Shown one piece after another: positions 1 through 64,000 of a stretch of DNA of 64,000 bases. Position 1 is the first letter of the stretch, and each line of letters opens with the position of its first letter. The notes under the pieces were generated by a model that saw only the letters and a list, made by a program, of their open reading frames with translations, was not told where the DNA came from and searched no databases. Position numbers and translations under genes: made by a program. The DNA is from Marispirochaeta sp. (GTDB lineage: Bacteria > Spirochaetota > Spirochaetia > JC444 > Marispirochaetaceae): the NCBI GenBank assembly GCA_963676835.2, contig CAXXFF010000001.1, forward strand, positions 544,001 through 608,000, read 5' to 3'.

Positions 1-277
1 CGACAACCGCGTAATGTTCACTTCCGATACCCGTTTTGACCCGGAACTGATAGACAGCTTTACCGAGAACTTCGACATTGAGTACATCTTCCACGACTGT
101 CAGTTTTTTACCGGCGGGGTTCATGCCGGCCTGGACGAACTGGCAACCCTGCCGGACAATGTGAAAGAGCGGATTATCCTTACCCATTATGGAGACAACT
201 GGAAGGATAAAGAGGCGGATATTGCGAAGATGGGCTTTTACGGCCTGGCTAAACAGTGGCACCACTACACCTTCTGA
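1..277 (+). CDS. MBL-fold metallo-hydrolase, C-terminal part (5' truncated by window)
   Basis: Frame open from base 2; FTSDT...IFHDC...GVHA...LTHY matches the C-terminal motifs of RNase Z / phosphodiesterase-like MBL proteins. Confidence 0.7.
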   Translation, partial: DNRVMFTSDTRFDPELIDSFTENFDIEYIFHDCQFFTGGVHAGLDELATLPDNVKERIILTHYGDNWKDKEADIAKMGFYGLAKQWHHYTF

Positions 278-283
278 GGGCGG

Positions 284-961
284 ATGAAGTTCTGGAAAAG
301 AGTCATCTACAACACTATCCGCGGAGTAACCCGGCTTAATCTTTCCCTGTTTTATGATTTTCGGGTCTGGGGTAAGGAACACATTCCCCCGGAAGGGCCG
401 AGAATCTACTGTTCCAACCATTTTTCATCCTCTGACCCCGGGTTTGTTATAACCCTCATGCCGGAACCGGTTCATATGGTCATCGGTTCAGCCTTTGGAA
501 TTCCCGGTCTCGGCGCACTGCTGAAAGCCGGGGAGCAGATCAATGCCTTCGGGGAGGAGGACCGTAAAAGGGTTATCCCCGAAGCGGTTGAGTATCTGAA
601 GAAAGGGGAATCGGTCTATATTTTTCCTGAAGGTGATATCGGCGACCAGCAGGAGCTGAGGCGTTTTTACACCGGTATTGCCCGTATCTACCTGGAATAT
701 CCCGTACCGATCATACCCATCGGCCTGATCTCACCCAGGCGTAATGTATCCGATAAGGACGTTACTGTTCACGAAGTGCTTTTCCATCAGCTGCGGGTGG
801 TTTCCAAAAACTACTATGCCAATATTGGTGCACCCCTGGAGTTTCCAGAGTATCTGAAAATAGAAGATACCAGGACGGCGGCCGGTGAAATTACGGATCT
901 GATAAAACTGAAAATATCAGAGCTCATTGACGATATCAAACAGAACAAATTCTGGAGTTAA
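284..961 (+). CDS. lysophospholipid (1-acyl-glycerol-3-phosphate) acyltransferase family protein
   Basis: NHFSSSD (NHxxxxD) and IFPEG motifs of the PlsC family. Confidence 0.88.
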   Translation: MKFWKRVIYNTIRGVTRLNLSLFYDFRVWGKEHIPPEGPRIYCSNHFSSSDPGFVITLMPEPVHMVIGSAFGIPGLGALLKAGEQINAFGEEDRKRVIPEAVEYLKKGESVYIFPEGDIGDQQELRRFYTGIARIYLEYPVPIIPIGLISPRRNVSDKDVTVHEVLFHQLRVVSKNYYANIGAPLEFPEYLKIEDTRTAAGEITDLIKLKISELIDDIKQNKFWS

Positions 962-973
962 AAGGAGGGGACA

Positions 974-1771
974 ATGAAGGTCCTTGAAGAGATAAAACAA
1001 ATTTTCAATCTGATTATGGAACATTCCGAGGATGTTTCAAAAATTCGCTTTGAAGCCCGCATGAAAAACGGAGCGGCTTTTAAATACAGCTTCGACCGGC
1101 AGAAATGGGAGAAAGAGCTGCAGAAAGACAAAATTCCCAAGCGGGAATCCAACCAGCTTATCAACGCGATCCTTGATGTTGTCGGTATTGCCGCGGCAGT
1201 TTCCATCCTGGTGCTTCTGGCTACCCTTGCCGGGATTGGCGGGAAATCCGCGGAAGCGGCCAGTTACAGCGTGGGCGGAGGCCTTCTGATCCTCTATTTT
1301 CTCTTCAGTGCTATATTCAACTTTCTCACACCAGGTCATACAGCCCGGGATTTCTTTTTCCGCTTCAGAGGAATTTTACTCTTTCTTACCATGGCCGGGT
1401 TTTATCTTCCCCTCTTTCTTGTCTACACCGGTGGAACCTCCGGCGCAACCTTTGTAGGTATTATGCTGCTGTTCTCCCTGGTGGGACTCTACATGTTCGG
1501 TCTTAATACAAAAGGTGCCCGTAAAACGGCTGGTATTTTCGGCATCCTGCTTTCATGGATTCCGGTGGCTGCCCTGCCCTTTATGATCCACCCCCTGGGG
1601 TTTTTCCGCAGCGTTCTAATTGCAGTAACCTCACTGCTTTTAAGCTTCTGGACGGTGGCAGCCATGAGGGAAAATCCGGCGGAGCAGAAGGAGACACCTG
1701 CAACCAACCTCTTCCTGCTGTTTGCAAGCCTCTGTCTCTTCTGGCTGCATCTGCTCTGGCTGGGAGCCTGA
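974..1771 (+). CDS. hemolysin III / PAQR-like 7-TM membrane protein (divergent)
   Basis: AGGAGG RBS; about 7 hydrophobic helices; NQLINAILDVVG resembles HlyIII EEIANAITHGIG, but conserved His residues are absent. Confidence 0.55.
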   Translation: MKVLEEIKQIFNLIMEHSEDVSKIRFEARMKNGAAFKYSFDRQKWEKELQKDKIPKRESNQLINAILDVVGIAAAVSILVLLATLAGIGGKSAEAASYSVGGGLLILYFLFSAIFNFLTPGHTARDFFFRFRGILLFLTMAGFYLPLFLVYTGGTSGATFVGIMLLFSLVGLYMFGLNTKGARKTAGIFGILLSWIPVAALPFMIHPLGFFRSVLIAVTSLLLSFWTVAAMRENPAEQKETPATNLFLLFASLCLFWLHLLWLGA

Positions 1772-1778
1772 TCAGACG

Positions 1779-2369
1779 TCAGGCAAGATCGGGAGATAGA
1801 TTAGAAGAGAGGTCCATAGAAAGTTCAGGAGAACCGGTTAAACCCTTCTCTTTCAGCATATCCGAATAGTACCTGGCCTCCAGGCGGCTTTCGGATATGC
1901 CGGTCTCCCGGTAAATCTGCATAATCTCTTGCCGTGCAGTTTCAGCATCTGCCTCCTCTTCGGGGACAACTTTTTCAATCTCAAGAAAGCGGCCCAGCCC
2001 GGCCACTTCCACAAACTCGACAATAAGCCCCCGGCCGGTAAACTTCAGACCCGATTTCTTTTTGCGCAAGAAAAATGTGCAGCCGAACCGGCGGAGGAGT
2101 TCATCCAGAACTTCAAAGCTTCCCACGGTGGTTTCATGCTCCCGGTTTATTTCAAGGGCACCTTCACGCCGTTTATCTTTGTAGGTAAGAATCCATTCAT
2201 CACCGCTTCTGCGCAGCCGTATGGTCCTCAGCAGAGGAAACTGTTCACCCGCCTCGTAATAGATATCATCCTTATAAATCTCAGAAGCCTCGCCGAACAA
2301 CTCCCGCAGCCGGGCTTCCACCTCTTCGGGATTATCCACCCAGGCTTTAAGTTCTATTTCCATGGACAT
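1779..2369 (-). CDS. cyaB: CYTH-domain protein (class IV adenylate cyclase-like)
   Basis: EIELK N-terminal motif, DIYY, IRLR, LTYK, EHET, FLEIE. Confidence 0.85.
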   Translation of the reverse strand: MSMEIELKAWVDNPEEVEARLRELFGEASEIYKDDIYYEAGEQFPLLRTIRLRRSGDEWILTYKDKRREGALEINREHETTVGSFEVLDELLRRFGCTFFLRKKKSGLKFTGRGLIVEFVEVAGLGRFLEIEKVVPEEEADAETARQEIMQIYRETGISESRLEARYYSDMLKEKGLTGSPELSMDLSSNLSPDLA

Positions 2370-2411
2370 GATGAACTCCTTCTTACTTTATTTTTCCCCT
2401 TTCCCTTTTTC

Positions 2412-3752
2412 TCAGTCAAACCAGATAAAAAAGGCAGGCTGATAGAGGAACTCCGCAAGGCGGCTCTGCAGCTGAGGGCTCTCCCGGTAGGCAATTTCAA
2501 GATCCGTCGGTGAAGGAGAAGCCGCAAAAAACGAGGGGATTCCCCCGTGGATCTTCGGCATGGCGGTGATCAGCGACCGGCCTCTGAGCATACCGTCCAG
2601 CCGATACTGCTCCATACCGGAAACAACCGCAACATCCCGTTCGCTCAAATCGGGGTGCTGTCCGGGTATATAGGAGAAAATACCCGGATAGAAGAGAAAC
2701 CGTTTTCTCTCATCCCTGTAGGCGTTGAAACTTCCCTCCCACAGAACCGGAGAAGGTTTTACAGTTCTTGAATTGCCGATCTTTTTCAGCACCGTGGAGG
2801 TAAAAATCCTGCCGGTAATTTCCGGAAGTCCCGGATCAAGCAGCGGGGTTGCCCCGGCAAAAAGACCGAGATCACCAATACGGACATCCTCATACAGGGA
2901 AGCTCCCTCTGGGGCTTCGGAAAAATCCAGAGAAATCGCTTCTGCACCCTTTGTCAGATCCTCCACAGGAATGGAAAACTCAAGAGCCAGGCCATTGGAA
3001 TAATTCGGCAGGGTCAGAGGAGCACGGGGAATAAAGACAAGACTGCGAAAGCCCCGTCTGCTGCCTCCGGCAGCACCGGTTTCGAGAATACTGTCCAGAA
3101 CCCTGCCAGTCTGCTCATTTAAACCTGAAGCAAGCTCAGGATACAGCTGCTTTGCATCTTTCAACGACGAAATCCCGCTTCTGTATTGGCGTGATCCTTC
3201 GGGAGCGGTCAGATAGAGAGGTTCTGCAAGCAGGGAGGCATCAAGAAAAATCAGGGCCTCAGGCAGTTCCGCAGTATCCCGCTGTGATGCAAAAAAATCA
3301 TCCCCATCAACTGCACCGGCTATAAACCCCGGTGTACGTTCCGGTGCGGTTCGTAGGATGAGAACATCCGCTTTGGATAACTCTGCAGACCCGTAGGTCT
3401 GAATCGGGACAAGCCGATGAACCGTGTCAGTCTTGAAGATAAAACGTTCAGGCTGTATCGACCATGCCCCGGGTCTGTCGAAGCGCATAACCAGCATGCG
3501 TTTCCCGGGAACCCTGCCCTCTTCCAGCTGCATGATGGTGACATCCTCTACGGGCAGGTAGACCGAATAGACCGGCTTCTCCGGGACAGGAGCCGGAACT
3601 GCCTCCGGAATAATCTGGGGTTCACCCGCTTCCGGCTGACTGCTGCATGAAGCAACACCAAGCAGAACAACTGTCAGGAGGAGCATAAAAATACCGGCAG
3701 CCCCTGAAGGCCGCCGGCGGTAATCACCCGAAAAGAACTTATTTCCAGTCAA
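2412..3752 (-). CDS. hypothetical lipoprotein
   Basis: Basic stretch, hydrophobic core and lipobox LGVASC; start probably TTG 3752 (alternatives ATG 3767 or 3686), not 4046, which lies deep inside gpmI. Confidence 0.65.
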   Translation of the reverse strand: MTGNKFFSGDYRRRPSGAAGIFMLLLTVVLLGVASCSSQPEAGEPQIIPEAVPAPVPEKPVYSVYLPVEDVTIMQLEEGRVPGKRMLVMRFDRPGAWSIQPERFIFKTDTVHRLVPIQTYGSAELSKADVLILRTAPERTPGFIAGAVDGDDFFASQRDTAELPEALIFLDASLLAEPLYLTAPEGSRQYRSGISSLKDAKQLYPELASGLNEQTGRVLDSILETGAAGGSRRGFRSLVFIPRAPLTLPNYSNGLALEFSIPVEDLTKGAEAISLDFSEAPEGASLYEDVRIGDLGLFAGATPLLDPGLPEITGRIFTSTVLKKIGNSRTVKPSPVLWEGSFNAYRDERKRFLFYPGIFSYIPGQHPDLSERDVAVVSGMEQYRLDGMLRGRSLITAMPKIHGGIPSFFAASPSPTDLEIAYRESPQLQSRLAEFLYQPAFFIWFD

Positions 3753-5388
3753 GAACACTGGTGTCATAGTCCTCAGGGGCCGTATAGCCCAGAAGTTCGA
3801 TGGAGGTTGCCGCAAGAGAGCTGATTCCAAGACCCTCTTTGAGTTTGGGAGCATATTCACCCTTGCTGTCAAAATCCACAATAACACAGGGCACAGGATT
3901 AAGGGAGTGAGAGGTCTTTGCCTTGGGCTGACCATTCTCCTTGATAACAACACTGCCGTCTTTTTTGTGCTCGTACATGTCGTCGGAGTTACCGTGGTCG
4001 GCGGTAAGAATAAGGGTAGCTCCGGCCTTCTTCGCAGCTTTTTCAAGCCTTCCCAGCTGCAGGTCCATGGCCTCTATGGAGCAGACTACCGCAGGGAAAA
4101 TACCGGTATGACCGACCATATCGCCGTTGGGGAAGTTCAGCCGGATAAAATCATATTTACCTTCTTCAAGGGCTTCAATAACCTTGTCGGTAATCTCCGC
4201 AGTCTTCATCCAGGGACGCTGTTCGAAGGGAACGATATCTGAAGGAATTTCAATATAGTCTTCCAGCTTTTCATCAAACTTGCCGGTTTTGTTTCCGTTG
4301 AAGAAGTAGGTAACATGGCCGTACTTCTGGGTCTCGCTGATAGCAAGCTGCTTAACCCCGGTGGCGACAAGGTATTCTCCCATGGTGCGGTCGATGGATG
4401 GAGGGGGTACCAGATACTGTTTGGGTACATGCAGGTCGCCGTCGTACTCCATCATTCCCGCATACTCAACTGCAGGTCTCCGTTTGCGGTCGAAGGCGGT
4501 AAAATCATCATCCTCAAAAGCCGAGGTAATTTCCAGGGCACGGTCGCCGCGAAAATTAAAGAAAACCATGGAATCGCCGTCTTCAACAGTACCAATGGGG
4601 GTTCCGTTCTCGCCGATTATAAAGGGGGGAAGGTCCTGGTCGATGGCTCCGGTCTCTTCCCGAAGGGTTTCTACAGCTTCGTGGGCAGAGGCAAACTGAC
4701 GGCCCTCTCCCAGAACATGGGTATACCATCCATTCTCCACCATTTTCCAGTTAGCCCCGTAACGATCCATGGTGATCTGCATTCTTCCGCCGCCGGAGGC
4801 AATCCGGTAATCTACACCTTTAGCATTGAGACCGGCCAGAAACTCTTCAAAGGGATCAATATATTCAAGGGCAGAAGTTTCACCCACATCCCGTCCATCA
4901 AGGAGAATATGCACCCGTGCCTTCTTTACCCCCAGGGAGAGGGCATTTTCCAGCATGGCTCTGAGGTGAGCTACATTGGAATGCACATTTCCGTCGGAAA
5001 AAAGACCGAGAAAATGGAGGGTTGATGATTTGTCATTGACATTGGCAACCAGTTTATTCCAGGTTTCGCCCTTGAAGAAGGTCCCCTCTTCGATGGACTT
5101 ACCGACCAGTTTTGCACCCTGGGCAAAAACGCGTCCGCAGCCGATGGCATTATGACCGACTTCACTGTTTCCCATGTCGTCATCCGAAGGCAGACCGACA
5201 GCAGTTCCGTGAGCCCGAAGCCGGGTTGAAGGCCACTCGGCGGTAAGCCTGTCCAGATTGGGAGTAAGGGCTGCCTTGACTGCATCACCCTGTTCGTAGG
5301 AGCCGTAGCCGACTCCGTCCATTACAATAAGTACAACCGGCCCCTTGCGGCCCTTGAACTTCGAATTCTTCGCCAATGCTTTAACCAT
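3739..5388 (-). CDS. gpmI: 2,3-bisphosphoglycerate-independent phosphoglycerate mutase
   Basis: MDGVG, MGNSEVGH, NFRGDR, DMVGHTG, TADHGN motifs. Confidence 0.97.
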   Translation of the reverse strand: MVKALAKNSKFKGRKGPVVLIVMDGVGYGSYEQGDAVKAALTPNLDRLTAEWPSTRLRAHGTAVGLPSDDDMGNSEVGHNAIGCGRVFAQGAKLVGKSIEEGTFFKGETWNKLVANVNDKSSTLHFLGLFSDGNVHSNVAHLRAMLENALSLGVKKARVHILLDGRDVGETSALEYIDPFEEFLAGLNAKGVDYRIASGGGRMQITMDRYGANWKMVENGWYTHVLGEGRQFASAHEAVETLREETGAIDQDLPPFIIGENGTPIGTVEDGDSMVFFNFRGDRALEITSAFEDDDFTAFDRKRRPAVEYAGMMEYDGDLHVPKQYLVPPPSIDRTMGEYLVATGVKQLAISETQKYGHVTYFFNGNKTGKFDEKLEDYIEIPSDIVPFEQRPWMKTAEITDKVIEALEEGKYDFIRLNFPNGDMVGHTGIFPAVVCSIEAMDLQLGRLEKAAKKAGATLILTADHGNSDDMYEHKKDGSVVIKENGQPKAKTSHSLNPVPCVIVDFDSKGEYAPKLKEGLGISSLAATSIELLGYTAPEDYDTSVLDWK

Positions 5389-5522
5389 AACAATATCCTT
5401 CCGTTTTACTTCAAATAGCTGTCTGACTGTAACAACAGGGACAAGCTCATAATTTCCTTCCGGTTTCTACACAATATAGTAATACAATCTTGTCAGGGAA
5501 AGAGTTATATTCCGCCGTCTGA

Positions 5523-6398
5523 CTAATCGAAGATTACTGTTTTATTGTTGAATACCAGTACCTTGTTATCCACGTGGAGCTGAACCGCCCGGGACAGCAC
5601 CATCTTCTCCAGATTTTTACCTTTCTGCACAAGATCCTGAACCGTATCCCTGTGGGAAATACGGGTTACGTTCTGCTCTATAATCGGCCCCTGATCCAGT
5701 TCCGCAGTAACATAGTGACTGGTGGCTCCGATAATCTTTACTCCCCGGGAGTATGCCTGATGATAGGGCTTGGCCCCGATAAAAGCAGGGAGAAATGAGT
5801 GATGAATGTTGATTATTCTGTTTTTATAACGCTCGACAAAGGAGTTGCTTAAGATCTGCATATACCGGGCAAGGACAATAAGGTCCGCCTGATGCCGGTC
5901 GATGACTTCCCACTGCGCAGCCTCTGCTTCCGCCTTGGTCGCTTTGGTAACCGGGATATGATAGAAAGGAACTTCGAAGTATTCCGCGATGGAACTGCAG
6001 TCATCATGATTGGAGATTATACAGACAATCTCCGCATCCAGTTCCCCCGACTTCCAGCGGGTCATGAGATCCCACAGACAGTGATCAAACTTTGATACAA
6101 AAATGGCTGTCCGGGTGACTCTGGTGGAGAACTCGATACGCCACTGCATCTGAAACTTCTCGGCAATAGCTTCGAATGCCTGGGGAATTTTATCCTTCTT
6201 GATGGTGAAATCCACCAGGTCCCACTCAATGCGCATAAAAAAAGTGCCGGTCTCGTCATCGTTATGCTGATCTGAATGGAGGATATTTCCGTTATAGGTA
6301 AAAATAAAATGGGTAACTTCAGCTACGATTCCCCGGTGGTCGGGGCAGCTTATCAGCAGGGTTGCTGTATCGCCGGAATTGGGCCGACTGGTTGCCAT
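5523..6398 (-). CDS. purU: formyltetrahydrofolate deformylase
   Basis: ACT domain SCPDHRGIVA, LARYMQIL, INIHHSFLPAFIGAKPY, DQGPII; start placed at ATG 6398. Confidence 0.95.
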   Translation of the reverse strand: MATSRPNSGDTATLLISCPDHRGIVAEVTHFIFTYNGNILHSDQHNDDETGTFFMRIEWDLVDFTIKKDKIPQAFEAIAEKFQMQWRIEFSTRVTRTAIFVSKFDHCLWDLMTRWKSGELDAEIVCIISNHDDCSSIAEYFEVPFYHIPVTKATKAEAEAAQWEVIDRHQADLIVLARYMQILSNSFVERYKNRIINIHHSFLPAFIGAKPYHQAYSRGVKIIGATSHYVTAELDQGPIIEQNVTRISHRDTVQDLVQKGKNLEKMVLSRAVQLHVDNKVLVFNNKTVIFD

Positions 6399-6599
6399 GG
6401 ATGAAAAGCTCCTTTGCGTAAGTCGCGCCATACTGCCCGGTAATAAAACCGGAGAGCAGCGCATTTCATCGGGTATTCTATCAGGTTGATGCAAAAAAAA
6501 GCAATGATGCGCCGGTTTTCTTCAGCATCCTTTTTCATACCTGTGTAAGCCTCTTTTTCTGGCTTCCCTTAGTCCTCTATACGGGTATAATCATAAGAT

Positions 6600-7415
6600 A
6601 TGAATAATGATTCACCCCGCATTATCCAGAGTGCCCGACCCCTGTTTTTAAGGGGAACAAACAATACAGCCGTCCTGCTTATACACGGCTGGACCGGCTA
6701 TCCGGGGCAGCACTATTTTCTGGCGGAAGCCCTCAACAAGCAAGGCTATACCGTCGCCGTACCCCGTCTTCCGGGGCACGGCAGCACAACCGCAGACTTT
6801 CTCTCCGCCAGGGGAGCTGACTGGATAAGAAAAGCGGAAGATGCCTATATGGAACTATCCGTGGACTACCCGAGGACTGTCCCGGTGGGAGTTTCCATGG
6901 GAGCCCTTCTGGCACTGCACATCGGCGCCCGCTGGAAAGTTCCCGGAATAGGAGCTGCGGCCCCGGCGGTTTCCCTGAAAAACCGCTTTGCCCATTTTGC
7001 CCCCTGGATTCACCCTTTTATAAGCGAAATCCCCCTTTCACCTGAAGAAAAGGAAGGAAAAAAAATGAAAAAAAGAACAGATGAGGGGGATGAGAAAAAA
7101 TTTGAAGATCCCGATGAAGAGTATATCCGGGAACAGTACTGGTCTGCCCGTTACCCATCAGCTGTTGCACAGTTTTTAAAGGTGCGCAGAAAAGTGCTGA
7201 AGGAACTCTCTCTGGTAGAGGCTCCCCTCTATATTGTCGAAACCGAACAGGATGAGATGGTGACTCTGAGATCCGGACAGTTTATTCAGGAAAAAAGCCG
7301 TTCAGCCAAGGTGGACCGGCTCCTGCTGAAAGAGAGTAAGCACCAGGTTTTTAACGGAACAGAGCGGGAAACCGTTGCGTCAGGGCTTATTACCTGGCTT
7401 GATTCCCTTGAATAG
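6600..7415 (+). CDS. alpha/beta hydrolase (carboxylesterase / monoacylglycerol lipase-like)
   Basis: LLIHGWTG, PRLPGHG, GVSMG nucleophile elbow, DEMV and SKH triad candidates. Confidence 0.9.
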   Translation: MNNDSPRIIQSARPLFLRGTNNTAVLLIHGWTGYPGQHYFLAEALNKQGYTVAVPRLPGHGSTTADFLSARGADWIRKAEDAYMELSVDYPRTVPVGVSMGALLALHIGARWKVPGIGAAAPAVSLKNRFAHFAPWIHPFISEIPLSPEEKEGKKMKKRTDEGDEKKFEDPDEEYIREQYWSARYPSAVAQFLKVRRKVLKELSLVEAPLYIVETEQDEMVTLRSGQFIQEKSRSAKVDRLLLKESKHQVFNGTERETVASGLITWLDSLE

Positions 7416-7434
7416 TAATTAAAAAAGCACAACC

Positions 7435-7935
7435 CTATTCCCGGGGAATCTTCGCTTTAAGAACTATCTCTTCACCGCCAAGGCGGATAACCGCCTCTAT
7501 TTTTTCATCCCCCGGACTGTAGGGTTCCCTGCCCCGGAGTATCTGCTCCTCATCTTCCGGGTTCAGATAGCCGAAAAGGCGGACTTCCCTGCCCCCGGGC
7601 AGAACCCTCAGCAGACACTCAACCTCTTCTTCCTCCGGATCCCCATCGGGTATCGCCCGTACTGCGGTAAGGATTGTGCCGTCAAAGAGGCTCACATTCA
7701 TAGAGAAACGGTAGTCTGCTGCAGTTTTATCCCCGCCGCGGAAATAGGGAAGCAGAAACATACCCACTGCGGTCATTATGAGAATGTCCAGAAAGATCAC
7801 CATAAGATGACGGTTTCGGCTGAAAAAGCTGCCTTTCTGCCTGTTTTTAATATCATCGGGGAGTCGGGATTCCCGTTCTTCCCGGTTGTAATGAAAATGA
7901 AGCTCCCCGGGTCGATGGCTTTCAGGCCCCTTCAC
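7435..7935 (-). CDS. hypothetical single-TM membrane protein
   Basis: GTG 7935 overlaps the nnr stop; FHYNREER followed by one TM helix. Confidence 0.6.
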   Translation of the reverse strand: MKGPESHRPGELHFHYNREERESRLPDDIKNRQKGSFFSRNRHLMVIFLDILIMTAVGMFLLPYFRGGDKTAADYRFSMNVSLFDGTILTAVRAIPDGDPEEEEVECLLRVLPGGREVRLFGYLNPEDEEQILRGREPYSPGDEKIEAVIRLGGEEIVLKAKIPRE

Positions 7936-9439
7936 GGCGAAACTCCCCTGTAATGCGTCCAATAACAAGAAGAAGATCGGAAGCAGTAAATACTCCGAAC
8001 TCCTCTGCTGCCTGTGCTGCCGCCTGCTGATGTATCCAGGCAGCAGTTCCTGCACAGGCAAATCCGTCGAGGTCTCCTGCGGCCATAAGTCCTGCAGTAA
8101 GACCCGCCAGAACATCGCCGCTGCCGCCGGTTCCAGTTAGAGGGTTCATACCGTCGATAACGGCCGATCTGCCCCCGGGGGATACCACACAGGAGACATG
8201 GCCCTTCAGAAGAACCGTGGCATTGTATTTTTCTGAAGCCGCCGCTGCGGCTCCGAAGGGATCATCTGTAATGTCGCTATTTGAACAGTTCAGAAGGCGG
8301 GCACACTCCCCGGGATGGGGTGTCAGAATCCAGTCAGGATTCAGCTGAAGTGAGCTTTCCGCCAGCTGCGACAAAAGAGTCAGGCCGTCGGCATCAATAA
8401 CTCCTCTTTTGAAAGAGGAGACTATATCCGGCAACAGATTACCCCGCCCATCAAGCCCCCATCCGGGTCCCACAAGTACCGATGCATACCCCCGCAAATC
8501 CGGCAGATCCACAGAAGAATTCAGTGCAACAGGCCGCATAATCACCGGGGGAATCTGCCCCGCGGCGCTTGAGTAAATATCATCATCCAGAAAAAGGGTA
8601 ACAAGCCCTGCTCCGCTTCGTGCACACGCTTCTGCTGCCAATAGTGCTGCCCCCAGGGTGCCTTTTGAACCGGCAAAGAGTGCCGCATGTCCGCGGGTTT
8701 TCTTGTATGCCGTGGCAGCAAAGGGCTTCAGAACCTCGCGTACTTCATCCCGGTCCCAGAGGGTCCAGCCCGGAGTCTCGTCGACAAGACCTTCCGGAAA
8801 TCCGATGGGAATGTGCCGGATTTTTCCGCAGAACTCCCTGGCTGCAGGATGATACAGCGCCAGTTTTCCCGGAGCCACCGTAAGGGTAAGATCTGCAGGC
8901 AGAACGGTAAAGCCGGGCTTGAAGGAGTCCCCGATTCCCGAAGGCACATCCACTGCAGCTGTTCGGAAACTTTTCTCAGAAAGGTTCGCGACAAAAGAGG
9001 CGCACTCCCCCGGCAGCCGCGAAAGTTCTCCCTTGAGGCCTGTGCCGCTTAAGCCGTCGATGAGAATATCTGCACTGCGTATGGCATCTTCAGCCTTTTC
9101 CCTGTTGCGGGCAAAGGAAATCTGCTCCAGTCCCAGCTTTTTGCAGACAGCAAGCCACTGTCCAGCCAGACCTGAGTATTCATCTTTAAAGGTAATTATT
9201 GTTATAGAGGAGTATCCGGCGGCAGCTGCCTGCCGGGCCATAACCAGGGCATCCCCCCCGTTATTTCCGCCCCCGGCAAGAATAATTAGAGAATCAGTTT
9301 TTTCCGGGCGGAATTCCGACTCCAGGGCTTCAAAAAGACGTATACCGGCATTCTCCATGAGAATAACACCGGGAATGCCGTACTCATCCTGTGTGCGGCG
9401 GTCTATTTCTACTGCTCCAGTGTCAGGTACCAGCTTCAT
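7922..9439 (-). CDS. nnr: bifunctional NAD(P)H-hydrate epimerase/dehydratase (YjeF)
   Basis: LMENAG, GGGNNGGD, DVPSG, VIDADG, LTPHPGE, GGSGDVLAG. Confidence 0.93.
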   Translation of the reverse strand: MKLVPDTGAVEIDRRTQDEYGIPGVILMENAGIRLFEALESEFRPEKTDSLIILAGGGNNGGDALVMARQAAAAGYSSITIITFKDEYSGLAGQWLAVCKKLGLEQISFARNREKAEDAIRSADILIDGLSGTGLKGELSRLPGECASFVANLSEKSFRTAAVDVPSGIGDSFKPGFTVLPADLTLTVAPGKLALYHPAAREFCGKIRHIPIGFPEGLVDETPGWTLWDRDEVREVLKPFAATAYKKTRGHAALFAGSKGTLGAALLAAEACARSGAGLVTLFLDDDIYSSAAGQIPPVIMRPVALNSSVDLPDLRGYASVLVGPGWGLDGRGNLLPDIVSSFKRGVIDADGLTLLSQLAESSLQLNPDWILTPHPGECARLLNCSNSDITDDPFGAAAAASEKYNATVLLKGHVSCVVSPGGRSAVIDGMNPLTGTGGSGDVLAGLTAGLMAAGDLDGFACAGTAAWIHQQAAAQAAEEFGVFTASDLLLVIGRITGEFRREGA

Positions 9440-10709
9440 CTTTCTTTTTTGCCCTTTCTGCGGTTTTCTCTGCATCCCGCTGCATATCAAGTACTTTATC
9501 GGTCCGCCACCAGACCAGATCGGCCTCATACTCCCTGCAGAGAACTGCAGTCAGAATGCCGTCGTTATTGAGATGAAAATCCCGGTAGAAGATCTCCCGG
9601 TCCTGGAGGTTGATCCTGGGGCGGTCGATAACCACGCCGTTACGGTCGACCACCAGAATCTGATACTGTCCCGCGGAAAACGGCCCTATGAGAAAGAAAA
9701 ACCCTCCCCGGGCAACACCGAGAAACTCATGCAGAACCTCTTCGTCCTGGCCTGCCCCGAGTCCGGGGAGTTCCTGCTTGCGGACCACATGGGGAACCTC
9801 CATGGAGCCCTCATACTCTCCAGTGGCAGGATTCAGCCAGTAGAAATAACTTGCATAATAGTCGATTCTGGTTCCGGTCCCGCTGATAGACTCCCGAACC
9901 TCCCGGTAGGTATCGATCTTTACATAGAGGGTATCGTCTTCGGTGTCGGGAATGATTTTTTCCAGAGACGGAATAATCCCCTCTTCATCCGGTGCGGGAA
10001 GATTGGACAACGGTACAGTTACCTGGTATTTCAGGGATCCCCCCGAGGTAAACCAGAACACCAGCCAGGCATCCTCTCCCCGGGAAACGATTATAATATC
10101 ATCCCTGCTGTTTACGTGAATGTTCTCGATGTAGGGAAAGGGAGTACCGCCGATACCCTCCTGTCCGAGATAATCAAGATAGTTACCGGCGGCATCAAAC
10201 CGGCGCACAACCCGGTTAAGGTAGGCATGCATCTCGGGGCTGGTTTCCGCCCGGGCATCCGGAACCGCATCCTCCACCAGCAGATTGCCGCCGCTTGAAA
10301 CCGCTATCTCACCAACCTCCAGAAAAGGGAAAGGAAGTGCTACCCTGCTTGATACCCGGTCATCACCTTCCGGCGTGTTGAGCAGCACCGGTTTGGGATT
10401 GAAATCGGGATTGTAATGCAGGCTGAGAAGGTCTCCGTAGGAAGAGAACTCCATAACCTTGCGTCCCCGGGAGTTGGCGAGAAAGATAATTCCGTCCTTC
10501 ATGTTGACCCTTATACGGTCATCGAAGGAGGAAATCCCGTCATAATAGATATCCAGCTGGTCTTCCATTTTGCCAATGGGAATGGAAAAAAGCTGCTCCT
10601 GTTCGAGGGTGGCGTTCCCTCCGGAAGAACAGGAGAAAAAAAGAACAGGGATAAGAGAAAATAATATAAGCCCCCGCAGGCGGCTGTAGTCGTCGGTACT
10701 GCTTTTCAT
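9423..10709 (-). CDS. spirochaete lipoprotein, LIC_12708-like (beta-propeller-like)
   Basis: Lipobox LFFSC; FSIPIGKMEDQL and YLGQEGIGGTPF motifs; becomes the divergent neighbour of secA if the island is removed. Confidence 0.65.
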   Translation of the reverse strand: MKSSTDDYSRLRGLILFSLIPVLFFSCSSGGNATLEQEQLFSIPIGKMEDQLDIYYDGISSFDDRIRVNMKDGIIFLANSRGRKVMEFSSYGDLLSLHYNPDFNPKPVLLNTPEGDDRVSSRVALPFPFLEVGEIAVSSGGNLLVEDAVPDARAETSPEMHAYLNRVVRRFDAAGNYLDYLGQEGIGGTPFPYIENIHVNSRDDIIIVSRGEDAWLVFWFTSGGSLKYQVTVPLSNLPAPDEEGIIPSLEKIIPDTEDDTLYVKIDTYREVRESISGTGTRIDYYASYFYWLNPATGEYEGSMEVPHVVRKQELPGLGAGQDEEVLHEFLGVARGGFFFLIGPFSAGQYQILVVDRNGVVIDRPRINLQDREIFYRDFHLNNDGILTAVLCREYEADLVWWRTDKVLDMQRDAEKTAERAKKKDEAGT

Positions 10710-10719
10710 AGCTGTCAGG

Positions 10720-10748
10720 ATTCTACAACCGCCATAGTAAAAGGTCAA
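10720..10748 (-). promoter_or_regulatory. sigma70 promoter of the lipoprotein-nnr operon
   Basis: TTGACC-17 bp-TAGAAT, 10 nt upstream of ATG 10709. Confidence 0.6.
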
Positions 10749-10756
10749 CAAAGGGA

Positions 10757-10782
10757 ATTTACTGACTTTCCCCGAACTTTTC
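10757..10782 (+). repeat. left 26-bp direct repeat (attL / target duplication)
   Basis: ATTTACTGACTTTCCCCGAACTTTTC, identical to 20309-20334. Confidence 0.9.
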
Positions 10783-10963
10783 AAAATTGCTTTACGACCA
10801 ATCCAAATTGACGGTAATCGATAATTGGGCTATTATTTACATGGTAAGCCCATGAAAACAGACAGTCAGTCAAAAAGACAGGAACCATCATCTCATCCAA
10901 AAGAATCACAAAAACCAAACAGGCAAAGGCCGGGACAGGGTTTTCCCGGACCACAGATACAAA

Positions 10964-11524
10964 ATGAAGGCTGGAAACCGCGTTCCTGCCGCAGTTAGAA
11001 AACAACGCACCATAACAGGCAGATCGGCTCTTCTCTATGAATACTCACGTTATGTGTATGATCACAGCATTGCCCGCTTCGGCCGGGTCGACCAAAAGGC
11101 TGCCGGTATGCTGTCGACTTCTGTTATTGTCATCGGAGTTGTCTTCGGTCTGGGTTCAGAATGGGTCTATGCGGATTTAACAAACCGCTTATCCACTGCC
11201 TTTTCTCTGCTCTCATGGTTATTTGCAACCGGAATCCTTATATCAGCAGGGATGGCTATCGGCTCAGGAATTGCCGCCCTGAGAATCAGTGAAATTTAAA
11301 CACCGCCTCTCCACGAAGGGGTGCCTGATTACATGCTGGATCAGCCACTTGTAGATTCACACACAGGGGCGGCAACAACCCTGCTTGAGGCAAACATATC
11401 CATTACGGAACAGCTGGACCGCAAAGGACGCAATGTGGAACGGGCTGTTATATGGACAATCGTGCTTATTGCTTTCAGCGCCGCCGCTTTTCTGTCATCT
11501 ATGATCCGTAGTGTGCTGGTTTAG
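10964..11524 (+). pseudogene. 3-TM membrane protein resembling Pycsar effector PycTM/DUF5706, interrupted by an in-frame stop
   Basis: ORFs 10964-11299 and 11321-11524 share a frame, split by TAA 11297-11299; DQKAAGML + 2 TM ... RKGRNVERAV + TM pattern. Confidence 0.5.
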
Positions 11525-11541
11525 AAGGATGCGGGCTCCAG

Positions 11542-11630
11542 CTGCCTTCGACTCCGCTCAAGCACCGCGTCTTAACGGTGAATGCTGCCTTCGACTCCGC
11601 TCAGGCAGCGCTGGTACGACGCGGGGTGAG
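11542..11630. repeat. composite REP-like hairpin element, copy 1
   Basis: Two TGCCTTCGACTCCGCTCA(A/G)GCA units; the second is nested in a CCGCGTC...GACGCGG stem. Confidence 0.85.
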
Positions 11631-11635
11631 AAGTC

Positions 11636-12889
11636 CTACTCTTCATATACCGTAACCATCCCCTCGCCTTCGTAACGCAGCTCACCCTGCTCCTCGGCCA
11701 GGTCAAGGAAGGCGCCGAAGCACCAGCCGGAGAGGCCGTCGGATTCCCGGACTATGCGGTACCAGGGGTGTTCGCCCCAGGGGTCGATGGTCTCTTTGGG
11801 GCCGGAGCGGTCAAGGACTTTTACCGTTTCGCCCTGTTCCAGGAAGCCCATGTGTTTTGCCTGGAGGTTGGGTTTTTCGCGGACACGGATGTGGGTGTCG
11901 GTTACTTTGGCGGTGGTTTCTTTGAAGAGGAGGTTGTGGGTCATTAACCAGTCGCGGAGGGGGGTTGCGTCGACCAGGTACGGATGATAGTCATCCCCAC
12001 CAAAACCCCAACGGAAATTCGGTGAAAACCGGAATGTTGAAGGTTTTCCATTGAGAGTTATATTTAATTTGACTGCCTTAGCCGGTTCTCCTATACGCTG
12101 CAGCCAGTAATTTCCATTCTTCTCATTTGGACCACATGGAATAAGAATGTTCTCGTTACCTACAAAATGGCCTCCATAATCTGCATCCGACCAATCGCCA
12201 CCTTCTTCAAATAAAGTTCCATATCCAATTTGTTTCTGGCCTGCGTCTATTTGGTAGATAGAGAAATCCCTGTCTTCTACTTCTGTATCATCATAGTACT
12301 CATCATTCTCATCTTCATCGATCAACAAATACTCTTTATCCGGGGAAATAGCATGCAGAACACCTTCCACAGGGAATGGTTCCCAGGTTTCATCAGCAAA
12401 GTTAACCAGGGCTACTTTACTGGAAAATGTCCCCGCTTCATCAGACATGAACTTACGCATCTGCACATAACCAAAATCATTTTGGTAATAGAGCATATAG
12501 GACATAGGAAATGAAACTCCAGACATTTTATTTTCAGCCATGAAACGTTGTACAAAAGAATATTCATTAGAGCTTTTAGTTGTTACATTATACAATATTC
12601 CCGGAAGTCGTCGTTCCTGTACAATAATAAACTTATCCTCCCAAGGGCATAATAGATAAGTCCCATACGTCGAACCGATAAAAACTCCATTTAAAGTCCG
12701 TAAATCATACAGCTTAAAATCACGTTGATGATTCTCCGGTAAACTTTCCATAACACATAAAAAATCATTCATTAGTACAGATGAATGCAAAACTTTCCCA
12801 ATCTGTTTTACCGGTTTTAGATCTATAGTCTGAGCATATGACATAACCGCACACAACATTCCCATGACAAGTATTATTCTTTTTTTCAT
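11636..12889 (-). CDS. secreted protein with C-terminal bacterial SH3 (SH3b) domain, paralog 1 (candidate immunity protein)
   Basis: Signal peptide MKKRIILVMGMLCAVMSYA; IRVREKPN...GETVKVL...WYRI...GWCFGAFL SH3b pattern. Confidence 0.8.
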   Translation of the reverse strand: MKKRIILVMGMLCAVMSYAQTIDLKPVKQIGKVLHSSVLMNDFLCVMESLPENHQRDFKLYDLRTLNGVFIGSTYGTYLLCPWEDKFIIVQERRLPGILYNVTTKSSNEYSFVQRFMAENKMSGVSFPMSYMLYYQNDFGYVQMRKFMSDEAGTFSSKVALVNFADETWEPFPVEGVLHAISPDKEYLLIDEDENDEYYDDTEVEDRDFSIYQIDAGQKQIGYGTLFEEGGDWSDADYGGHFVGNENILIPCGPNEKNGNYWLQRIGEPAKAVKLNITLNGKPSTFRFSPNFRWGFGGDDYHPYLVDATPLRDWLMTHNLLFKETTAKVTDTHIRVREKPNLQAKHMGFLEQGETVKVLDRSGPKETIDPWGEHPWYRIVRESDGLSGWCFGAFLDLAEEQGELRYEGEGMVTVYEE

Positions 12890-12938
12890 ACTCTTATTCT
12901 CTCCTCAAGTAAGCATACATGTGTGAAAAACTACCAGA

Positions 12939-14612
12939 CTACTGATTATAATACAGATCCGGATCCCATCGATCTTCCTTCAATACGTCGTCATGCAGAA
13001 TTACAGATGAATGATTCTGATTATACTCTTCAATAGCATCCTGGAACCAAAATGGTAGAGAAAGATCATTATTATTATCATTGAAAAAATAGAGCCAACT
13101 ATGCTGAAACGCATATGTATTAATATCTGCAAGCCAGGAATCAGCAACCGTAGTATCTATTTTTGGTTTTTGGGTAATAGTACCTGAAGAATACTCTGTA
13201 CGCTTTTCTTCATAACTTCCATGGCTTCCTACCAGTCTTGCCCACCACCCATAGGTGTCCAGTCTTTCAGTTGCTCCGGTTACATCAGTCTTTGTAAGGG
13301 TATACAGAGAATGATCAAAACACGAAAGAAGATTTACTCGTTCCCATACATTGCTGCCATTCTCAATAAATGATTCATACACTTCCATATGAATATGCGC
13401 CCCGGTTGAACCTTCGCCGAGGTTTCCAACATAACCAATCCGTTCACCTTTTTTAACCGGCAACAGGAAAATCTTGTTGGGATCCTGTTCTTGCCCTACT
13501 ATAGCCTCAAATTGAGTGGCATTTTGTAATGTCCCGTCTGTATAGTGCGATAAATAGGGAAAGTCTTCCTGGATATTTCCTGAATTACCCATATGACAGA
13601 ATAGGTAAACCCGTCCCTGCCGGGGGTCATCCGGCCTTGTTACTAAAACACCTATCCAACCATATATTTGTGATCTGTAAGCTTGCAGAGAGCCTTGTTT
13701 ATTCTTATCCGAACCGTACACAGGCATTTCATTGGCTGTATCCCAATCTACCGACCTCCACAGATAAAACTCACCATCTTCCGGAGCAAGAAAAACCGCT
13801 CTATTGGATTCGGTATTCCAAAATGTTGTTGCATTTTCATCATCAGCATCTGGTATCGTCGGAATAGCCCTTGAACGGCTAATATCCACACCAAGGTGGT
13901 AGTTAATAAAGTGTCCCGTCACCACACCACTGTTTTCAACCACCCTATTACGCCAGCCATTAAGCTGAGTTATTTTAACCCTGTCTGTTCCCGGAAAAAG
14001 CGGCTGGTCTGTTCTGTAAGACAAAGAGGTTGATGGAAGTTCGCGATGGTAATAATTCTTGGGCGTCGAAACACCTTTAACTTTTCCAGAAACCAAATGC
14101 TGTAGAATACTTTTATCGTTTTCCGTTAACGCTTCATCACCAGTTAAATCAGTTGCATCCGGTTCTATTCGGTAGGCTGCCCGCGGCACCTCCGTCTCCG
14201 GCGGATAATAACTCCTCAACTTAACCTTATACTCATCCAGCAACTCCCACCCCGGCTTCTCCCCCGCCGCGCTCAACTCCCCGGTCGCACTCTTCTTCAA
14301 GAGCCTTCGGGCATGGTATTTACCCGGTTCCAGGCTGAAGCCGCCGAAGCCCCCTGCGGGGTTGCCCCAGGTTGCAAGGCTCACCTGACGCAGGCTGCGG
14401 TTTACGGATATAAGGTAGATGCTGTTCATGTAGTCCTGGGTGGTGGCGCTGCTGTCGAGGCCGGCAAAGTTAGTGCGGACAACCACGCCCAGGTGGGTTT
14501 CGCCGGTGTCATTGGTACGCATAATGAGGTCCCCCGGGCAAATTTGGGAGAGGGAGGGGATTATGGTGGTTATGCGTTCGAGTTCCGGCGATACTGGGAC
14601 TGTACTTTTCAT
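12939..14612 (-). CDS. M23-family zinc peptidase-domain protein, paralog 1 (candidate peptidoglycan-cleaving effector)
   Basis: HLGVD (HxxxD), YLFCHM, VKKGERIGYVGNLG, HIH (HxH); no signal peptide. Confidence 0.8.
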   Translation of the reverse strand: MKSTVPVSPELERITTIIPSLSQICPGDLIMRTNDTGETHLGVVVRTNFAGLDSSATTQDYMNSIYLISVNRSLRQVSLATWGNPAGGFGGFSLEPGKYHARRLLKKSATGELSAAGEKPGWELLDEYKVKLRSYYPPETEVPRAAYRIEPDATDLTGDEALTENDKSILQHLVSGKVKGVSTPKNYYHRELPSTSLSYRTDQPLFPGTDRVKITQLNGWRNRVVENSGVVTGHFINYHLGVDISRSRAIPTIPDADDENATTFWNTESNRAVFLAPEDGEFYLWRSVDWDTANEMPVYGSDKNKQGSLQAYRSQIYGWIGVLVTRPDDPRQGRVYLFCHMGNSGNIQEDFPYLSHYTDGTLQNATQFEAIVGQEQDPNKIFLLPVKKGERIGYVGNLGEGSTGAHIHMEVYESFIENGSNVWERVNLLSCFDHSLYTLTKTDVTGATERLDTYGWWARLVGSHGSYEEKRTEYSSGTITQKPKIDTTVADSWLADINTYAFQHSWLYFFNDNNNDLSLPFWFQDAIEEYNQNHSSVILHDDVLKEDRWDPDLYYNQ

Positions 14613-14823
14613 GATGAGAAAATGGTATCATGCCTTTTCTATTACTTCCAGTATAAGCAGTTACAATCTTCCAAAACAGGTATGGCCATACAGTTTTAAA
14701 ATAGCAATACGATCGACCTGTATGGGTAAAGCAACAATAAGCGGGAACTGCATGATTCTACCGGGAATCTCTCAACGCATATCCGTCTTGCTCCCGCTTT
14801 CTATAGTGCAGTATACTAAAGGC

Positions 14824-15699
14824 ATGAATAGAAAACGTCCTTTAAACCCAATGGATGATATCTTTGTCAAATATCTTCTGGGAACAGAAGAGAACAAAGA
14901 TCTGCTTATAAGCTTTATCAACGCCGTATTGGATGAAAAAGGATATGACCTCGTTTTGGATGTTGAGATTAAAAACCCCTTCAATCCGGCAAAGATTATT
15001 GAGTCCAAGTTTTCTGTTCTGGATATTAAAGCAAAAGACACCAAAGGCAGAATGATCAACATAGAGGTACAGGTTAGCTCAGACCCCTATTTTGCATCAC
15101 GAAGTCTCTACTACTGGGCAAAGATTTACAGTGATCAACTGGAATCGGGGGATCAATACAGAGAGCTGAATCAGACAATATGCATAAACCTTTTGTCGTT
15201 TAATCTCTTTGAAACCCAGGACAGTTTCCACAGCTGTTTTCAGATAACGGAAGTTGGAAAACCGGAAAATATACTTACAGAAGATCTTCAGATTCATTTT
15301 ATTGAAATAGAAAAACTGAAATCTCATCTGGAAAAACATGAGCCAAGAGATACCCTGGAAGGCTGGTGTTATTACTTCTTAAATGAAGGCCTGATCGAGG
15401 AGGACAAGATGCCCGTTTTACTGAAAAAGGACAAAATATTTAACAAAGCCGGCTCAATATACAGAAACTTTACCGCCGATGAAGAAAAAATGGAGCTTAT
15501 TGAAGCCCGTGAAAAATGGCTTAAGGATTACAATTCCAAAATAGAGTCTGTACGTCAGGAAGGACGTCAGGAAGGTCAGCAAGAAGGACGTCAACAGGGC
15601 CATATGGAAGATGCCAGAAACCTCAAGCAGTTGGGGGTTGATTTGGCGATTATTTCCAAGGCAACGGGGTTGGCCCTTGATGTTATTGAGAAATTGTAA
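14824..15699 (+). CDS. Rpn family PD-(D/E)XK nuclease / putative transposase
   Basis: DIFVKYLLG, LDIKA, INIEVQ, RSLYYWAKIY, QIHFIE, C-terminal QEGR repeats and ISKATGL; start at ATG 14824. Confidence 0.92.
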   Translation: MNRKRPLNPMDDIFVKYLLGTEENKDLLISFINAVLDEKGYDLVLDVEIKNPFNPAKIIESKFSVLDIKAKDTKGRMINIEVQVSSDPYFASRSLYYWAKIYSDQLESGDQYRELNQTICINLLSFNLFETQDSFHSCFQITEVGKPENILTEDLQIHFIEIEKLKSHLEKHEPRDTLEGWCYYFLNEGLIEEDKMPVLLKKDKIFNKAGSIYRNFTADEEKMELIEAREKWLKDYNSKIESVRQEGRQEGQQEGRQQGHMEDARNLKQLGVDLAIISKATGLALDVIEKL

Positions 15700-15716
15700 A
15701 GTTTAGTTGATTAGGA

Positions 15717-15810
15717 CTGCCTTCGACTCCGCTCAGGCACCGCGTCATAAAGGTGAATGCGGACCTGCCTTCGACTCCGCTCAGGCATCGCTGGTATGAC
15801 GCGGGGTGAG
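15717..15810. repeat. composite REP-like hairpin element, copy 2
   Basis: Same two-unit structure; perfect 10-bp stem CCGCGTCATA/TATGACGCGG. Confidence 0.85.
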
Positions 15811-15815
15811 GGGCC

Positions 15816-17075
15816 CTACTCCTCATACACCGTAACCATCCCCTCCCCGTTATACCGCAGCTCACCCTGCTCCTCGGCCAGGTTTAGAAACGCTCCGAAG
15901 CACCAGCCGGAGAGGCCGTCGGATTCCCGGACTATGCGGTACCAGGGGTGTTCGCCCCAGGGGTCGATGGTCTCTTTGGGGCCGGAGCGGTCCAGGACTT
16001 TTACCGTTTCGCCCTGTTCCAGGAAGCCCATGTGTTTTGCCTGGAGGTTGGGGTTTTCGCGGACACGGATGTGGGTGTCGGTTACTTTGGCGGTGGTTTC
16101 TTTGAAGAGGAGGTTGTGCGACATTAGCCAGTTGCGGAGGGGGGTTGCGTCAACAAGTCCGTCGCCATGGTCAGTATCACATAGGCCCCAGCGGAAATCC
16201 GGTGAGAACCGGACATAAACCTGTTCTCCGTCAACAGATATTGTCAGTTTGACAGCCTTATTAGGCTCACCAATTCTTTGCAGATAATAATTACATTCCT
16301 TATTATTAAAACCAGCAGGAATTAAAATGTTTTCATTTCCGGCAAATTGACCACCGTAGTCTTTATCCATCCAGTCCGCATCTGTGTAGTCGCCATATCC
16401 ATTTGCCAGTAAATCTTCATCAAATCTATAGATAGAAAAATCCGAGATATCATCAGAAACTACTCTTTCCCCTTCATCAACATCGATCAATAGGCACTCT
16501 TTGTCCGGTGAGATGGCATGCAGAACACCCCTAACCTGAAAAAAATCAGTCTTCCCGGTACTAATGTTTAATATCCCGATTTTACTGCCCCAAGATCCAC
16601 CTTCCTCTGAAAACATTTTCTGCATTTGAATGTAGTAGATATCATTCTGATACGGCAACAGTGCTTCCACGGGTACTGCACCCCATCTATTTGTGTTCTC
16701 TTTGATGAATTGATCCCCGAGAGGAAAACGTTCGGATGTCTGTGTGGTGAAATCGTAGAGATAGCTTCGAATAGGGTTCAACACAACAACCCAGACTCTA
16801 TTGCCTATTGGACCCGCAAGTGCAGTCAGTCCCTCGTACCCACCGAAGACCTCTTTCTGATCACTTAGTACGAATTGGAAAAGATCTGGTGATGTATCTC
16901 CATTTTCAATTCTTTTTCTTCTATACGCAAAAAATGCTTCGTTTGTAAAGAAAGCGCTATTTACAGATAAATGGTTAAAGGTATCAATACCCTTTAGCTC
17001 TATAGTATCTGCAGTGAGATCAAAGGTAGTAAAAATGAAAATATTTACAATAATTATTTTGATGAGTGTCTTCAT
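15816..17075 (-). CDS. secreted protein with C-terminal SH3b domain, paralog 2 (candidate immunity protein)
   Basis: Signal peptide; last ~110 aa almost identical to paralog 1, N-terminal ~300 aa divergent. Confidence 0.8.
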   Translation of the reverse strand: MKTLIKIIIVNIFIFTTFDLTADTIELKGIDTFNHLSVNSAFFTNEAFFAYRRKRIENGDTSPDLFQFVLSDQKEVFGGYEGLTALAGPIGNRVWVVVLNPIRSYLYDFTTQTSERFPLGDQFIKENTNRWGAVPVEALLPYQNDIYYIQMQKMFSEEGGSWGSKIGILNISTGKTDFFQVRGVLHAISPDKECLLIDVDEGERVVSDDISDFSIYRFDEDLLANGYGDYTDADWMDKDYGGQFAGNENILIPAGFNNKECNYYLQRIGEPNKAVKLTISVDGEQVYVRFSPDFRWGLCDTDHGDGLVDATPLRNWLMSHNLLFKETTAKVTDTHIRVRENPNLQAKHMGFLEQGETVKVLDRSGPKETIDPWGEHPWYRIVRESDGLSGWCFGAFLNLAEEQGELRYNGEGMVTVYEE

Positions 17076-17105
17076 CCTTCAACTCCATATTTAATAAGCA
17101 CAACA

Positions 17106-18737
17106 TTAATCGAAATACTTTCTTTCATCCCAGCGGTCTTCCTTGAAAAGATCAGTAAACTTGATCGAGGTTCCATTATTTGTATTGAACTCATTAATCT
17201 CTGCAATCAAGTCATCATAAAACTTTATCCATGTTTGGGCATACTCATATGTATCTTCTGTCCCAAACCAGGACCCCAGTACAGTAGTATCAATTAATGG
17301 GTCAATTGACATAGCGGCTGTTAAGACAACACGGGCAGCATCATACTGATTCCAGCGACCTACGACCCGGGACCACCAGCCATAACTATCCAGAAAACCC
17401 GGAATACTGTTCAACCGATAGAGGGAGGTATCAAAACAGGAAAGAGGATCTACTCTTCTCCAAACTTTATCTCCATCCGATCCAAAGGCTTCATACACCT
17501 CCATATGGATGTGTTTCCCAGTCCCTGCGCCCAGAGCACCCACATAGCCTAATCTATCACCCTTTCTAACATTGAGGATAAGACGTTCATTAATGTTTTC
17601 CTCCATACCAGAGATAACATTAAAATCAGTTTGCCCTTCCGGCAAAGTCGGATCTAATGGCCCGTCAATGTAATCCGCAAGTTGCTCGGCATTAAACGGA
17701 ACTTCTGTGGTTGGCTGACCGCTTCCTCCCATATGTGCAAAGAGATATATCCTACCTGACTCAGGATTATCTGGACGGGTTATAAGAATACCCATGTAGC
17801 CGTAACTATAAGAACTGTGAGCCGCAATAGTTCCTTGTTGATTTTTATCGCCAGAATATACCGGGATTTCTCCAGGCGTCCTCCAGCTGTTTGATCGCCA
17901 GATATAAAAAATACCATCCTCCGGAGCAAGGAATACATCTTTCTGTTCATCATTACCCAATGCAGGATCACGGGAAAAATCGACTCCTGTATGGTAGTTA
18001 ACATAGTGGTATATTATATCGTTACCCTCAGTATCTTGTATCGGTTCCCCATCCTCATCTACAACATTATCCTCTCGGTTTCGCCAGCCGGACAACTGAG
18101 TCACCACAGCCCGGTTTCCTATTGGATATAGTCGTTGGTCGGTCCGGTACGAAAAAGAAGTAGTCGGTAGTTCGCGGTGGTAATAATGGTGTTTATATAA
18201 GCCAATCTCACCTGCCACAAGTTTTTTGATAACACTCTCATCGTTTGCCATCAATGCAGCCTCACCAGTTAGGTCAGTTACATCTGGAACTATCTTATGA
18301 GCTTCCCGCGGAACCTCCGTCTCCGGCGGATAATAACTCCTCAATTTAACCTTATACTCATCCAGCAACTCCCACCCCGGCTTCTCCCCCGCCGCGCTCA
18401 GCTCCCCGGTCGCACTCTTCTTCAAGAGCCTTCGGGCATGGTATTTATCCGGTTCCAGGCTGAAGCCGCCAAAGCCCCCTGCGGGGTTGCCCCAGGTTGC
18501 AAGGCTTACCTGACGCAGGCTGCGGTTTACGGATATGAGGTAGATGCTGTTCATGTAGTCCTGTGAGGTGGCGCTGCTGTCGAGGCCGGTAAAGGTGGTG
18601 CGGACAACCACGCCCAGGTGGGTTTCGCCGGTGTCGTTGGTACGCATTATGAGGTCCCCCGGGCGGATTTGGGAAAGGGAGGGGATTATGGTGCTTATGC
18701 GTTCGAGTTCCGGCGATACTGAGACTGTACTTTTCAT
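17106..18737 (-). CDS. M23-family zinc peptidase-domain protein, paralog 2 (candidate effector)
   Basis: HTGVD, YLFAHM, VRKGDRLGYVG, HIH; first ~144 aa almost identical to paralog 1. Confidence 0.8.
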   Translation of the reverse strand: MKSTVSVSPELERISTIIPSLSQIRPGDLIMRTNDTGETHLGVVVRTTFTGLDSSATSQDYMNSIYLISVNRSLRQVSLATWGNPAGGFGGFSLEPDKYHARRLLKKSATGELSAAGEKPGWELLDEYKVKLRSYYPPETEVPREAHKIVPDVTDLTGEAALMANDESVIKKLVAGEIGLYKHHYYHRELPTTSFSYRTDQRLYPIGNRAVVTQLSGWRNREDNVVDEDGEPIQDTEGNDIIYHYVNYHTGVDFSRDPALGNDEQKDVFLAPEDGIFYIWRSNSWRTPGEIPVYSGDKNQQGTIAAHSSYSYGYMGILITRPDNPESGRIYLFAHMGGSGQPTTEVPFNAEQLADYIDGPLDPTLPEGQTDFNVISGMEENINERLILNVRKGDRLGYVGALGAGTGKHIHMEVYEAFGSDGDKVWRRVDPLSCFDTSLYRLNSIPGFLDSYGWWSRVVGRWNQYDAARVVLTAAMSIDPLIDTTVLGSWFGTEDTYEYAQTWIKFYDDLIAEINEFNTNNGTSIKFTDLFKEDRWDERKYFD

Positions 18738-18850
18738 GATGGGGTGATTTTAGCATGCGCGGGGAAGGATCGCTACCCGGACATATACATCGCCGAGGAC
18801 CTATAAACCATATACCCAAATTCTATAAACAGGAGGAACGTGCTATTTTA

Positions 18851-18894
18851 TTGTCATCAGAGTTATTTTCATGTAACATATTGATATACATGAA
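18851..18894 (+). promoter_or_regulatory. promoter and operator of the antitoxin-yafQ operon
   Basis: TTGTCA-17-TAACAT overlapped by inverted repeat TTCATGTA-11-TACATGAA (18868-18894). Confidence 0.55.
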
Positions 18895-18915
18895 TACAGT
18901 AACGGGGATTTACCA

Positions 18916-19137
18916 ATGAACAGCACAATGAAACAGTTGATCATTGCTGAGCTTGATACACTTTCTGACCGTAAAGGCTACTCTCTACTCGATTATCTTC
19001 ATTTTTTGAGAAATGAAGCTGAAGATTATTTACCAAATGATACAACACTAAACTCAATCAAAGAAGTTGAAGACAATAAAAGTACATTAAAATCGTATTC
19101 ATCTTCGGATGAACTCTTTTCAGACTTGGATATATAG
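18916..19137 (+). CDS. antitoxin (DinJ/RelB-like C-terminus)
   Basis: PNDTTLNSIKE...YSSSDELFSDL acidic tail; directly upstream of yafQ. Confidence 0.75.
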   Translation: MNSTMKQLIIAELDTLSDRKGYSLLDYLHFLRNEAEDYLPNDTTLNSIKEVEDNKSTLKSYSSSDELFSDLDI

Positions 19138-19145
19138 GCCAAGAT

Positions 19146-19433
19146 TTGTACAGGATTACTCCCTCAACTCAATTTAAAAAAGATCTGAAGAAATTGAAAA
19201 AATCGGGCCGAAAACCAAGTGACTTTGATCGAATAAAATGGGTTATAAATCAATTGGCTATCCCTGCGATACTGCCTGAACAATATAAAGATCATGCATT
19301 ATCCGGCAATTTCAATCAGTATCGGGACTGCCATATTTTCCCGGATCTCTTACTCATCTACTACCAGGATGAGGACAATCACCAGTTATTCCTTTACAGA
19401 ATCGGGTCTCATTCAGAATTATTCAGAAAATAG
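19146..19433 (+). CDS. yafQ: YafQ family mRNA interferase toxin
   Basis: QFKKDLK, YKDHALSGN, RDCHIFPDLLLIY, RIGSHSELF. Confidence 0.92.
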   Translation: MYRITPSTQFKKDLKKLKKSGRKPSDFDRIKWVINQLAIPAILPEQYKDHALSGNFNQYRDCHIFPDLLLIYYQDEDNHQLFLYRIGSHSELFRK

Positions 19434-19442
19434 GCAATTGAT

Positions 19443-19539
19443 TGCCTTCGACTACGCTCAGGCACCGCGTCATACAGGTGAATGCTGGCGGGACTGTCTT
19501 CGACTCCGCTCAGGCACCGCTGGTACATCGCGGGGTGAG
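19443..19539. repeat. composite REP-like hairpin element, copy 3
   Basis: Same two-unit structure with a few substitutions. Confidence 0.85.
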
Positions 19540-19544
19540 GGCCC

Positions 19545-19580
19545 CTACTCCTCATACACCAAAACCATCCCCTCACCCTT
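19545..19580 (-). pseudogene. 3' remnant of a third SH3b gene
   Basis: Encodes KGEGMVLVYEE-stop versus EGEGMVTVYEE-stop, at the same offset from the repeat. Confidence 0.75.
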
Positions 19581-19887
19581 CCTTAATCGCGTCATTCCTC
19601 TCTTGCATTACCGGGAAGGGGATTACATGAATCTCTTTATTCTCAGATTCCCAGAGATCCAGTTTCGCCTGCATCCCCAACCAGCTTTCGGGGCTGGTAT
19701 TTGTTGCCTTTGATATTCGAACTGCCATATCAGGACTTAATGCTATCTTCTCACCAAGGAGTTCAGATAAGTTCTTTCTCGACACTCCCAAATCTTTTGC
19801 GGCTTCTGTTATGGTCAAACCAAGAGGCTTTAATACCTCTTCCTTAAGTAAATATCCGGGATGGGTTGGTTTTCTTCTGCTATTCAT
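19573..19887 (-). CDS. higA: HigA family antitoxin
   Basis: PTHPGYLL, HTH, LSPDMAVRI, SPESWLGMQAKLDLW. Confidence 0.92.
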   Translation of the reverse strand: MNSRRKPTHPGYLLKEEVLKPLGLTITEAAKDLGVSRKNLSELLGEKIALSPDMAVRISKATNTSPESWLGMQAKLDLWESENKEIHVIPFPVMQERNDAIKEG

Positions 19888-19899
19888 GGGTCCCCTCAC

Positions 19900-20178
19900 C
19901 TAATGATAATCCCTGTAATCAACGACATATGCATCACCTTTTTCAAAATAGAAAGTGACTCTCCAGTTTCCATTAACCACAACCGACCAGATATCCTTTT
20001 CTTTTCCTGAAAGCTGGTGAAGTCTGAATCCCGGAAGATTCATGTCTTCTACTCTGATTGATGCATCCAATCTATCTAAAATTCTTCCAATCTTTGAAGC
20101 TTGTTCAGGAATGATGCCTTTCTTTGTACCGGTTACAAAATACTGCTCCAAGCCTTTATGTTTGAAAGATTTTATCAT
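19900..20178 (-). CDS. higB: HigB family toxin
   Basis: MIKSFKHKGL, PGFRLHQL, WSVVVNGNWRVTF, DYRDYH; toxin-first order. Confidence 0.93.
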   Translation of the reverse strand: MIKSFKHKGLEQYFVTGTKKGIIPEQASKIGRILDRLDASIRVEDMNLPGFRLHQLSGKEKDIWSVVVNGNWRVTFYFEKGDAYVVDYRDYH

Positions 20179-20184
20179 TCAAAT

Positions 20185-20214
20185 ACTGTAACCCGGCAGG
20201 TTACACACTGTCAA
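20185..20214 (-). promoter_or_regulatory. higBA promoter with palindromic operator
   Basis: TTGACA-18-TACAGT, 6 nt before ATG; TGTAACC-5-GGTTACA palindrome at 20187-20205. Confidence 0.7.
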
Positions 20215-20308
20215 TGAAAAAGAAATACCCCTTAATCTATCATCCAAAGCAGTAAGCCCCTCATTAAGCAGCAAAGTACCATGTACAGCACTTCCCCCCG
20301 CACAAGTT

Positions 20309-20334
20309 ATTTACTGACTTTCCCCGAACTTTTC
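20309..20334 (+). repeat. right 26-bp direct repeat (attR / target duplication)
   Basis: Identical to 10757-10782. Confidence 0.9.
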
Positions 20335-20342
20335 TGTATAGT
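20314..20342 (+). promoter_or_regulatory. secA sigma70 promoter
   Basis: CTGACT-17-TATAGT, followed by an AGGAGG RBS. Confidence 0.55.
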
Positions 20343-20370
20343 AGACGGAACAACAGGAGGATCCTGATAC

Positions 20371-23097
20371 ATGTTTCAAAAAATACTGACAAAATTATTC
20401 GGTTCCCAGCACGAACGGGACCTCAAGCAGCTCCTTCCCCTGCTGCATACTATCAACGGGAAAGAACAGTGGGCCATGGGACTCTCCAACGAGGACTTTC
20501 CCCGGCAGACCGAAGAGTTTAAGCAGCGTATCAAGGACGGCGAAAGTCTGGATGATATTCTGCCTGAGGCCTTCGCCCTGGCACGGGAAGCCGCCCGCAG
20601 GGTTCTGGGCGAGCGTCACTACGATGTGCAGCTTTTAGGCGGAATTGTCCTTCATCAGGGCAAGATTATGGAGATGAAAACGGGAGAAGGAAAAACCCTC
20701 TCGTCCGTTACCGCCGCCTACCTCAACTCCCTCACCGGTCGGGGGGTGCATGTTATTACCGTCAACGACTACCTGGCCGAACGTGATGCCAACTGGATGC
20801 GCCCGGTTTACGACCTTCTGGGAATCTCCGTCGGATCAATCCTTGCCAATATGGATCCCCAGGCCCGGAAAGAGGCCTACAAACAGGATATTACCTATGG
20901 AACCAATAACGAGTTCGGTTTCGACTACCTTCGGGATAACATGTCCCTGGAAATGGAGTCCCGGGTTCAGCGGGAGCATCATTACTGTATAATTGATGAA
21001 ATTGACTCCATTCTTATCGATGAAGCCCGGACTCCCCTGATTATTTCCGGCCAGGCAGAAGACGATACAAAGAAATTTACCGATGTAAACCGCCTGGTTT
21101 CCCGCCTCAGGGAGTGCGACAAGGACCCTGAAACCGGGGAATATCCGGAAGAGCCGGAAGGCGACTACAAGGTGGAGGAAAAGTCAAAACGCATCTCCTT
21201 TACCGATGAGGGAATGAACAGCGCAGAGAAGCTGCTTCTGCAGAATAATCTTATCTCCGGTTCTGTCTTTAATGAGGAAAACTTCGAGTACATCCACTAC
21301 CTTACCCAGGCCCTGAAGGCCCATAAACTCTTCAAGATTGATACTGACTATGTAATCCAGGACGGCCAGGTTCAGATTGTCGACGAGTTCACCGGCCGTA
21401 TCCTTCACGGCCGCCGCTATTCCGACGGACTTCACCAGGCAATTGAAGCTAAAGAGAACATAAAGGTAGCCCGGAGGAATAAAACCCTGGCAACCATTAC
21501 CTTCCAGAACTTCTTCCGTATGTACGACAAAATCTCCGGTATGACCGGTACCGCAGACACGGAAGCAAAGGAGTTCGGCAAGATTTATGAACTTGAAGTT
21601 GTGGTTATTCCCACCAACAGACCGGTGGCGCGTAACGATCAGGACGATATTATCTTCTTTAACGAAACCTTCAAGTTCAACGCCATCTGTGATGAAATTG
21701 AGCGGGTAAACAAGAAAGGTCAGCCCATTCTTGTGGGAACCGTCTCCATCGACAAGTCGGAACGGCTTTCTGCTCAGCTCGCCAAGCGCGGCATCCGCCA
21801 CGAGGTTCTGAACGCCAAGAACCACCACCGGGAAGCCATGATTATCTCCGAGGCCGGAGCAAAGGGCTCGGTAACTATTGCCACCAATATGGCCGGCCGC
21901 GGTACGGATATTAAACTCGGGGGCAACCCCGAATTCCGGGCCCGCAAAGAGGCGGGAACAGAGGCTTCGCCCGAGAAGTATGCGGAAGTGTACAAACGGG
22001 TCTACGCAAAAACCCGCAAAGACTATGAAGAGGTTAAATCCCTCGGGGGGCTCTATATTCTCGGAACTGAACGGCATGAATCCCGGCGGATCGATAATCA
22101 GCTGCGGGGCCGTGCGGGACGTCAGGGAGACCCCGGAGTAAGCCGCTTCTTTATCTCCCTGGATGACGACCTGATGCGGCTGTTTGCCAACGACAACATG
22201 AAGAACATTATGGGTAAACTGGGAATGGCCTCGGGAGAACCAATCTTCCACCCCTGGCTGAATAAAACCATCGAGCGCGCCCAGACCCGGGTGGAAGACC
22301 GCAACTTCGAAATCCGCAAGCACCTGCTTGAATACGACGATGTACTCAATGAACAGCGTACCTTTATCTACAATCAGCGGAATGAAATTCTCAAAGACAC
22401 AGAGCTGCATAAACGGGTGCTCTCCACCCTGGACGAGATGCTTGAAGATATCCTGGATGACTACAAGGATGACCACACTGAAAGCGGGCTGACGGAACTG
22501 CTGGAAAACCTGAGCGCCACATTCTTCTACAGTCCCTCGGCATCCAGGGAAGAGATTGCAGCCATGGATAACATCGCCCTGCTGGAATACATTCAGGACG
22601 ATTTCAAACGTGATATTGCGGAAAAACAGGAAAAGATCGGCAACGGCAACCTGAACAACATTATCCGCTGGGAATATCTGCGCCTTATCGACGTCAAATG
22701 GCAGGATCACCTGGAAAATCTCGAATCCCTGCGGGAGGCGGTTTACCTCAGAGCCTACGGACAGAAAAACCCGCTTCTGGAGTACAAGCTTGAGGGATTC
22801 AGAATATTCGACACATTGATAGTGGATATCAGAGAAGGAATTGCCCGGAAGATCATTTCTGTAAGAATAGAAAAGGCGGATGGGCCCCGCCGGCCCCAAA
22901 CGGCTTCTGTAACCAACGAAAGCCATCGTCAGCTGGGTCAGTTTTCCGGCGGAGGAGCTGCTCCCGCGCCTCAGCAGCCCAGGGGAGCATCACCAACCGG
23001 AACGGTTACGGTGGAACGGTCTCTACCCAAGGTCGGCAGGAATGATCTCTGCCCCTGCGGCAGCGGTAAAAAATACAAGCACTGCCACGGGACTTGA
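20371..23097 (+). CDS. secA: preprotein translocase ATPase SecA
   Basis: [48 protein letters not shown]-terminal [17 protein letters not shown]. Confidence 0.99.
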
Positions 23098-23226
23098 TCA
23101 GACTTCTGTTGTTTGTTCAATGACTGACGAACTTGCAGCTTTTTCAGCTGCAAGTTCATCGGTATAGGCCCGGATAAAGGTGAAAAGGGCCACCAGAGTG
23201 ATAAGGACAATCACCAGCTTTCGCAT
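23098..23226 (-). CDS. small 42-aa single-TM protein (not in ORF track)
   Basis: AGGAG RBS; MRKLVIVLITLVALFTFIRAYTDELAAEKAASSSVIEQTTEV fills the gap between the LysM gene and secA. Confidence 0.6.
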   Translation of the reverse strand: MRKLVIVLITLVALFTFIRAYTDELAAEKAASSSVIEQTTEV

Positions 23227-23253
23227 TCTGCTCTCCTGAGTTTATACTCCACG

Positions 23254-24336
23254 CTAATGTAAAATTGCCAGAGGATCAACGGGTCGGTTATTCTGATAGA
23301 TGGAAAAGTGCAGATGAGATCCGGTACTTCTACCGGTGGATCCCATCAGGCCTATCCGCTGCCCCTGTTTTACCCGCTGGCCTTCCCGTACATTTATGCT
23401 GCTCAAATGGCCGTAGAGGGTCTGATAGCCCCGGCTGTGGCGGATAACAATATATTTACCGTAACCTGCCGGGCGGTTTTCAACATCCACAACAACGCCG
23501 TCCATAGCCGCAATAATTGGTGTTCCGATACTGTTGGCAAGATCAATCCCGTAATGAAAACGGCGTACACCGGTAAAGGGATCAGAGCGGTAACCGTAAC
23601 CAGAAGTAAGGCGGCCGCGGGTTGGATATATAATAAGCGTTCCGGTAGCCTTTTTATACTCATAATCACTTATGGCCGCACCGGGGAGAAAGAGTACATC
23701 CCCGGGCTGAATCAGGGCGCTTTCCAGATTATTCGCATCAAGAATCGCGTTGACCGTAACATCATTGGCAAGAGCAATGCTGCTCAGGTTATCACCGCGG
23801 CGAACCTCATAGCGAATACCGTCATAGGTGGGTATCTTCAGAACTGTCCCGGTGTTAATACGGCGTACATCCTGCACACCGTTAAAATTTATCAGGGTGC
23901 CCACCTCAACATTGTAAGCTGCGGCGATCTCGGAAAGGGTGTCCCCCGGCTGCACGGTATGAACCTTCTCGCCGATGCCGCCGAGGAATGAGGCAACCGG
24001 AGGCATGTCACCTTCAACAGAAACATGATCCGCCGCAGCCGATCCTTCAAGGAAGGAGAGCAGATTTGCCTGAATCTGCTGGTCTGCCGGGAGCAGAAGC
24101 GGCTCATCGTACATGCCCTTGTAACGGGGAAACAGGGAATAGACCCCTGCGGCGATTGAAAGACTCAGACCAATGACAATGGCCAGGCCTGCCAGTTTTT
24201 CCGGTGCTTTAACCAGGGAGCGTAAAAAGTTCATTCCCGCTGAAGCCGCCTTCTCAGCTGAAACTTCAGGCAGAATGAAGTGGTGAGATCCCTGTTTTCT
24301 TTTTCTAATGTCCTGTTGCTGTATAAGTTCAATCAT
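23254..24336 (-). CDS. LysM x2 + M23 peptidase (NlpD/MepM-like), membrane anchored
   Basis: TM helix, two LysM repeats, HYGID, YGHL, STGSHLHF. Confidence 0.92.
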   Translation of the reverse strand: MIELIQQQDIRKRKQGSHHFILPEVSAEKAASAGMNFLRSLVKAPEKLAGLAIVIGLSLSIAAGVYSLFPRYKGMYDEPLLLPADQQIQANLLSFLEGSAAADHVSVEGDMPPVASFLGGIGEKVHTVQPGDTLSEIAAAYNVEVGTLINFNGVQDVRRINTGTVLKIPTYDGIRYEVRRGDNLSSIALANDVTVNAILDANNLESALIQPGDVLFLPGAAISDYEYKKATGTLIIYPTRGRLTSGYGYRSDPFTGVRRFHYGIDLANSIGTPIIAAMDGVVVDVENRPAGYGKYIVIRHSRGYQTLYGHLSSINVREGQRVKQGQRIGLMGSTGRSTGSHLHFSIYQNNRPVDPLAILH

Positions 24337-24350
24337 AAGCTATACTATTC

Positions 24351-24378
24351 ATATCGACATTAACCCGCCGACGTATTA
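24351..24378 (-). promoter_or_regulatory. sigma28-like promoter of the LysM-M23 gene
   Basis: TAAT-16-GTCGATAT. Confidence 0.4.
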
Positions 24379-24419
24379 CTATAATGATCGGTATAAAAAC
24401 CTGATACCAGATAAATATT

Positions 24420-26270
24420 ATGATAGCAAAGCGCCAGCTCACACGATTTATCATCTTCGTCATCTTTGCCACCATCGCCGTGATGCTCATACTCTGGCGC
24501 TACACGGTTATAATGGTAAGTCCGTCCGATGCGGAAAGCCGAATGGTAGCCGCCGGCGCCGTGGAACGGGGCCCTATTCTGGACAGAAACGGCCGGGTAC
24601 TGGCCATACAGACCCAGCTGGATACGGTGACGGCATGGATGCCCAGTATTGATGATCCTGCCGGAACCTTTAACAGCCTCATATCCGTCCTCGATGTTGA
24701 TCATAACGAGTTGAAATCAAAGTTTGACACTAAAAAAGGCTTTTTTTATGTTAAACGAAAGATTTCCCGTACGGAAAGCAGAGCCATGCAGAGCCTCCTT
24801 GAGAAGGAAGGACTTCCGGGTATAAGCCTTATCCCTGAATACGGCAGAGCTTACCCCGAAAAAGAGCTGGCATCCCATCTTATCGGCTATGCCGGAACCG
24901 ATAATGTCGGACTGCTCGGTATAGAGTACAGTTACGATGATATCCTCTACCCGGAACCCGGAGCAGGGGGAATCCGGTATGGAAACCAGCTTTTCCTCAC
25001 CATAGATATCAACCTGCAGTACATACTTGAGTCCCTGGCCAGGAAATCCTTTGAAGAAAACCTGCCGGAATCGATTACCCTCATTGCGGCGGAAGCCAAA
25101 ACCGGCGATATTCTCGCCTACGTTTCAGTCCCCGATTTCGACCCCAACAACTTCACTGAGTCAACCAGCGTGGAGCGCTTCAACGTTCCCGTGGCGGCAG
25201 CCTATGAACCGGGATCGGTATTCAAGATCTTTTCCATAGCAAGCTTTCTTGAACTCGGGGGAATTACCCCGGAGTCAACCTTTTACTGCGATGGAAGCTA
25301 TGATGTACTGGACCCGCCGATCAACTGTCTCGGAGTGCATGGCTTTGAGTATACCGCAGACATTATAAAAAACTCCTGTAATGTCGGGGCGGCAACGGCC
25401 TCGGAAACGGTAAACAGCGCAGACTTCTACAGCATGATTACCGCCTTCGGTTTCGGAGCAAAGACCGGTGCCCCCTTTCCGGGAGAAACCTACGGAATAC
25501 TCCGCAGTCCCGATAACTGGACAGAACGAACAAAACCCACAATTGCCATGGGTCAGGAGATCTCCGTTTCTGCAATACAGGTTATAGGTGCAGCAACAGC
25601 CTTTGCAAACGGGGGAACTGTGCTGAAACCTCAACTGGTCCGGAAAATAGTCAGTCCCGAGGGAAAGACTATTCAGGAGTTCTCAAGAACCCCCGTCAGA
25701 CAGGTGCTCTCTCCCCAGGTTGCCCGTCAGGTACTGCTGATGATGGAAACAGCCACGGAGCCCACGGGAACAGCCCACAGGGCCGCTGTTGAGGGCTTGC
25801 GCATGTCTGCCAAGACTGGAACAGCCCAGATAAGCGACCCCGCCACAGGCGGCTACTCGGAAGATGATTATGTGGCAAGCTGCATAGCCCTCTTTCCCAC
25901 CCCGGAACCCGAAATAATTGTCTACGCGGTTATTCACAAACCCCAGGGCCCTGAACACTTCGGCGGAAGAATTGCCGCTCCTCTTGTGAAAGAAGCCACC
26001 GAGGAGATTGTCCGGCAGATGGGTATTTCCCTGGAAGGAGACAAGGTAGTTTCCCATCCCGGTCAGGTCACCATCTCAACCCCGTCTCCCCTGAAAGTAG
26101 ATTCCACCATTCCCAATCTCATCGGGCGGTCAAAGCGGGACCTGATGGTTCTCTATCAGATTCCCGATGCGGAGGTGGAGATTCACGGTGAAGGATGGGT
26201 TACTGCCCAGGATCCTCCCGCAGGAACTCCGGTAACTCCGGGTATGCATATCCGGGTGGATCTGGAATAG
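24420..26270 (+). CDS. class B penicillin-binding protein (FtsI/PBP3-like) with PASTA domain
   Basis: RGPILDRNG, EPGSVFK (SxxK), SCN (SxN), KTGTAQ, C-terminal PASTA. Confidence 0.92.
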   Translation: MIAKRQLTRFIIFVIFATIAVMLILWRYTVIMVSPSDAESRMVAAGAVERGPILDRNGRVLAIQTQLDTVTAWMPSIDDPAGTFNSLISVLDVDHNELKSKFDTKKGFFYVKRKISRTESRAMQSLLEKEGLPGISLIPEYGRAYPEKELASHLIGYAGTDNVGLLGIEYSYDDILYPEPGAGGIRYGNQLFLTIDINLQYILESLARKSFEENLPESITLIAAEAKTGDILAYVSVPDFDPNNFTESTSVERFNVPVAAAYEPGSVFKIFSIASFLELGGITPESTFYCDGSYDVLDPPINCLGVHGFEYTADIIKNSCNVGAATASETVNSADFYSMITAFGFGAKTGAPFPGETYGILRSPDNWTERTKPTIAMGQEISVSAIQVIGAATAFANGGTVLKPQLVRKIVSPEGKTIQEFSRTPVRQVLSPQVARQVLLMMETATEPTGTAHRAAVEGLRMSAKTGTAQISDPATGGYSEDDYVASCIALFPTPEPEIIVYAVIHKPQGPEHFGGRIAAPLVKEATEEIVRQMGISLEGDKVVSHPGQVTISTPSPLKVDSTIPNLIGRSKRDLMVLYQIPDAEVEIHGEGWVTAQDPPAGTPVTPGMHIRVDLE

Positions 26271-28076
26271 ATGTATACAAGCAATACGGCAGCGCTGAAA
26301 AAGCTCTGGCCGGCCTTTACCGAAGAGATTGAAGAAGCATACACACCGGACCCCAATGCGGAGGTTGTGACAACTGCTTCCGGACATGCAGGACTTAAAT
26401 ACAGCGGACGCTTCCTGACCTCCTCCAGAGATCCCGAAAAAGACGCACAGCGTCTTATCGATGCAGCCTTTCCCGAGTTTGTGGATATAGCTGTTTTTCT
26501 CCATTTTTCCTGCGGATATGAAATCGAAGCTCTCAAGAAACGATGGCCGGAAACAGCAATAATCGTTCTGGAACCCCTAATTCCCCTGTTTCTTTCCGCC
26601 CTCCATGCAAGGGACCTTTCCAGAATCTTTACACCACCAGGGATAACCCTCATTATGGACAGCTCACCGGAAGTTCTCGGTCAGCTTTTGAATGAACGGC
26701 ATCATGAATCGGTACAGTTCTTTCCTCTGCGGAACATTGCCCGAATACATCCTGAATATCTGGAAAATGTCAGGGAATGGTTCCGCCGCTTTGATTCCCG
26801 CCGGGAAATCAATACCAATACCCTCAAAAGGTTCGGCCGGGTTTGGGTCCGCAATCTTTTCTCCAACCTGCCGGTCATGGCAAAGGCGGGAGCAATAGGC
26901 AACCTTCAGGATGTACTCAAGGGTATCCCTGCCCTTGTTCTTGCCGCAGGCCCCAGTCTGGACTGTCTTATACCTGTAATAAAACAGCTTCAGGAGAGAA
27001 TGGCCATCATCGCCGTAGATACCGCCGCAGGCTGGTGCAGATTACATCAGGTTGAGCCGGATTTTCTCGTAGTCGTGGATCCCCAGTACTGGAATACCCG
27101 GCATCTGAACTATTTCACGTATGACTGCATCCTGGTATCAGAGTCATCAACCTACCCTTCTGTTTTCCGGAATCTTCACTGTACAACCTATTTCAGCTCC
27201 TCCCTCTTTCCTCTTGGCAGGTTTCTTGAATCATACTGCGGCATAGAAGGCAACCTTGGTGCCGGAGGATCGGTCTCCACCACAGCCTGGGACCTTGCCC
27301 GCTTTCTGGGAGCCTCTTCAATTCATGTTGCCGGACTAGATCTCGGCTACCCGCAGCTCAGGACCCATTATGGTGGAAGCCTTTTCGAAGAACTATCACA
27401 TGTCTGGTCAGTACGAAAAAGTCCTGCGGAAACAATGCATTTCAAGGCAGTCAGGGATGGCAGCCCCGTGAAGGCGGACGCAAACGGCGGCGGAGAGGTA
27501 ATAAGCGACCGCCGCCTGAGTCTCTACCGCTGGTGGTTCGAAAACCGCATGAAAGAAGCCCAGTCACCGCCTTCTTATAACCTCTCCGACGGCGGAGTCA
27601 AAATCGAAGGTATGGATCCCCGGAACCCTGAAGAGCTGACAAACCTGCCCAATCTACGAAATCGTATAAATGGTGCATTGAAACCGTACTGGAAAAATCC
27701 GGAAAGCCAGAATGCAACAATGGCTGGAAGTGAACACTCTCTGGTCCAACCCCCACTCGTAAAAGGGCTTGAACTTCTGAAGAAGTCACTGACTGATCTT
27801 TCCTGTGTATGTAAAAACGCCCTGGAAATTCTGGATAAGTACAAAACGGCACCGGAAGTCTGTTTCAAAAAACTTAAGGTCATTGATGAGCAGATTATTA
27901 GAAGTCCGGTGAAAGACATTGCCGGTTTTCTCATTGACAGTCCGGAAAACAGTTCCGAGCAGGATACAGATAATGCTCAAGCTGTTTCAAGAAAACTCTA
28001 TTCGGGTATTCTGCAATCCATCGAATTCCACCTTCAGCACATTGACCGGGCCACAGCAGCTCTTCAAAAAAACTGA
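26271..28076 (+). CDS. maf: motility associated factor (Maf) flagellin glycosyltransferase family, DUF115
   Basis: AAGPSL, AVDTA, PDFLVVVDP, GGSVST, AGLDLGY. Confidence 0.85.
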   Translation: MYTSNTAALKKLWPAFTEEIEEAYTPDPNAEVVTTASGHAGLKYSGRFLTSSRDPEKDAQRLIDAAFPEFVDIAVFLHFSCGYEIEALKKRWPETAIIVLEPLIPLFLSALHARDLSRIFTPPGITLIMDSSPEVLGQLLNERHHESVQFFPLRNIARIHPEYLENVREWFRRFDSRREINTNTLKRFGRVWVRNLFSNLPVMAKAGAIGNLQDVLKGIPALVLAAGPSLDCLIPVIKQLQERMAIIAVDTAAGWCRLHQVEPDFLVVVDPQYWNTRHLNYFTYDCILVSESSTYPSVFRNLHCTTYFSSSLFPLGRFLESYCGIEGNLGAGGSVSTTAWDLARFLGASSIHVAGLDLGYPQLRTHYGGSLFEELSHVWSVRKSPAETMHFKAVRDGSPVKADANGGGEVISDRRLSLYRWWFENRMKEAQSPPSYNLSDGGVKIEGMDPRNPEELTNLPNLRNRINGALKPYWKNPESQNATMAGSEHSLVQPPLVKGLELLKKSLTDLSCVCKNALEILDKYKTAPEVCFKKLKVIDEQIIRSPVKDIAGFLIDSPENSSEQDTDNAQAVSRKLYSGILQSIEFHLQHIDRATAALQKN

Positions 28077-28094
28077 ACAACTCACCATCAAGTC

Positions 28095-28122
28095 TAAAGT
28101 TTGCCGGCCAATCGTCCGAAAT
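28095..28122 (+). promoter_or_regulatory. sigma28-type promoter
   Basis: TAAA-16-TCCGAAAT. Confidence 0.55.
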
Positions 28123-28128
28123 GAAAAA

Positions 28129-28199
28129 TAAGAAGATTATGAACTGCTTCTTATAATTAAACGGTATGCTGAATCGACGTCCAGGCATACCGTTTTTTT
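28129..28199 (+). ncRNA. candidate sigma28-dependent small RNA (~70 nt)
   Basis: Lies between the sigma28-type promoter and an intrinsic terminator; no credible ORF. Confidence 0.35.
28159..28199 (+). terminator. intrinsic terminator
   Basis: AAACGGTATGC/GCATACCGTTT stem followed by a T run. Confidence 0.75.
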
Positions 28200-28432
28200 A
28201 TGCCCAGATGACAAGTCAAAACAGATGAACAAAAACCATTACTGACATTTTCCAGGAACAGTCAAAAAGCAGACAGGACCAATTGTGATCTTCAACAGAT
28301 ATATAGCTCGTATATCTGCATTATTGGATACAATGTTTCATATTTTTTCTTCTTATTACTACTCATAGATACATTTTGTATATTATTTCGATATTTTTTT
28401 AGCTTTTTAACAGGTTTTCGCCAGCACCAGCG

Positions 28433-28486
28433 TTGACATCAATCCTAAAGCTATCCTACTATTTTCCTGAAATTTGTCAGACAAAT
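28433..28486 (+). promoter_or_regulatory. TRAP operon promoter and GntR-type operator
   Basis: TTGACA-18-TACTAT; palindrome ATTTGTC-A-GACAAAT at 28472-28486. Confidence 0.6.
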
Positions 28487-28534
28487 CTTAACGCCGAACT
28501 GCGGTTCGGAGTTAAAACAACGGAGGTTTTACTT

Positions 28535-29560
28535 ATGAAGAAGATTTTGTTTGTCTGTGTTGTCCTGATGCTGGGAGCAGTACTGTTTGCCCAGGGTGGT
28601 TCCGAAGGTAATGGTGCCATTAGCCTGAAGATTCAGCACAATGATCCTCAGCCCGATCTTTCTGCATGGCACCAGGGATTCCTGAGCCTTCAGGAGACAC
28701 TTGAAGCCGAGTATGAAGATCAGGTAAATGTTACCATCTATTCCGGCGGTTCACTTTCCAAGGGAAACTGGAAAACCAGCATGGAGCAGGCTCAGAACAA
28801 CGTCATCCAGATGATGGTTGAGTCCCACGTTCCCTGGGGATCTGTTGTACCCGAAATTTCCGCCCTCAGTACTCCCTTCCTTTTCGACGGAATGGAGCAC
28901 CAGATGAGATTCTTTGACAGCCAGCCTGCAGTACTTCAGGAATGGGTCAAGAAATTCGAGGAAAAAGGGCTGGTATTCGTAGGATGGTGGCCCCGCCCCT
29001 CACGGCAGAACGTCAACAACCAGAAGCAGATTGTTGTACCCGAGGATATCTCCGGGATGAAGTTCAGAAGTATGGGTGTTGATCTTGCCATCAAAACCTG
29101 GGAAGCAATGGGCGCAAAACCCGTACCCATGCCCTCCGGAGAAATTTACACCGCTATCCAGACCGGTACAGTTGCGGGTGAAGACAATGCAATCAGCACA
29201 GTCTACAACTTCAAAACCTTCGAGCCCTGTAAGTACTTCAACAAGTGGGACTACATGGCTGACGGTGCACTTATCGTTGTAAACAAGAGCTGGTGGTACA
29301 ACCTTTCTCCCGAAGTACAGGAGACTATCAAGACTTCCCTTAACGGCAGTGCCCGACAGGTTGTCTACGAGTTCTACCAGAAAATGGAGAAAGAAGCCCG
29401 GACAGCAATGGAAGACTACGGCATCGTATTCACTGATTTTACCTACGACATGAAAAAACCCTGGATTGAAAAGATGGGTCCCGTTTATGACTATGTAAAA
29501 TCACTAACCGGTGAAGAAGGATGGAGTGGTTTCTCTGCTGCAGTAGAGGCTACCCGCTAA
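28535..29560 (+). CDS. dctP: TRAP transporter substrate-binding protein
   Basis: Signal peptide from ATG 28535 (GGAGG RBS); PFLFD, GMKFR, EIYTAIQTGTVAGEDN. Confidence 0.92.
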   Translation: MKKILFVCVVLMLGAVLFAQGGSEGNGAISLKIQHNDPQPDLSAWHQGFLSLQETLEAEYEDQVNVTIYSGGSLSKGNWKTSMEQAQNNVIQMMVESHVPWGSVVPEISALSTPFLFDGMEHQMRFFDSQPAVLQEWVKKFEEKGLVFVGWWPRPSRQNVNNQKQIVVPEDISGMKFRSMGVDLAIKTWEAMGAKPVPMPSGEIYTAIQTGTVAGEDNAISTVYNFKTFEPCKYFNKWDYMADGALIVVNKSWWYNLSPEVQETIKTSLNGSARQVVYEFYQKMEKEARTAMEDYGIVFTDFTYDMKKPWIEKMGPVYDYVKSLTGEEGWSGFSAAVEATR

Positions 29561-29699
29561 TAAGCCTTAGAGCTGGATTTTCATACCAGTCGCTTATTAT
29601 AAGGCTGGCATGGTGCAGTAAACAGACTGGGCCGGCCAGCCTTTTTCGGCTTATAAGCTTTTTGACGACTGGTAAAACGAACGGAGGGGAGCTGCGTTT

Positions 29700-30224
29700 A
29701 TGAAGAAATTCTTTAAAATACTGGCGAATCTGGATGAATACATTCAGCCGCTGTTTTTCACAATCCTGCTGGTTGTAATTATCCTGCAGGTATTAGCCCG
29801 GTTTATACACAGTTTAAATTTACCCTGGACCCTTGAAGTGATCACTTTCACCTTCAATGCATCGGTCTGGTTTGCCGTCAGTCTGGGAATAAAAACCTAT
29901 TCCCACGTAGGCATCGATATTCTTCTTACAAAAACTTCAGGAAAAATACTGCGGGGGCTGCTGCTGTTTCAGTATTTCATGTTTATTTTCCTTTTAATTG
30001 CCCTGTTCTGGTCAGGCAGCATGGCCCTGACGGGATATTACAAAATTCATGACATGCCCCAGGTACTGAAAGTACCTCTTTGGATAATGAGGTCTCCCAT
30101 TATTCTGGGATGCATATTCAGCATTTTCAGGGCAGTTGAACAGATAGTTATGCTCTTTCAAAACAAATACGACTATTCACGTTTTAATGAAATGCACATT
30201 AACCTGACAGAGGAGGAAGCATAA
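29700..30224 (+). CDS. dctQ: TRAP transporter small permease
   Basis: 4 TM, QVLARF, PWTLE, HVGID. Confidence 0.9.
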   Translation: MKKFFKILANLDEYIQPLFFTILLVVIILQVLARFIHSLNLPWTLEVITFTFNASVWFAVSLGIKTYSHVGIDILLTKTSGKILRGLLLFQYFMFIFLLIALFWSGSMALTGYYKIHDMPQVLKVPLWIMRSPIILGCIFSIFRAVEQIVMLFQNKYDYSRFNEMHINLTEEEA

Positions 30225-30226
30225 AT

Positions 30227-31513
30227 ATGGGCTCTCAAATAAGCATTACCGTTGCTTCCATCACCGTATTACTCATGGTGCTTGGAACACCGATCGCTGT
30301 AGCCTTAGGAGCAGCTTCTGTAGTTTCCCTGCTTATCTTCAACATCATTCCGTTCGTTAGTGTTGCACAGCAGTTATTCACAGGAATGGAAAGTTATATC
30401 CTTGTGGCAATTCCCTTTTTCATTTTTGCCGGAGTAATCATGGAAGCCGGTGGAATCGCCCGGGCGCTGATCAACTTCACCAAGTCTTTTCTTGGGTTCT
30501 CCCGTGGTGGACTTGGTGCGGTTAATATCATCAGCAGCTTTATCTTCGGCGGTATTTCCGGTTCTTCAGTAGCAGATACTGCAGCAATCGGATCAATTAT
30601 GGTGCCCACCATGGTGGAAGAGGGTTACAGCAAGGATTACGCTGCTGCCATTACCGTTACCTCATCTACCCTGGCCGTAATTGTGCCTCCCAGCATTATC
30701 ATGCTCATTCTCGGAGCTGTAGCTGAAATATCAATTGCAAAACTGCTTCTTGGCGGAATTCTGCCGGGAACTCTGGTTGTAATTTTTATGATGATTCAGA
30801 ACTACTACATCTCTTTCAAGCACAACTACGGAACGATTGTTCCCTTCTCTATTAAAAACTTTTTTCTTTCCGCATTACGCGGTCTGCCAGCCCTTGGTGC
30901 ACCGATTATCATCATCGGCGGAATTCTTACCGGGTTTATTACCCCGACAGAATCCGGTGGAATGGCGGTTGTCTATTCCCTGATAGTAAGTGCCGTGGTA
31001 TACAAAACCCTCAGCTGGAAAAAACTGTATGAAGCCATAGTAAAAACTGCAATTATTACCGGATGCGTTGTTTTTGTTATCGGCATTTCAAACCTGTTTA
31101 CCTTCATACTCTCTTTTGAGAATACGCCTCAGAGAATTGCAGAAATGATTATGGGTATATCCCATAACAAATATCTGGCACTCTTTGTTATCAACATATT
31201 CCTGCTGGTGGTTGGAATGATCATGGATGGTGGAGTTGCGATTATCCTGCTGGTACCGCTTCTTTTTCCTGTTGCAGAGCACCTCGGGCTCGATCCGATT
31301 CACTTTGGAATCGTATTTTCCATAAACCTTGCCATCGGCCTGGTTACCCCGCCCTTTGGGGTGTGTCTCTTCAGCTGCTGTAATATTTCCCAATTGTCCA
31401 TGGAAAGACTGGTAAAGGCATCTCTGCCGCTCTACGGCAGTCTGCTTCTGACACTTTTTATCGTTACCTATTTCCCTTCTTTTGTTATGTTATTGCCCAA
31501 CCTGCTTAAATAA
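30227..31513 (+). CDS. dctM: TRAP transporter large permease
   Basis: AIPFFIFAG, GGISGSSVAD, IVPPSI, TPTE, TPPFG. Confidence 0.95.
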   Translation: MGSQISITVASITVLLMVLGTPIAVALGAASVVSLLIFNIIPFVSVAQQLFTGMESYILVAIPFFIFAGVIMEAGGIARALINFTKSFLGFSRGGLGAVNIISSFIFGGISGSSVADTAAIGSIMVPTMVEEGYSKDYAAAITVTSSTLAVIVPPSIIMLILGAVAEISIAKLLLGGILPGTLVVIFMMIQNYYISFKHNYGTIVPFSIKNFFLSALRGLPALGAPIIIIGGILTGFITPTESGGMAVVYSLIVSAVVYKTLSWKKLYEAIVKTAIITGCVVFVIGISNLFTFILSFENTPQRIAEMIMGISHNKYLALFVINIFLLVVGMIMDGGVAIILLVPLLFPVAEHLGLDPIHFGIVFSINLAIGLVTPPFGVCLFSCCNISQLSMERLVKASLPLYGSLLLTLFIVTYFPSFVMLLPNLLK

Positions 31514-31515
31514 TT

Positions 31516-31548
31516 AAAAAAAGCGGCTTCCCTGTGGAGCCGCTTTTT
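31516..31548. terminator. bidirectional intrinsic terminator
   Basis: AAAAAGCGGCTT...GAGCCGCTTTTT between convergent dctM and the cheA-like gene. Confidence 0.85.
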
Positions 31549-31575
31549 ACTGTCCCTTTCAAAAAGTCTAACCGA

Positions 31576-33426
31576 TCAGGAAAAATCGAGCAGCCCCCGG
31601 AGATTTACAATTTGAATATCTGTCTCTCTGTTTCCGACAACCAGTGCTGACAGGGGAGAAAGTTCAACTTCATTTCCATAAACAAAATCCGGCGGAAAGC
31701 TTTCTTCAAAAAGTACCTTTTCAACAAGCAGATAGGCTGCACCCTTGTCAGTCTTAACCTTCAACAGAACTTCATTTTCGGGAAATCCGTCACTGATAAT
31801 CAGATTACCGTCACAGGTATACACCGGATAGCCCTGATACGCTATGAGCCCCTGGTTCTCACGGGTAAAAGCTGCGGCATCCGGTTCTTCAATCCCCATG
31901 ACAGAAGACTGATCCATTGCCATAATACGCTGTTTGTGCAGTACAAAAAGATATTTCAGAGAAGCGGTATCCACAGGAATGCGTATAAGAAATCGGCTCC
32001 CCTGCACAGGATCTGCATCAAGCTGGAGCATAGCACCTTTAAGACCGCAAATTTTTTCGGCAACAATATCGAGCCCTACCCCCCTTCCGGAGTGCATGGA
32101 GGCATCATCATCGGTACTGAATCCTGGGGATGTGAGAATCTGGAGCAGGGACAGATCATCCTTAATACCCAGCTCTGCAGCACGCCGCCGTATGCGGCTT
32201 TCATTAATACCGCGGCCGTCATCTTTTATCGATAAAAGAATTTCATCCGAAGTCCTTTGAAACTCAATCACAACCTCACCGCGGGGTGATTTCCCTCCGT
32301 TGACCCGCTCGTGCCGATCTTCTATACCATGACTTACAGCATTACGCAGCAGCTGTATTACCGCATCCCGCAGCTGTTGCGCAAGCCAGCGTTCAATGAT
32401 CAACTCACCGCCAACAATTTCGCAGCGGGCTTCCTTAAGCTGTTCTTCTGCAGCCTGAGCGACAACCATGGCCGCGTCCGCGAAGAAATCACCAAACGGG
32501 ATACCCCCGGCTTCACTTATAATCTTCTCTATCCCCGAAAGTGCAGAGTATATAACCTTATGCTCAGGCTCGGCACATTTTTCACCTGCAAGATAGTATG
32601 CGGATTTGCCCTGCAGCAGTTCGAACCAGAGGCTGGAAAGCTGATCCATGGAGATGCTTACTTTTTCGTAACGTTCACGTGATCCCGGTTTATATTCAGG
32701 CCCCGAGTCTGGAAGATGCCGGGTCCACTGCAGCCGGGAAAGAAAAACCCGCCGGACCTGATCAACCTGCAGGGCATCAAAAAGCTCGCCCTCAGGCTTA
32801 TGGGAGGTAAAAAAATACTCAACCGATCCATAATCTGCGTTTTCTTCTGGAACAGAGAGATCCGGCCCGGTTTTAATAACATTTACTGCCTGTTCCAGAT
32901 TGTTGAGAACAAGAACAGCCTTAGGGTATTTCATTTCAGTTTCGGCTTCAAAATCACAAACCAGGCGGTATAGAAACTCTCCCCTGTCCCGGGATTCAGA
33001 CAGAAGCAGTTTTTCAAATTCAGAAAAAAGCTCTTTTGGTTTATCTCTGTCAGAACGCTTGATTCCCGACTCGGAAGTACTCTGAGCTTCGGAAAGGGGT
33101 CCCTTACCCTGACCTTCCGGAAACTGTACTTTGTCTGCAGCTTCTTTAAGCCCGGTTAGCAGCCTGTAGAGATTATCAAGCGGCGCTGGAGCGGCTGAAT
33201 GCTGCCGCATATCCTCAAACAGAGTCTCCGCTTCATGCGCCATGGCGGCAATAGGCTTCAGGTCAAGGTGAGCTGCTTCTGATTTAATGCTGTGCATATG
33301 CCGAAAGGCTTCGTCAATATAGGCAGTTTCGAGATTCCCGGACTCAAACTGGCCGAACAGATAGCCCAACCTTCCCAGGGACTCATCAATATCCTGCTTA
33401 AAACTTGCTTCAAGTTTTCCGGTCAC
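31576..33426 (-). CDS. CheA-like histidine kinase (Hpt + P2-like + HATPase), divergent
   Basis: AFRHMHSIKS Hpt, LLRNAVSHGIE N-box, DDGRG, GFST, SGRGVGLD. Confidence 0.8.
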   Translation of the reverse strand: MTGKLEASFKQDIDESLGRLGYLFGQFESGNLETAYIDEAFRHMHSIKSEAAHLDLKPIAAMAHEAETLFEDMRQHSAAPAPLDNLYRLLTGLKEAADKVQFPEGQGKGPLSEAQSTSESGIKRSDRDKPKELFSEFEKLLLSESRDRGEFLYRLVCDFEAETEMKYPKAVLVLNNLEQAVNVIKTGPDLSVPEENADYGSVEYFFTSHKPEGELFDALQVDQVRRVFLSRLQWTRHLPDSGPEYKPGSRERYEKVSISMDQLSSLWFELLQGKSAYYLAGEKCAEPEHKVIYSALSGIEKIISEAGGIPFGDFFADAAMVVAQAAEEQLKEARCEIVGGELIIERWLAQQLRDAVIQLLRNAVSHGIEDRHERVNGGKSPRGEVVIEFQRTSDEILLSIKDDGRGINESRIRRRAAELGIKDDLSLLQILTSPGFSTDDDASMHSGRGVGLDIVAEKICGLKGAMLQLDADPVQGSRFLIRIPVDTASLKYLFVLHKQRIMAMDQSSVMGIEEPDAAAFTRENQGLIAYQGYPVYTCDGNLIISDGFPENEVLLKVKTDKGAAYLLVEKVLFEESFPPDFVYGNEVELSPLSALVVGNRETDIQIVNLRGLLDFS

Positions 33427-33436
33427 ACAATAACTC

Positions 33437-34102
33437 CTAACGCCCTATAGTCTTGAAAATCTGCAGCGACCTGCGCCTGACTGAGGAAAAGTCATCCTGC
33501 ATACCGGCGGAAATCACGGACCGGTAGGAAAACCGGTTCGGCATTCGCTCTATTGTATCAAGAATTGCAAGTTTGATCCTGCTTTCTGCACGGTTAAAAA
33601 GCAGGATAAGATCAACTCCCGCGGCCTGAGCCCTAACCTTTCCTATGGCAGAGACTACGGCAAGAACAACCTGCTCATCCGTATCCTTAAGGCCCTCACG
33701 CAGATAATGGTAATTACCGGGATCCATGGTGTTCCCCAGCCGCATGGCAGCAAAAGCACGAAGTGCCGGGGTTTTACCCTTTTTAAGCAGACTGCCAAGC
33801 TCCCCAGGAGATGTCATTTTCGGCTGTGGCGCCGCTGTTCTCACAGGACGACCGGATGAGGCGGCCCGGTACTCAGGAGCTTTACGCCGGCTGCGCAGGG
33901 GGAAATCTATAATTCGCGACCCGAACCCCCGTTTACTCAGGGAATGATATGCTTCTACTACCTTTGCAAAAGCCATATTATCCGGTCGAAGCCCTGTGTC
34001 AGGATGAAGTTCTTTTACCATCCTGCGATAGGCTTTTTTTATCTCAGGTTCAGGTGCATTCTGCCCGACTCCAAGAACCCGGAAACATTCACTATCCAGC
34101 AC
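33437..34102 (-). CDS. J-domain (DnaJ-like) protein with C-terminal HEAT repeats
   Basis: IKKAYRRMVKELHPD; GLKDTDEQVVLAVVSAIG HEAT-like repeats; GTG 34102 overlaps the Hsp70 stop. Confidence 0.85.
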   Translation of the reverse strand: MLDSECFRVLGVGQNAPEPEIKKAYRRMVKELHPDTGLRPDNMAFAKVVEAYHSLSKRGFGSRIIDFPLRSRRKAPEYRAASSGRPVRTAAPQPKMTSPGELGSLLKKGKTPALRAFAAMRLGNTMDPGNYHYLREGLKDTDEQVVLAVVSAIGKVRAQAAGVDLILLFNRAESRIKLAILDTIERMPNRFSYRSVISAGMQDDFSSVRRRSLQIFKTIGR

Positions 34103-35696
34103 AGTCGGCCTCCCTTTCCATACTAAGGCCGCGTATTTCGCGTAGAATGGTTTTAAGTGCAATGGCACACTCTTTTTCCCATCCTCTGCTGCCGCCCTTC
34201 AGGATTGATGCGGATATATTGAGTATATCATCAATATCCTCTTTCAGGGTGGCATCAATACGGGTTCTGAAGCGCCTAGACTCTTTACGGACCCGCTCCA
34301 TTAAAACAGCTATGCCTGGCTCCCGCCGGGAAGCAGTGGAAAAACACAGTTCTCTGCTTGTATCCGTTTCTGCATCCCGGGCTTTCAGGTGAAGAATCCC
34401 ATCAGCGTTGATGGAGAACTCAACTTCCACCTTCGGCGATCCTTTGGGTGCGGGGCGGATACTGTTCAGTTGAACTTTTCCCAGGGACCGGTTTCGCAAA
34501 GCATCAAGAAAACTTCCCTGGAGAAGGTTTATCTCCACGGTCTGCTGATTATCACTTACGGTGGTGAATACCTTTTTAACCTTAAGCGGCAGCGGAGTGT
34601 TGCGGGAGGCAAGACGCAGGGTTTTACCCCCGTCAATTTCAATACCGAAATCATATGGCAGGACCTCCCTGACCCGGCGCCCTTTTCCCATAAGAGGAAC
34701 AGCAGCGGCAGCTCCAAGAGCAACTACTTCGGAGGGGCTTGTACGGATACGAACCTTATTCCCCATAAAGGCCTGTATCCCTTCCTGAACCGCAGGAATC
34801 CGGCAACTCCCGCCGGCAAGTACCAGGGTCCCGATATCTTCCCTTCTCCAACCGTTCTGAATAAGAGCCTCGTCCATTACCTTCACCGCCCTCTTTATGA
34901 GGGATGCGACAGCCTTCTCATACTCCTGTCTGGTTATTCTAATATCCCCATGTCCAGGAAGCGAGATAACTGCTTCCCGGCTGGAACTCAAAGTAATTTT
35001 TGCTTCTTCCGCTTTAGCCTGCAGGAGCGCACGATATTGATCATCAAGCTGAAATCCCGGTTGAATTTTCTTTAAGATCAGAGAGAACATACGGGAAGTA
35101 AAATCGGCACCGCCGAGAAAAGCATCCCCGTACACACCTTTAACAGTACACTCATCTCCATGGACAGTCAGGATGGCAATGTCCAGGGTCCCACCTCCAA
35201 AATCGAACACAGCGCAGGGACCGGAAATTCTGCTGCCCCAGGCCAGAGCGGCAGCTGCAGGCTCGCTTATAAGCTTCACCGACGAAAGCCCTGCAGCCTC
35301 TGCAGCATTAACCGTTGCCTTTCGCTGTGTTTGTGAAAAATGGGCGGGAACCGTGAGAACAGCGCCTGTTACAGGCTGTTTAAGGAAATCCTCCGCATCT
35401 TTTACCACTTTCTTTATTATAAAGCCGGTTATCTCCAGGGGAGTGAAAATACGGTCTCCCAACTGTACAGGGAAGGCCGTGCCTATCCTGCGCTTTATAT
35501 TGCGGACTGTACGGCCATAGTCAGTAATACTCTGTTTCTCCGCGGAATTTCCAACCAGAAGTCCGGTGTTGTCACTCCAGGCGATAACTGCGGGAGTTAC
35601 AGCAAAACCGTAACTGTTGGGAATAATTGAAGGTCCGCTGCCATCCATAAAAGAAGCAGAACAGGTGCTTGTTCCTATATCAATTCCAATAATCAT
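34092..35696 (-). CDS. Hsp70 family protein (DnaK paralog, short lid)
   Basis: IIGIDIGT, TVPAHF, EPAAAALA, DFGGGTLD, LAGGSCRIP, TVSDNQ. Confidence 0.92.
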   Translation of the reverse strand: MIIGIDIGTSTCSASFMDGSGPSIIPNSYGFAVTPAVIAWSDNTGLLVGNSAEKQSITDYGRTVRNIKRRIGTAFPVQLGDRIFTPLEITGFIIKKVVKDAEDFLKQPVTGAVLTVPAHFSQTQRKATVNAAEAAGLSSVKLISEPAAAALAWGSRISGPCAVFDFGGGTLDIAILTVHGDECTVKGVYGDAFLGGADFTSRMFSLILKKIQPGFQLDDQYRALLQAKAEEAKITLSSSREAVISLPGHGDIRITRQEYEKAVASLIKRAVKVMDEALIQNGWRREDIGTLVLAGGSCRIPAVQEGIQAFMGNKVRIRTSPSEVVALGAAAAVPLMGKGRRVREVLPYDFGIEIDGGKTLRLASRNTPLPLKVKKVFTTVSDNQQTVEINLLQGSFLDALRNRSLGKVQLNSIRPAPKGSPKVEVEFSINADGILHLKARDAETDTSRELCFSTASRREPGIAVLMERVRKESRRFRTRIDATLKEDIDDILNISASILKGGSRGWEKECAIALKTILREIRGLSMEREADCAG

Positions 35697-35700
35697 ACAT

Positions 35701-36213
35701 TTATCTATCGGTCTGTTCTGACAGGGATATTATCAGTTCCACCTCCCCAAGGGGTTTTCCCACCCTGGCAGCTATCAGACGGGATTCAAGACCCTGTCGG
35801 TACAGGCGAACAATCTGCTGATTAACGGATTCTTCTTCCTTCGGTTCTGGCACTATCGATGCAGTTTCAGGTTCTTCGTTCTCTTCAACCACCTGAATTG
35901 TGATGGGCTTCCTGGATGCAAGGTGGGAGTACTCGCTGTTTGCGCGACTGATCTTTTCCCCTTCTCCCTGTAAAAGCTTCAACCGCCCGTCGGCATTGCG
36001 TATCTCCTGCTTCAACTTCAGCACAGTATCTTCAATAAGGCGGATATTTCTTTCCGTTGTTCCGTTTAAATCAGTCAAAATGGAGTCAAGCTCCGCTTCT
36101 ATATCCAAAAGAATCTTCCGCGGCCTGACAGTTCGTTTTATCACAGCCCGCTGGATGATAATAAACAGAATCCAGCCGACTATATTTAGGGTGAGAATTA
36201 TACCTGTACTCAT
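35701..36213 (-). CDS. membrane-anchored coiled-coil protein with C-terminal HTH-like tail (DUF6115/DUF2802-like)
   Basis: N-terminal TM, coiled coil, IAARVGKPLGEVELII. Confidence 0.65.
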   Translation of the reverse strand: MSTGIILTLNIVGWILFIIIQRAVIKRTVRPRKILLDIEAELDSILTDLNGTTERNIRLIEDTVLKLKQEIRNADGRLKLLQGEGEKISRANSEYSHLASRKPITIQVVEENEEPETASIVPEPKEEESVNQQIVRLYRQGLESRLIAARVGKPLGEVELIISLSEQTDR

Positions 36214-36215
36214 TT

Positions 36216-36542
36216 TTATCCGGATATATCTATATTTTTGCCGAGATCTGGATCACTGTAATATTTTCTGGAAGACTTTTCATTCTGCGTTTCCTCTTCT
36301 TCCTTTTTCCGCTTCTTTTTTCCCCCCTGAGACTGCTCCTGATCCTCATGTACTTCTTCAGGGCCGTCCGAGGTGGATTCGGTTTCGTTTACACTTTTAT
36401 CCCGCTGTTCTGTCTCTTTCACAAGCTCGCTGCCCATGGCAAGCTGCTGCAGGTGCAGACCTTCCTTCTGCTGGGCCTGTTCTTTCCCAACCTGATTCAT
36501 GTGCATAAACAATGTCTGCAGATCAATGGGTTTAATGGACAT
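36216..36542 (-). CDS. conserved hypothetical protein of flagellar operons
   Basis: MSIKPIDLQ start and DPDLGKNIDI end; translationally coupled to fapA. Confidence 0.7.
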   Translation of the reverse strand: MSIKPIDLQTLFMHMNQVGKEQAQQKEGLHLQQLAMGSELVKETEQRDKSVNETESTSDGPEEVHEDQEQSQGGKKKRKKEEEETQNEKSSRKYYSDPDLGKNIDISG

Positions 36543-38485
36543 CAGCGTTTTTTTGTGTAATCTTCCTCCAGCTCTTCGTATTTGGTAACCTTAACCTCGT
36601 TCATTTCAGTTACAAAGGTAACATTCTTGAATTCGTTGCGTATTTTAAGCGATGCATCCTTGATGACAACCTTTACTCCCGGGTAGACCTTGCCCGATGC
36701 CGAGACCTTTCCGTTAACTTTCAGGGAAGCCAGATATTCCTGAATGGTTTTAACCTCTTTCTCCAGACCGCTTCGGTTGCCTTCAACCTCCGCTTTCTGG
36801 GCGGTAAGGGTTTCCAGATACTGAGCCTTGTCTTCAGGAAGCTCTTTTTTAATCTTTTTAAAGTTTTCCAGGGTGTGTATATTCAGCTCTATCTCTTCAA
36901 GCTGGGTGTTGAGACCCTTTATTTCCGCCTCAAGCCCCTGAATTTTGGCAATACTCTTGGGATCATATCCCACTTCAACAGTGGTTTCCGCCCCGGCGAT
37001 GGAACCGATATTCTTTGCATGAATCTCTTCACTTGCCCTGAGCCGTCCTCCGACAATGGTGGCCCGTTTACCCTGAACAATTACCCGTTCATCAGCATTC
37101 ACCGTACTGTTAATAATACCGTCAGAGACAACTACCATTTTTCCGGATTCTACAGTTGAGTTTTCAAGAAACTTTGCCCAGACACTTCTACCGGCCCTGA
37201 TAGTACCGCCGCCGCGTCCGTTCATACCCTGGTGGATAATGATATCACCTTCAGCATCGAGATCACATTTACCGACATTACCCATGACCTCAATATTTCC
37301 GGCGGCCTTAACCTTGAAGCCGTCTTCCACACTGCCCTTTACAAAAACCGTACCGAGGAAGATTACATTACCACCGGTTTTAAGGTTTACATTTCCCGGT
37401 ACAACATAGATGGGCTCAACATTGAGTTTTTCATTGGCAATTACAACCTGCCCGTTTATGGCCGCCTGGGCGGTCATACCGTCATCGGAAAGCTTTACAT
37501 TCTTGCCTATACCCAGGGAAATATCCTTTCCGTTCTTTGCGGGCAGCAGTTTTCCGGTAACGCTGCGTCCGTTTTCACCCTCTTCAGCAGGAATTTTTCT
37601 GGCCAGAGCCTGTCCTTCAACAACATTCTGAACAATATTCTGTTCCTTGAAATCCACCCGGCCGTTCTTTTCTTTCAACTGAACCTTTCCGGTCTCAAGC
37701 TCAAAATTATAAATAACTCTGGCATCCGCACCGTCCTGGGGCTTGGTGCCTTCCGCAACAAGAATGGATTCATTGTAGGCGGGCCGGTCAATAAAATTAT
37801 AGATAACATCTTCTTTAAGACCATGGACGACGCCGTTGTTCTTGAGGATATTCTCTATAATCTCATAGCTGAGATCCGCACCGCCCTGGCCGGGAGGACG
37901 AACCACAACATAGGCCTTCATATCGAAATCAGTAATATCAACAGTAATAATGGGATCGTTGGCCGGATTATAGACAAAATCACCAATGGGGACATATTCA
38001 CTCCCCGCCTGCTTAACCACTGCGGTAACCATGGATTTATCAAAGTTATCCACACCTCTGCGGTCTATGGCATCGATGGCCTGCCTTTCAGTTGCTTTTT
38101 TGCCCTGGCCTTTAGGTAGGGTTACCTTGAGAAGAACACCTTCAGGAGACAGTCTCACAAAAACTTCTCCGTCCCGGTCTTCAGGGATCACTTCTTTAGC
38201 TGCGTCATAGCCGAGATCGAAATCGATATTATGATCTTCTTCCTGGACTTCCTGTCTCTTTTCATAGGCGATAAGCATACAGTCCCTGCGGCCCATACCG
38301 AAGGTCCCCTTGCTGCCGGGATCCAGAACTTCGTATTCAATCTCTTTAAGAGGGACCGCCAGCTCAATGGCAGCCTGAGTAAGAGCATCATCTATAGTAG
38401 GACCGGAAACATTAACAGAACGCCGTTTCTTGTCTTCCTCGGCCTGGACTTTCATGTATTCTCGGAGCCGGGGCAGTTCGATCAT
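36542..38485 (-). CDS. fapA: FapA family (DUF342) protein with Jag N-terminal domain
   Basis: GPTIDDAL...PGSKGTFGMG Jag_N; VDFKE, TGGNVIFLG, VYPGVKV. Confidence 0.85.
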   Translation of the reverse strand: MIELPRLREYMKVQAEEDKKRRSVNVSGPTIDDALTQAAIELAVPLKEIEYEVLDPGSKGTFGMGRRDCMLIAYEKRQEVQEEDHNIDFDLGYDAAKEVIPEDRDGEVFVRLSPEGVLLKVTLPKGQGKKATERQAIDAIDRRGVDNFDKSMVTAVVKQAGSEYVPIGDFVYNPANDPIITVDITDFDMKAYVVVRPPGQGGADLSYEIIENILKNNGVVHGLKEDVIYNFIDRPAYNESILVAEGTKPQDGADARVIYNFELETGKVQLKEKNGRVDFKEQNIVQNVVEGQALARKIPAEEGENGRSVTGKLLPAKNGKDISLGIGKNVKLSDDGMTAQAAINGQVVIANEKLNVEPIYVVPGNVNLKTGGNVIFLGTVFVKGSVEDGFKVKAAGNIEVMGNVGKCDLDAEGDIIIHQGMNGRGGGTIRAGRSVWAKFLENSTVESGKMVVVSDGIINSTVNADERVIVQGKRATIVGGRLRASEEIHAKNIGSIAGAETTVEVGYDPKSIAKIQGLEAEIKGLNTQLEEIELNIHTLENFKKIKKELPEDKAQYLETLTAQKAEVEGNRSGLEKEVKTIQEYLASLKVNGKVSASGKVYPGVKVVIKDASLKIRNEFKNVTFVTEMNEVKVTKYEELEEDYTKKR

Positions 38486-38487
38486 GG

Positions 38488-39276
38488 CTACATAATACCT
38501 TTTTTAATGTTAGTAAGCTTTGCCCTCAGGCGCATAATCGCTTTAGTGTGCAGCTGACTGATTCTCGACTCGGTAACTTCCAGAACTTTGCCGATTTCCT
38601 TGAGAGTAAGGTCTTCGTAATAGTAGAGAACAAGAACCTTTTTCTCTTTTTCAGGCAACTCGTTTATAGCCTCTACAATTACTTTCTTTATTTCATCCTT
38701 TTCAACGATAATATCGGGATTAAGGCTGTGGGGGGATTCAATACTGTCTACAATGGAAACCTTGTCGTTTTCGTCGCCGGTGTACCAGACATCATTAAGG
38801 GACATTATGGAGGTACCGGAAATTTTAACCATGGCTTTATGGTATTCATCGATATTCATACCCATTTCAGCGGCAATTTCCAGATCCGACGCGCTCCGCC
38901 CAAGAGAGGCTTCCAGGGTCTGGACCGTATCTTCGATCTCCCTGGCTTTCTGTCTCACCGAACGGGGAACCCAGTCGATGGAACGGAGCTCATCAAAGAT
39001 TGCACCGCGGATTCTGGTGACGGCATAAGTTTTAAACTTTACATGCTTTTCCGGATCAAACTTTGTAATGGCATCCATAAGGCCGAAAACGCCAAAACCG
39101 ACAAGATCGTCGAATTCAACATTATGAGGCATGCCCATGGCTACCTTCCCGGCGACATACTTCACCAGCGGTGCATATTGACGCACAAAGGCATCGCGTA
39201 TTTTCGGGTCCTGGTTTTTCTTATAGAGGGCCCAGAGTTCCTCTTCTGTTTTGCCTTCCAATACGGTTTCTGCCAT
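38488..39276 (-). CDS. fliA: RNA polymerase sigma28 factor (FliA/WhiG)
   Basis: [40 protein letters not shown]. Confidence 0.96.
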
Positions 39277-39279
39277 AGG

Positions 39280-39903
39280 TTATCCTTCCTGGTCCCGTTT
39301 CATTATTGTCTGTACCGCCCTGGCAACATCTCCCGGACTCGTCATTTCTCCAAGAACATCTACTTCACTGGTGGACTGTATAGATGATACCTCATCCGAA
39401 CTGTTATCGTCGTCACCATAGGAAGCTTCAAAAGAATCACTTAATCCTTCCATACTGGGAAGCTCCTCCATGGAATCTACACTGTCATCTCCTGCCGGTA
39501 CCGCAGCAGCGGATGACATATCGGGCTGACTCTGCCCGTGAGCGTCGCTGCTGCCGATCTCTTCAACGAAACCGGCGGATTCACCAGACTCAGATTCCGA
39601 CCGGGGACTCTCTTCCCCGTCTTCCAGGGTTATATCAACCCGGGAACCTGTATCATTGGTTTCTGCCACTGCAACAGGTTCTGCCTCGGAAGGAGAATCC
39701 TCGCTGCCCGCAGCGGTAAACAAATCAGGGAAAATCATTCGGCTGAGTAATTCCAGCGCCGCAGTAAGAAGTGCGAATGCCAGTCCTGCGATAAAAGCCC
39801 GCATCAGGATACTGAAAAAACCGACCCCGCTGACAATCCCTGTAATCAGGGATACGACAAAAGCGAAACCAGCTGCTGCTGCGACTATACCGTAGGAAAC
39901 CAC
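39280..39903 (-). CDS. hypothetical 2-TM protein with acidic tail
   Basis: Two N-terminal TMs, acidic low-complexity region, ARAVQTIM end; sits between flhG and fliA. Confidence 0.7.
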   Translation of the reverse strand: MVSYGIVAAAAGFAFVVSLITGIVSGVGFFSILMRAFIAGLAFALLTAALELLSRMIFPDLFTAAGSEDSPSEAEPVAVAETNDTGSRVDITLEDGEESPRSESESGESAGFVEEIGSSDAHGQSQPDMSSAAAVPAGDDSVDSMEELPSMEGLSDSFEASYGDDDNSSDEVSSIQSTSEVDVLGEMTSPGDVARAVQTIMKRDQEG

Positions 39904-39951
39904 TTTATACAGACCCTCCCATGTACAGATTATGAGAAATCCATGAAGCCG

Positions 39952-40824
39952 TCAAGCTTCGATATTTTTTCCCAGAAGCTTGCGGATAAAATTACCAAAC
40001 CCGCTGCCTTCCCGGTATTCCACCTTCTCCAGCCGGCCGACCAGATGTTTAACACATATAGCCGCCTTACTGTTCGGATCAACAACCATAAAAGGCTTCT
40101 GCTTCAACACCGATGACCCAACAATGGGGTCATCATAAACATAGCCCAGGTAGTCAACCTTAAGATTGAGAAACTGCCCGGCAATACTGATAACACGTTC
40201 TGAAACCTTTTTCCCTTCGGTTACCGATTTTACCCGGTTAACAATAAGTTTCAGGCCGAGGTTCATATTATCAATTTCGGTGGCAATAATCTTTATTATT
40301 CCATAGGCATCGGTAATGGCTGTCGGCTCAGGCGTGGTGACAATAAGTGCTTCGTCAGCGGCGGCGACAAAGTCCAGAACGTTATGAGAGACACCGGCAC
40401 TGGTATCTATAATGATTACATCCGCATCGGAAAGACCGCCAAGCTCTTCGATGAAATGCTCCCGTTCATCATCCGACAGATTGGCGATCTTCGAAAAGCC
40501 GGAAGCCCCGGCAATGATCTGTATGCCGTAGTTGGTGTCCAGCAGTATATCCTGCAGATTCTTCTGCTTCCGGATAAGATGGTACAGGTTGTATTTGGGA
40601 ATAATACCCAGCACCACATTTACATTGGCCAATCCGAGATCTGCATCCATTACAATTACTTTTTTCCCCAGCCGGGCATACGCAAGAGCAAGATTTATGG
40701 AGAGATTTGTTTTACCTACCCCGCCTTTTCCGCTGGTGACAGCAATAATCCGGGTTTTACTTCCCCCGCTTCCGTTATTACGGGACCGCATTAACTCCCG
40801 CAGCTGTTCGGCTTGATCCGTCAT
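39952..40824 (-). CDS. flhG: flagellar number regulator FlhG (MinD-like ATPase)
   Basis: DQAEQLR, SGKGGVGKT, DADLGLAN, TPEPTAITDAY. Confidence 0.95.
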   Translation of the reverse strand: MTDQAEQLRELMRSRNNGSGGSKTRIIAVTSGKGGVGKTNLSINLALAYARLGKKVIVMDADLGLANVNVVLGIIPKYNLYHLIRKQKNLQDILLDTNYGIQIIAGASGFSKIANLSDDEREHFIEELGGLSDADVIIIDTSAGVSHNVLDFVAAADEALIVTTPEPTAITDAYGIIKIIATEIDNMNLGLKLIVNRVKSVTEGKKVSERVISIAGQFLNLKVDYLGYVYDDPIVGSSVLKQKPFMVVDPNSKAAICVKHLVGRLEKVEYREGSGFGNFIRKLLGKNIEA

Positions 40825-42047
40825 TCCCATACTCCGTTCTTGACATATTCAGTGCTTTTGCCGGCACCGCCCGCCCGCGCCTCCATGGGACGCAGATTAT
40901 TTTTAGCGGATTTAAATCCGTTCAGATTCATCATCAATCGCGCGACTGTAGCTTCATGGATATCCTGGGGAACCGTCTGCCCGTCGGTAAGAAATGCAAC
41001 AGGTTTATCATGCTCCGCCAGAACGCTCAAAACATTTCCAATCCTCAGGGTCTCATCCAGTTTGGTGAGAATAAGCGCCTCGTATCCGAAGGGGCCGAAT
41101 GTTTTAAACAGTTCACGAATATCAGAAATCTTCGTGGTTGAACTCAGGGTAAGAAATACTTCTGTATCCTCCCCGCAGGCATCAAGAAGCTTGCGCATTT
41201 CCGCCAGTTTCATGTAATCCCTGGGGCTTTTTCCGATGGTATCCACCAGAATAAGATCGGTACCCTGATAAAGGGCAAGCTGCTTTTTGAAATCATCATA
41301 GGACTCTACACTGGAAACAGGAATATTCATAATGCTTCCATAGGTATCAATCTGCTGTTTTGCCCCGATACGGTAATTATCTATGGTTATCATGCGAACA
41401 TCAACCGGAGGGCCGCCTTTATGACCCAGGCCGTAAATAGCTGCCAGCTTTGCGATTGTAGTTGTTTTCCCTACACCGGTGGGCCCGATAAGAATCATGA
41501 TCTTGGGCGTTTTCCGTGCCTCATAGACACGTATCTTTTCTCCGATCCACTGAAAAACCCTGGTTTCCACCAGTTCAGAGTGTTCCAGTTCTTCCAGGGA
41601 AAGTTCACGGCGCAGCCGGTCGGAAATACCCCGGATATAGGATGCACTGAATTCGTTATCCTCCAGGAGCTGCTCCATCTGGCGGATAGCCTGATTGGTA
41701 TCGTCATGAGCTTCCATGGCAGAACCATCAAGCCTCCCCTGAATGTCAGTAAGACGTTCCAGGACCTCTTTAAGAGTCTGGTCGTTCTCTGCCTTGTCTT
41801 TGGAGGAGTCTTTTATGGTATCAAGAATTTTACGCTTCTCTTCCTCATCATCCAGAATCTTCCTGGCTTTGGGTGCCTCTTTGGCAATATAGCCTGAGAC
41901 CTCTATTCCCTCCCGGGAAAACATGCCCATAAAGCCTCCCATACGAACATTCCGCTGGGTGAGAATCCTGGCGCGTTCACCATATTTTTCTCGTATTTTC
42001 TGTAGTACTTCCCTGTGGGATACTGCGCACTCAGTAAAATACTCCAT
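40821..42047 (-). CDS. flhF: flagellar SRP-type GTPase FlhF
   Basis: GPTGVGKTTTIAKLAA, DNYRIGA, DTIG, TKLDE, GQTVPQD. Confidence 0.95.
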   Translation of the reverse strand: MEYFTECAVSHREVLQKIREKYGERARILTQRNVRMGGFMGMFSREGIEVSGYIAKEAPKARKILDDEEEKRKILDTIKDSSKDKAENDQTLKEVLERLTDIQGRLDGSAMEAHDDTNQAIRQMEQLLEDNEFSASYIRGISDRLRRELSLEELEHSELVETRVFQWIGEKIRVYEARKTPKIMILIGPTGVGKTTTIAKLAAIYGLGHKGGPPVDVRMITIDNYRIGAKQQIDTYGSIMNIPVSSVESYDDFKKQLALYQGTDLILVDTIGKSPRDYMKLAEMRKLLDACGEDTEVFLTLSSTTKISDIRELFKTFGPFGYEALILTKLDETLRIGNVLSVLAEHDKPVAFLTDGQTVPQDIHEATVARLMMNLNGFKSAKNNLRPMEARAGGAGKSTEYVKNGVWE

Positions 42048-42080
42048 ATCCACTCCTCTTCTGTTTGCTGTTTAAAAACT

Positions 42081-44180
42081 TCATGCACTTTCCCGTTCTT
42101 CAAGGCTTATCTCGCCAAGAGGTTCTATTCCAATATCCGCAGGAACTTCCGGTACGGAGATAACTGAAACCTCAGGCATCTCCCGCAAAAGGCTCGCCCT
42201 AACCAGTGCCCGGGCTGCCTCAGAGCAGAGGATCAGCGGAAGATATCCCTGACTCTGTACCGCATGTACCGCATTGGCGACAGAATTGACCCAGCGGCGG
42301 TACAGACCCGGTTCGAGGGCTGCGGTAACGCCGGAAGCAGTCTCTGTACGACTGTCGATAATCTCACTCTCAATTACAGGGTTAATGGTGAGCACAAACA
42401 TCCTCCGCTCATCATTAACAAACTGCAGGCAGATCTGCCGGCCAAGAATCTGACGGGCCTTTTCCGTAAGAAAAGTGCTCTCTTTTGATATGGGAGCATA
42501 GTCCGCCAGGGTTTCCAGTATTGGTACCATATTCCGTATACTTACATTTTCTGCCAACAGAGACTGAAGAACCTTCTGGATCTCGCCCAGAGAGAGCAGC
42601 TTGGTAACCTCTTCCACAACGGCGGAGTAGTCCCGCTTGAGCTCGTCCAGTATCTTGCGCATCTCCTGCCGCCCGAGCATTTCCCAGGCATGTGACTTGA
42701 TAATCTCAGTCAGGTGGGTGGCTATAATACTTGGGCTGTCAACCACGGTATACCCGGCACGCTCGGCCTTGTCCCGCTGATCTTCGGATATCCAGAGTGC
42801 CGGCAGACCGAAAGCCGGATCCCGGGCTGCCTCCCCCTGAAGCTCAACCTCAACACCGCCGGGGTTGATTGCCAGGAACTGACCGGTTCTAATGTTAGCC
42901 CGGCCCACTTCTACGCCTTTTATCTTTATGCAGTACTCAGAAGGCTCCAGGCGCATATTGTCGATAATACGTATCCGGGGTACCGAAAGCCCAAGCTCAA
43001 GAGCAGTTTCCCGCCGTATTCTGGTTATTCTGTCCAGAAGCTCCGCACCCTGATCGCGGTCAACCAGCGGGATCAGGCCGTAGCCGAGCTCCAGGGAGAG
43101 GGGATCCACCGGCACAATGGGAGCAAACTCGGTGGGAGTTTCCGGGGCCTGTGCCTTTTCTGCTTCTTCCTCGGCCTTTTCCCGGAACTGCACCTCTTTA
43201 CGGGTAAGCCGGAAAGCAACAAATCCTGTAAGAAAACCCAGAGGCAGCATGATGTACCAGGGAAAGCCGGGAAGCAGCCCGAGAATAATAAGCGCAATAG
43301 CCGCAATCCAGTAGACCCTGGACTGCTGCGAAAACTGCCGGGAGATATCGGAGCCGAAGGTACCGTCGGAAATTGCCCGGGTAACAATCAGACCGGTGGC
43401 GGTTGATACCAGCAGTGCCGGAAACTGGCTCACCAGTCCGTCACCGATGGTGAGACTGACATAATTGCTCAGTGCGGCTCCGACGGGCTCACCGTGTATG
43501 GTCATTCCGACGATAAAACCGCCGATCATGTTTATCAGGGTAATGAGAATTCCAACCTTAACGTTTCCCGATACAAATTTGGTTGATCCATCCATGGCCC
43601 CGTAGAAATCTACCTCTTTCTGCAGATCATTCTTCTTTCTCTGGGCCTCTTCTTCCGTCAGGGAGCCTGAGTTGTACTCCGCTTCAATGGCCATCTGCTT
43701 ACCGGGGAGAGAGTCCAGGGTAAAGCGGGCGGCAACCTCGGCAACTCTGGTAGCACCTTTGGTTATAACAATGAACTGTACTGCAATTATAATTATGAAG
43801 ATAATCAGGCCGATAACCAGACCTTCACTTCCTTCCGAACCGACAACAAAGGTGGCAAATGCACGGACAATACGTCCGTCAAAGTTGATTCCCTGAGAAA
43901 GAATGAGCCTGGTGGAGGAAATATTCAGCCCCAACCCGAAAACCGTGGTTATCAGAAGCAGGGTTGGAAAAACTGAAAAATCCAGAGCCCTGTGGGTGTA
44001 GAGAACAATAAGAATAACCACCAGACTGAGCATTAAGTTCAGCGCCATCAACAGATCAAGAATTACCGTGGGCAGGGGGATGATAAGCATCATTACAAAA
44101 AAGAGAACGCCTACGGCAACAATAACATCACTACGGTTATGCAGAAAGGATGTGGAAAGTATCTTCTGTACATCCGACAT
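42081..44180 (-). CDS. flhA: flagellar export gate FlhA
   Basis: RVAEVAARFTLDSLPGKQMAI, FYGAMDG, IGDGLVSQ. Confidence 0.98.
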   Translation of the reverse strand: MSDVQKILSTSFLHNRSDVIVAVGVLFFVMMLIIPLPTVILDLLMALNLMLSLVVILIVLYTHRALDFSVFPTLLLITTVFGLGLNISSTRLILSQGINFDGRIVRAFATFVVGSEGSEGLVIGLIIFIIIIAVQFIVITKGATRVAEVAARFTLDSLPGKQMAIEAEYNSGSLTEEEAQRKKNDLQKEVDFYGAMDGSTKFVSGNVKVGILITLINMIGGFIVGMTIHGEPVGAALSNYVSLTIGDGLVSQFPALLVSTATGLIVTRAISDGTFGSDISRQFSQQSRVYWIAAIALIILGLLPGFPWYIMLPLGFLTGFVAFRLTRKEVQFREKAEEEAEKAQAPETPTEFAPIVPVDPLSLELGYGLIPLVDRDQGAELLDRITRIRRETALELGLSVPRIRIIDNMRLEPSEYCIKIKGVEVGRANIRTGQFLAINPGGVEVELQGEAARDPAFGLPALWISEDQRDKAERAGYTVVDSPSIIATHLTEIIKSHAWEMLGRQEMRKILDELKRDYSAVVEEVTKLLSLGEIQKVLQSLLAENVSIRNMVPILETLADYAPISKESTFLTEKARQILGRQICLQFVNDERRMFVLTINPVIESEIIDSRTETASGVTAALEPGLYRRWVNSVANAVHAVQSQGYLPLILCSEAARALVRASLLREMPEVSVISVPEVPADIGIEPLGEISLEERESA

Positions 44181-45412
44181 CAGCCTACCTCCCTTTCTTT
44201 ACCGCCCATGTTATAGACCTGGGCGAGAATAATAGCGGTAACTTCATAATAATTTTCCGGTATTTCATCGCCCACTTCGACCTCAGCATAAAGTGCCCGG
44301 GCAAGAGGGCGGTTTTCCACCACGGGAACATCATTGTCAGCGGCGATTTCCCGGATACGCAGGGCAATATTATCCTGCCCCTTGGCGCTGACCGAAGGAG
44401 CATTCATGGTATCCCGCTTCCACTGCAGGGCCACCGCAAAGTGAGTCGGGTTGGTAATAACCACGTCTGCCTCAGGAACAGCCCTCATCATGTTCTGGGA
44501 AAGAATCTGATGCATCCGTTCTCGTAGTCGGCTTTTTACCAGCGGGTCTCCCTCGGTCATTTTTCTCTCTTCCTTGATTTCCTGCTTGGTCATCTTCAAT
44601 GATTCCATGTGCTGATGTCGCTGAAAAAGATAATCCGGAAAGGAGAGAACCAGCATAAACAGGGCCGCCTCAACCAGAATACGAAAAGCAACCAGGCTGA
44701 TAGTTCGAAGAGAAAGATAAAAAGGAACTTCGATAAACCTGAGAATAGAGTCCATTTCGCTGCGGATATTGATATAGGCTACGGTTCCTATAACCGCAAC
44801 CTTGAAGAGAGTCTTACCAAGATTGAAAAGAGCTTCAGTTGAAAAAATGGTGCGCTGCAGAAACTTCGGCAGATTAGGAACAATCTTGTTCAGGTCCGGA
44901 GTAATCGGTTTTGTAGAAAAAAGAAACCCTACCTGAAGCAGGTTTGCCATCAATGCAGAGACAAAGGCGATTCCCATAATGGGCAGGGTCATGCGCACCA
45001 TGTACTGAATAAATATCGGAAAAAGCCCGCCGTCGCCGGTTATTTCCCGCTCAATGGATATGGTGAAGAAAAAGCGTACCATCTCCACCATGGTTGAGAA
45101 GATATACCCTCCGAGACCGGCAAGAGCCAGAATCGGCAGAAGCAGAACGATGGCAGCGGAAAATTCGGCTGATTTTGCAACCTTGCCGTCTTCCCGTGCC
45201 TTACGGATTTTATGCTCCGTGGCATCTTCAGTACGGCCTTCGTCTTCGGCGGCAAACCAGTTGAGAGGAATGTTCCAGGGCTCGTAGGCCGGGAACTTTT
45301 CAGGGATAAAAGCCGCTGTACTGAAACGGATAGCAAGGCTTGCATATGCCCGCCTCAGAGGTACAGCAAAGTAAAATATAAGAGTCAGGGTTGTTACGAG
45401 GAGGATACTCAT
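44180..45412 (-). CDS. flhB: flagellar export switch FlhB (start uncertain)
   Basis: RTEDAT, EGDPLVK, TNPTH autocleavage motif. Confidence 0.96.
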   Translation of the reverse strand: MSILLVTTLTLIFYFAVPLRRAYASLAIRFSTAAFIPEKFPAYEPWNIPLNWFAAEDEGRTEDATEHKIRKAREDGKVAKSAEFSAAIVLLLPILALAGLGGYIFSTMVEMVRFFFTISIEREITGDGGLFPIFIQYMVRMTLPIMGIAFVSALMANLLQVGFLFSTKPITPDLNKIVPNLPKFLQRTIFSTEALFNLGKTLFKVAVIGTVAYINIRSEMDSILRFIEVPFYLSLRTISLVAFRILVEAALFMLVLSFPDYLFQRHQHMESLKMTKQEIKEERKMTEGDPLVKSRLRERMHQILSQNMMRAVPEADVVITNPTHFAVALQWKRDTMNAPSVSAKGQDNIALRIREIAADNDVPVVENRPLARALYAEVEVGDEIPENYYEVTAIILAQVYNMGGKEREVG

Positions 45413-46203
45413 ACTGCAGCCCCCGAACCGTTACGCATAAGTTCAAGAATTTCCATGTAGCCTGCGTCAAGGATACGGACAAACGCCATGGTTATTACCG
45501 GAAGGGTTATAAGGATGAGAATAAAAGCAACACCGATCCGGATGGGAAATCCCAGCATCAGCAGGTTCATCTGGGGAGCCGCCTTGGCAAGGAGTCCCAT
45601 GGAAACAGAAATAAGCAGCAGAGTCCCCATTACAGGAAAAGCCATAATCAGGGATTGGCCGAAGAGCTTCGCCATGCCCCGGATAAGCATGGACATGATG
45701 TACTCCTGCTGTAGAACTACATCAATAGCCCGAAATGCCTGAAATGATCTGTAAACACCTTTGAGAAAAAGATCCATAAACCCGCCGGAATTCAGGAAAG
45801 CAAACATTGCCAGGAGGTTTAAAAACTGTCCCATAAGAGGCAGCTCAATCTGAGCCAGGGGATCATATACAACCGAGGCGCCGAAGCCCATTTGAAAGGC
45901 ATAAAACTGACCGGAAACCAGCAGGGCTGAATATACCATGGTCATAAAAAACCCGATTAAAAGCCCGATAAACACCTCCCCGAGCATCAGCAGCAGATAC
46001 TGCAGGGCGTCTTCCGGAATGGGATACCCCCCTGAAAACACCATGGGGAAAACTGCCACTGCCGTGAACAACGCCAGCGCGGTTCGGGCAACCCGGGGAA
46101 TGGCAGAACTGGACAGCAGGGGCGCAATCTGAAAAACAGCAAAAATCCGTGCAAAAATGAGGAGAAATAGTTGTGTGTTTTCCAGAAATACGCCGAATTC
46201 CAT
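45409..46203 (-). CDS. fliR: flagellar export protein FliR
   Basis: FQMGFG, KAAPQMNLLMLGFP. Confidence 0.95.
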   Translation of the reverse strand: MEFGVFLENTQLFLLIFARIFAVFQIAPLLSSSAIPRVARTALALFTAVAVFPMVFSGGYPIPEDALQYLLLMLGEVFIGLLIGFFMTMVYSALLVSGQFYAFQMGFGASVVYDPLAQIELPLMGQFLNLLAMFAFLNSGGFMDLFLKGVYRSFQAFRAIDVVLQQEYIMSMLIRGMAKLFGQSLIMAFPVMGTLLLISVSMGLLAKAAPQMNLLMLGFPIRIGVAFILILITLPVITMAFVRILDAGYMEILELMRNGSGAAV

Positions 46204-46209
46204 CTATGC

Positions 46210-46479
46210 CTACAAAACCATCTCCGGTATCCGCCGGATAATATCGATGGTGTATTCCCGCATATACCCGAAAAGAAGAGGACCGAAGAAAACAAGAGTA
46301 AGGAAGATAGCTACAATCTTGGGAACAAAGGTGAGAGTCTGTTCCTGAATAGAGGTAGTTGCCTGAAAGATAGATATAATGAGTCCAACCCCCATACCGA
46401 TAAGCAGCATAGGTGCGGATACAATGAGTACCTGAAAAACCGCGCTGCGCAGCAGTGCAATTGCGTATCCTATTGTCAT
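46210..46479 (-). CDS. fliQ: flagellar export protein FliQ
   Basis: FQATTSIQEQTLTFVPK. Confidence 0.97.
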   Translation of the reverse strand: MTIGYAIALLRSAVFQVLIVSAPMLLIGMGVGLIISIFQATTSIQEQTLTFVPKIVAIFLTLVFFGPLLFGYMREYTIDIIRRIPEMVL

Positions 46480-46549
46480 GTTCCCCTCCCCAAGAGAACG
46501 GCACTGTCAACACAGTACCTCATAAATATTACCAACCTGAAACTATATA

Positions 46550-47332
46550 TCAGGCAAAACTTGCCACTACCTGCTCCGTAATCAGCCCCCAGCCATCCAC
46601 AAGAACAAAGAGAATAAGCTTGAAGGGCATGGATATCATTACCGGTGGAAGCATAATCATTCCCATGGACATCAGGGTTGAAGCCACCACCATATCGATT
46701 ATTATAAAGGGTATAAAAAGCAGAATACCTATTTTAAAAGCCACAGTCAGTTCATGGAGTACAAAGGCCGGAACCAGCACATGGGTCGGCACTTCCGAGG
46801 CATTGGCCGGACGCGGCAGATCGGTCATGCTCATAAAAAGTTCGATGTTTTCATAATTGCCCTGCATCTGCCTGAACATGAACAGCCTCAAAGGGCTTTC
46901 CGCATTCTGATACATTTCCTGAAATCCGATAGTTCCTTCGGCAAAGGGGACAAAGCTCTCTTCGTATATATTTTCCAGGGTAGGCCACATTATAAATACC
47001 GTTAAAAACAGGGCTATTCCCATAAGTACCTGGTTCGGCGGCACCTGCTGAAGAGACAGACTCCTTTTTATAAAATCGAATACAATTGCAATTCTCAAGA
47101 ATGCGGTTGTTAAAATGATAATTGAAGGTGAAAGGGTAAGTACCGCAAGCAACAGCAGCAGCTGCAGGGAGAGGGCCACTTCCTGATTATCCACAGGATT
47201 CCGTATGGTGAGATCTACAAACGGAATATTAAGCCCGTCTGCGGGCACATTAACCTCTCCGGCGTCCTGTGCAAACAGACCTGCGCTACACGTCATTACA
47301 ATCAACAAAATGACGAGTACTTTTTTATTCAT
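46550..47332 (-). CDS. fliP: flagellar export protein FliP
   Basis: QQVPPNQVL, MSMGMIMLPP, PFKLILFVLVDGW. Confidence 0.97.
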   Translation of the reverse strand: MNKKVLVILLIVMTCSAGLFAQDAGEVNVPADGLNIPFVDLTIRNPVDNQEVALSLQLLLLLAVLTLSPSIIILTTAFLRIAIVFDFIKRSLSLQQVPPNQVLMGIALFLTVFIMWPTLENIYEESFVPFAEGTIGFQEMYQNAESPLRLFMFRQMQGNYENIELFMSMTDLPRPANASEVPTHVLVPAFVLHELTVAFKIGILLFIPFIIIDMVVASTLMSMGMIMLPPVMISMPFKLILFVLVDGWGLITEQVVASFA

Positions 47333-47385
47333 CCCCCCCCCCCAAAAAAAGACTTGCCTAGAATATCACAGTCAGCAAATTCAGT

Positions 47386-47970
47386 CTAGAGATCTTTGAT
47401 CCTTGAGCCCTGGTTTTTCAGAAAGGCAGCACTGCTGGACACAGAGCTGTTATCTCCTTCCTTTCCACCGCTCAATAGCCCTCCAAGAAGAGTCCTGAAA
47501 TTCCGCCGCTGTGACGGCTCTTCCCGGGCAAGAAAAAGATCAATTTCATCGCGGCTTTCCTTGTCATCAATTTCGGCAATCAGATTAACACTGTTTTCTG
47601 CCGAACCGACGAGAATATACCGCTTCCCCAGGGACAACAGATGTACACCCCTGGTACTGGAGAGGGATTTTGTTGAGACAATTCGGATGAGATCGTTATC
47701 AGGCAGATTCCGGCCGGACATTCTCTTTAACAGATAAAAGAGTCCATAAATGGCCGCCACTACACCGCCTAAAACCAGAACCATGGAGACGAAACTCCAT
47801 ACAGACAGGCCTGAAACAGGTTCAGGTCCGGTCTGCCCGGCTTCAGCCTGAGGTGCATCAAAAATAATGTCTGCCTCAGTCTGCGGTGTAACGGTTTCTT
47901 CTGTTTCCTGTGCTGCAAGACTACCTACCAAAGCCGTCAGCAGCATTAGTACAAGAACCGTTTTTTTCAA
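47386..47970 (-). CDS. fliO: flagellar protein FliO (FliZ)
   Basis: Signal peptide and TM, then YILVGSAENSVNLIAEI; located between fliY and fliP. Confidence 0.85.
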   Translation of the reverse strand: MKKTVLVLMLLTALVGSLAAQETEETVTPQTEADIIFDAPQAEAGQTGPEPVSGLSVWSFVSMVLVLGGVVAAIYGLFYLLKRMSGRNLPDNDLIRIVSTKSLSSTRGVHLLSLGKRYILVGSAENSVNLIAEIDDKESRDEIDLFLAREEPSQRRNFRTLLGGLLSGGKEGDNSSVSSSAAFLKNQGSRIKDL

Positions 47971-48029
47971 TGTCCCCCCCCAGAGACGTTATGTATTAAG
48001 CCTACCAGCAAAAATGTGATTTGTCTACA

Positions 48030-49145
48030 TCATGTAAGGTCCGACATTCGTTCCATGGGCGATACAATCTCGGTAACACGGACACCGAAGTTCTCATCGA
48101 TGACCACAACCTCGCCCTTGGCGATGAGTTTATGGTTTACCAGGATATCGACCGGTTCACCTGCAAGTTTATCAAGCTCGATGATTGTACCTTCACCCAT
48201 ACCGAGTATTTCACGGATCAGCCGCTTGGTGCGTCCAAGTTCTACGGTCATCTCCATATAGACATCCATCAGAAGGCCTATATTTCCCTGATCACCTGCT
48301 GCAGCCTGGGGATAGAGATTGGGAAACTGAACAGACTGAACATTCGGGCTCATACCCATGCCCATTCCCATACCGCCACCCTGCATAGGGTTCTGGTATC
48401 CGCCACCGGCGGGTTGTCCCATCATTGCAGCCATCGGGTCCATTCCTCCTCCCATGTGTGGTGCCTGTGGCGGTGCCTGGGGCGCCGCCTGCTGAGCCGG
48501 AGGCTGAACCACCTCGTTGACTGCAGCAAGAGAAAAAATCTCCATTAACTGGGAAGGCTTCTCACCTTCAATAGTGACTGGATATGTGACTCTTACAAAA
48601 CCTTCAGCCGGCAGCGTGAGATTGGCCTTGAGGACCTTCTCGGTTTCTCCCGGAGATGTAAGCACTGTCTTGCCCACGGAATCACCGAGAAAAGTGGTAA
48701 TCGCCCCGGCAAGGGTATTTCCCGCCTCGGAGAGAGCAGAGAGAGCAGCATCATCAAGCTCAATCTCCTCCTGCCCCATCATCATCTGCGCCACCATTGT
48801 AGCCAGATTAGAGGGCATAATATACATATGTTCCCCGACAATACCTTCGGTGAAATCAATGCGGGTCACGACCATTTCATCCGGCGCAGTCTCAACAAAT
48901 CCGTCCCGATTGGTAAGCTCCACTTCGGGCTGACCGATTGTTACCGATTTTCCAACGATACCGGACAGATTGGAAGCCTGACTGGAAACTGCCCCCGACA
49001 GCTTGGAGGCAAACTCCATCTGCTGTTCCTGAGACAATCCACCCCCGGCGGACTGTCCACCGGAAGGTTCTCCACCAAAATCAAATCCGCCGCCGCCTGA
49101 CAGCAATGCATCTATTTCGTCTTGCGATAATGAACCATCACTCAT
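48030..49145 (-). CDS. fliY: flagellar switch protein FliY/FliN
   Basis: LSQDEIDALL, CheC-like middle, C-terminal SpoA GEVVVIDENFGVR. Confidence 0.92.
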   Translation of the reverse strand: MSDGSLSQDEIDALLSGGGGFDFGGEPSGGQSAGGGLSQEQQMEFASKLSGAVSSQASNLSGIVGKSVTIGQPEVELTNRDGFVETAPDEMVVTRIDFTEGIVGEHMYIMPSNLATMVAQMMMGQEEIELDDAALSALSEAGNTLAGAITTFLGDSVGKTVLTSPGETEKVLKANLTLPAEGFVRVTYPVTIEGEKPSQLMEIFSLAAVNEVVQPPAQQAAPQAPPQAPHMGGGMDPMAAMMGQPAGGGYQNPMQGGGMGMGMGMSPNVQSVQFPNLYPQAAAGDQGNIGLLMDVYMEMTVELGRTKRLIREILGMGEGTIIELDKLAGEPVDILVNHKLIAKGEVVVIDENFGVRVTEIVSPMERMSDLT

Positions 49146-49147
49146 GA

Positions 49148-50173
49148 CTACTCTTCTCCTTCGACGGCAAGCTCTTCGAATTCTTCTTTTTCAACATCTT
49201 CGAGCTTCTGGGTTATCTGCACCGCCACCTTATTCCCAACAAGACCGGGCCTGCACATGAATTTTTGTCTGTTACCAATCTTGAGAACCATGGGGTCTCC
49301 GGTCCTGGTATCCTGCAGGCGGATCACATCACCGCCTCTCAGGGATAGTACATCTCTGACAGTAAGATTAATACTGCCGATCTCTGCAACGACATTCACC
49401 TGTACAGTGGAAAGCCGTTCCTTGATTATGTTTAAATTCTCCGTTGTGGCTCCGGAGCGTACTGTTGAATACATATACTGGGCGGAAAGCTTCGAAATAA
49501 TCGGTTCGATGGTCAGATAGGGAATACAGAAGTTCATCATTCCCTCTACTTCTCCGACTTTTGTTTCCAGCGTAACCAGAACGACCATTTCCGTTGGAGG
49601 AACAATCTGGGCAAACTGGGGATTGGTTTCAATCTGTCCCAGGCGGGGTCTCAGATCAATAACCTGGCTCCAGGCCTCCCGCAGGTTTCCCAGAATACGG
49701 ACAATGATTCCTTCCATTACCGATTGTTCGATATCCGAAAGATCCCGCTGAACCTTTGTTCCCTCTCCCTGACCTCCGAAAAGACGGTCAATAATGGAAA
49801 AGGTAATGGCAGGATCTATTTCCAGTACAGCGGACCCTTTGAGAGGATCCATATTTATAATTCCCAAGGTCGTTGGATTGGGGATAGAACGGATAAACTC
49901 TTCGTAGGTCAGCTGATCTACCGATGCAACATGGACATGAACCATACTGCGCAGCTGTGCCGAGAGAGCTGTTGTAGTAAGACGGGCAAAGGTCTCATGC
50001 ATGATTGAAACCGTACGGATCTGTTCTTTCGAGAACTTGTCCGGACGTTTAAAATCATAGATCTTGATCTTACGCTGATCAGTAGCCTGTGAGACCTCTT
50101 CGCTTTCGATATCCCCTGTTGAAATCGCCGTTAACAGCTGGTCAATTTCGTCCTGGGAAAGTACTTCGTTCAT
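49148..50173 (-). CDS. fliM: flagellar switch protein FliM
   Basis: VLSQDEIDQLL, YDFKRPDKFSKEQ. Confidence 0.97.
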   Translation of the reverse strand: MNEVLSQDEIDQLLTAISTGDIESEEVSQATDQRKIKIYDFKRPDKFSKEQIRTVSIMHETFARLTTTALSAQLRSMVHVHVASVDQLTYEEFIRSIPNPTTLGIINMDPLKGSAVLEIDPAITFSIIDRLFGGQGEGTKVQRDLSDIEQSVMEGIIVRILGNLREAWSQVIDLRPRLGQIETNPQFAQIVPPTEMVVLVTLETKVGEVEGMMNFCIPYLTIEPIISKLSAQYMYSTVRSGATTENLNIIKERLSTVQVNVVAEIGSINLTVRDVLSLRGGDVIRLQDTRTGDPMVLKIGNRQKFMCRPGLVGNKVAVQITQKLEDVEKEEFEELAVEGEE

Positions 50174-50182
50174 CCCCTGTCC

Positions 50183-50743
50183 TTAGAAGTCAAGAATCTG
50201 CATATCCATAATTATAACCTGATCAATATTCGGTCCCGTCATGGAATCGTTGACCAGGGTTTTCAGTTCACCGGTTATCTGCGCCTCATGCCGCGGTGTA
50301 AGCTCAGCGGCGGTCTTTTTACTGAAGAACGAACGGATCCGTGCCTGAAGCGGCGCCTGCCGGTCATTCAGCTCGGTAAGGATGGTCTTGTTATCCTTCT
50401 CGTAACCGATCTTAACCTTTACGATAACAGTCAAAGGTTCAGCATCACTGGTCCGGGTTCTTATTTCTTCGATTCCGTCCCACCACTGCAGTATGGGTTC
50501 TTCACCTTCATATTCTTCAGAAATAGCCGGCAGCGCCTGCTGAGCGCTTCCCCTGTTCAGTATCTGCATGGTTATTACAACAACAGTTACTATAAAGATA
50601 ATCGCAGCCAGACCCATGGCGACCAGTTTGAGGATTTTGATAAGTATCTCAGGAAGAAAACCGCCGCGGCCTCCCCCGTCGGGTTCCGCACCGCCGGTGA
50701 CGTCGTCATCACCGAATACTACATCATCATCTGCCATACACAT
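50183..50743 (-). CDS. fliL: flagellar basal body protein FliL
   Basis: Single TM; located between motB and fliM. Confidence 0.85.
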   Translation of the reverse strand: MCMADDDVVFGDDDVTGGAEPDGGGRGGFLPEILIKILKLVAMGLAAIIFIVTVVVITMQILNRGSAQQALPAISEEYEGEEPILQWWDGIEEIRTRTSDAEPLTVIVKVKIGYEKDNKTILTELNDRQAPLQARIRSFFSKKTAAELTPRHEAQITGELKTLVNDSMTGPNIDQVIIMDMQILDF

Positions 50744-50825
50744 TATCTCCCGGACTGCCGGATTCTACCGGAACCGTCCAACAAAAAAATATCAAATATG
50801 GGTCCCTTGTGCAAACCCTCGAAAA

Positions 50826-51551
50826 TCAAAGATGACCGTCGGTCAAAATAACTATATCAATCCTGCGGTTATACGCCCTGCCCTCGGGAGTATCATTACT
50901 CGCCAGGGGGACAGTATCAGCGAATCCGGCAACCTGAAACTGCTTCTCCGGCACACCATACTGCATAAGATACTTGAGGGTGTTCACCGAACGGGCCGAA
51001 GAGAGCTCCCAGTTGGTCGGCCAGTCACCGTCAGGATCGGTGGGCATGGAATCCGTATGCCCTTCAATTCTGAATTTTCTATCCTCCAGGGAAATCAGAA
51101 GCCTTGATACTTTCTGCAGTGTCTCCCTGGTATTATCGATATCAACCTCCGCCGACGCGGGCCTGAAAAACGAGTCCGCCGCAAGGCTTATTATAAGCCC
51201 CCGTTCATCCTCGGTTATCCTCACCTTTTTGCTCTTAATCTCCGGCTGAAACTGACTGATGGCAAGCTTACGGGCCTTGTCCAGGGCCCGCCCCTTATCC
51301 ATGGAAGGCAGGGACATAATATTATTCCCCAGCTCCGCCAGCTCTCCTGCCTGAAGGGTATTCCCTCCCTCCAGCACACCGAGACCGGAAAAGGCGGCAA
51401 GTATCAGCTTGAGCTGAGAACCGTCCACTTCTGCGGTGGTGTACATCATAACAAAGAAGGTAAGCAGCAGGGTTACCATGTCACCATAGGTGAGCATCCA
51501 GTCTGCGGCACCTTCGGGAGGACATTTTTTACACTTCTTCGGTGCAGCCAT
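50826..51551 (-). CDS. motB: flagellar stator MotB
   Basis: WMLTYGDMVTLLLTFF, EGHTD, NWELS, NRRIDI. Confidence 0.97.
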   Translation of the reverse strand: MAAPKKCKKCPPEGAADWMLTYGDMVTLLLTFFVMMYTTAEVDGSQLKLILAAFSGLGVLEGGNTLQAGELAELGNNIMSLPSMDKGRALDKARKLAISQFQPEIKSKKVRITEDERGLIISLAADSFFRPASAEVDIDNTRETLQKVSRLLISLEDRKFRIEGHTDSMPTDPDGDWPTNWELSSARSVNTLKYLMQYGVPEKQFQVAGFADTVPLASNDTPEGRAYNRRIDIVILTDGHL

Positions 51552-51557
51552 ACTACT

Positions 51558-52340
51558 CTACTCCGCCGCCGATTCCGCCATAATCGCTTCACGCCGTGAA
51601 GGAGGCAGAAAACTGAGAAGTTTAACTTCCAGTATACGCGGGTTGTCTCCGGACTGAATCGAAAGTATTCCTTCGATCATTATTTCCTTGACCAGGGTTT
51701 CAGTTTTATCCCGGTCTTCCAGTTTTCCTTTTATAGGAACAAGCACAAGGTTGGCAACAATTGCACCATACATGGTGGTAATAAGCGCAAGAGCCATACC
51801 AGATCCAATAGCGTCTGCATCGTTAAGGTTGGCAAGCATGGCAATAAGCCCCGCCAGGGTTCCGATCATACCGAATGCAGGGGCGTACTTTCCCCAGTCA
51901 TCAAAGATCTTTATTCCATCTGCATGGCGTTCGTTAATCTGATTAAGTTCGTTATACAGAAGGCTCTTGATAATCTCCGGATCAGTACCGTCGACCACGA
52001 GCTGGATACCTTTTTTCATAAACTCCTGGTCAACTTCCTCAAGATCATCCTCAAGTGCCAGCAGTCCTTCCCGGCGCGCCTTTTCAGAAAAGTTTACCAG
52101 AGTGGAGATTATAGCCTCTTCTCCCCAGTTGGGTACATTCAGGGCAATGTTGACAAACTTCATCATTCCCAGAACCCTGGAAAGGGGGTTGGAAACCATT
52201 AGAGCCGCAAATGAACCACCCACAACCATAAAGATAGATGGGATATCGATATAGGAGCCCATGGAACCACCGGATGTAAGGATGGACATCAGGATCATTA
52301 CAGCCCCGAGTACAACGCCAAGTATCGTTCCTAAATCCAT
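51558..52340 (-). CDS. motA: flagellar stator MotA
   Basis: ARREGLLALE, APAFGMIGT, ALITTMYG. Confidence 0.97.
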   Translation of the reverse strand: MDLGTILGVVLGAVMILMSILTSGGSMGSYIDIPSIFMVVGGSFAALMVSNPLSRVLGMMKFVNIALNVPNWGEEAIISTLVNFSEKARREGLLALEDDLEEVDQEFMKKGIQLVVDGTDPEIIKSLLYNELNQINERHADGIKIFDDWGKYAPAFGMIGTLAGLIAMLANLNDADAIGSGMALALITTMYGAIVANLVLVPIKGKLEDRDKTETLVKEIMIEGILSIQSGDNPRILEVKLLSFLPPSRREAIMAESAAE

Positions 52341-52346
52341 TAAAGG

Positions 52347-52544
52347 CTACTCCTCATTTTTGAATGCCCCTATCTGCCGGCGGTAGTCCACTATAGACGC
52401 AAAAACGGTCTGGTAGTCCTCGCGAACCACCAGCCGTTTGCCCGACAACATTATCAGGGTCGTATCAGGATTGGCTTCGATGTATTCAATCTGATGGGGA
52501 TTTACCCAGTATACTGTTCCATCAAGCCTGCTCACTTCAATCAT
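52347..52544 (-). CDS. flbD: flagellar FlbD family protein
   Basis: MIEVSRLDG...NPHQIEYIEANPDT. Confidence 0.92.
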   Translation of the reverse strand: MIEVSRLDGTVYWVNPHQIEYIEANPDTTLIMLSGKRLVVREDYQTVFASIVDYRRQIGAFKNEE

Positions 52545-52565
52545 TTACGCCCCTATTCTAACCCC

Positions 52566-53960
52566 TTAACGCTTTAAGGTCAAAAGCTCCTGCAGCATCT
52601 GGTCGGAGGTCTGAATGGTCTTGCTGTTGGACTGAAAACCCCTCTGGGTTACAATCATATCAGTAAACTGTTCGGCCAGGTCAACATTACTCATTTCAAG
52701 AGCACCGGCAATAAACTTTCCCTTGCCGGCTACACCGCTGGCGGAAATATTGGCAAAACCGGAGTTGTTGGTTACCACGTAGGTGCTTTCACCGGCTTTT
52801 TCAAGTCCGCCGGGGTTGGTGAAACTTGCAAGCGCCACCTGGGCGATGGTCCGGTTGGTGCCGTTGGAGTAGACACCGGTTATCATACCGGACTGGTCGA
52901 TCTTGAAGCTCTCAAGATAGCCCATGGGGTATCCGTTCTGGCTGAAAGCCTTGGTGGAGCTCTTTTCTGCAAACTGGGTCATGGAATTGACCACACTGCC
53001 GATCTCCCCGAGGTTCAGGTTGAAGGTCTGCCGCAGAACCTCACCGGCTTCGGTGGGGTTGGCATTGGGAACATCAAAGGTGATAGGCACCTGAAGATTT
53101 CCGGTATTGATCAGATCGCCCTGGGCGTCGTTGGCGCTTTCCAGGGTTCCCAGGTTATTGAAGTTAACCGTAAAAGTCGCATCACCGTTGTTTTCCGCCC
53201 CGATTTCCGCCAGGGTATTGGCAGTATCCACGCCGTTTGCATCGGGATCCAGGGTTACCACCGCATCCCAGCTGTTGGGCTGGCCTACGGCTTTGGTAAA
53301 GTTAATGCGCATTGTATGAGTATTACCGAAGCTGTCATAGATTGTCTTGTCGATGGTCCAGGTGTTCTCCAGGGTTTCCGCAGGTCCTGCTCCGGGAGGA
53401 ATCTCGGTGGTTCTCTTGTCCAGGTTACAGGCAAGGCTGACTTCGGTAGTAGCCGCTGCGGGATCCTTGCCGCCGACAGGTATGGTTATATCCCCTACAT
53501 CGGCTGCGGTATTGAGAATAGTAGTACCCTCGACCTGTTCCGCCATCCAGCCCTGAACCTTGAGTCCATTGGCGGGATTAACCAGCAGGCCGGTCTCATC
53601 GATACCGAAAGCTCCCGCCCGGGTAAAGAATTCCTTGTCACCGTTCTTCATCACAAAGAAACCGTTTCCCTGAATAGCCACATCGGTCATAACACCGGTG
53701 GTCTGAAGTGACCCCTGGGTGTGAATGGTATCAATAGAAGCTATAGTCATTCCAAGGCCGACCTGTTTGGGGTTTACACCGCCAAGATCTTCCGTGGGAC
53801 GGGCTGCGCCGGACATGGTCTGTGAGAGCATATCCTGGAAGTTGACCCTTCCCTTTTTAAACCCGATGGTGTTTACATTGGAAATATTGTTTCCAATTAC
53901 ATCCATACGGGTCTGATGATTCTGCAGACCGGATACACCGGCATAAAGTGATCGCATCAT
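52566..53960 (-). CDS. flgE: flagellar hook protein FlgE
   Basis: [29 protein letters not shown]. Confidence 0.97.
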
Positions 53961-53974
53961 ATATCAGTAGCCTC

Positions 53975-54409
53975 CTAGCGCATTACCTTATTTATATCGT
54001 TAACATCATAATAGCAGCCGTTCACCAGAACCTGGGGAAACTCCTTGCCGGACACAGCTTCCACCGTACCCTGGACAGTCTCTTCTCCGCTGATAATTTC
54101 AACTTCCCGGCCAAGGGTATTCATTGCCTTGGCGGAAGCCATAACTCCGGAAAGCTGCCCGAAAGAAGTTGCCATATTGGTCATCTGCTCAAGGGTGGAG
54201 AACTGTGCCATCTGGGCTATGAATTCCTTGTCCTTCATGGGCTCTGTAGGATCCTGATGAGTAAGCTGGGTAATAAGGATTTTCATAAAATCATCCTTGT
54301 CCAGCTCCTGTTTTGACTGCCGGCCCTGATTGACCATCTTGTTGAGCATATCCACCTGCATCTGGGTCTGTGCTTTTTCACCTGCATTCATAGTGGTAGA
54401 TAAATCCAT
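53975..54409 (-). CDS. flgD: hook capping protein FlgD
   Basis: DDFMKILITQLTHQDPTEP, AQMAQFSTLEQ. Confidence 0.96.
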   Translation of the reverse strand: MDLSTTMNAGEKAQTQMQVDMLNKMVNQGRQSKQELDKDDFMKILITQLTHQDPTEPMKDKEFIAQMAQFSTLEQMTNMATSFGQLSGVMASAKAMNTLGREVEIISGEETVQGTVEAVSGKEFPQVLVNGCYYDVNDINKVMR

Positions 54410-54427
54410 TGCAACTCTCCTGTACGC

Positions 54428-55909
54428 CTATACGTAAACGTTCACCCGGCTGTCGGAAAATAGATCCGAATCAAGCCGTGGAACCTGTTCATCAAATACT
54501 TCACTCACCCTGCGGGAGGAAACCTGACTGGAATCCCTGTCCCGCTGCCCGGAATGCCTGCCATCACGGCCGCCGACGGTTACCTCCAGCCCGGCGGTCT
54601 GAAAACCATGCTCCCGGAAGCTACGGTTAAGCTGTTCCATATTCTCCTGAAAAACTTCCCGTACACTACTATTTTCGACAATTATCCGTCCGCCTATATG
54701 CTTATCGTTGAGATTAAGGCGGATTCTTACTTCACCGAGCTTTTCGGGCTTGAGAATCAGCTTGATTTCTCCCTGATCCTGCTCCTTGAGCATAAACTGG
54801 GCTTTTTTAAGGATTTCACTGTTGCCGCCGTCCCGCAGAGCCCGGGACAATTCGCCGGCAGCACGGGATGTAGTATCAAAGCTTTTGAGGCTTGAAGAAT
54901 CTTCTTTTGAAGAATCGCTGCCGATAACCAGAACCTGCTCACGAAAGGTGCTGTCACCTTCAGTGCGCAGCGGAACCGAGCCGGAATCCCTGGACTCGGC
55001 AACTTCCGGCCGGGCCTGATCTCCCCGCATCCGTGACGCAGTTCCTTCAAGGGAGCCCGCTTTTTTTCCGCGAAGATCCACAACCTCAATCTCCGGACCC
55101 TTTGCCTGTGCAGCTTTAGTTTTATCGGTGCTGTTCTTCCGCGGATCCCCGATTATGCCTGCGGCAATGGCGTCATCCTTCCCGCTCCGAACGGTGTTGT
55201 CACTTCCGGACGATTTCAGTTCCGTACCAGAAGCCCCTGCGGCAGCACCGGATAATGATGCGGTTTCAGCCTGTGCCATACCCTCTTCAGAACCATCAGC
55301 CAGAACAGAAAGCTGCACAGTTTCAGATTCTGCCGCAGGAACATCGGCACTCTGCCTCAGTACAGCCGAGAGTTCTTCTTTAGAAGAGTCAGAATCTGCA
55401 ATTCCCTTTTCTGCGGAAACGGAGGTGAAGCCTGCTGCATTTTTGGAAAGCGGGTTCTTTACCTGAGTTCGTTCATCAGCCCCTGTTGTGTCTGAAGATT
55501 TTTCACGGGTATTCTTTTGTAATCTGTTTTCGGATTTGATACTTTTATCCGCTGCTTCAGAGGCCTCTTTCCGGGATTTTTTCACTTTGCCGTCTGCATC
55601 GGCATTCAAACCGTCAGAAGATGCGCGTGACGGCGACTTCTCCCCTGAAGCGTCTTTGTTTCCATAGGGATCTGCATACTGTTCAGTGTACTCAGTGTTC
55701 GCTGCGCCTGAAGCCTCCCCGGCGGAACCATTTTCGACAGTTCTGTCGTATTCCCGCAATTCCGGGCCGGAACTGTATTGGGCAGACTGCCGGGTATCTT
55801 CGGCTCTGCTCAGATAATCACTGAAGGGAGGTCCGCCGACCTCCGCCGGTGCCGGCAGATTTGCCTGATACTGAGTGTCGAAGGAGAGGATATCTACTGC
55901 TGATATCAT
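54428..55909 (-). CDS. fliK: hook-length control protein FliK
   Basis: Low-complexity N-terminus; LKPEKLGEVRI C-terminal domain. Confidence 0.9.
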   Translation of the reverse strand: MISAVDILSFDTQYQANLPAPAEVGGPPFSDYLSRAEDTRQSAQYSSGPELREYDRTVENGSAGEASGAANTEYTEQYADPYGNKDASGEKSPSRASSDGLNADADGKVKKSRKEASEAADKSIKSENRLQKNTREKSSDTTGADERTQVKNPLSKNAAGFTSVSAEKGIADSDSSKEELSAVLRQSADVPAAESETVQLSVLADGSEEGMAQAETASLSGAAAGASGTELKSSGSDNTVRSGKDDAIAAGIIGDPRKNSTDKTKAAQAKGPEIEVVDLRGKKAGSLEGTASRMRGDQARPEVAESRDSGSVPLRTEGDSTFREQVLVIGSDSSKEDSSSLKSFDTTSRAAGELSRALRDGGNSEILKKAQFMLKEQDQGEIKLILKPEKLGEVRIRLNLNDKHIGGRIIVENSSVREVFQENMEQLNRSFREHGFQTAGLEVTVGGRDGRHSGQRDRDSSQVSSRRVSEVFDEQVPRLDSDLFSDSRVNVYV

Positions 55910-55918
55910 CTGTTTTAA

Positions 55919-56542
55919 TCATCCTCCTGTAACCTCCGGCTTCTTCAGCATTTTCCTGTTAAGGACCGCTGCTTTTTCCGCAGGCATTAATTGCAGCCAG
56001 TACGAAACAACCGAAGCTTCGCCGGTTTCCCGGGAAATCTGTTCGGTCATACGCAGGATGTCTATAACATCCTGGTCGTCCATCTCTACGAGCCTTGCCA
56101 CAGCAAGCTTCGGATCCATACCGGTAAAGTATGTTGCCGCCTGCCGAAGGTTCGCATTCTTATTTTCGTACTGTTTTACAATTTCATTGAATGATTTTTC
56201 CCTGTCTTCCAGGGCTTTCTCCTGCTCCTTCAGTGCTTCCGCCATCTGAAGCAGCTCTTCCTCCTTGGAAGTAAGCTCTTCTTCCCACTCTGCCAGGGAT
56301 GCTTCGCGGCGGTCCATCTCCTCGTACATCTTGTCCAGACGGGCCTGATCCAGCATCATCGGGGAGCCGGAATCAACCACCTCCTCCGGTGTAGCCAGGC
56401 CGAAAAACGAGAGAATCGGATGCAGTTTTTCCCGGACATCCATTAGTCCCAGGTAGTCAAACCAGAGGAGCCCCCCGAGAAAAAGTATGCCGATAAGCAG
56501 CATTAAAACGAATATTCTGTAGCCCCGGTTTATGGCCCTCAT
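55919..56542 (-). CDS. flbB: periplasmic-flagellum collar protein FlbB
   Basis: WFDYLG TM end, coiled coil, SYWLQLM; spirochaete position between fliJ and fliK. Confidence 0.85.
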   Translation of the reverse strand: MRAINRGYRIFVLMLLIGILFLGGLLWFDYLGLMDVREKLHPILSFFGLATPEEVVDSGSPMMLDQARLDKMYEEMDRREASLAEWEEELTSKEEELLQMAEALKEQEKALEDREKSFNEIVKQYENKNANLRQAATYFTGMDPKLAVARLVEMDDQDVIDILRMTEQISRETGEASVVSYWLQLMPAEKAAVLNRKMLKKPEVTGG

Positions 56543-57018
56543 CTGACTCTCCCTGCCGCACTGCCCGCGACTTCCGCGGCAAACTCAACGTTCCGGGCTG
56601 CAGCACCGGAATTGAGCTCATCAAGCATTGCGATATCAGCTTTTTTCTGTTCTTTATAAAATTCCAGCTGCCGCTTTTCCCTGAGCTTGTCAAAAACCTT
56701 CCGTTCCTTCGAAGCTTCCAGATAGCCCGCCTGTATCTCTTCGCGTTCAGCAGTTAGAACCTGAAGATCCCGGGTATAGGTACTGTCAAGCTGCTCCATG
56801 CGGCGGATGTAATTCTCCGCAGCCGCACACTGACTCAGATCGTTTCCCGCTTCTGCCCTGAGAGTGAAACCTTTCTGCCGCTGGCTGCGGCAGGCATCTA
56901 TCTTCTGCCGGATCTCTTCCATGCGGCCGGTTATTTCTCCCAGCTTAATTTCCCATTCCCGCTCCCGGTACTCTTTCAGTTCAAGCAGCTTCTGCAGTTT
57001 AAAATGAAATTTCCGCAT
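56539..57018 (-). CDS. fliJ: flagellar export protein FliJ
   Basis: FHFKLQKLLELK, coiled coil, LDE tail; follows fliI. Confidence 0.9.
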   Translation of the reverse strand: MRKFHFKLQKLLELKEYREREWEIKLGEITGRMEEIRQKIDACRSQRQKGFTLRAEAGNDLSQCAAAENYIRRMEQLDSTYTRDLQVLTAEREEIQAGYLEASKERKVFDKLREKRQLEFYKEQKKADIAMLDELNSGAAARNVEFAAEVAGSAAGRVR

Positions 57019-58331
57019 CAGGAATCTCCCATACCTGCAAGCCTGCGGAGCTCGCCGAGGGTATCTTCAACATCAGCCTGTTCATCAATGCCCTGCACCA
57101 GAAATTCACGGATGGCCGGCATTTTCTCGATGGCTTCATCAACCAGAGGATTGGCTCCCCGCACGTAGGCGCCGACATTAATCAGGTCTTCAGTTTCGTT
57201 ATAGCCGGCCATAAGCTGCCTCAGCTTACCAGCCGCTTTAAGATCTTCAGAAGAAGCCACTTTGGTTCCCAGCCTTGAAAGGGAATCCAGTACATCGATG
57301 GCCGGATAATGATAGCGCTGGGCAAGGCCCCGGCTCAAAATGATATGACCGTCGAGGATTCCCCGTACAGTGTCCGCCACGGGATCATCCATATCATCTC
57401 CATCAACCAGAATGGTGTAAAAACCGGTAATGGTGCCCTTGTCGGAAGTTCCACAGCGTTCAAGCAGTTTTGGCAGCAGAGAGAATACCGAGGGAGTGTA
57501 TCCCCGGGTGGCCGGAGGTTCGCCCACGGCCAGTCCTATTTCGCGCTGGGCCCGGGCAAAACGGGTAACGGAATCAAAAAGGAGCATTACATCCTTACCC
57601 TGATCACGAAAGTACTCGGCTATGGCGGTGGCCACATAGGCTCCCCGGAGACGAGCCAGCGGTGGTGTATCTGACGAGGAGACAACCAGTACCGAGCGCT
57701 TGAGCCCTTCGGGGCCAAGGTCATTTTCGATAAACTCCCGGACTTCCCGTCCCCGTTCACCTATAAGTGCAATAACGTTGACATCAGCAGAAGTGTTACG
57801 GGCAATCATCCCAAGGAGGGTGGATTTACCTACACCGGAGCCGGAGAAAATTCCCAGACGCTGGCCTTTGCCCACCGGAGTAAAGGCATCCAGGGCACGA
57901 ACACCGGTGATAATCCGATCTTTAATTGTGCTGCGTTTAAGTACGTCAGGTGGTTCCGCAATGGAAGGATAGGAATCGACAGACCCGACGGTGGGACCGT
58001 CATCCATGGGTCTTCCCAGACTGTCCAGGACACGGCCGAGAAGCCGTGGAGAAACAGGAACAGAAAGAGAGGTCCCCAGAGCGGTAACCCGGCATCCCGC
58101 CTCAATACCTTCCATCCCCTGAAAGGGCATCAGCTGCACCGTGTCTTCTGAAAACCCCACGATCTCCGCCGGGACGGTTCCCTTTCCCTTGGGTACATCG
58201 ATGTGACAGAGTTCGCCCACCATGCCGTGGGGCCCGTGGCTCTCTATCATAAGCCCCTTCACCCGCTGTACATGGCCGGTATATTTTATAGGATCAAGAT
58301 CCTCGAGAACTGCATTGTACTTTTCGAACAT
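57018..58331 (-). CDS. fliI: flagellar export ATPase FliI
   Basis: GSGVGKS, IGERGREV, DSVTRFA, GILDGH. Confidence 0.97.
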   Translation of the reverse strand: MFEKYNAVLEDLDPIKYTGHVQRVKGLMIESHGPHGMVGELCHIDVPKGKGTVPAEIVGFSEDTVQLMPFQGMEGIEAGCRVTALGTSLSVPVSPRLLGRVLDSLGRPMDDGPTVGSVDSYPSIAEPPDVLKRSTIKDRIITGVRALDAFTPVGKGQRLGIFSGSGVGKSTLLGMIARNTSADVNVIALIGERGREVREFIENDLGPEGLKRSVLVVSSSDTPPLARLRGAYVATAIAEYFRDQGKDVMLLFDSVTRFARAQREIGLAVGEPPATRGYTPSVFSLLPKLLERCGTSDKGTITGFYTILVDGDDMDDPVADTVRGILDGHIILSRGLAQRYHYPAIDVLDSLSRLGTKVASSEDLKAAGKLRQLMAGYNETEDLINVGAYVRGANPLVDEAIEKMPAIREFLVQGIDEQADVEDTLGELRRLAGMGDS

Positions 58332-58379
58332 CCTCCCCTCCCACAGGTCAGGTTCGTTTCTATTCAGCCCGGACGGCGC

Positions 58380-59294
58380 TTAAAAGGTCTCCCCTTTGTC
58401 CCGGATCGGGGCCATTTCCAGTATCTTTTCTTCTATTTCGTTAAACTGCGACTTTATGCGTGCATCGATCTCTCCGAAATCGGTTTCGATAATGCAGCCG
58501 CCCTGATCCACTCTGGAATCTTCAAGCACCGTAATGGATCTGACATTTTCCACCATGCGCATAAAATCCTTGACGTGGTCGGTGGTCAGCTCCACATCTT
58601 CAAGATTTACCCGGAGCACAACATCGCCGCGGCTCTTGAGCTTTCTTAAAGCCTGAATAACATTGTTGATAACCACATTCTTCTGATTTTCAGAAATAAC
58701 CTTGATAACCTTTTTGGCGATAAGCAGTACAAGATTAATAACCTGGGTTTCAGACTCATCGATTATTTCGGTTCGCTTTTCAATGGCGGAACTGATAATA
58801 CCGTGAAGGTGCTTTATAAGCCGCTCAACTTCCGCCTTGCCTTCCTGATATCCTGCTTCCCTACCGGACTCGAATCCTTCGGCATAGGCATTACGTCGTA
58901 TCTCCTCAACCTGGGCTTCCGCCTCTTTGAGTAACGATTCACGCTCCTGTGCCGCAGCCTCGGAAGAACGGGCCGCCTGATCCTCAGCATCCTGACGGAT
59001 CTTTTCACCCTCGTCTGTTTTGTTCTTCAGCACCTGAAAAGCCCGCTCTTCAGCGTCTTTTACAATATTTTCCGCCTCTTCCCTGGCGGAGGAGATCATC
59101 TCAGCCTTTTCCTGCTCCCACTGATCCCGGAACGCTTCAGCCTCCCGCCGCAGATCATCCGCAGTGGGGCCGGTATACTCTTCTGCCGGAATAATTACTT
59201 CTTCGGGAACAACCTCTTTATACGGAGTATCCAGCACAACCCGCTGGGCGGTCATATTGGTAATTTCTGTCGGCCGAAAAACATTTTTTGCCAT
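58380..59294 (-). CDS. fliH: flagellar assembly protein FliH
   Basis: GxxxG repeats, GGCIIETDFGEIDA. Confidence 0.93.
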   Translation of the reverse strand: MAKNVFRPTEITNMTAQRVVLDTPYKEVVPEEVIIPAEEYTGPTADDLRREAEAFRDQWEQEKAEMISSAREEAENIVKDAEERAFQVLKNKTDEGEKIRQDAEDQAARSSEAAAQERESLLKEAEAQVEEIRRNAYAEGFESGREAGYQEGKAEVERLIKHLHGIISSAIEKRTEIIDESETQVINLVLLIAKKVIKVISENQKNVVINNVIQALRKLKSRGDVVLRVNLEDVELTTDHVKDFMRMVENVRSITVLEDSRVDQGGCIIETDFGEIDARIKSQFNEIEEKILEMAPIRDKGETF

Positions 59295-59305
59295 TTACCG
59301 ACTCC

Positions 59306-60370
59306 CTACACAACCATTTCATCTTCGCCGGAACGGGCAACAACAATTTCACCCTGATCCTCAAGCTTGCGGATAATGGAAACAATCTTCTGCTGGGTCT
59401 CCTCCACGTCCTTGAGCCGGACAGGTCCCATGTACTCCATCTCTTCCTTGAGCATGCTGGCTGCACGCTTGGACATATTGCGGAAGATCTTGTCCTGAAC
59501 TTCCGCCTCCACGCCGCGGAGCGCCTTGGCAAGCTCTCCGGTATCCACTTCGCGGAGTACCTTCTGAATGGCCCGGTCGTCGAGAAGAACGATATCTTCG
59601 AATACGAACATCCGCTTTTTGATCTCTTCAGCCAGTTCGGGATCTTCTTCCTCAAGGCTTTCTATAATGGTCTTTTCCGTCGAACGGTCTACCATATTGA
59701 GAATTTCAACAATATTTTCAACACCACCGGCAGCGGTATAGTCTTCGGAACTGAGGGTGGAGAGTTTTTTCTCCAGCACCCGCTCAACTTCACGGAGAAT
59801 ATTGGGGTCAGTCCGGTCCATGGTTGCAATACGCCTGGAAACATCCGACTGAACCTCATGGGGCAGACTGGCAAGAATTATCGAAGCCTTCTGAGGCTCA
59901 AGATAAGCCAGTATCAGCGCGATGGTCTGGGGATGTTCCTGCTGAATAAAGTTAAGCAGATGGGCAGGGTCGGTACGCCGGATAAAATCAAAGGGGCGGA
60001 CCTGGAGGGAACTGGTCAGCCTGTTGATAATATCAACCGCCTTCTGGGCACCCAGGGATTTCTCAAGAAGTTCCCGGGCATAATCGATACCGCCGGAGGT
60101 AATAAAGTCCTGAGCCATCATCAGCTCTTTGAACTCCATCAGGACCGTATCCCTGTCCTCGGAATCAATATTATCCAGCCTGGCGATTTCAAAGGTCAAA
60201 GCCTCTATCTCATCTTCCCTGAGGTGTTTGAAAATCTCCGAAGAGATCTCCGACCCCAGGGTGACAAGAAAGATCGCAGCCTTCTGGCGGCCGGTGAGAT
60301 CTTTTTTTATTCCTTTTTTAGGGGCGCCGCCGGCGGCGCCCTGTGCCGCAGCTTTTCCTTGCTTGGCCAT
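59306..60370 (-). CDS. fliG: flagellar rotor protein FliG
   Basis: KAAIFL, GGIDYA, EHPQTIA, MFVFED. Confidence 0.97.
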   Translation of the reverse strand: MAKQGKAAAQGAAGGAPKKGIKKDLTGRQKAAIFLVTLGSEISSEIFKHLREDEIEALTFEIARLDNIDSEDRDTVLMEFKELMMAQDFITSGGIDYARELLEKSLGAQKAVDIINRLTSSLQVRPFDFIRRTDPAHLLNFIQQEHPQTIALILAYLEPQKASIILASLPHEVQSDVSRRIATMDRTDPNILREVERVLEKKLSTLSSEDYTAAGGVENIVEILNMVDRSTEKTIIESLEEEDPELAEEIKKRMFVFEDIVLLDDRAIQKVLREVDTGELAKALRGVEAEVQDKIFRNMSKRAASMLKEEMEYMGPVRLKDVEETQQKIVSIIRKLEDQGEIVVARSGEDEMVV

Positions 60371-60395
60371 ATATCAAGTCTCCTTAACAGAATAC

Positions 60396-62105
60396 CTACT
60401 CTTCAAGCAGCCATGTGCGGATCAGCTGAGCAACATCCTCGGGATGCTCCCGGGCCATGTTGATGGCATGCTCCTGCATGTCCAGCCTGGCCCGCTCCTC
60501 CACGGACATTTCCACATCCACGCCTTCTTCCTCCGCACTCCGCAAGGCAGCCTCCCGCATAGCCTGATGCTGCCGGGAAAGTTCCTCTTCCCTGAGCCGC
60601 CTGCGCCGTTCCAGTTCCCTGCTGATAAGACGGAAAACAATCAGCGCTATGATCAGCACCGCTACGGCAATCAGAGAATAGATAATCATCTGCTGAAGCC
60701 GCTGCCGTGCCCGGAACTCTTCGTCCTCCATGGCAAACTGGGCGGTTCTGTCAAACTGCAGATGCTCCACAGAAACCGTATCACCCCTGTTGCGGTTGTA
60801 ACCGATAGCATGCTCTACCAGGGTCTGGGCTTTGGAAAGATCCTCTCCTGTTACAGCGGTATAATTCCTGACAATACTGCCGGTGGGATCAAGCTTTACA
60901 GTACCCTTGTCAGTATACTCGCGCTTCCAGAGGCCGTCTATTGCGGCTCCTATGGAGATACGGCGGATAACCCAGGGGCTTTTCTCCTCGTGGGTGGTAA
61001 CCTTATTTACCTCTTCGTTCTGGGTTACCGAATTATTGCGGTATTCGCCGAAAAGGGAATCTGCATCCTTATAGGAAGGAGGAACCTGCCCTTCCACACC
61101 GGGAGGGCCTTCCGGATTAAACCCGGTGCCTTTCCAGTACTCATCGATAACTTCTTTTGATCTGGTTATGGACGGCTCAACCACCAGCTCGGAATACGGA
61201 GTTGCAGGATTATCGGGTACCATGGTAATGGGAAAATACTCATCAGTATCGACAACCTTTTTGCCCATATCAAGGTCGATATCAACCTTGAGGACCCGAA
61301 CCCGGTCTGCACCGAATATCTGCATCAGTGCTTTCTGGATCTCATTGCGGTACTGGTTCTCAAGCTTCTCTTTCTGATCAAGCTGCCGTTTGGTAAGTTC
61401 AAGCCGGTCGAAGTCTGCGAGATCCTCAAAATCATTGAGAACATTCATGCTCTGGTCGGTTATGACAATATTATCTTCCGTAAGGCCCTCAACGGCAAAA
61501 CGGACAAGCTTGACAATTCCTTCAATCTTGGCCCTGTTGGTTGAGATATCCGAACCCGGGGTCGGAGTAACGATAACCGATGCGGTAACCGGCTGCTGCT
61601 CTTCCGAGAAGAGTTCCTTCTCGGGCATTACCAGAGTAACCTTGGCATCATCAACATCCTGAAGAGCTTCAATATGCTGCTCGAGACTGCGGGTTATGGC
61701 CTGCCGGAGATTAACATTCCGTTCAAAGTCGGTAATGGTCCAGCGGTCCAGCTTGAAGACATCCCAGGGAGAAACATCCTGGGGAATAAGGTCTTCACGC
61801 ATAAGAACTGCGACCATTCGCTGTGCGGTGATTTTATCTTTTACAAAAATTCTTCCGTCGTCTGTTACGGTGTGTTCTACTTTTTCTTCGTCGAGACGAT
61901 AAGAAATTTCAGACAACTTTTCCTGATCGGTAATAGGCGTGGTCAGAAGCGCAACCATACTGGGACGGGAACTGAAACCAATCAGCCCGACCAGCGCAGC
62001 GGCAACAACAACGACTATGGCTATCCCGATGATCTTCTGAACAAGAGACCATTTGGACCAGCCGCCCTTTACCTGTGCCAGGAACTTTTTCAACCATTCG
62101 TTCAT
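60396..62105 (-). CDS. fliF: flagellar MS-ring protein FliF
   Basis: Two TMs, TASV, AVEGL, RGDTVSV, AQLIRTWL. Confidence 0.95.
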   Translation of the reverse strand: MNEWLKKFLAQVKGGWSKWSLVQKIIGIAIVVVVAAALVGLIGFSSRPSMVALLTTPITDQEKLSEISYRLDEEKVEHTVTDDGRIFVKDKITAQRMVAVLMREDLIPQDVSPWDVFKLDRWTITDFERNVNLRQAITRSLEQHIEALQDVDDAKVTLVMPEKELFSEEQQPVTASVIVTPTPGSDISTNRAKIEGIVKLVRFAVEGLTEDNIVITDQSMNVLNDFEDLADFDRLELTKRQLDQKEKLENQYRNEIQKALMQIFGADRVRVLKVDIDLDMGKKVVDTDEYFPITMVPDNPATPYSELVVEPSITRSKEVIDEYWKGTGFNPEGPPGVEGQVPPSYKDADSLFGEYRNNSVTQNEEVNKVTTHEEKSPWVIRRISIGAAIDGLWKREYTDKGTVKLDPTGSIVRNYTAVTGEDLSKAQTLVEHAIGYNRNRGDTVSVEHLQFDRTAQFAMEDEEFRARQRLQQMIIYSLIAVAVLIIALIVFRLISRELERRRRLREEELSRQHQAMREAALRSAEEEGVDVEMSVEERARLDMQEHAINMAREHPEDVAQLIRTWLLEE

Positions 62106-62187
62106 CTCCCCTCCCAAGGCACTAATGGTTAATTAGCTCCGTAGTTTACCTACCGGATATTATTTTACAGCATAAACAGATACTTGA

Positions 62188-62520
62188 CTACCTTAAGCTG
62201 ATAATCTCCTTGTAGGCTTTTATAGCCCCGTCTACGACGGATTTTGTCATGGAAACTGCCATATTGGCCTTTGCCATGGCGATGGTTACATCGTGAGAAT
62301 CGACACTGTCCGGATCAATGAGCATCTGCTGGGTCAGACTTGTGCTCTCCTGCTGCAGGCTGTTGGCACCGTTGAGGGCCTTCAGCATGGCATTGGCAAA
62401 GCCTGTTTCCGAAGGATCCTCCGGCTGATTCCGTTCAAGATTACCGGTGAGATGCTTTGTATTGGTGAGATTCAGGCCTATTTTATGTCCCGTCACCTGA
62501 TTTACACTGAAAATATCCAT
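62188..62520 (-). CDS. fliE: hook-basal body protein FliE
   Basis: HDVTIAMAKA...AYKEI. Confidence 0.93.
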   Translation of the reverse strand: MDIFSVNQVTGHKIGLNLTNTKHLTGNLERNQPEDPSETGFANAMLKALNGANSLQQESTSLTQQMLIDPDSVDSHDVTIAMAKANMAVSMTKSVVDGAIKAYKEIISLR

Positions 62521-62567
62521 AACCTACCTACCTTATGATTACCTGTGTTAATAAACTCTTTATCTTC

Positions 62568-63026
62568 TTATCTTCCGATATCCAGAGACCGCATAAACAT
62601 TGTCTTGGATCCGTTTACCAGAGCGATATTTGCCTCGTATGAACGGGAAGCAGAGATCATATCCACCATCTCTTCCACGATATTCACATTCGGCATCTCC
62701 ACATAGCCCGCCTTTGGTCCCGACTGGATTGCATCGGGGTGGGTCGGATCGTAAACAAGCCGGGTCTTTGCATCGGTATCCTTGGAAATCTCGGCTACCC
62801 GCACTCCGGAACCGATTCCGTTATCAAGCTTCTTGGGCAGAAAGGGAATCTTAAAGTAGGGTTCTTCCACCCGGGGCTTGAAAATCACCCGGCTCCTGCG
62901 GTAAGGACCGCCCTTGGGGGTCCGGGTTGTATCTGCATTGGCGATATTATTGGAAATTACATCAAGCCGGAGGCGCTGGGCGCTCATTCCCGATGCGGCT
63001 GTTCCTATTGCGGTAAACATTCCCAT
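62568..63026 (-). CDS. flgC: basal body rod protein FlgC
   Basis: SNNIANADTTRT, YDPTHPDA, EMVDMISASRSYEAN. Confidence 0.97.
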   Translation of the reverse strand: MGMFTAIGTAASGMSAQRLRLDVISNNIANADTTRTPKGGPYRRSRVIFKPRVEEPYFKIPFLPKKLDNGIGSGVRVAEISKDTDAKTRLVYDPTHPDAIQSGPKAGYVEMPNVNIVEEMVDMISASRSYEANIALVNGSKTMFMRSLDIGR

Positions 63027-63037
63027 CTATATTCTCC

Positions 63038-63457
63038 CTACCTTAATACCGTATTTACCTGGGAAAACTGATTCGCCAGGGAGCGGGTCATAATTTCGTA
63101 GCGAAGCTGGTTATTAAGCTCTGCCATCATCTCTTCTTCAATATCCACATTGTTGCCGTTATTATCACTGGCGGTAAGATAATCCAGCACCTTCTTCGGC
63201 TTCACTGTCTGATAGTCAACACTCCGGTCGAAGGGAATGTGCTTGCTGTCGGTCAGGGCCGCCTGCAGTCTGCCGGTGGGCTGCTCTGAATCTATAGCCC
63301 TTTTCAGTTCAGCCTCAAAATTGAGGGTACTGCGCTTAAAATTGGGGGTATCCGCATTCGCGATATTGTTTGCGATTATGCTGCGCCTTAAAACTGCCAC
63401 ATCCATATTGCGGTGCAGCAAATCAAGGGTTCTGCCAAAACTGTTGCCTTCAAACAT
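63038..63457 (-). CDS. flgB: basal body rod protein FlgB
   Basis: IANNIANADTPNFK, NGNNVDIEEEM. Confidence 0.97.
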   Translation of the reverse strand: MFEGNSFGRTLDLLHRNMDVAVLRRSIIANNIANADTPNFKRSTLNFEAELKRAIDSEQPTGRLQAALTDSKHIPFDRSVDYQTVKPKKVLDYLTASDNNGNNVDIEEEMMAELNNQLRYEIMTRSLANQFSQVNTVLR

Positions 63458-63490
63458 ATCTACAACCTCACCGATTCCTTCTTCTTCCTA

Positions 63491-63518
63491 TTTTCGGCAT
63501 CTTCAGCACCGGACCTTA
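63491..63518 (-). promoter_or_regulatory. sigma28-type promoter upstream of flgB
   Basis: TAAG-16-GCCGAAAA overlapping the hslU stop. Confidence 0.6.
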
Positions 63519-64000
63519 CAGGATATACTGGCTTAAATCCTTATCTTCCAGTACATCACCGAGACGTTCATTCACATAATCAGGAGTAATTTTTATGGTC
63601 TGCCCCTGTATTTCCGGTGCAGTAAAGGAGACTTCCTCAAGCAGAAGCTCCATAACCGTATGAAGCCTTCTGGCTCCGATATTCTCACTTGTGGAGTTAA
63701 CCTGTGCAGCTATTTCCGAGATCCGTTTTACCGCTTCGGGGGTAAAATCGAGGGTAACATCCTCAGTCCCGATGAGCGCCATATACTGGGTAATCAGGGC
63801 ATTCTGAGGCTTGGTAAGTATCCGTTCAAAATCTTCCGCATCAAGATCCTTCAGCTCTACCCGCAGAGGAAATCGTCCCTGCAGTTCGGGAATCAGGTCG
63901 GAGGGCTTGGACACATGAAAAGCCCCGGCCGCGATAAACAGGATATGGCTGGTATCTACCATGCCGTGCTTGGTATTAATGGTGGAGCCCTCAACGATGG
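63516..64000 (-). CDS. hslU: ATP-dependent protease ATPase HslU, C-terminal part (truncated by window)
   Basis: [34 protein letters not shown]. Confidence 0.97.

Follow-up and report, generated by a model that had tools for sequence, protein, structure and literature searches.

T6SS peptidoglycan-hydrolase effectors, such as those of the Tse1-Tsi1 and Tae-Tai types, are paired with periplasmic immunity proteins, and a signal-less effector beside an exported partner is the pattern of these pairs. Immunity proteins typically diverge extremely beside variable catalytic cores, and Rhs genes combine a GC-rich core with AT-rich tips. Lysostaphin has an M23 + SH3b architecture, and immunity to lysins of this type rests on wall modification, not on an inhibitor; M23/LytM factors and SH3b proteins also commonly serve the cell's own wall turnover. 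In the Rhs, CdiA and MafB loci described by Zhang et al. (2012, PMC3482391), a conserved upstream coding region gives way sharply to a C-terminal enzymatic part that varies, as does the partner gene downstream; 5'-truncated orphan modules there keep some of the conserved region. Another study (PMC5361080), on T6SS clusters of V. cholerae, describes the displacement of effector-immunity modules by homologous recombination, with one upstream homology anchor and illegitimate joining proposed, and the retention of orphan immunity arrays.

We analysed a 64,000-nt stretch of the genome of a marine spirochaete, Marispirochaeta (the window; the genome is G000), in which the ORF listing contains two tandem gene pairs on the minus strand, each consisting of an M23-like peptidase and a putatively secreted beta-propeller/SH3b partner. 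The features of positions 11,542-19,580 are as follows.

11540-11635, minus strand: pair of tandem repeats confined to the arrays, following partner gene 1 at the outer end of the 3' arm (D3 copies 11540-11585 and 11583-11628)
11636-12889, minus strand: partner gene 1, 417 aa, with signal-peptide-like N-terminus, propeller-like domain and SH3b; 3' arm 11639-11977
12939-14612, minus strand: M23-like metallopeptidase gene 1, 557 aa; core 12942-14180
14181-14612 plus about 28 nt upstream, minus strand: 5' arm of M23 gene 1 (aa 1-144, ending PETEVPR)
14824-15699, plus strand: gene for an Rpn-family (PD-(D/E)XK) recombination-promoting nuclease / putative transposase, separating the two units
15715-15815, minus strand: pair of tandem repeats confined to the arrays, following partner gene 2 (D3 copies 15715-15760 and 15763-15808)
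15816-17075, minus strand: partner gene 2, 419 aa, with signal-peptide-like N-terminus, variable propeller-like domain and conserved SH3b; 3' arm 15819-16157
17106-18737, minus strand: M23-like metallopeptidase gene 2, 543 aa; 5' arm 18306-18737 (up to 18765), core 17109-18305
18916-19433, plus strand: toxin-antitoxin pair in inter-unit spacer position (73-aa ORF, then a YafQ/RelE-type toxin at 19146-19433)
19440-19580, minus strand: third-unit remnant, comprising the last bases of a partner gene and a repeat pair (outer part of the 3' arm)

Reading frames are intact in both window units. The remnant is 86.5% identical to 15715-15851 over 141 nt; its colinear counterpart in the congener G002, a sister species, is the partner A 3' end plus spacer.

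Like Rhs, CdiA and MafB loci, the array has a GC-rich conserved part and an AT-rich cassette and lies among mobile genes, in addition to sharing the gene order and orphan modules described for those loci. The spirochaete system differs from them in that it has no Rhs/YD, TPS, PAAR, LXG or MafB-N trafficking domains, its C-termini are of only two main kinds, both of wall-hydrolase type, the partner gene contains a second homology arm, and the genome has no full-length gene. As in T6SS effector/immunity pairs, a signal-less effector and an exported partner are encoded by adjacent genes that co-vary. Exchange by homologous recombination and retained orphan genes recall the V. cholerae modules, although here both cassette ends are homologous and a T6SS was not detected in G000. 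The bacteriolysins lysostaphin, ALE-1 and zoocin A share the HxxxD, H and HxH motifs of M23 and an enzyme-associated SH3b wall-binding domain, but here the SH3b domain sits on a separate exported protein with a propeller, and the M23 domain has long insertions and scores under the Pfam cut-off.

Divergence along the two units is non-uniform, with identity jumping at the borders of two arms of about 435 bp. In sliding 60-nt windows over the aligned units, identity was 0.87-0.98 in the 5' arm (14207-14640 versus 18332-18765), 0.82-1.00 in the 3' arm (about 11586-11990 versus 15766-16170), and mostly 0.35-0.65 in the core between them; BLASTN recovered the 5' arm at 95.6% over 436 nt and the 3' arm at 92.5% over 441 nt (E = 0 for both). 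A preliminary description of this DNA had proposed variable cores between constant arms, which is borne out by arms that are 92-98% identical between pairs and cores at 35-65%. The alignment also reproduces the abrupt divergence of the M23 genes past PETEVPR, with HxxxD and HxH kept, that had been noted there; at the protein level the break falls directly after PETEVPR in the M23 gene and directly before LVDATPL in the partner. The middle is AT-richer, as described (core GC 0.38-0.44 and GC3 0.33-0.38; arm GC 0.58-0.60 and GC3 0.73-0.76; GC3 of the neighbouring SecA gene 0.63), and the AT-rich cores look foreign. The near-identical 3' block of the SH3b genes and its downstream repeat are real, and a third copy of the repeat lies at 19440-19580. 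As a correction, neither arm stands alone: 14181-16216 is a single continuous block in which the Rpn gene is bounded by the unit 1 5' arm and the unit 2 3' arm.

Arms and cores have different evolutionary histories. Within G000 the M23 arms have a dS of 0.08-0.13, whereas the M23 cores reach at least 1.75 or saturation; between G000 and G002 the arm dS is 0.21-0.46, so the arms are more alike within G000. The two M23 arms of G002 are un-homogenised (dS 0.395), and arm identity is thus not constant across the system. For the SH3b arms, similarity inside a species is about the same as across species (dS 0.05-0.21), and purifying selection contributes to their conservation besides conversion. Homologous recombination or gene conversion would keep the GC-rich arms alike, and the arms may act as crossover sites at which AT-rich cassettes of peptidase core plus partner core are reshuffled inside the genome and passed from lineage to lineage. 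The observed rearrangements would fit double-crossover replacement.

The window's peptidases match Pfam Peptidase_M23 at 19.8 bits (gene 1, aa 386-413) and 18.2 bits (gene 2), under the cut-off of 28.7, and their M23 domain is broken up by long insertions. Gene 1 encodes the motifs YHLGVD, CHMG and HIHMEVY, and gene 2 YHTGVD, AHMG and HIHMEVY; in alignment A1, HxxxD is kept in all seven M23-family rows covering its columns, and the third His and HxH in all eight rows covering theirs. Solved chains matched by the family profile are LytM (1qwy, E 0.0057), TagE (5j1l, E 0.0093) and zoocin A. The predicted product is a divergent M23 (LytM/lysostaphin-type) zinc peptidoglycan endopeptidase, which would be lytic. 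Inspection by eye showed neither a signal peptide nor a known trafficking domain in the M23 proteins of the window, and the ATG of their genes is not preceded by an obvious Shine-Dalgarno sequence; the start ATG and first residues MKS[TA]VSV are conserved in 5/5 copies with a complete 5' end, from two species. The 5' arm of M23 gene 1 corresponds to the C-terminal two-thirds of a conserved domain in long relatives. These genes are signal-less short forms, truncated at the 5' end, that belong to a rare spirochaete family whose secreted proteins measure 1100-1900 aa. In distant members of the family the same peptidase core forms the C-terminus; because the short forms begin within the conserved domain, they are reminiscent of orphan toxin-CT/immunity modules at Rhs/CdiA loci. 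The M23 cores are under purifying selection, with dN/dS values of 0.26 and 0.23 for the two that have G002 orthologues (unit 2 and G002 unit B: dS 0.205, dN/dS 0.26).

Partner 1 starts with a signal-peptide-like segment (MKKRIILVMGMLCAVMSYAQ; read by eye); a beta-propeller-like domain that varies spans about aa 20-309, and the C-terminus is a conserved SH3b domain (Pfam SH3_3, aa 334-396, 43.5 bits against a cut-off of 27). Its AF2 model is all-beta (pLDDT 64), with Foldseek matches to WD40 and 6-bladed propellers at TM 0.4-0.5, and its Atlas features point to PD40/WD40-like clusters (0.92). Partner 2 (SH3_3, 42.7 bits) is 55% identical to partner 1 overall and near-identical past LVDATPL. Conservation in the partner is highest in the SH3b domain: the paralogues are near-identical there, and in 30-residue windows it is 46-66% identical to a distant copy in G013, compared with about 15-33% for the propeller. 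The partner would be a Sec-exported periplasmic protein with a variable beta-propeller and a constant, peptidoglycan-binding SH3b domain, most likely serving as the cognate inhibitor, an immunity protein held on the wall of the cell that makes it. The 5' arm comprises the last two-thirds of the conserved domain, and the 3' arm the SH3b domain plus the array-specific repeat.

A profile search recovered 165 proteins at E <= 1e-3. Among 148 listed representatives rescanned with sub-profiles (P0008-P0155, the window's own cluster representatives left out), the arm was present in 69 proteins of at least 900 aa, with an M23 C-terminus in 18 of these and another in 51; the post-arm regions formed five single-linkage clusters, namely two main classes and three singletons, and a heuristic found a signal-like N-terminus in 51 of 64 M-starting proteins. 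The conserved arm domain is followed by an M23 or NlpC/P60-type C-terminus (in P0043 a canonical Cys/His NlpC/P60 motif was read by eye at the end), and the next gene encodes a variable secreted partner. Wherever downstream DNA was available, an SH3b-bearing gene followed the M23-type gene (11/11; four cases in G000, two in G002, one in G013, three in G062 and one in G163). In G132, two large paralogues align over 881 residues at 72% identity and then pass into unalignable NlpC/P60-type C-termini, and downstream of each lies the gene of a divergent secreted protein (about 325 aa) without a Pfam match at E <= 0.01; the locus also holds two orphan C-terminal fragments and IS3-type transposases. 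The G163 partner has an extra F5/8-type C carbohydrate-binding domain, and the long relative P0016 bears SH3_3 in the effector itself (22.8 bits, under the cut-off). A Pfam scan of 30 relatives found no family in 17, only M23 or SH3_3 in 12 (all matches except one under the curated cut-off), and F5/8-type C in one. The N-terminal region of the long forms (about 1000 aa) appears to be an undescribed family; it has no counterpart in G000 by tblastn or profile search (best E 0.05), and the same approaches found no full-length family member there.

The preliminary description had suggested counting cassettes, and arm BLASTN with searches of relatives found four units in G000 at two loci, plus arm remnants, two units (A and B) in G002, and a further core type, P0004, whose arm is 93-100% identical at the protein level. 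Units 3 and 4 lie 265 kb from the window pair and are both damaged (frameshift, N-terminal truncation, and IS21 insertion in the partner). The locus is syntenic in the two species, adjoining a type II secretion-like cluster, and two core alleles are common to both (dS 0.205 and 0.318); these are less diverged than the flanking genes, with dS of 0.48-1.14 in 5/5 adjacent syntenic genes. In each of four other sequencing runs, from four studies, 35-74% of the aligned contigs continue into unlike sequence; their loose ends, at 11977/11980, 14180 and 18304, coincide with the arm/core borders, and their translations lead into unit 4/unit A-like and unit 3-like cores. The family is patchily distributed (10/301 genomes of the class and 2/6 of the genus, counting G000), and a word search of 5.8 billion proteins returned only seven clusters.

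The arrays are surrounded by toxin-antitoxin modules, IS21 and Rpn genes. All 13 genome-wide matches to the 23-nt core of repeat family D3 (at most three mismatches) lie inside the two arrays; the repeat at 11540-11635 showed no fold signal (z 0.70) and no Rfam match. The YafQ/RelE-type toxin is a clear match (Pfam YafQ_toxin, E 1.1e-29), the 73-aa ORF upstream of it has no family match, and 18916-19433 matches, at 80% identity, the spacer that separates units A and B in G002 (L013 11890-12408). An Rhs-core fragment (TIGR03696, 65 bits) is present 2.5 kb downstream in G002. The gene between the window units is a clear member of the YhgA-like Rpn nucleases (Pfam PDDEXK_2, E 1.7e-55; NCBIfam TIGR01784, E 1.2e-55). 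We know of no link between Rpn genes and toxin cassette arrays, and the association is not general, as G002 has no Rpn match and those of G013, G062 and G163 lie on contigs other than the cassette contigs.

The reading that we favour, at roughly an even chance, is that the two intact modules in the window belong to a spirochaete-restricted polymorphic-toxin-like system, an orphan-like peptidoglycan-hydrolase plus immunity-type cassette array. A different role for the partner, as the wall-targeting or activating subunit of the M23 peptidase in a two-component lysin (a split lysostaphin, with the variable propeller docking onto the variable peptidase core), would accommodate the conservation of SH3b above the propeller, the F5/8-type C domain in G163, the SH3_3 match in P0016 and the unbroken gene pairing. 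We think it unlikely, since a peptidase without a signal peptide and a partner with one (topology read by eye) would not meet in the producer cell, the secreted partners of the NlpC/P60-type G132 relatives have no Pfam match, and the extreme divergence of the partner beside each variable catalytic core is typical of immunity proteins. If instead the short M23 forms were unexpressed remains of a full-length gene that has been lost, the partner genes alone would matter, as orphan immunity against the long-form lysins of neighbouring spirochaetes, or nothing here would be functional; genes that start inside a domain complete in the long forms, in a genome without the long-form N-terminus, the missing signal peptide and clear ribosome-binding site, the broken units 3 and 4 and the orphan immunity genes retained in V. 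cholerae (PMC5361080) agree with such relics. We consider this less probable again, given core dN/dS of 0.23-0.26 over dS of 0.2-0.3, the conserved ATG and MKS[TA]VSV start, and the intact frames of both window units.

Purifying selection on the cores, the common use of M23/LytM and SH3b proteins in a cell's own wall turnover, and an ancestral locus syntenic in two species beside a type II secretion-like cluster would also suit ordinary paralogous wall-remodelling genes, a housekeeping-type hydrolase and its regulator, with ends homogenised by gene conversion and no role in conflict. This is very unlikely in view of the patchy spread, the few clusters found by word search, the AT-rich, foreign-looking cores, the toxin-antitoxin, IS and Rpn genes around the units, the broken copies and orphan fragments, and core alleles less diverged than flanking genes. 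It is extremely improbable that an Rpn-borne mobile element made the repeats, the arms being transposon ends and not cassette borders, with the gene ends as its termini: the arm-Rpn-arm block does recur at the second locus (95.5% identity over 2048 nt), both Rpn copies of the genome sit in these blocks with no others, and a marine metagenome contig joins Rpn to the 5' arm, but arms without Rpn occur at the outer ends of both G000 loci, in both G002 units and in P0004, and the arms are in-frame parts of coding domains conserved in distant genomes without linked Rpn.

The core observation of the preliminary description is confirmed, yet its interpretation as exchangeable effector-immunity cassettes is partly supported: the mosaic, the separate histories, the shared alleles and the contig branching speak for it, but G000 has no full-length member and no match to TssC/T6SS sheath, phage-type sheath or PAAR. 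Against the polymorphic-toxin reading, C-terminal diversity is low in kind, classical polymorphic toxins being more varied, the wall- and carbohydrate-binding modules of the partner fit a targeting subunit equally well, two of the four genome units are damaged, the Pfam M23 scores lie under the cut-off and the long-form N-terminus is missing. The window peptidases without signal peptide, trafficking domain or obvious Shine-Dalgarno sequence, the un-homogenised M23 arms of G002 and the SH3b arms that are no more alike inside a species than across species also count against it. The wider family looks polymorphic-toxin-like, combining a conserved N-terminal part with peptidoglycan-hydrolase C-termini of alternative kinds, a secreted partner that varies and is encoded downstream, and orphan modules. 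The modules may act in antagonism after delivery to other cells, and the system probably serves bacterial warfare and self-protection.

A sliding comparison of the two units in the window, each an M23-like peptidase gene followed by a partner gene, bore out the constant arms and variable core of the preliminary description by resolving three zones. The 5' arm (87-98% identity, ~435 nt) takes in codons 1-144 of the M23 gene and ~28 nt upstream, the core is mostly 35-65% identical over ~2.2 kb, and the 3' arm (82-100% identity, ~430 nt) consists of the partner gene's final 113 codons and a tandem repeat pair. The borders between arm and core are sharp, falling after PETEVPR in the M23 gene and before LVDATPL in the partner. 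The features in the window and at the second locus are:

11540-11628, 15715-15808 and 19440-19537, and within G000:C1 822265-833883: 46-nt direct repeat, in tandem pairs 3' of each partner gene
11636-12889, minus strand: partner gene 1 (417 aa), unit 1, after the M23 gene
12939-14612, minus strand: unit 1 M23-like gene (557 aa)
14824-15699, plus strand: Rpn-family PD-(D/E)XK nuclease gene, between units 1 and 2
15816-17075, minus strand: partner gene 2 (419 aa), unit 2, after the M23 gene
17106-18737, minus strand: unit 2 M23-like gene (543 aa)
18916-19433: YafQ-type toxin pair, upstream of unit 2
19440-19580: 3'-end remnant of a third unit (141 nt), upstream of unit 2
G000:C1 ~821-833 kb: second locus (L001), with units 3 and 4 and further 3'-arm remnants
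L001 11756-14067: IS21-type element in the unit 4 partner gene (IstB_IS21, 218 bits, and a transposase with a Mu-transposase C-terminal domain)

Within the genome, dS is 0.08-0.13 in the M23 arms and saturated in the cores, so the contrast in identity does not stem from protein-level selection alone. GC3 is 0.73-0.76 in the arms, 0.33-0.38 in the cores and 0.59-0.63 in neighbouring housekeeping genes, and together with the dS contrast this indicates that arms and cores have different histories. The excess of arm GC3 (14181-14612, 11639-11977, 18306-18737, 15819-16157) over that of the housekeeping genes has GC-biased gene conversion as one possible cause. The 23-nt core of the repeat has 13 matches in the 4.4-Mb genome, all 13 inside the two arrays and in one orientation. 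The idea that the repeat forms a structured RNA was rejected (z-scores -0.29, 0.70 and 0.33; no Rfam match at E <= 0.1), and a promoter/terminator scan was uninformative, with 15 promoter-like sites against 15.1 expected.

In the alignment of M23-family proteins, YH(L/T/Q/R)G(V/L)D, (C/A)H(M/L/Q) and H(I/V/A)H(M/L/I)(E/D)V occur in every row that covers those columns, corresponding to the M23 zinc-binding and catalytic motifs HxxxD, a conserved third His and HxH. The Pfam model Peptidase_M23 scored the window proteins at 19.8 and 18.2 bits, under its gathering cut-off of 28.7 bits, and the relative P0010 at 32.2 bits. The family profile matched chains of LytM, TagE and zoocin A in the motif region (E 0.006-0.06); for LytM (E 0.0057) and TagE (E 0.0093) the aligned stretch was limited to GxxGxxxxHxH. 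Judged by sequence, the window peptidases are very divergent members of M23 with large insertions. An AF2 model of the unit 1 peptidase from a nine-row alignment had a mean pLDDT of 43, too low for a fold search.

The partner genes encode proteins whose N-termini, inspected by eye, resemble signal peptides and whose C-termini belong to SH3_3 (Pfam, 43.5 and 42.7 bits; cut-off 27). The preceding all-beta domain of ~290 aa was placed among beta-propellers by AF2 (pLDDT 64) and Foldseek, in agreement with its atlas features, which led to PD40/WD40-like clusters at 0.92. An SH3b-bearing gene lies directly 3' of the M23-type gene in all 11 testable cases from five genomes. The partner, a co-varying exported protein, is a candidate for cognate immunity. 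Modelling mature partner 1 in complex with the unit 1 peptidase core (aa 146-557; score 0.16, mark 0.32) speaks neither for nor against binding.

The array of cassettes put forward earlier proved to extend beyond the window, to units 3 and 4, both damaged, at the second locus 265 kb away. The M23 gene of unit 3 is frameshifted, for which a sequencing error is also possible, and in unit 4 the M23 gene is cut at its N-terminus and the partner is broken by the IS21 insertion. Both loci have the order unit-Rpn-unit, with the second Rpn gene at L001 ~9770-10655. The window copy belongs to the Rpn family (PDDEXK_2, 188.7 bits, cut-off 27.4; TIGR01784, 189.2 bits, cut-off 52.1), and the block 14181-16216, spanning 5' arm, Rpn and 3' arm, matches its L001 counterpart at 95.5% identity across 2048 nt. 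The whole genome holds two Rpn/PDDEXK_2 genes, both in the arrays, and the congener G002 holds none; the gene is either a passenger specific to this lineage or, possibly, a helper. Further upstream of unit 2 are a HigB/HigA pair and secA. Toxin-antitoxin genes surround the arrays (HigB/HigA-like, YafQ, BrnT/BrnA and PIN; window 19573-20178 and 18916-19433, L001 3331-3892 and 5612-6031), and just past the window array are an LIC_12708-family gene (NCBIfam, 422 bits; 9423-10784) and two small ORFs without a family match (10964-11524).

The congener, a sister species, carries two tandem units, A and B, adjoining a type II secretion-like gene cluster, and such a cluster also flanks the second locus of the genome described here, which we therefore regard as the ancestral site. 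The cluster (L013 70-8823 in the congener, G000:C1:834858-843704 here) is divergent from the first M23 gene; inspection of the translations by eye gave the identities secretin, ATPase, platform protein and pseudopilins, and the stretches covered in other genomes showed nothing of the kind beside the family. The core of A is orthologous to that of unit 4 and the core of B to that of unit 2, which here lie at separate loci. The A-B spacer has its counterpart in the YafQ region here, and the end of partner A has its counterpart in the window remnant (19440-19580); the segment with unit 2 was therefore relocated, one of the breakpoints falling within a 3' arm. What now follows partner A's 3' arm at the ancestral locus is a segment of Rpn and unit 3.

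For the orthologous M23 cores, dN/dS between the two species is 0.26 and 0.23 (in a table leaving out the frameshifted unit 3 gene), indicating purifying selection. Their dS of 0.205 and 0.318 compares with 0.48-1.14 in all five adjacent syntenic genes, and this lower divergence, a comparison of few genes by simple Nei-Gojobori estimates, suggests that lineages exchanged cassettes once the two species had separated. The M23 arms show dS of 0.08-0.13 within this genome and 0.21-0.46 across species (0.395 between the two arms of the congener), and their greater closeness within the genome indicates concerted evolution. For the SH3b arms dS is 0.05-0.21 in all comparisons, so strong constraint also helps to keep them alike. 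The partner in unit B is a mosaic too: two stretches share 93-96% identity with unit 2, and a patch of ~100 aa lies closer to unit 3. An Rhs-associated core fragment (TIGR03696, 65 bits; L013 17941-18837) and further small ORFs lie 2.5 kb 3' of the congener array; they suggest that orphan toxin modules form an island there.

Contigs from four public runs, belonging to four studies, cover the arms, and 35-74% of the aligned contigs continue into unlike sequence. The loose ends in these runs fall at 11977/11980, 14180 and 18304, which are arm/core borders, and in our translations they lead into cores resembling those of A/unit 4 and unit 3; two runs contain the unit 2 core, one with 29 differences across 1.2 kb and the other with 85. 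A further core type occurs in P0004, a protein from another assembly whose arm is 93-100% identical at protein level and whose core is distinct. Among JGI metagenome contigs, an exact 21-nt arm pattern had no match, and none of the 211 stretches matched by patterns from the partner alignment was confirmed. A single-protein locus search had the congener as its sole match. Tblastn of the unit 1 peptidase against phage and plasmid collections returned no match, PADLOC reported nothing for the four proteins, and in PHROGs, endolysin families were matched by the 28-45-aa M23 motif stretch only. An origin from a prophage or plasmid is not supported.

A word-based search found only seven family clusters among 5.8 billion proteins, and an exhaustive profile search found 165 family proteins. 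Of 301 genomes of the class, 10 have a match, this genome included. A rescan with sub-profiles took in the listed representatives P0008-P0155 (148 in all) and excluded those of the window's own clusters; 69 of the 148 are proteins of at least 900 aa with the arm domain far from the N-terminus. The arm is followed by an M23 core in 18 of the 69 and by another region of ~600 aa in 51; these regions form five clusters, the two large ones being an M23 and a non-M23 class, and 796 of 1953 pairs of long relatives align within the 400 aa before the arm and not after it. A heuristic assigned signal- or lipoprotein-like N-termini to 51 of the 64 long relatives starting with M, and the C-terminus of P0043 has, by eye, the canonical Cys/His motif of NlpC/P60. 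Among 30 relatives scanned with Pfam, 17 had no family, 12 had only M23 or SH3_3 matches (all but one under the curated cut-off) and one had an F5/8-type C domain; no Pfam-recognised trafficking domain was found. A very large gene precedes some long forms, its stop overlapping or abutting their start (L032 59-5287 in genome G163, L033 15792-19685 in genome G132 and L011 3-1031 in genome G013); it encodes TIG/Ig-like and OmpL47-type barrel domains in G163, with weak Ig/PQQ matches in G132 and a weak, sub-cut-off RHS-repeat match in G013, and may be a delivery or surface partner of the long forms.

The M23 genes of the window begin partway through a domain of ~190 aa, which the long forms have in full. 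Nothing significant was found for this arm domain in the PDB, where no match fell below E 0.067, or in Pfam. An NlpC/P60-like fold is not supported, as PF00877 matched one of eight rows at E 0.16; by eye, the expected nucleophile position holds S or A in the long forms, and the atlas neighbours with NLPC_P60 and M23 score just 0.85, a lead and no more.

In G132 (L033, G132:C1:1186001-1206000), two large arm-bearing paralogues share 72% identity across 881 aligned residues, beyond which their NlpC/P60-type C-termini cannot be aligned; each gene is followed by a divergent secreted protein of ~325 aa without a family. Orphan C-terminal fragments of 146 and 147 aa have weak NlpC/P60 and CHAP matches, one being 56% identical to the end of a main gene, and two IS3-type transposase genes lie nearby. 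This layout corresponds to the anatomy of polymorphic toxin loci in Zhang et al. (2012, PMC3482391). Among the hallmarks described there, the family has alternative C-termini on a conserved protein, and the window units and the G132 fragments are stand-alone cassettes that keep homology to a main gene; the N-terminal trafficking part on the toxin is absent from the window M23 proteins.

We see an even chance that the window units belong, as orphan-like modules, to a polymorphic peptidoglycan-hydrolase system of spirochaetes in which the exported propeller-SH3b protein is a probable wall-anchored inhibitor. The data show the anatomy, the mosaic history, the selection, the gene pairing and the rearrangement at the arms; on this reading the peptidases would also be enzymatically active and delivered in antagonism, with the partner inhibiting them. 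Several results count against this reading: the window M23 proteins have neither a signal peptide nor a known trafficking domain, no clear ribosome-binding site was found by eye before their genes, the C-termini of the family are of two main kinds only, and searches of this genome found no long form, no counterpart of the long-form N-terminal region, and no match for a T6SS sheath, a phage-type sheath or PAAR. The wall- and carbohydrate-binding modules of the partner would also suit the targeting subunit of a split lysin, an explanation we consider unlikely. Silent relics retaining useful orphan immunity genes, to be weighed beside both the damaged units and the selection on the cores, seem distinctly unlikely, and ordinary wall-remodelling paralogues improbable. 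That an Rpn-borne element made the repeats is highly improbable despite the place of the gene in both arrays, because the congener and the outer ends of the two loci here carry arms without Rpn, and Rpn is thus not the origin of the arms.

Within the reading as orphan-like modules, a more specific and doubtful proposal is an undescribed bacteriolysin/immunity system built for double-crossover exchange, whose matched pairs could move between species. The cassette would be a peptidase core and an inhibitor core bracketed by two coding homology arms, one a domain of the effector and the other the inhibitor's wall-anchoring SH3b with the array-specific repeat. As both ends are homologous, the whole matched pair would be replaced in one step, and Rpn, lodged exactly between arms, would raise the exchange rate in this lineage.

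The units resemble Rhs/CdiA-type systems in having a conserved part, a variable enzymatic end, a variable partner and orphan modules, as well as a GC-rich conserved part against an AT-rich cassette, and they resemble T6SS wall-hydrolase pairs in a signal-less effector with an exported partner. Unlike the modules of V. cholerae, for which the model proposed in PMC5361080 has one homology anchor and illegitimate joining, they have a second homology arm inside the partner gene, with an array-specific repeat. What is new is chiefly this second arm with its repeat, alongside the protein family and its propeller-SH3b partner; the abstracts consulted on polymorphic toxins, M23 or immunity in spirochetes, on Marispirochaeta and on recombination of orphan immunity or hydrolase genes do not describe the family. 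It is nearly invisible to annotation: curated families cover neither the large N-terminal part nor the arm domain nor the propeller.

To our knowledge, almost nothing is known of interbacterial antagonism in the spirochaete phylum. In their sharply different GC3, the arms and cores offer a clean natural case of a recombination mosaic, and the divergent M23 cores, putative propeller inhibitors and array-specific repeat are open to direct laboratory testing. If our reading is true, free-living spirochaetes would own a family of wall-degrading weapons with matched protection, in a cassette design where the immunity gene itself provides the second recombination arm, so that effector and immunity would stay matched during exchange.
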